From a candidate division WOR-3 bacterium (GTDB taxonomy: Bacteria; Hydrothermota; Tepidihabitantia; SM23-42; JAOAFX01): a stretch of DNA of 23,188 nt. The translations under genes were made by a program, and so were the position numbers. Each line of letters starts with the position of its first letter. The stretch's first letter is position 1. Positions 1 through 23,188 of this stretch are shown here, piece after piece. The stretch is from positions 1 through 23,188 of the forward strand of contig JBDRWI010000037.1 of the NCBI GenBank assembly GCA_039802265.1, read 5' to 3'. The notes under the pieces were generated by a model. The model did no database searches, was not told where the DNA came from, and was given only the letters and a program-made list of their open reading frames with translations.

Positions 1-2310
1 GAATTTTTTATTGGTGGATATATCGGGATATTCCTCATCTGCCGCATAGACGATATAACGAAGCAAGATGCACAACAGTATGCATGCCATCTCCAAAATT
101 TGTTAGATGCTATTTTTGATGAATATACTTTTGACTTAATAAGTAGTGAAGAAATAGAAAAAATTCTAAATCCATTTTCCATCAACCAACTATTCACAAT
201 AACCCGTAGGGTAGGTAGAGAGCGATTAGATATGTTAGGCGGTGGGAGGCATAAGCCACAATTAGGCTTTATTAAAGGTATTGAGTTGAAACAAACCGAT
301 ATTAACTTTCCAACTAATGAAATTCTTCATATCTACCCATTCACCCCCAATTATAGTGATTTTGGCAATCTCTTCAAACTTCTTCTTTTAGAGTCCGCAC
401 CCATAATAGTAAGTATTCGACTCAAACCAACAGTACTTGCAGCAAAAGAAATATACTTCTTAGAGGAACAGATTGCCCGCTGCGAAAAGTATGCTCAAAT
501 TAGCTTGGAGCAGGCTCCGGAAGACTTATCTCTAATTCTACCACCATTGAAAGAACAGGCACACTTATATGAAGGATTCCAGACCCGTCTCTTGTATGGA
601 CTCAAAGATAATGCAGGTATTATGACGATAGAAATAGCATCTCCTGAGAAGATACCCGGGCCGATTATAGACACCCTCGGGACACTAATAACTGAGCCAG
701 CTGGTGGCAAAGAAATGAATGTCTATGAAGTACCGAAACATTATTTGACAGGAGGATATGAAATTTTTGAACTAACAGATAGCCAGCCTGCCATTGAGGC
801 GTTTAAGAAATCGGATATTACAATCATCCCTGATCCCATTGTGCCCCCAGATGCCGTAAGGCTTCCTTATCTTTTTGATTCAATAGAATCTATCGCGGCC
901 TTTCGTTTTCCTCCATCCACTATTGAGGGTTACCCGGGCATCAATTGCCAGAACTGGCGAAGCAAGACAATACCTAAGGATTGTTCTGAGGCTGGATGCT
1001 TCCTCGGTATCAATATCCACCGTGCGAATGCCTTCTCGGTTAGATTGAGTGATGATGACCGTAAGCGCCATATCTATATTGTTGGGCAGACGGGGACCGG
1101 TAAAACAACCATGCTTAAAACTATGATATTGGATGATGTACGTCAAAATAAAGGGTTATGTGTAATTGACCCTCACGGAGATTTATTTAAAGAGTTATTA
1201 GGCAAAATCCCAAAAAACCGAATTCAGGATGTAGTTATATTGGATCCCACAGATATAGATTACCCAGTGGGACTCAATATGCTTGAGTGGGAAAATGAAA
1301 ACCAGCGCTATTTTCTTGCCCAGGAGATGGTCAGTATTATTACTAAGCTGATTGAAGATGAATATGGACCTACAAGTATAGGACAAATTGCTGGGCCAAT
1401 TTTCTTCAATCACATGCGAATGAATCTATTGCTTGTCATGTCTAATCCAGATGACCCCGGCACACTATTAGAGTTTTATAACATATATCAAGAAAGAGAT
1501 TATTGGAAACGATGGATACCGTTGCGCGTCACAGACCAATTATTAGAAAGATGGGTTAGTAATGTCCTCCCTCAGACTGATTACACTAAATCCGGTGGCG
1601 ATAACCCTTCCATGGGTGTCTATATTGGCAGCAAATTTCAAGGTTTTGCGTTTGACCCCCTGCTTCGCAATATATTTGGGCAAAAACATTCGACGATTGA
1701 CCTTAAAATGATTATGGATAAAGGCAAAATTTTACTAGTGAATCTTGCTAAAGGAGAACTCTCTGAGCCTAACTCCAGATTTTTGGGAATGGTTCTTTTA
1801 GCAAAGATTATGGCAACTGCCATGGAAAGGGTAAAGACTCCCGAGCACCAACGGCGAGAATTTAATCTTTATGTCGATGAGTTTCAGAGCCTTGCCACAC
1901 AAAGTTTCATCACTCTCATCTCTGAAGCACGTAAGTTTGGTCTCAGTTTAGTTTTAGCAAATCAATTTATTTCTCAGATCAAAGATGAGAGAATACCATC
2001 AGCAATTTTTGGAAATGTTGGCACCATCATTTGTTTTAGATTGGGTCAAGCCGATGCCGAATATATGCAGCGGGCTTTTTATCCAGTCTTCAATTCTTTT
2101 GACCTAACGAATTTACCCAATTGGCACGCATATATAAAGACTCTTATCAGAGGTCAGGCAGTTGAGCCGTTTAGTATTAAAACAGTTCTTGATACAACAC
2201 CATTTGATGAGCGAATCGTAAAAGAAGTGCGGGTTTCCTCCCGACGACTCTATGGTCGTCCGCGCAGTATAGTAGAAAAAGAGATCGCAAAAAGTTTTGG
2301 TAATATTTAA
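1..2310 (+). CDS. VirD4/TrwB/HerA-like (FtsK-HerA superfamily) P-loop ATPase, type IV coupling-protein-like; 5' end probably outside the window
   Basis: DRKRHIYIVGQTGTGKT (Walker A), IDPHGDL, LYVDEFQ (Walker B), SEARKFGLSLVLANQ. Frame 1 is open from base 1 (EFFIGGYIGIFL...), so the TTG at 100 is probably not the true start. Confidence 0.85.
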   Translation, partial: EFFIGGYIGIFLICRIDDITKQDAQQYACHLQNLLDAIFDEYTFDLISSEEIEKILNPFSINQLFTITRRVGRERLDMLGGGRHKPQLGFIKGIELKQTDINFPTNEILHIYPFTPNYSDFGNLFKLLLLESAPIIVSIRLKPTVLAAKEIYFLEEQIARCEKYAQISLEQAPEDLSLILPPLKEQAHLYEGFQTRLLYGLKDNAGIMTIEIASPEKIPGPIIDTLGTLITEPAGGKEMNVYEVPKHYLTGGYEIFELTDSQPAIEAFKKSDITIIPDPIVPPDAVRLPYLFDSIESIAAFRFPPSTIEGYPGINCQNWRSKTIPKDCSEAGCFLGINIHRANAFSVRLSDDDRKRHIYIVGQTGTGKTTMLKTMILDDVRQNKGLCVIDPHGDLFKELLGKIPKNRIQDVVILDPTDIDYPVGLNMLEWENENQRYFLAQEMVSIITKLIEDEYGPTSIGQIAGPIFFNHMRMNLLLVMSNPDDPGTLLEFYNIYQERDYWKRWIPLRVTDQLLERWVSNVLPQTDYTKSGGDNPSMGVYIGSKFQGFAFDPLLRNIFGQKHSTIDLKMIMDKGKILLVNLAKGELSEPNSRFLGMVLLAKIMATAMERVKTPEHQRREFNLYVDEFQSLATQSFITLISEARKFGLSLVLANQFISQIKDERIPSAIFGNVGTIICFRLGQADAEYMQRAFYPVFNSFDLTNLPNWHAYIKTLIRGQAVEPFSIKTVLDTTPFDERIVKEVRVSSRRLYGRPRSIVEKEIAKSFGNI

Positions 2311-2324
2311 GAAAGGAGTATTTT

Positions 2325-3047
2325 ATGGAAAAGAAATTTACCGAAGCTATGAAATTATTGGAATCTAAGGATTTTATTGGTGCTGAAAAGATTTTTGAAG
2401 AAATCGTAGCGGAGTACCGCGAAATTTTAAAAAAAGGAGATAAAGACTATGTAATTGTAAATTCGCCTCAAGAATTTGCCGATTTATGTAGCAGGCAAAG
2501 TCTATCTTCACTCTTCAGTGGTGCATTTGCCGCTGAAGATAGGAAGCTATATAACGAACTTGAAAGAATGAAAAAAGAAGATCCAGAGTTGGCTAAAGAG
2601 TATGAAAAGATCCAGCAAGGTCTAAATCTTGGCTCAAAATCAACCCGGGAGTTAGCCTGGCTCCCATCAATCTTTTCCGATGCCCAATTTTATGTAGGGT
2701 ATTGTAAATTTGAATTGGGTGATATTGAAGGCGCCATTCTTGCAATCAATGAGGCAATAAAAATGAATCCAACAAAGGGAGATTATTATAACGAATTAGG
2801 ATTCCTTTACGGCAAATCGAAAGATTTCACTCGCTCTAATTTTTATTATAAGAAAGCAATAGAAAAAGATTATCTTAAAGAAAATAAGACAATTGCAAGA
2901 AGTTTGAGGGGGCTTGGATTTAACCTCATTGAACAGGGAAATCTTGATGAGGCTGAAAAGATGCTTAAAAAATCACTTGAACTTGAGCCTCACAATGAAA
3001 CTGCCTTGAATGAGCTCGCTTACATAAAGACATTAAAGGATTTGTAA
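2325..3047 (+). CDS. Tetratricopeptide-repeat protein
   Basis: AAGGAG RBS just upstream; TPR-like units (AQFYVGYCKFELGDIEGAILAINEAIKMNP; YYNELGFLY; SLRGLGFNLIEQGNLDEAEKMLKKSLELEP). Confidence 0.85.
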   Translation: MEKKFTEAMKLLESKDFIGAEKIFEEIVAEYREILKKGDKDYVIVNSPQEFADLCSRQSLSSLFSGAFAAEDRKLYNELERMKKEDPELAKEYEKIQQGLNLGSKSTRELAWLPSIFSDAQFYVGYCKFELGDIEGAILAINEAIKMNPTKGDYYNELGFLYGKSKDFTRSNFYYKKAIEKDYLKENKTIARSLRGLGFNLIEQGNLDEAEKMLKKSLELEPHNETALNELAYIKTLKDL

Positions 3048-3062
3048 AATGGAGTGTTTATA

Positions 3063-4532
3063 ATGAACAATGATTCAAATATTAACGAAATAATTAACAG
3101 AATTAAAATGTTTGAAAGTAAAGGTGAATTAACCACCGCAATTTCTGAGGCTGAAAAGGGGCTTGTTGAATATCCAAGAAATTATAAATTATACGAAAAA
3201 TTGGGTGATTTATATCACAAGGCAGGTCGCCAAAACGAGGCTATTTCTGCATATAAAAATGCCTTAATGATTCATACAGATAATCTGGAAAATCCAGATT
3301 GGATTGCAATAGGCCTATGCAGAGAAATCCTAAAAATAAATCCAGGAGAAACTACAATGCATAGATATTTAGCTGAATTCTATCATAAATTAGGTCACCC
3401 ATACGACGCAGTAATACACTATTGGGAGTATATTATTCAAAATATTGATAATAATAATTTTGAGGCAGTATTGCATACATATGACATTATAAAAAACTTG
3501 GCACCTCCCAATGCGGAAGTTCTGAGAATTATATCTAACATTTACGCTCGCATGGGTAATAGCCAAAAGAGTGCCGAACTTTTAGAAGCAGCGCAAGAGT
3601 GTGAAAAAAGCAACACAGAAGAATTGAATCTCGCTGAACCAATTATAGGGAAAAAAGAAAAAACGAAAGTATGCCCCAAATGTGGATGCGTTAACTGGTG
3701 GTTCGCCATCCGTTGTGTTAAACTTGACTGCCGACAATTCTTATTTGAAAAGACCATGAAGGATGATGAGCTTCCTCTCACGGCACTATCCGGCGAATAT
3801 TGTGGTATGAGATATGTTAATATTGAGATGAAATTTGATAATGCGATCGAATTATTGGAGGAAAAAAAATTTAAGGATGCAAAAAGATTGTTTGACGAAA
3901 TTATTGTTATATATCATGACATCTTGGATAATAATAAAGAAAAGACATTTATTATAGCAAACACAAAAGAAGAATTTGATTTAAGGCGAGCGGAGGCAGA
4001 GTTTAATCAGATAGAATCAGCCTTGGCAGGCAACTCTTTTCCTTCTATGTTCTCTCAAAATTTTATCTGGCTTTCACCAATTTTTTCGGAAGCGCAATTT
4101 TATGCGGGTTATTGTGAATACAAACTTGGCAATGTTAGTTCAGCAGTTTCTATGATAAATAAAGCAATAGAGATGAATCCTACGAGGTCCATTTATTATG
4201 TTTCTTTAGGACAAATTTATGCTGAATTAGGTGATTTTGATAAATCTGACAATTATTATAGAGAAGCAATGAACAAAGACTATCTTAAATCAAAAGAATT
4301 ATTGGCGATGTGTTTAAGAAGATTGGGTTTTAATTGCATTGAAAGGGGAGAATTTGATAAAGCGGAAGAGATGTTTAAAGAGTCTCTTGCTTTTATGGAC
4401 TCTGAGATTGCCTTTAATGTTTTAGGTGACCTCCTTAGATTAGAAATATTTTCAAATAAGATGAAGCCACCGAATGGGTCAGAAAATAAAAATGGTGATA
4501 TATCAAAAAACGAGGATATTATTTTATATTAA
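3063..4532 (+). CDS. TPR protein with a central zinc ribbon and a C-terminal paralogous copy of the upstream TPR protein
   Basis: GGAG at 3051-3054 favours ATG 3063 over GTG 3054; N-terminal TPRs; CPKC-x10-C-x4-C; C-terminal half aligns by eye to the 2325-3047 protein. Confidence 0.8.
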   Translation: MNNDSNINEIINRIKMFESKGELTTAISEAEKGLVEYPRNYKLYEKLGDLYHKAGRQNEAISAYKNALMIHTDNLENPDWIAIGLCREILKINPGETTMHRYLAEFYHKLGHPYDAVIHYWEYIIQNIDNNNFEAVLHTYDIIKNLAPPNAEVLRIISNIYARMGNSQKSAELLEAAQECEKSNTEELNLAEPIIGKKEKTKVCPKCGCVNWWFAIRCVKLDCRQFLFEKTMKDDELPLTALSGEYCGMRYVNIEMKFDNAIELLEEKKFKDAKRLFDEIIVIYHDILDNNKEKTFIIANTKEEFDLRRAEAEFNQIESALAGNSFPSMFSQNFIWLSPIFSEAQFYAGYCEYKLGNVSSAVSMINKAIEMNPTRSIYYVSLGQIYAELGDFDKSDNYYREAMNKDYLKSKELLAMCLRRLGFNCIERGEFDKAEEMFKESLAFMDSEIAFNVLGDLLRLEIFSNKMKPPNGSENKNGDISKNEDIILY

Positions 4533-4577
4533 TTTGGCAGAGAGCCGAAAGAAAAAAATTATCATAAGGAGTCAACT

Positions 4578-4640
4578 ATGATGGGTTTATGGTGGCTTCC
4601 CCCCTTATTTCCCGATGCACAATTCTATAATGGTTTATGA
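4578..4640 (+). CDS. Putative 20-aa peptide MMGLWWLPPLFPDAQFYNGL, or remnant of a third TPR-module repeat
   Basis: AAGGAG at 4566-4571, ATG 4578, TGA 4638-4640 overlapping the next ATG (ATGA); matches the WLPSIFSDAQFYVG motif of the upstream proteins. Confidence 0.45.
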   Translation: MMGLWWLPPLFPDAQFYNGL

Positions 4641-5419
4641 AGATTTTTCCTGATGACAGACATAAACTTAAACGAAAATTTACTAAATTTATGTATGATA
4701 AGTTATCACAAGGTATGGAGATACCTGTAATCTTAACTCACTTTAAGTCAACATTAACTAATAAACAACAGCAGATGTTAATTCAGGAGATAATCAATGA
4801 CCTGAACAATAATGTTCCGGTGGCATTGGTTCTCAAAAAAACAAAATTATTCAATACTTTAGAAATAAATATGCTCACCGCAGGTATTAAGGGTGGGATT
4901 CTTGATTTAGTTTTAAAGTATCTCCTATCATTGGACAGACGAAAAACCTCGCCTTCTGATTTAGAGAAATTTTCATGGATTATGGGACACTTACTTCGCT
5001 CAGGAGTATCTGTGAGGAAGGCAATAAAGTGGTCTGCGGAATGCGTAAGTAGTAAAAAATTTAAAAGTTACCTTTTGGGTTTAAATAAGAAAAAAAAAGA
5101 TATTTTCGAAAATTTGGATAAAAATGCATTTCCTCGGTGGACACGCATAATCTTAGGATTAGGTGAATTGAGTGGAACTATTGAGGAAAGTTTTTTTGCA
5201 GTAGAAAAATTTGCAAGAAAAATTCAAACGAAAAAAACAAATCCACCTGCTGATGGATTAATTTTAAACTACGGACTAAAACATCTTGAGAGTGCTGGAT
5301 TCTCTTATCAATCTGCACTGGTGTCAATGTTAAAATTAGAATTTACTAAGCGACATAAAGACATAATACGGAGTTTACTTCGCAATAAAACTACCGAAAA
5401 GATGGTGCTATTGCACTGA
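4637..5419 (+). CDS. GspF/PilC (T2SSF)-domain protein with two tandem domains and no evident transmembrane helices
   Basis: Two segments resemble the T2SSF consensus: FTKFMYDKLSQGMEI...LFNTLEINMLTAGIKGGILDLVL and LEKFSWIMGHLLRSGVSV...FPRWTRIILGLGELSGTIEESF. Confidence 0.65.
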   Translation: MKIFPDDRHKLKRKFTKFMYDKLSQGMEIPVILTHFKSTLTNKQQQMLIQEIINDLNNNVPVALVLKKTKLFNTLEINMLTAGIKGGILDLVLKYLLSLDRRKTSPSDLEKFSWIMGHLLRSGVSVRKAIKWSAECVSSKKFKSYLLGLNKKKKDIFENLDKNAFPRWTRIILGLGELSGTIEESFFAVEKFARKIQTKKTNPPADGLILNYGLKHLESAGFSYQSALVSMLKLEFTKRHKDIIRSLLRNKTTEKMVLLH

Positions 5420-5436
5420 TAAATCCCTTTTTCTTA

Positions 5437-5492
5437 CCCTCTCCCTCTGGGAGAGGGAAAGGGTGAGGGGCGGGTTTTAACCCGCCCACCCT
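5437..5492. repeat. Two adjacent GC-rich palindromes (REP-like, possibly terminator)
   Basis: CCCTCTCCC-tct-GGGAGAGGG (5437-5457) and GGGCGGGTT-tt-AACCCGCCC (5468-5487), extendable by AGGGTG/CACCCT. Confidence 0.7.
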
Positions 5493-5774
5493 GTAAAAAT
5501 AATTTCTCGTTTTCTCAAGAAAGTGAGAAAAGTCTTTAGCCGTTCTAATCAGAAGTTTTTCCTAAATTACAAATAAAATTCATAATTTATTATCTTTTCC
5601 GGTAGTCCTACTTACATTTCCTCCACCTGATTCTGCGGGTGCCAGAAAATCTTGAGGCACTATTTTAGAATCCATTCAGCAAAACAATGGATAGGAAACT
5701 TTTATGAATAATTCTATAAGAAAATTGTATTTGAACCAAATGAAAAATTGTGAGTTTTGGACCGAATCCGGGTG

Positions 5775-5805
5775 TTGATTTTTTCAGGAAATTTGCTAAT
5801 ATAAT
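5775..5805 (+). promoter_or_regulatory. Sigma70-type promoter for mnmG, probably leaderless
   Basis: TTGATT (5775-5780), 16 bp, TG-C-TAATAT (-10 at 5797-5802, overlapping TATAAT 5800-5805); ATG at 5810 without SD. Confidence 0.55.
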
Positions 5806-5809
5806 ATAG

Positions 5810-7687
5810 ATGGAAAGTAAAAGATATGATGTAATCGTTGTCGGTGGTGGCCATGCCGGGATTGAGGCATCACTGGTCTGTGCCCGCAGTGGCCTGGCGA
5901 CACTCCTTCTGACATTGAATATTGATAACATCGGTCAGATGTCCTGCAATCCTTCAATAGGTGGGCTGGCAAAGGGACACCTCGTAAAAGAAATAGATGC
6001 CCTGGGTGGTGAAATTGGTAGACTTGCCGACAGAACAATGGTCCAGTTTCGTATGCTCAATCGTTCCAAGGGTCCGGCAGTCTGGTCGCCCAGGTCGCAG
6101 AATGACCGCCTTAGGTACAAAATAACCGCCCAGAAGGTGCTCAATGAAAGTTCTAATCTTTTTATTAAACAGGAAGAGGTTCGTGAGATTTTAGTAAGCG
6201 GAGAGAAGGCTATTGGAGTGAGAACCGCAATCGGCAATGAATACCTTGCCCGGGCAATAATCTTAACAACCGGAACATTTCTTAACGGACTGATGCATAT
6301 TGGACTTGATACCATGGATGGCGGAAGGCTGGGTGAAGGAATGGCCGGTAGATTAGCTGAATCGCTTAAAAAAGTTGGACTTGCGCTGGGTAGGCTCAAA
6401 ACCGGTACCTCACCCCGGGTCAGTACCCATAGTGTAGATACAGGGAAACTCCAGGTGCAGAATGGTGATGAAACACCTTTGCCATTTTCATTTCGTACCG
6501 GCGAAATAAAAATCTCGCAACTTCCGTGTTATATTACAAGAACGAATGAACGAACCCATGAAATTATCCGTAAGAATCTTGACCGCTCTCCCCTATATAC
6601 CGGTAAGATAGTCGGCATCGGACCCCGCTACTGCCCATCAATTGAGACCAAGGTTGTCCGATTTGCCGACCGTGATTCACACCTTGTCTTTATTGAACCA
6701 GAGGGTTTTGACGCTGGTGAATATTACCTCAATGGTCTTTCAACATCACTCCCTTATGATGTCCAGATTGATATACTCCACTCAATTGATGGTCTCAAGC
6801 AGGCAGAAATTACAAGGCCGGGTTATGCAGTTGAATATGACTTTGTCTATCCGGTCCAGCTCTATCCAACCCTTGAGACAAAATTGGTTAAAAATCTATA
6901 CTGTGCGGGTCAGATAAATGGAACATCGGGCTATGAAGAAGCGGCTGCTCAGGGATTTATCGCGGGAATTAATGCGGTATTGAAATTGAAAAATCAAGAG
7001 CCATTTGTCTTGAAGAGGTATGAAGCATATATCGGGGTCTTGATTGATGACCTTGTTACAAAAAATACCCTTGAGCCCTATCGCATGTTTACCTCACTTG
7101 CCGAACACCGACTGATTTTGAGAATTGATAATGTCTATGACCGACTGATGCATTACGGCGTGAAATTTGGGTTAATTAAAGAAGAGGAATATAAATTCTT
7201 CGTTGATGAAAGAAATAGAATTGATGAGGTGATTAATAAATTAAAGGAGACTAAAGTTAGACCGGAGATGGCAAATCCGGTTCTTTCAAAAAAAAGGGAG
7301 AATCTCCTTGAAACCGGTTATACAAATGCAAGTCTTTATCAGTTATTAAAAAGACCAAATATCCACTGGCAGGATATTAATGAAATTGCCCTTCTCCAAT
7401 TGGAAGAAAGAATCGGTTTCAGGGTTGAAATTGAAGTCAAATATGAGGGGTATATAGAAAGGGAAAAAGAAACAATCAAAAGACTTAAGGAACTGGAGCG
7501 AATAAAAATTCCCGATGATTTTGACTACAACGAAGTCAAGGGGTTATCCAATGAAGCCCGGTCTAAATTGACTGAAGTTAGACCACAGAATCTTGACCAG
7601 GCATCAAGAATCCAAGGGATAAGTCCGCCGGATATACTATTACTCCTTCTTTACTTAAAAAGAGAAAGGGTTGAACAACTTCCTTAA
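5810..7687 (+). CDS. mnmG: tRNA uridine-5-carboxymethylaminomethyl modification enzyme MnmG (GidA)
   Basis: DVIVVGGGHAGIEA, MSCNPSIGG, NRSKGPAV, RLKTGT, GPRYCPSIE, AGQINGTSGYEEAAAQG, EPYRMFTS. Confidence 0.98.
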   Translation: MESKRYDVIVVGGGHAGIEASLVCARSGLATLLLTLNIDNIGQMSCNPSIGGLAKGHLVKEIDALGGEIGRLADRTMVQFRMLNRSKGPAVWSPRSQNDRLRYKITAQKVLNESSNLFIKQEEVREILVSGEKAIGVRTAIGNEYLARAIILTTGTFLNGLMHIGLDTMDGGRLGEGMAGRLAESLKKVGLALGRLKTGTSPRVSTHSVDTGKLQVQNGDETPLPFSFRTGEIKISQLPCYITRTNERTHEIIRKNLDRSPLYTGKIVGIGPRYCPSIETKVVRFADRDSHLVFIEPEGFDAGEYYLNGLSTSLPYDVQIDILHSIDGLKQAEITRPGYAVEYDFVYPVQLYPTLETKLVKNLYCAGQINGTSGYEEAAAQGFIAGINAVLKLKNQEPFVLKRYEAYIGVLIDDLVTKNTLEPYRMFTSLAEHRLILRIDNVYDRLMHYGVKFGLIKEEEYKFFVDERNRIDEVINKLKETKVRPEMANPVLSKKRENLLETGYTNASLYQLLKRPNIHWQDINEIALLQLEERIGFRVEIEVKYEGYIEREKETIKRLKELERIKIPDDFDYNEVKGLSNEARSKLTEVRPQNLDQASRIQGISPPDILLLLLYLKRERVEQLP

Positions 7688-7693
7688 AGGACT

Positions 7694-8749
7694 ATGATAG
7701 AAGATAACATAACTTTCTTAAACACCAAGATGGAGATAAAAGACCACCGGGTATTTTTAGGATTTTTTGAAGTCATCGGTAGATTAAATCCACCGGTTGA
7801 AGAGACTATAAAAGAGATAAAGGAATTCTACAGAAATAGCGAATATCTTCCCTTCTTCCTTGAAGAAGAAGGCGAACACATAATCCGCCTTGTTCCGGTA
7901 AGAAAGACCGAAGAAAAACAAAATTACTGGGTGAATATTATATTATTTCTTGGCACAATCCTGACTACCCTCCTTGCTGGTTCAATGAATAGCGGCGGCG
8001 ACCCATTTAAGAATCCCGCTGACCTGCTCAAGGGAATTCCCTTTTCATTATCGCTAATGGCAATACTCACCTGCCATGAACTGGGTCATTACTTTGTCTC
8101 AAAGAGGTTTGGAATGGTAACCACCCTTCCCTATTTTATTCCTGTTCCCTTTCATTTTTTGGGAACCTTCGGAGCAATTATAAAGATGAAATCCTTCGTG
8201 CCATCCCGGAAGGCACTCCTTATGGTCGGCATGTCCGGTCCACTCTGTGGTTTTTTAGTTGCCCTTTTCACCTCAATAATCGGACTTAGCCTTTCTGAGG
8301 CAAAGATAGTTCCAGCCGAGGGTTCTTATCTTAAACTCGGGGATTCCCTTTTGTTCTATCTCTTGGGAAGAATCATCCAACCCAATATACCCGAAGGGGC
8401 AGATATATTCCTGCATCCGGCAGCGTTTGCCGGCTGGATTGGATTTTTAATAACCTCAATGAATCTAATTCCCATTGGGCAGCTTGATGGTGGACACATC
8501 GCCTATAGTTTGTTTTTAAAAAATATGCGCTATCTATACATTCCACTGATTGTTTGCCTGCTTGGTTTTGGAATTCTATGGCCCGGCTGGATAGTCTGGG
8601 GTCTGCTTGCATTCATCCTTACCCGGAGAGAGCCGGTCATTCAGGATACCATTACCCCACTTTCAACCCAGGAGAAACTCCTTGCCCTCGTCCCTTTTTT
8701 TGTCTTGATTCTCACCTTTATTCCGCAACCCTTTAAAATCAGTGCTTGA
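7694..8749 (+). CDS. Site-2 protease (M50) intramembrane zinc metalloprotease
   Basis: HELGH, GTFGAII, SGPLCG, NLIPIGQLDGGHI; multiple hydrophobic segments. Confidence 0.93.
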   Translation: MIEDNITFLNTKMEIKDHRVFLGFFEVIGRLNPPVEETIKEIKEFYRNSEYLPFFLEEEGEHIIRLVPVRKTEEKQNYWVNIILFLGTILTTLLAGSMNSGGDPFKNPADLLKGIPFSLSLMAILTCHELGHYFVSKRFGMVTTLPYFIPVPFHFLGTFGAIIKMKSFVPSRKALLMVGMSGPLCGFLVALFTSIIGLSLSEAKIVPAEGSYLKLGDSLLFYLLGRIIQPNIPEGADIFLHPAAFAGWIGFLITSMNLIPIGQLDGGHIAYSLFLKNMRYLYIPLIVCLLGFGILWPGWIVWGLLAFILTRREPVIQDTITPLSTQEKLLALVPFFVLILTFIPQPFKISA

Positions 8750-8773
8750 CATTGTTTTGAAAATGGATAAAAT
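8746..8773 (+). promoter_or_regulatory. Sigma70-type promoter for the lipoprotein-LysM operon
   Basis: TTGACA (8746-8751), 16 bp, TAAAAT (8768-8773). Confidence 0.7.
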
Positions 8774-8803
8774 TAGACCATCATGAACAGAGGAGGTAAT
8801 TCT

Positions 8804-9064
8804 ATGAAAAGACTCCTGTTTGTATTCCTTCTTGGGATTATCGTAATCGGTTGCGGTCCAAAATGGGCCAAGAAGGAAACGATGGATGCACTTAATGAGG
8901 CGAGGGCGGCACTGCAGGCGGCAGAGAATAGGATCACTGAACTTGAGGCAGAGAAGGCGCAATTAGAACAACAAAAGGCACAATTGAATCAGGAAATTTC
9001 TAATTTGAATAACGAGATCCAGGTGCTTCAGAATAAAATCGACACCCGTTGCAAGAAGAAATAA
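8804..9064 (+). CDS. Small coiled-coil lipoprotein
   Basis: AGGAGG at 8791-8796 points to ATG 8804; MKRLLFVFLLGIIVIG-C lipobox; heptad Leu pattern; ends TRCKKK. Confidence 0.85.
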   Translation: MKRLLFVFLLGIIVIGCGPKWAKKETMDALNEARAALQAAENRITELEAEKAQLEQQKAQLNQEISNLNNEIQVLQNKIDTRCKKK

Positions 9065-9077
9065 TCAGGAGGTAGCG

Positions 9078-9674
9078 ATGAGAAATCTGATAATATTAAT
9101 TCTGGCATTGTTTTTAGTGTTACCGAGCATCGGTGTTTCTCAGGAAAAATTGACCGAGGAGCAGGCACAGGCCGAGCTGGCAAATGTAAGGGCAAAACTT
9201 GCTCAGGCCGAATCCAGGATTGCCCAGCTTCAAGCGGAGATTGAGGCATTAAAATCAGAGATAGAAGGGCTGAAGGCACAAAAAGGAGAATTGGAGGCAA
9301 AACTCGCCGAACTAAAGGAAACCTGGCGGCGCTGCCAGTATGGTCGGTATAGAGTCGTTGAGGGAGACTGGCTTTCCAAGATTGCCAGCATGCGCAAGGT
9401 TTATAGCGATGGCAAAAAATGGCCAATGATTTATGAGGCAAACAAAGACAAAATCAAAAATCCCAATCTGATATACCCGGGGTGGATTTTGCTCATTCCC
9501 AATCTTGAAAACTACACAGTCCTGCCGGGTGATTGTCTCTGGCTCATTGCATCATATCTTTCAATATATTCGGATGCCAAGAGATGGCCCGAAATCTATG
9601 AGGCAAACAAAGACAAGATAAAAGACCCGGACCTGATCTATCCCAAGCAGGTATTTGTTATACCCCAGGAATAA
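9078..9674 (+). CDS. Exported coiled-coil protein with two LysM peptidoglycan-binding domains
   Basis: AGGAGG RBS; signal peptide; heptad coiled coil; YRVVEGDWLSKIA...IYEANKDKIKNPNLIYPGWILLIP and YTVLPGDCLWLIA...IYEANKDKIKDPDLIYPKQVFVIP. Confidence 0.92.
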   Translation: MRNLIILILALFLVLPSIGVSQEKLTEEQAQAELANVRAKLAQAESRIAQLQAEIEALKSEIEGLKAQKGELEAKLAELKETWRRCQYGRYRVVEGDWLSKIASMRKVYSDGKKWPMIYEANKDKIKNPNLIYPGWILLIPNLENYTVLPGDCLWLIASYLSIYSDAKRWPEIYEANKDKIKDPDLIYPKQVFVIPQE

Positions 9675-9678
9675 GGAT

Positions 9679-9726
9679 TAATAGCAGGTAGGAGAATTAT
9701 TGTTAGCAATTTCCTACCTGCTATTA
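9679..9726 (+). terminator. Perfect 15-bp inverted repeat after the LysM gene (terminator or mRNA-stabilising hairpin)
   Basis: TAATAGCAGGTAGGA (9679-9693) and TCCTACCTGCTATTA (9712-9726); no clear U-tract. Confidence 0.6.
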
Positions 9727-9747
9727 CTATTATATGAAAAAAAATAA

Positions 9748-10653
9748 ATGAAATCATTTATTTCAATCGGTGATATTGACCCTGCGATACTTCTGGGTCT
9801 TCAGGATGAATTGCTCAAAAAATTGAAAGAGAGATTTGGTGTAATTGCAGTAATGAGGGATGACACAATCTATCTAAAGGGAAATGAAGCCCAGATAAAG
9901 AATGCAAAATTATTTATCCAGGATATCATTAAAGATGTAACAGCAGGGAAATCAGTCAATTATGATTCAACAACGGAAAAGGCTGAAGTTGAAGAGGATT
10001 CAATTACTACACCCAAACGCCTGATAAAGGCAAAAAGCCCGGGTCAGGCAAATTATATAAGGGCAATTGATAACTACGACATTGTTGTGAGTATAGGTCC
10101 AGCCGGAACAGGCAAGACCTATCTCGGCGTAGCAAAGGCAGTTTCTTATCTTATGGATAAAAGGGTGGAAAGGATAATCCTTACCCGACCGGCTGTGGAA
10201 GCCGGCGAATCCTTGGGCTATCTTCCCGGGGCAATTGAGGAAAAGGTTGACCCATATCTAAGGCCACTCTACGACGCACTGAATGATTTTTTGCCCTTTG
10301 ATAGGGTAAGAAAATACCTTGATATGAAGGTGATTGAAGTTGCACCCCTTGCCTATATGCGGGGCAGAACCCTTAATGATGCCTTTATTATCCTTGATGA
10401 GGCGCAGAATACAACAAGTATGCAGATGAAGATGTTTCTAACCAGAATGGGATGGCGCTCAAAAATGGTGGTCACTGGTGATATTACGCAGATTGACCTT
10501 CCCTCAAATGTCTTTTCTGGACTCATTGAAATCCAGCATCTATTGAAGAATATAAAAGGCATAGAGTTTATTTACCTCACTGAGCAGGATGTAGTAAGAC
10601 ACCGAATTGTCCAGGAAATCATCCGCGCCTATGAAACTAAAAATTCCTCATAA
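9748..10653 (+). CDS. phoH: PhoH-family ATPase (YbeZ/PhoH-like)
   Basis: GPAGTGKTY, ILTRPAVEAGESLGYLPG, APLAYMRGRTL, ILDEAQN, VTGDITQIDL, DVVRH. Confidence 0.96.
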   Translation: MKSFISIGDIDPAILLGLQDELLKKLKERFGVIAVMRDDTIYLKGNEAQIKNAKLFIQDIIKDVTAGKSVNYDSTTEKAEVEEDSITTPKRLIKAKSPGQANYIRAIDNYDIVVSIGPAGTGKTYLGVAKAVSYLMDKRVERIILTRPAVEAGESLGYLPGAIEEKVDPYLRPLYDALNDFLPFDRVRKYLDMKVIEVAPLAYMRGRTLNDAFIILDEAQNTTSMQMKMFLTRMGWRSKMVVTGDITQIDLPSNVFSGLIEIQHLLKNIKGIEFIYLTEQDVVRHRIVQEIIRAYETKNSS

Positions 10654-12703
10654 ATATCTCACTCTTTTAGGCATATTTACGGTATTGAATCTTTTATTCC
10701 ATCCGCCGATAAGTCAAAAGAAATACAAAATCAAGGAAGGAGAAATTGCCAATTTTGATATTATCGCACCGTATGATTTTTACATTCCAAAAAATGAAGA
10801 AGAACTGCAAAAAGAACGGAACGAAATTGCCCGGAGGATTCCACCAATTTACATCCTGGACAATACCGTTGCCCCGAAGGTGAGTAAAATAATTTCAAAT
10901 CTTAGCCTTTTGATTGATTCATTAAAAGGTATCAAACCCAGAGATTCGCTCGTCTTCTTTATTCAAAGGGAGTATGCATTACCAACCGGTTGTGTAGAAT
11001 TCCTCCTAAGGTATGATTATAATAAATTATTAAAAAGAATTAACCAGAAACTTCAGGATTTGTATCATAAGGGAATCATTGATAAAAAAGAAGAAACCAA
11101 AAAAATAATCACAATCTTTAGTGGTGAAAAGGAAATGATTGAATCAAACGAAGAACTCCTTTCAATGGCGGAGGCTGAAAGTCTATTAAAAATTAACCTG
11201 CCCCGGGAACTGCATCAGGCTTTGAATATCTTTATCTTACCCAATGTAATCTACGATGACCAAAGAACCCAAAGAAGGATTGATGAGGTATTCTCAAACA
11301 TTCCAAGGACAAAAGGAATGGTCTTAAAGGGAGAAATAATCGTTGAAAAACATAAACGAGTAACCAGTGAGGCGCTGGAAAAAATCGCCGCCTTAGAAGA
11401 AACCTCCAAGACAAGCAGCGGATGGGAATTCATAAAGTCAATAATCTTACAGAATATCTTCTATTTCTCAATCATCCTTTTTCTGATTTATTTTAATCGG
11501 ACAAATAATCTAAATCTCTTTCAGATGCACAATCTAAATTATATCTGCGTATTAGCAGTTGCCTATATTATCATTTTAAAACTCACCTATGAGATCAACC
11601 TTTTTTATCTCTTACCGATCTCCTTCTTCACTATTCTCTTTTTTCTATACTTTAATTTTTTTGTAGCATTTGTCTTTACCTTTATATTTGCAATCCTGCC
11701 GGGTGTGATTTTTAATTCAATAAATCTCTCTTTTTATTTACTCGTCAGTGGAATAGTGGCAGCCTTTTCCAGCCAATCACTCAAATCACGGCTTTCCCTT
11801 TATCGTCCGATGTTCTACATTGCATTGGCGAACGCTATGGTTATTATCTTTATCCAGGCATATCTATTAAAAGAAAGAATAGCACCCATCAAACTGGGCG
11901 AGGGTTTTCTGAATGGAATTATCAGCGGTGTTGCGGTTGGTTTCTTCCTTCCCCTCTTTGAAAAACTATTTGATTTTACCACCGACTTGACCCTTTTGGA
12001 ACTCGGTAATTTGAATCTACCGATATTCAAGGAGATGGCAATCAATGCCCCGGGAACATACCACCACTCGGTCGTTGTGGGTAATCTTGCTGAAGCCGGG
12101 GCAACCGCCATCGGAGCGGATCCTATTCTGGCACGGGTCGGTGCCTATTATCATGACATTGGTAAATTAAAAAAACCGGAATACTTTATTGAGAACCAGA
12201 TTGGACAGAAGAATCCCCACGACCACTTAAAACCAAGGGTAAGTGCCCTGGTCATTATATCTCATGTCAAAGATGGTGTTGATATGGCAAACCGACTGAA
12301 GTTACCTAAGAAATTGATATCAATCATTGCCGAACATCATGGTACATCCAGGATTGAAACCTTCTATCGCAAGGCACTAAATTCTACTGAAGGAATAAGC
12401 GAAGATGCCTTTAGCTACCCGGGGCCGAAACCCAAGACAAAAGAGGCAGCACTGGTAATGCTTGCGGACAGCGTTGAGGCAACTGCCCGTGCCGAAAAGA
12501 ACATTACTGTCACTAAATTGCGAAAGATTTTAAAGGATAACTTTGATAAGAGATTCAGCGATGGCCAACTTGATGAATGCCCACTCAACCGCTATGACCT
12601 GGAACAGATAAAAGTTTCTTTCCTACCAATCCTTATGGGTATATTCCACCCGCGATTAGAATATGAAAATGGAGAAAAAGAGGCAAAATCTAACAAAGAT
12701 TAA
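10631..12703 (+). CDS. 7TM-HD phosphohydrolase, PgpH-like (probable c-di-AMP phosphodiesterase)
   Basis: N-terminal TM, extracytoplasmic domain, about 7 TM segments, then APGTYHHS, GAYYHDIGK, YFIENQ, EHHGT, YPGPKP, MLADSVEA. ATG 10631 preferred over the ORF-track start at 10607. Confidence 0.9.
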   Translation: MKLKIPHKYLTLLGIFTVLNLLFHPPISQKKYKIKEGEIANFDIIAPYDFYIPKNEEELQKERNEIARRIPPIYILDNTVAPKVSKIISNLSLLIDSLKGIKPRDSLVFFIQREYALPTGCVEFLLRYDYNKLLKRINQKLQDLYHKGIIDKKEETKKIITIFSGEKEMIESNEELLSMAEAESLLKINLPRELHQALNIFILPNVIYDDQRTQRRIDEVFSNIPRTKGMVLKGEIIVEKHKRVTSEALEKIAALEETSKTSSGWEFIKSIILQNIFYFSIILFLIYFNRTNNLNLFQMHNLNYICVLAVAYIIILKLTYEINLFYLLPISFFTILFFLYFNFFVAFVFTFIFAILPGVIFNSINLSFYLLVSGIVAAFSSQSLKSRLSLYRPMFYIALANAMVIIFIQAYLLKERIAPIKLGEGFLNGIISGVAVGFFLPLFEKLFDFTTDLTLLELGNLNLPIFKEMAINAPGTYHHSVVVGNLAEAGATAIGADPILARVGAYYHDIGKLKKPEYFIENQIGQKNPHDHLKPRVSALVIISHVKDGVDMANRLKLPKKLISIIAEHHGTSRIETFYRKALNSTEGISEDAFSYPGPKPKTKEAALVMLADSVEATARAEKNITVTKLRKILKDNFDKRFSDGQLDECPLNRYDLEQIKVSFLPILMGIFHPRLEYENGEKEAKSNKD

Positions 12704-13073
12704 TATATTCTCTTTGAATAGAAAATTGCCACTAAAAAAAAAGTTTATTAAAAATCTTATTTATAAAATTCTTAAAGATGAGGACCGCGATTTAAAAGAA
12801 ATCAATGTAATCTTTTCCAATAATAAACTATTAAAAGATCTAAATAGAAAATTTTTTAAGAAGAATAGACCAACGAATGTTATCTCCTTCAATCTCAATG
12901 ATATTGCTGAAATCTACATTTCCCAACAAATTGCAAAGAATAGCCAGGAACTTTTATTCTTTCTCATTCACGGTTTACTACATATCTGTGGTTATGACCA
13001 CAAAACTACTTCTGAGGAAAGATTGATGGAAAAGAGATGCTGGAAATACCTAAAAGATGAGCACTTATGTTAA
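12663..13073 (+). CDS. ybeY: rRNA maturation endoribonuclease YbeY
   Basis: LNRKF...PTNVISF and HGLLHICGYDH; position in the phoH operon. Confidence 0.92.
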   Translation: MKMEKKRQNLTKINIFSLNRKLPLKKKFIKNLIYKILKDEDRDLKEINVIFSNNKLLKDLNRKFFKKNRPTNVISFNLNDIAEIYISQQIAKNSQELLFFLIHGLLHICGYDHKTTSEERLMEKRCWKYLKDEHLC

Positions 13074-14047
13074 TATACCTCTTCCTTTTTTTCATCTTAA
13101 TGTGTGGCAGTGCCTTCTTCTCAGGGATGGAGGCAGCGATTTTCTCATTATCGCGCTTTCGCCTGAGGACGCTCGTCTTTGAAGGCAAGAAGGGTGCTCA
13201 AACCCTTTCAAAATTACGCAACAATCCACAAAGAACCCTGATTTCCATCCTTCTCTCCAATGACATCGTCAATATTGGTGCTGCCTCGGTGGGCACAATT
13301 ATTCTTACTGGTTTAGTAAATATATACCATTTAAGCAAAACCTGGGCATTTATAATGGAAATAATATTGATGACTGTTATTCTGCTTGTTATTGGTGAGA
13401 TTACGCCCAAGGTCATTGCCTATTCCAATTCAGAATTTTTCGCCTTACGCCTGGGCAAGATTATTGAAGTAATTTGCACGTTATTTATGCCTATTGCTAC
13501 CTTCGCGGAAAATCTCATCAATCGTATAACACAGAGAAAAAAAATAACATCAGTATCTGAAGAGGAAATAAGATTTATGCTCCGGGAAGCGGAAAAATCC
13601 GGTCTCCTTGATAAGAATGAAGAGTATCTGGCATTACAGATACTGAAATTTGGAAAAACAATGGTCAAAGAGGTGATGACTCCAAAAGAAAAGGTAGTAG
13701 CAATTGGCATTGGGACACCATTAAGCGAGGCACGCCGTGTTATTCAAAAGACCAGGCACTCCAGATTGTGTGTTCTTGACGAAAAAGGCAATGTGCAGGG
13801 TATCCTTTATGCCAAAGACTTTTTGTTAAACCCGGTTGATGATGAAGCAATGCCGGCAGCAAGATTTATGCGTAAACCATATTTTGTATCTGACTCCAAA
13901 CTTGTTGATGACCTATTATTGGAATTTCGTCGCCGCGGGGTCCATTTCGGCGCGGTAATAAGTGAAAAAAACGAATTCCTCGGTGTGATTACACTTGATG
14001 ATATCCTGAGATTTCTCTTTGGTGACATTATAAATACTTATTCTTAA
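13067..14047 (+). CDS. CNNM (DUF21)-CBS membrane protein (CorB/hemolysin family)
   Basis: SAFFSGMEAAIFSLS, GEITPKVIA, VKEVMTP, HSRLCV, GVITLDDIL; no C-terminal CorC_HlyC domain. Confidence 0.9.
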   Translation: MLIYLFLFFILMCGSAFFSGMEAAIFSLSRFRLRTLVFEGKKGAQTLSKLRNNPQRTLISILLSNDIVNIGAASVGTIILTGLVNIYHLSKTWAFIMEIILMTVILLVIGEITPKVIAYSNSEFFALRLGKIIEVICTLFMPIATFAENLINRITQRKKITSVSEEEIRFMLREAEKSGLLDKNEEYLALQILKFGKTMVKEVMTPKEKVVAIGIGTPLSEARRVIQKTRHSRLCVLDEKGNVQGILYAKDFLLNPVDDEAMPAARFMRKPYFVSDSKLVDDLLLEFRRRGVHFGAVISEKNEFLGVITLDDILRFLFGDIINTYS

Positions 14048-14049
14048 AA

Positions 14050-14976
14050 ATGTTCAAACTATTGATTCCTTTCTTCTTAATAATCCTGATCGGCATCTTC
14101 ACCGCCAGTGAAACTGCATTTTTGTGCATTGAAAAAATCAGACTGAAAAAGGCATACGATGAAAAAAAGACTTGGGCAAACCGAGTGTATCGGTTCACCC
14201 AAAAACCAAGTCAATTCTTCACAATGATTCTTGTCTGTGAGGACTTTTTGCTCGTACTTGGCTCAACAATCCTTGCCCAAGGAATAATTCAGACCTTTGG
14301 AAATAACTGGTTAGTAATCTCCACAATTATTATGTCACTGTTTTCCCTCATTGTTGGGCAATATCTTCCAAAGGCTATTGCCCTCAACAATCCTGAAAAA
14401 ATCCTTGCGATTTTGAGTGAGTTATTGCATTTAATATACACAATTCTGGCGCCCATAATCCTCCTCTTTTCAACCATTGCTACATTTATAGGCAATCTAT
14501 TCAAAAGACATACCAGTCTTGACCGATTACGATATCAGGATATTATCTTTGCGGTCAGCGAATATGAGAAAGACACAAGTCTTCTGGTATCCAGACTCTT
14601 CGTATTCTCAAGAATCAAAATTGGTGAAATTATGATACCAATCGGTATGGCATTATTATGTAGTAAGGATGATGACATTGCGTCGGTCTGTGCCCGGACC
14701 CAGCGTATATTCACCAGAATCCCGGTTTATGAAGGAAATGTAAATAACATTATTGGCGTTATTAATACAAAGGATTATTTCTACACCGGTAACTTAACAC
14801 TGGAACCACCTTTTTTTGTGAATATAAATGACCGCTGTATGGCGGTTTTTATAAAGATGCAAAAAGAGAATCAAAAGATGGGAATCGTTCAGGATGACAG
14901 GGGTAATGTCGTTGGTATAATCACGCTCTGGGATCTTATTGAAGAACTGGTTGGTGAAATAAGGGAAGAAGTATAA
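14050..14976 (+). CDS. Second CNNM (DUF21)-CBS membrane protein
   Basis: FTASETAFL, GQYLPKAIA, IGEIMIP, FTRIPVY, GIITLWDLIEELVGEI. Confidence 0.88.
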   Translation: MFKLLIPFFLIILIGIFTASETAFLCIEKIRLKKAYDEKKTWANRVYRFTQKPSQFFTMILVCEDFLLVLGSTILAQGIIQTFGNNWLVISTIIMSLFSLIVGQYLPKAIALNNPEKILAILSELLHLIYTILAPIILLFSTIATFIGNLFKRHTSLDRLRYQDIIFAVSEYEKDTSLLVSRLFVFSRIKIGEIMIPIGMALLCSKDDDIASVCARTQRIFTRIPVYEGNVNNIIGVINTKDYFYTGNLTLEPPFFVNINDRCMAVFIKMQKENQKMGIVQDDRGNVVGIITLWDLIEELVGEIREEV

Positions 14977-14979
14977 TCC

Positions 14980-15219
14980 TTAGAAAATCAAGTCTTTCAA
15001 CTTCGGTGGGACCAACTCAGGATTTGGATTAAGCTGTTTCAATTCTTTTATAAAAATCTCCTCTTTGGTGGGATTGGAGAGCATTTCATTAATTATAAAA
15101 TAGGACTTCTCCCTTAAACGACAGAACCCACCCTTGCCAAAAAATCTATCGTATTTGACAGCGATTGATAAGCGCGCACACAGTTCTTCAAAAAGTTTAA
15201 GTAGTTCAGTCTTTTTCAT
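14980..15219 (-). CDS. Small hypothetical protein
   Basis: 79 aa; its start codon lies at the 3' end of the J-domain gene (4-bp overlap), with GGAGG upstream; GKGGFCRL motif. Confidence 0.7.
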   Translation of the reverse strand: MKKTELLKLFEELCARLSIAVKYDRFFGKGGFCRLREKSYFIINEMLSNPTKEEIFIKELKQLNPNPELVPPKLKDLIF

Positions 15220-15863
15220 TTATTACCTCCAAAGAGTTTAGAAAAGAAACCTGATTTTTTATTAGCCAATCTTTCTATACCTTTCTTCGCGGCTACACTA
15301 TTTGGGTCCCAATTTAAGGCTTCATGAAAATTCGTTAGAGCCTCTTCTTTATTTCCTACAAATTCATAGGCAAGCCCAAGATTGACATAGACAATCGGAT
15401 TGAACATCAACTGTTTAGTCGCCTCTTTTAATTTTTCAAATCCTTCTTTCTGGTACTGACGAGTATAAACAAGGGCAAGTCCTAAATAGGAGAGATAAAT
15501 TGGGTCCGGTTTATACCGGCAGGCAATGCGTAATAGATTTACTGCACGCCAGGGGTCATTATTCTTTAAAAACTCTATTGCCCTTAAGAAAGCGTTTTTT
15601 GCCTGGACTTCCTGAGCCTCGTCTTTTGGTTTGACACCTTCCTGGAGTGATTTGTCATACTCTTCCTTTAACTTTTCGTCAGATAAAACCCGGTAGGCCG
15701 CAGTGATTCGGGCAAAAATCTCATTTGCCTTCTTCTTTTCCTCCACATCAGTAAATCGATCAGGATGGTACTGACGGGCAAGTCTCATATAGGCTTGTTT
15801 TATCTCATTTATTGTAGCGTTCATTGAAACACCCAAGATAACATAATAATTATCCATAGTCAT
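15216..15863 (-). CDS. DnaJ-domain plus TPR co-chaperone-like protein
   Basis: NYYVILGV...IKQAYMRLARQYHPDRF (HPD motif), AYRVLSD...YD; C-terminal TPRs. Confidence 0.9.
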   Translation of the reverse strand: MTMDNYYVILGVSMNATINEIKQAYMRLARQYHPDRFTDVEEKKKANEIFARITAAYRVLSDEKLKEEYDKSLQEGVKPKDEAQEVQAKNAFLRAIEFLKNNDPWRAVNLLRIACRYKPDPIYLSYLGLALVYTRQYQKEGFEKLKEATKQLMFNPIVYVNLGLAYEFVGNKEEALTNFHEALNWDPNSVAAKKGIERLANKKSGFFSKLFGGNK

Positions 15864-16140
15864 TTATAGTTAGTAGCAAAAACCGTGCCTGCAATAACAT
15901 TTAAAATCCAGTACAAAATAAAATGATTTATAATACCTTTTCCAAATCTCTTATAATTTAAGACAATGTTTTGCATAAAAGTATAACACATACTCATATT
16001 TACCTTCGTTCCTGGCTCCTTGTTTTTGTACCCGCTTAATCCCTTCACACCACACCTTTCAATCAAGTCTCTCAACTCCCAACCTCTAATCTTCATTCCA
16101 TTCCTTTATTCCAGTAATTAAACTTCCTTTTTTCCCAACT

Positions 16141-16168
16141 ATTATATCGATAATTTAGAAATTGTCAA
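16141..16168 (-). promoter_or_regulatory. Consensus sigma70-type promoter
   Basis: Minus strand TTGACA (16168-16163), 16 bp, TATAAT (16146-16141). Confidence 0.7.
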
Positions 16169-16170
16169 CT

Positions 16171-16452
16171 CTATTTTTGACCTTCGGATGTCAATCTATT
16201 TTTTAGTTCGTTTAGTCTTATCTCCGCATTACTGAAATTACAATCAAGGCACAGCGTCTTTTCGTACATCCGCTGTGCTTCAACAAATTTCCCTGCCCCT
16301 TCATAGGCAAGACCCAGATAGTAATAGATCTCCGGGTCATGGGGATTTATTCTCAATGCCTCGCTGAATTTCAAAATTGCCCTTTCGTATTCTTTATTTA
16401 AGAGATAAGACTGTCCAATTTCCAGTAAAACTTCAATTTCTCCTGATTCCAT
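16171..16452 (-). CDS. Small TPR protein
   Basis: AAGGAG upstream; two TPR units (YERAILKFSEALRINP; YYYLGLAYEGAGKFVEAQRMYEKTL). Confidence 0.85.
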   Translation of the reverse strand: MESGEIEVLLEIGQSYLLNKEYERAILKFSEALRINPHDPEIYYYLGLAYEGAGKFVEAQRMYEKTLCLDCNFSNAEIRLNELKNRLTSEGQK

Positions 16453-16468
16453 ACTCCTTCCCTTAATT

Positions 16469-17995
16469 TTAATGCCCTTTTTTTATTACTGTATCCCTCA
16501 AATATCGATCATCCTTATCGGGATACTCTTCAATAAAATGGAGGCCCCTTGACTCCTTTCGCATAAGACAGCATTCAACTATTAATCGGGCAACTTCAAG
16601 CATATTTCTTGATTCAGCATTTAGAAGATGGATACCTTCCTCAATGTGTCCATAGAATTCAGCAAGTTTCTCTCTTGCCTTTAGTAGTTCCTTCTCGCTC
16701 CTCAATACCCCTACATATCTGGACATTAATTCCTTAATTTGTATTTTAAAATCCGGACCGATTCGGCTGGCAATTTTCAAAGGCGGAACAGTTTTTATCT
16801 TGAGAGACTTTATATTTGACATCCTCTGGGCAGCGCGGGCGGAAAAGACAAGCGCCTCCAATAAAGAGTTTGAGGCAAGTCGGTTTGCTCCATGAACTCC
16901 GGTACAGGCACACTCACCAAGCGCAAATAATCTATTCACATTAGTTTCGCCCCAGGTATTTACCTTAATGCCACCGCATAGATAATGGGCCGCGGGCACG
17001 ACTGGAATTGGCTCACGCGTAATATCAATCCCCCAGCGATAGCAAGTCTCATAAATTGTAGGAAAACGATTCTTGATAAAATCGGGCTTTAAATGGGTAA
17101 CATCAAGGAGGACATAAGGGTCATTGTTCTTTTTCATTTCATTTATGCAGGCCCGGGCAACAATGTCACGAGGGGCAAGATTACCAAGGGGATGATATTT
17201 TTTCATAAAGGGTTTACCACTTTTTGTCTTGAGGATTCCTCCCTCACCCCTGACGGCCTCTGATATGAGAAAAGAACGACCATCAATCTTGATATTATAA
17301 ACCGCGGTTGGGTGGAATTGAACGAATTCCATATTTGCTATCGCAGCACCAGCCCGGTATGCCATAGCAATACCATCTCCGGTCGCAATGGGTGGATTGG
17401 TTGTATGAGAATAAACCTGACCGATGCCCCCGGTCGCCAGGACAGTCGCGGTGGCAAAAATTGATTCTATTCTTCTTGTATTGGCATCAAAATAATAAAG
17501 CCCGAGGCATTCATTATTTTTTATTATTAGGTCAAGGACTATCTCATTTTCACTTATTGAAATATTATGTCTTTTAGCTTCCTCGGTTAAAACTCTTTCT
17601 ATCTCCTGTCCTGTATAATCACGGGCATGGACAATCCTTCGTCTTGAATGCCCACCTTCCTGTCCTAAATCAAAATGTCCATTTTCTTTTACCGAAAACC
17701 GACATCCCATATCATACAATTCTTTAACGAGCTTTGGTCCCTCTCTTACCATTATCTCTACTGCCTCTCTGTGGCATAATCCATCACCTGCCCGGATTGT
17801 ATCCTCAATATGGTACTTGAAATCATCATCACTTCCAAAGACACTGGCTACCCCACCCTGGGCATAATTGGTATTGGACTCGACCTTACTCTTTTTGGTC
17901 AGCAGCAATACCTCACCGTATTTGGCTGATTTTATTGCAAATGTCAGTCCGGCTATACCCGAACCTACAACCAAAAAATCCACCCGTTTTGGCAT
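16469..17995 (-). CDS. nadB: L-aspartate oxidase
   Basis: VVGSGIAGL, SNTNYAQGGVA, EGGHSRRRIVH, MEFVQFHPT, LISEAVRGEG, PAAHYLCGG, GVHGANRLASNSLLE, ESRGLH. Confidence 0.96.
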   Translation of the reverse strand: MPKRVDFLVVGSGIAGLTFAIKSAKYGEVLLLTKKSKVESNTNYAQGGVASVFGSDDDFKYHIEDTIRAGDGLCHREAVEIMVREGPKLVKELYDMGCRFSVKENGHFDLGQEGGHSRRRIVHARDYTGQEIERVLTEEAKRHNISISENEIVLDLIIKNNECLGLYYFDANTRRIESIFATATVLATGGIGQVYSHTTNPPIATGDGIAMAYRAGAAIANMEFVQFHPTAVYNIKIDGRSFLISEAVRGEGGILKTKSGKPFMKKYHPLGNLAPRDIVARACINEMKKNNDPYVLLDVTHLKPDFIKNRFPTIYETCYRWGIDITREPIPVVPAAHYLCGGIKVNTWGETNVNRLFALGECACTGVHGANRLASNSLLEALVFSARAAQRMSNIKSLKIKTVPPLKIASRIGPDFKIQIKELMSRYVGVLRSEKELLKAREKLAEFYGHIEEGIHLLNAESRNMLEVARLIVECCLMRKESRGLHFIEEYPDKDDRYLRDTVIKKGH

Positions 17996-18001
17996 TTCGT
18001 A

Positions 18002-18029
18002 ATTTTACATAAAAGAAAATGTTTGTCAA
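18002..18029 (-). promoter_or_regulatory. Sigma70-type promoter for nadB, probably leaderless
   Basis: Minus strand TTGACA (18029-18024), 16 bp, TAAAAT (18007-18002); the ATG at 17995 follows after 6 intervening nt. Confidence 0.7.
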
Positions 18030-18041
18030 GCAGAATTATAA

Positions 18042-18069
18042 TTGACAAATTAAAGAAAACGATTATAAT
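18042..18069 (+). promoter_or_regulatory. Consensus sigma70-type promoter for the tRNA-Ser pair (and possibly gltX)
   Basis: TTGACA (18042-18047), 16 bp, TATAAT (18064-18069), 9 nt before the tRNA. Confidence 0.8.
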
Positions 18070-18078
18070 TTGGAGCCA

Positions 18079-18162
18079 GGAGGGCTAGTCCTAATTGGTA
18101 AGGCAGCGGACTTGAAATCCGCCGGGAGCAATCCCTTGGGGGTTCGAATCCCTCGCCCTCCG
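18079..18162 (+). tRNA. tRNA-Ser (anticodon TGA), CCA not encoded
   Basis: Acceptor GGAGGGC/GCCCTCC, discriminator G; anticodon arm GCGGA-CTTGAAA-TCCGC; variable arm GGGA-GCAA-TCCC; T loop TTCGAAT. Confidence 0.93.
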
Positions 18163-18282
18163 TTATTAGTGAATTTAGATTAACAAACGGCTGATGGTTC
18201 AGGAGTGGATGCTGGTTTTATAGTGAATAACCATAAACTAAGGACCATACCAGCATGCCTATAAACTTCAGACCATCTGTCA

Positions 18283-18371
18283 GGAGAGGTGGCCGAGTGG
18301 TCTAAGGCACCCGCTTGCTAAGCGGTTTCTCATCGAAAGATGGGACGGGAGTTCAAATCTCCCCCTCTCCG
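18283..18371 (+). tRNA. tRNA-Ser (anticodon GCT), CCA not encoded
   Basis: Acceptor GGAGAGG/CCTCTCC, discriminator G; D arm GCCGAGTGGTCTAAGGC; CCGC-TTGCTAA-GCGG; long variable arm TCTCATC-GAAA-GATGGGA; T loop TTCAAAT. Confidence 0.93.
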
Positions 18372-18460
18372 CTGCATAAAAATACAGAAAGGCTTAAAAT
18401 AACGACTCTAAATTATAAACTGAGCAATTTAATAATTAACCAATGCAGTGAGGTTTTCTT

Positions 18461-19924
18461 GTGCAAAGTGAAGTAAGGGTCAGAATTGCACCAAGTCCAA
18501 CTGGTTTTTTTCATATCGGCAGTGCCCGAACCGCATTGTATAATTGGCTTTTTGCAAGAAAAAATCAAGGTAGATTTATCCTGAGAATTGAGGATACCGA
18601 TATCACCCGTTCATCAAAGGAGATGACCGGGGTGATATTTGATTCACTAACCTGGCTTGGACTTGACTGGGATGAAGGTCCGCTCAAGGGTGGTGATTAT
18701 GGTCCGTATTATCAATCCGAGCGCCGTCAAATCTATCACGAATATGTTCAGAAACTTCTCAGAGATAATAAGGCGTACTGGTGTTACTGTACGCCGGATG
18801 AAATTGCAAATGAAAGGAATGAATATCTACAAAAAGGCCTGAACTGGCAACACCGTTGTCGTGAAAAATATTCAATTGATGAAATTGAAAAAAGGAAAAA
18901 GAATGGTATAATTCCGGCATTACGTTTTGCTGTTCCCAGTGACAAAAAAATTGTATTCAATGACCTTATTCATGGAACGGTAGAAAAGATGTCTTCAGAC
19001 CTTGAGGATTTCGTCATCTTAAAGAGTGATGGTATGCCCACCTACAACTTCGCCTGTGTTATTGATGACCATTTAATGAGAATCAGCCATATTATAAGAG
19101 GAGTTGAACACATCGCCAATACTCCAAAACAAATTTTACTTTACGAGGCATTCAATTTTCCAATCCCGGCCTTTGCCCATCTACCGGTCATACTGGGCAC
19201 AGACAAAAAGAAGCTTTCCAAGAGGCTTGGTGCCCGTTCGGTTCTGGACTATAAAAATGAAGGCTATCTTGCCCAGGCACTGGTCAATTTCCTCGCGCTT
19301 TTGGGCTGGTCACCCGGTTCTAATGAAGAGATAATGGACCTTGAAGATATGGTAAAGACCTTCTCACTAAACCGGATAAACCCGGCAAATGCAATCTATG
19401 ATGAGAAGAGACTGGAATGGATGAATAACCATTATATCATCAACCGTATCCAGGAAGAAGAATTCCTGAATTTAGTAAAACCTTTTGTGCTCAAATCTGG
19501 ATTGATTAATGAAGATGAATATAAGAAAAACGAGGCTTGGGTTAATAAGGTCTGCCTTCTAATGCGGCCAAGATTGAAGGTTCTGGGTGATATTAAGTCA
19601 GCCCGCTATTTCTTCCGCGAGGACTTCGAATACGAAAAAGAAGTTTTAAGAAAATATCTTGAACCAACCGTGTTACAAAATATAAAAGGATTCAGAGAGG
19701 AGATTGAAAAACTTCCCGAGTTTACTGCCTCAAATATTGAAAAAAGCCTGAGGGAATTTGCTACAAAAAACAGTATAAAGGCAAGAGAGCTGATTCATCC
19801 GTTGAGGGTCTTCCTTACCGGTACCGATGCCGGACCCGGTCTTTTTGAAACAATGGAGTTAATTGGTAAAGAAAGATGCCTGCTGCGGATTGAAAGAATA
19901 CTGAAAAAATATGAAAACAAATGA
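18461..19924 (+). CDS. gltX: Glutamate--tRNA ligase
   Basis: VRIAPSPTGFFHIGS, FILRIEDTD, WLGLDWDEGP, PTYNFACVIDD, KKLSKR; GAGGT before GTG start. Confidence 0.97.
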   Translation: MQSEVRVRIAPSPTGFFHIGSARTALYNWLFARKNQGRFILRIEDTDITRSSKEMTGVIFDSLTWLGLDWDEGPLKGGDYGPYYQSERRQIYHEYVQKLLRDNKAYWCYCTPDEIANERNEYLQKGLNWQHRCREKYSIDEIEKRKKNGIIPALRFAVPSDKKIVFNDLIHGTVEKMSSDLEDFVILKSDGMPTYNFACVIDDHLMRISHIIRGVEHIANTPKQILLYEAFNFPIPAFAHLPVILGTDKKKLSKRLGARSVLDYKNEGYLAQALVNFLALLGWSPGSNEEIMDLEDMVKTFSLNRINPANAIYDEKRLEWMNNHYIINRIQEEEFLNLVKPFVLKSGLINEDEYKKNEAWVNKVCLLMRPRLKVLGDIKSARYFFREDFEYEKEVLRKYLEPTVLQNIKGFREEIEKLPEFTASNIEKSLREFATKNSIKARELIHPLRVFLTGTDAGPGLFETMELIGKERCLLRIERILKKYENK

Positions 19925-20474
19925 GAAAAAAAGAATACAGAATAAACCGATTGAAGCATATCTGAATCTACCGGCATTTTTAGCGATTGTCTCATCTTCA
20001 GTAGAGGCATTTAAAAAAGAGACCATTGGTTATCTTATTGGAATAAAGGGAGAAAATAAATTCATTGTTGAATATGCTATACCGTATCAAACTGCGGATA
20101 GTGGTTTTGCCCATGTGACAATTGATTTTAAGAGGGTGGAGCGAGTTAATAAAATCCTTACGCGCCTCTCCGGGGGCCTTGAGTATATTGGTGACTTCCA
20201 TTCCCACACGATATTTGGCAATGTTCCGGCAAAGATAATCCCTTCAAGTGAAGACCTGATGACCTCGGTAGCCGGCGAATTGAATCTTATCTGTGCAGTC
20301 AATACCAAAAAAAGAGCGATAAAGTGGTATGAAACCAAAACAGGAATACTTGTAGGAACAATTGATGACTACCGCATTGAAATTGGTGGTTTTTATGTTC
20401 CCAGACCGGCAATCGGAAGAAAATATCGGCGGGTAAGGGTAAGGTGCCCGGCGATTACCGGACTTGAGACCTGA
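19911..20474 (+). CDS. JAB/MPN (JAMM)-domain putative metalloisopeptidase
   Basis: N-terminal Glu (KKETIGYLIG) and YIGDFHSHT...PSSEDL, matching E...HSH...SxxD. Confidence 0.75.
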   Translation: MKTNEKKRIQNKPIEAYLNLPAFLAIVSSSVEAFKKETIGYLIGIKGENKFIVEYAIPYQTADSGFAHVTIDFKRVERVNKILTRLSGGLEYIGDFHSHTIFGNVPAKIIPSSEDLMTSVAGELNLICAVNTKKRAIKWYETKTGILVGTIDDYRIEIGGFYVPRPAIGRKYRRVRVRCPAITGLET

Positions 20475-20482
20475 AGATCGCG

Positions 20483-20860
20483 ATGGAAATTTTTGGCATT
20501 GGTATAGATATAATTGAAGTCTCAAGGATTAAAAAAGCGGTGACCAGTAAAAGAAATTTTATCAACCGAATATACTCAGAAAAAGAAATCAAACTCTCGG
20601 AATGGGGTGAATTTCGTTATGAAGAACTGGCAGGAAGGTTTGCTGTAAAAGAGGCAGTCTTGAAGGCACTAAAGACCGGCTGGCGTCAGGGAATTGGCTT
20701 TAGAGATATTGTGGTACTAAATGAACCAAGTGGTGCACCATTTGTGGTATTAGAAAACAGGGCAAAAAAAATTGCTGAAGAATTGAAAATAAAAGAAATA
20801 TTTGTAAGCATCAGCCACACCAAGGAATTAGCAATCGGACTTGCAATTGCTACGATTTAA
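20483..20860 (+). CDS. acpS: Holo-ACP synthase
   Basis: GIGIDIIEVSRI, LAGRFAVKEAVLKALKTG, SGAP, VSISH. Confidence 0.96.
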   Translation: MEIFGIGIDIIEVSRIKKAVTSKRNFINRIYSEKEIKLSEWGEFRYEELAGRFAVKEAVLKALKTGWRQGIGFRDIVVLNEPSGAPFVVLENRAKKIAEELKIKEIFVSISHTKELAIGLAIATI

Positions 20861-20887
20861 ATAATTATCAGCCCTGAATAATTTGGA

Positions 20888-21382
20888 CTAATAAGGTTTT
20901 ATTGCATCATTCTCGAGCGTGACCGCCACCGACTGTCCCATCATTTCAATGGAGACGACAAGCCGACTCCTTTTGTGATCCTCCCTGACCAGGATTCCTA
21001 TTGCCCCGGCCAGGGGACCCGAAACAACCCGAACCTTAGCGCCAACAACCAGATAGGGCAAGGGATAAATACTACGGTCGCTTTGTAAAAATATCATTAT
21101 TGATTGTATGTCCTCATCAGGAACAGGGGTGGGACGCGGATTACCACAAAGACGCACAACACCCGGGGTTCTATAGACCTTTAACCAATTTTCCTGTTTT
21201 TCATCAAGCCTTACAAAAAAATAATTGGGAAAGAGAGGTCTCTTTATCAGGATTTTTCTATCACGTCTTCTACTTGGAACAACAATCTCGGGGAGAAAGG
21301 TCTCAATACCCTTTTCCTTTAAAACCTTATTACACACCCGCTCATGGTGGCACTTCGTATAGGCTGCATACCATTTCATCAC
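20888..21382 (-). CDS. UpxY/RfaH-type specialised NusG paralogue (transcription antiterminator)
   Basis: WYAAYTKCHHE...GIETFLP...RRRDRKILIKRPLFPNYFFVR (NGN domain); GAKVRVVSGPLAGAIG (KOW). Confidence 0.88.
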   Translation of the reverse strand: MMKWYAAYTKCHHERVCNKVLKEKGIETFLPEIVVPSRRRDRKILIKRPLFPNYFFVRLDEKQENWLKVYRTPGVVRLCGNPRPTPVPDEDIQSIMIFLQSDRSIYPLPYLVVGAKVRVVSGPLAGAIGILVREDHKRSRLVVSIEMMGQSVAVTLENDAIKPY

Positions 21383-21394
21383 ATTGCCTGATAC

Positions 21395-23017
21395 TTATCC
21401 ACCTTTTAATGCCTTTATACGCGCCTCGGTTCTTTTCTTGTAATCCTTTGCCCCCTTATGCTGTGGGTCAATGGCTAAAACCTGCTTGAAGACCTTGAGC
21501 GCCTCTTCGTAGTTCTGGGCATTGAAATAAGAAACACCCTTTTTATACAGATTCTCAATTTCTTCTTTGGTTGCCAGTTTCTTTTCTGGTGGCTTTGTCT
21601 CGGGCTTTGGCGGAGTGGTCTTTTTCTCCAGTTTCGCAATGGCAGTCTTTGCCTCGGCATTATCAGGGTCTAATTCCAGAACCTTCTGCCACATCTGGAT
21701 TGCCGCCGGGTAATCCTTTGCCTTTTCTTTATTTTTTGCCTCTGTAGTATAACTTGCGATCAATTCAATCCGTCTTGTTTCTATACGGGCAAGATATTCC
21801 TTTGCCTCATTATTATTGGGGTCAAGCGCAAGGACATTATTAAATGCATCCTTTGCCAGCTTCAGATTGCCCTCGCTAAAATAGACCTTCCCCTGTGCCA
21901 GATAATCGTTGATATTCTTCAGTTGCTGTTCCTTCCTTAATTGTTCCTCGGTTTTCTTAAGATTGAAAATCAATTTACTCTTTACACCCGGTTTTACCTT
22001 GACATTTGCAATATAATCTACGTAATTGGGGCGACTTGCAGTGATTGTATAATTCCCCGCGGGCAGACTTATAGAAAATGTTCCGGTTGTTGCCCGATAT
22101 CTCTTGTTGATCTCTTTTATATCAATGATTGCATTAGCCAAAATCTCTTTTGTAGTATAATCCTGCACTATGCACTCAATTGAACCAACACGGGGAGCCT
22201 CGAGCATACTACGATTTGTAGTCTCAATGCCAAAAACTAATCTTGGTGAATAAGGAGGATGATTCCACCAGGGCAAATGCTCTGCCTTTGCCAGCGCCAA
22301 AGTAGCAGTGAAATTCTTGTGATGGTATTTGAGACCTGCATTCCCGTCCCTTCCGTCAATCTCGGCAATTATCTCCAAACCGCCCGGGACTTTCAGTGAT
22401 CCACCAAAGAAGATTCCAAACGCCCACCAGGAGTGCTCCGGGCTTTTATATCGGTCACCGAGCACGAATAAATCAGTATTGAAGTAATGGCTGCGATCTC
22501 CATAACCAACGAACCTGCCCCGACCAAGTCCCATAACAATATTAAAATATTTACCGAAAAACTTCTGCATCCCGATATAGGTAGAAAACAGCTCCCAGGG
22601 CCGGCCCCCACAATGAGTCGCATAGTTATATTCTTCAATAAATCCCACCGAATCTTTTATACCTCTTGTAGAAATATGGGTGTTGTAGGAGATATCATCA
22701 ACCCCAATGAAGAATGCCGGTATGTTCTCCTTTTCCTGGGCGAGCAAGTATGATGCGGATAAAACATATGTATTAATGTGATACGCGGATAAAGAAACCT
22801 CTCCTCTACCTCCAAAGCCATAACGGAAGAATAGATCAAAGTCTGCCGGATCTGGCCTCTGGTCATCGGTAGGATCGGGGTCTTCCGTATTTAACGTAGC
22901 AGAAAATGAAAGTCCACCCCCGAACATCCCTGGAATATCATACTGGGGTGGCGTTGGAATATCAATATAACCGGATGTCCTGCTCAGTTCACCGATTAAA
23001 ATCAAGATAGTTATCAT
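21395..23017 (-). CDS. Probable envelope protein: YjbH-like beta-barrel region, carboxypeptidase-regulatory/PEGA-like beta sandwich, C-terminal TPRs
   Basis: TSGYIDIPTP resembles the N-terminus of YjbH-type proteins; aromatic/Gly-rich strands; GTFSISLPAGNYTITASRPNY; three TPR units (ALDPNNNEAKEYL, LELDPDNAEAK, LAIDPQHKGAK). SD-like AAGGGGGT upstream. Confidence 0.65.
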   Translation of the reverse strand: MITILILIGELSRTSGYIDIPTPPQYDIPGMFGGGLSFSATLNTEDPDPTDDQRPDPADFDLFFRYGFGGRGEVSLSAYHINTYVLSASYLLAQEKENIPAFFIGVDDISYNTHISTRGIKDSVGFIEEYNYATHCGGRPWELFSTYIGMQKFFGKYFNIVMGLGRGRFVGYGDRSHYFNTDLFVLGDRYKSPEHSWWAFGIFFGGSLKVPGGLEIIAEIDGRDGNAGLKYHHKNFTATLALAKAEHLPWWNHPPYSPRLVFGIETTNRSMLEAPRVGSIECIVQDYTTKEILANAIIDIKEINKRYRATTGTFSISLPAGNYTITASRPNYVDYIANVKVKPGVKSKLIFNLKKTEEQLRKEQQLKNINDYLAQGKVYFSEGNLKLAKDAFNNVLALDPNNNEAKEYLARIETRRIELIASYTTEAKNKEKAKDYPAAIQMWQKVLELDPDNAEAKTAIAKLEKKTTPPKPETKPPEKKLATKEEIENLYKKGVSYFNAQNYEEALKVFKQVLAIDPQHKGAKDYKKRTEARIKALKGG

Positions 23018-23041
23018 TTAACCCCCTTACTAAGTATAATA

Positions 23042-23069
23042 ATTATAATCAAAATTTTACAGTTGTCAA
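23042..23069 (-). promoter_or_regulatory. Consensus sigma70-type promoter for the TPR-UpxY operon
   Basis: Minus strand TTGACA (23069-23064), 16 bp, TATAAT (23047-23042). Confidence 0.75.
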
Positions 23070-23070
23070 G

Positions 23071-23101
23071 GGGGGACTTAACTGAGTCCTCCTCACTTTT
23101 T
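23071..23101 (+). terminator. Possible hairpin with T-tract
   Basis: GGGGGACTT-aact-GAGTCCTCC (two G.U pairs) then TCACTTTTT; no + strand gene directly upstream. Confidence 0.3.
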
Positions 23102-23188
23102 AAGATTCGGTTGGGCATAATTTTTTGAAATGAAAAAGCCACGGGTATTTGGATAAATCCAGCTTATCCAGTAATTCTAAATCCAATC

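Follow-up and report, generated by a model that had tools for sequence, protein, structure and literature searches.

A paired coiled-coil lipoprotein and LysM protein of WOR-3 bacteria and allied phyla as a candidate strut between membrane and cell wall

We analysed two adjacent genes, here termed A and B, within the window (the whole stretch of 23,188 nucleotides of DNA under analysis, from a candidate division WOR-3 bacterium). The best combined explanation of our data, to which we assign a probability of roughly 0.6, is that their products form a heteromeric rod serving as a strut between membrane and wall. That A and B form a parallel heteromeric coiled-coil rod is itself very strongly favoured. 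In the proposed mechanism, the two chains would be ancient paralogues whose helices pair obligately into a heteromeric coil, parallel and in register, of about 9 nm; A would provide the N-terminal lipid anchor, and at the opposite end B would grip peptidoglycan non-covalently through one or two LysM domains. Buried core lysines of A, together with complementary flanking charges, would favour A:B over A:A. An optional Cys pair, gained or relocated many times, would staple the chains, most likely as a disulfide formed without the standard Dsb enzymes, and the rod would act as a structural strut from the membrane (probably the outer one) to the wall.

Organization of the locus

An earlier sequence-only reading of this DNA had proposed both ORFs, a dedicated promoter, Shine-Dalgarno sequences for both genes and a 3′ hairpin. 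Both ORFs lie where that reading had placed them, both Shine-Dalgarno sequences were found (Table 1), and A and B are each single-copy in this assembly. The number of promoter-like sites within this region was at the chance level (5 versus 5.2 expected); a site matching at least 10 of 12 consensus positions was present upstream of A in 88 of 103 WOR-3 loci, compared with 5 and 3 in two controls. The stem of the hairpin was also confirmed, its stability being equalled by none of 200 shuffles, though it lacks the canonical U-run and was not listed by the terminator scan. A PhoH motif was detected downstream of B in 97 of 105 WOR-3 loci, and phoH was retained in all five genomes without the A/B pair; this gene is probably context and not part of the A/B device.

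Table 1. Features of the A/B locus (positions in the window)
Feature	Position	Strand	Basis or remark
Promoter-like site, sigma-70-type	8746..8773	+	11/12 consensus
Shine-Dalgarno, gene A	8789..8796	+	sequence
Gene A, 86-aa lipoprotein, one long coiled-coil helix	8804..9064	+	
Shine-Dalgarno, gene B	9067..9072	+	sequence
Gene B, 198 aa: signal peptide, coiled coil, two LysM	9078..9674	+	
Coiled-coil helix of B, about 60 residues, ending in Cys86 (codon 9333)	9156..9335	+	AlphaFold2 model
LysM domain 1 of B	9348..9500	+	
LysM domain 2 of B, with unpaired Cys153	9513..9665	+	
Long 3′ hairpin, terminator or RNA-stabilizing stem	9679..9726	+	−24.9 kcal/mol, z −6.3
phoH, usual neighbour downstream of B	9748..10653	+	context

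The lipobox Cys17 of A is encoded at codon 8852 and Cys83 at codon 9050, and two core a positions are occupied by Lys. In the profile search, no Pfam or NCBIfam family scored above its cut-off among the matches listed for A, and Pfam LPP was absent among the families listed for 77 A members. For B, the signal peptide cleavage site was placed by eye near residue 21. The LysM domains were recognized by Pfam (E 1.6e-14; 54 bits versus a cut-off of 20.9), and the predicted structure of this part resembles solved LysM domains. The division of a lipobox on one chain and two LysM domains on the other stands as first proposed. Cys153 in the second LysM domain (window 9534–9536) has no partner in B, and its motif occurs in 46 of 67 two-LysM forms.

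Two other regions of the window were recorded. At positions 100–5419, a gene for a TrwB/HerA-type ATPase precedes those for two TPR proteins and one with a T2SSF domain, and at positions 19911–20474 a prokaryotic JAB-domain gene (by profile) overlaps the end of a glutamate-tRNA ligase-like gene (by eye). Contig depth (22.5 and 28.6 over the pair versus 2–11 over the flanks, in two sets) was considered as a measure of expression and set aside, being a poor one and coming from what are probably DNA libraries. The one raw RNA run placed no reads.

Proposed pairing of the two coils

The coils of A and B aligned without gaps, sharing Leu at positions 4, 14, 21, 28, 35 and 42, with core residues (A/B) of K/I at 18 and 25 and I/K at 32. 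The gapless alignment, the Leu residues from 14 to 42, the complementary core and the Cys at 50 versus 49 had all been described in the sequence-only reading and were recovered here. The terminal cysteines, which had been called matching, are indeed present in both chains but are offset by one position, lying at e in A and d in B. Shared Leu spacing is expected for any two coiled coils, and the real evidence therefore comes from the comparison across genomes.

The AlphaFold2 model of B consists of an unbroken 60-residue helix (mean pLDDT 93.5) followed by two LysM folds. A helix of this length gives a rod of about 9 nm, which replaces the earlier estimate of 50 residues and 7.5 nm. The 1:1 complex model of A and B scored 0.73 versus 0.15 for the best control, although the controls were unrelated proteins instead of decoy coils and structure models pair coiled coils easily; the score mark was reached by 116 of 157 solved pairs and by 2 of 215 mismatched pairs. 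The runs shared at least 99% of contacts, and the partner pLDDT was at least 90. The modelled complex is parallel and in the same register as the column alignment, and both cysteines are within the interface list. The complex model thus supports A:B binding, and, in conjunction with the cross-genome data, it agrees with the earlier proposal of a parallel in-register rod that carries lipid and LysM at opposite ends. A search of solved structures with the A profile returned generic coiled coils only. The a positions of both coils are occupied by Ile, Leu or Lys and the d positions by Leu, a pattern that is the signature of a two-stranded coil, and from this pattern the A/B coil is most likely a 1:1 dimer.

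Partner preference was also seen in the charges. Among 195 pairs, basic–basic clashes at a positions numbered 265 for A:A and 86 for B:B but 0 for cognate A:B, compared with 6.1 after shuffling. The mean e–g′ charge score was −2.89 for cognate A:B, while the non-cognate score was −0.40 (the cognate value was reached in 0 of 3000 shuffles) and those of A:A and B:B were −0.30 and −0.06, respectively. The same charge result was obtained with 87 de-replicated pairs. In their flanking charges as in their core lysines, the chains are complementary to the cognate partner alone. For the window's own pair, the charge scores were 0 for A:A, −3 for A:B and −6 for B:B; the last of these is favoured over A:B, so that B homodimers could form here. 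The A sequence disfavours A:A and looks two-stranded, the complex having been modelled at 1:1 only. Coil lengths were expected to co-vary between the chains; the correlation was positive (Spearman 0.58, 31 families) but modest, and the lengths vary little.

Cysteine positions were compared in columns counted from the helix caps, a register later matched by the complex model. The terminal pair at columns 61/60 was detected in all 40 pairs of families f1, f2 and f4, and in those families only. These terminal cysteines are lineage-specific, and the Cys pair moves jointly in both chains. Among 106 WOR-3 pairs, 81 carry Cys in the same column or one apart, 19 in neither chain and 5 in A only, and 1 is unmatched; the common sites are columns 11 or 12/11, 15/14, 18, 25, 42, 46, 53 and 61/60. 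When distinct WOR-3 patterns were counted, 11 of 15 matched, compared with a shuffle mean of 1.6 and a maximum of 9 in 100,000. Outside WOR-3, 127 loci yielded 89 anchored pairs (among the others, the script called no A in 26, while B was missing from 2 and lacked an anchor in 10). In the same register, 51 of these matched (50 by script, plus L142 re-anchored by hand) and 37 had no Cys; in the remaining pair, the N-terminal part of B contains a Cys whose counterpart in A lies two residues past the lipid Cys. In a row that was dropped (L277), only B carries Cys. The 61 loci of Ignavibacteriales gave 56 pairs, with five A anchors corrected by eye, and all 56 have Cys in both chains: at 46/45 in 34, at 46/43 (three columns apart) in 19, at 25/25 in 2 and at 46/46 in 1.

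Taken together, 188 of the 251 pooled pairs share a common coil Cys site, whereas Cys is absent from 57 and confined to A in 6, a count that treats columns 43, 45 and 46 as one site; the co-conservation on which the sequence-only reading depended was thus observed. A separate N-terminal Cys pair occurs in both chains in 5 of the 251 and in one chain alone in none. On a FastTree tree of 107 B proteins, with coil Cys masked and two LysM-less rows excluded, changes of Cys site numbered 23 in A, 20 in B and 24 jointly. Independent contrasts on this tree gave 5/5 for site 25, 3/3 for site 11 and approximately 5.6/6 for any Cys (p 0.03–0.06); the supported contrasts are few, and none is in the opposite direction. 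The same reading had held that unlinked genes, homo-oligomers only, or a failure of Cys or coil lengths to be conserved together would speak against it, and none of these was found in the computable data. In four loci of Eisenbacteria and Krumholzibacteriota (L137, L138, L145 and L150), a Cys in the proline-rich linker of A is accompanied by a Cys in the first helix of B, possibly a further staple.

Linkage, spread and origin of the pair

Matches to B were detected in 146 of 251 WOR-3 genomes at E 1e-15. From these genomes 110 loci were taken (30 best matches and 80 hand-picked across families), and four were excluded, with A off the contig in two, B cut in one and a BON-LysM paralogue in one; N-terminal motifs served to place 24 anchors manually. 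A adjoins B in all 106 remaining WOR-3 loci, and the linkage extends to other groups, as had been anticipated. Beyond WOR-3, the pair is present in some ten allied groups, Ignavibacteria among them; record labels place it in Delongbacteria, Zixibacteria, KSB1, Calditrichota, Latescibacterota, Gemmatimonadota, Eisenbacteria, Krumholzibacteriota, Coatesbacteria, Kryptonia, Kapabacteria and Ignavibacteriales, the last including the isolate Rosettibacter primus. The ESM Atlas contains unnamed clusters from WOR-3, Ignavibacteriota and Bacteroidota; rows from Acidobacteriota and Methylomirabilota at 0.85 count as no more than leads. One WOR-3 bin includes a 1.7-kb contig with a pair of the Kapabacteria type (L414, G237:C82), probably through bin contamination. 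We found no published description of the pair, although subscription papers and supplements could hold one.

Within the same class, families f7, f9, f11, f12 and f13 yielded no such pair, and no A or B gene was detected near phoH in five pair-less genomes. Weak A-profile matches in f7 and f12 turned out to be other proteins. No link between loss of the pair and loss of the wall or of lipoprotein transport was seen: the pair-less genomes checked keep LolA (5/5) and MurE (4/4). Short coiled-coil lipoproteins with Gly/Lys-rich tails in pair-less genomes of f7 (L412 and L413) represent a possible substitute.

Several variant forms were also detected. B lacks LysM in two genomes of family f3 that keep the pair (L039 in G016 and L040 in G018, from two genera); here, the C-terminus of B is a short hydrophobic tail with Trp as its last residue, and coil Cys is absent from both chains. 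The first of these genomes retains MurE. In L082 (G099), a 124-aa ORF (378–750) with a DTG motif, which we take to be aspartyl-protease-like, lies between A and B, and both genes share the same short N-terminal start, suggesting an insertion with duplication. The long form of B (L130–L189 and L191–L344) carries an extra helical insert of approximately 85 residues between coil and LysM; this insert occurs in Ignavibacteria, KSB1, Latescibacterota and Zixibacteria, and some inserts contain further cysteines. A-type lipoproteins fused to LysM were noted at L088, L100 (G060), L090, L104 and L105, and G060 has two loci, one of them ordered B then A-LysM.

With respect to origin, alignment of the A profile with that of B starts at the helix cap and covers 63 columns, with a probability of 97.6%. 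The lipoprotein itself carries LysM in four WOR-3 genomes (G158, G139, G148 and G060), while in Krumholzibacteriota and part of the Eisenbacteria the B protein, too, is a lipoprotein. We infer a duplicated ancestor with lipid anchor, coil and LysM, the copies of which may then have divided the two jobs. This paralogy also suits the view that A and B are tandem paralogues forming separate homo-oligomers, with matching cysteines derived from ancestry or gene conversion, a view for which the favourable B:B charge in this genome and the homodimeric disulfides made by Salmonella LppB, according to the available part of 10.1101/2025.11.13.688167, could also be cited. Such an arrangement is nevertheless very improbable, given that cognate chains are hardly more alike than non-cognate chains (21% versus 19% identity) and no more alike near the shared Cys (20% versus 19% elsewhere); gene conversion is thus a poor explanation of the matched cysteines. 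In addition, several matched Cys pairs are at non-homologous positions, and the charge complementarity is specific to the cognate partner.

Probable chemistry, placement and role of the proposed heteromeric rod

The matched cysteines of the heteromeric rod probably form a disulfide. DSBA, DsbB and VKOR were each detected in 0 of 25 relatives, and Thioredoxin_4 (DsbA-like) in 0 of 10 cross-phylum genomes; VKOR was present in one of these 10, a Kryptonia genome whose A/B pair has no Cys. With no DsbA, DsbB or VKOR found, a disulfide would need proximity or an undescribed route to form. A bias toward even numbers of Cys serves as a disulfide marker (available part of PMC5403849); in a crude set of exported proteins, assessed with no positive control, no such bias was observed (83 even, 91 odd). 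Both of these results would also fit cysteines that stay reduced or form a metal clamp, that is, a Cys3/Cys4 layer in a trimer or an A2B2 bundle. Cys layers in coiled coils bind metals, and the a positions at which Cys occurs with no partner, column 15 of A and columns 36 and 43 of B, hint at more than two chains. We nevertheless regard the clamp or reduced state as unlikely, since the core pattern is that of two strands, and the one-off pairs (e/d and a/g) and the N-terminal pair outside the helix suit a two-chain disulfide. Moreover, the 57 Cys-free pairs indicate that Cys is not a needed site.

Several features bear on the anchoring of the A:B rod. The lipobox Cys17 was invariant in 77 of 77 aligned A proteins, although these rows were chosen on that feature. 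A is predicted to be lipidated at this Cys, the signal peptide of B to be cleaved and the LysM domains of B to bind peptidoglycan non-covalently. It is reasonably likely that the rod is a membrane-to-wall strut, and location of A in the outer instead of the inner membrane is somewhat favoured. The genome encodes LolA and three Omp85 proteins. A Pal-like protein (114.9 bits versus a cut-off of 125) was detected as well, along with eight OmpA domains; these could already serve as tethers, so that the A:B rod would be an additional one. The sequence-only reading had likened the C-terminal KKK of A to the cross-linked terminal Lys of Lpp, a comparison that we abandoned. Terminal K is found in 75 of 106 WOR-3 pairs (Y in nearly all of one clade), in 36 of 89 outside WOR-3 and in 28 of 56 Ignavibacteriales, and is thus not conserved. 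YkuD L,D-transpeptidase was not found in this genome (89% complete) or in the single-contig relatives G019, G025 and G027, which keep the terminal K; it was found in 45 of 71 class genomes.

An inner-membrane location, with the rod as a strut to the wall or as a scaffold for wall synthesis or division, is unlikely, although the sorting of A is not fixed by the data: at +2, A mostly carries G, S or T, and its sorting need not follow the enterobacterial rule. Both N-termini lie at one end of the complex model, so that the rod would sit in the inner membrane if the signal of B stayed uncleaved, but this signal ends in a conserved Ala-Gln-Glu-type motif and appears cleavable by eye. The weak matches to FtsL and DivIC profiles (17–23 bits versus cut-offs of 29–50) are far under the cut-offs and typical of any coil, and A has a lipobox, unlike bitopic FtsL/FtsB. 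LolA is present, and the neighbours are phoH and ybeY-like genes, not division genes. Somewhat less likely again is a regulatory or scaffolding device that bears no load and acts in hydrolase recruitment, distance sensing or LysM display. The other tethers in the genome, the lack of detection of the pair in several related families and the helical insert of long B forms, which could bind partners, are compatible with such a role. On the other hand, the pair has no catalytic domain and, apart from phoH, no accompanying partner gene, and its strong conserved promoter, near-constant rod length and repeated stapling fit a structural part. We therefore retain the heteromeric rod as a strut as the preferred reading.

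A wider proposal can be advanced only tentatively, at somewhat less than even odds: that the pair represents a fifth, undescribed outer-membrane tether beside Lpp, Pal, OmpA and OmpM, a Cys-locked split ruler of WOR-3, Ignavibacteria and allied phyla. The interchain disulfide would then have arisen or moved about twenty times in lineages with no detected Dsb oxidase, which, if true, implies self-formed disulfides or an unknown oxidation route; the pair thus raises the question of disulfide formation in envelopes where Dsb enzymes were not found. Lpp is reported to be restricted to a gammaproteobacterial subclade (available part of 10.1101/2021.05.31.446380), and the A/B pair, carried by a cultured isolate, is a concrete candidate for setting membrane–wall spacing in many of the other diderm phyla. 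With its Cys staple at nine positions, the pair also documents co-evolution between two molecules with unusual clarity.

Among the closest known systems is Braun's lipoprotein, Lpp. It is trimeric, and its length sets the spacing between membrane and wall (available part of PMC5736177). Like Lpp, A is a small N-lipidated coiled coil of similar length with a proposed spacer role. Unlike Lpp, the A/B system comprises two different chains, would bind the wall non-covalently via LysM on B and needs neither a terminal Lys nor an L,D-transpeptidase. With the Lpp/OprI profile NF040598, A of the window scored 16.4 bits and a Kryptonia A 23.5 bits, versus a cut-off of 43. By analogy, A/B would work like Lpp yet stand outside the Lpp family. 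Salmonella LppA and LppB are tandem paralogous coiled-coil proteins forming heterotrimers with a C-terminal Cys disulfide; the link is LppB–LppB between trimers, and both chains are Lys-cross-linked lipoproteins (available part of 10.1101/2025.11.13.688167). A and B are likewise tandem paralogous coils, predicted to hetero-oligomerize and furnished with a cysteine pair, but their putative A–B link shifts along the coil between lineages, and the anchor and wall jobs are split.

The LysM subtype of B is that of spirochaete LipL71 (Leptospira). The LipL71 model matched the LysM part of B at E 8e-34, and the family model gave 117 bits versus a cut-off of 600, the match being confined to LysM. In Borrelia, BB0323 (partner BB0238) binds peptidoglycan and stabilizes the outer membrane, while deletion of its LysM left outer-membrane organization unaffected (available part of PMC5462797). 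The spirochaete matches were larger single proteins, and no A-type gene was present at the four loci inspected. Pal, OmpA and OmpM also link the outer membrane to the wall non-covalently, but they are single polypeptides with OmpA-like or SLH domains, with neither LysM nor a two-gene coil. In the available main text of a survey of four tether systems (10.1101/2021.05.31.446380), LysM is unmentioned.
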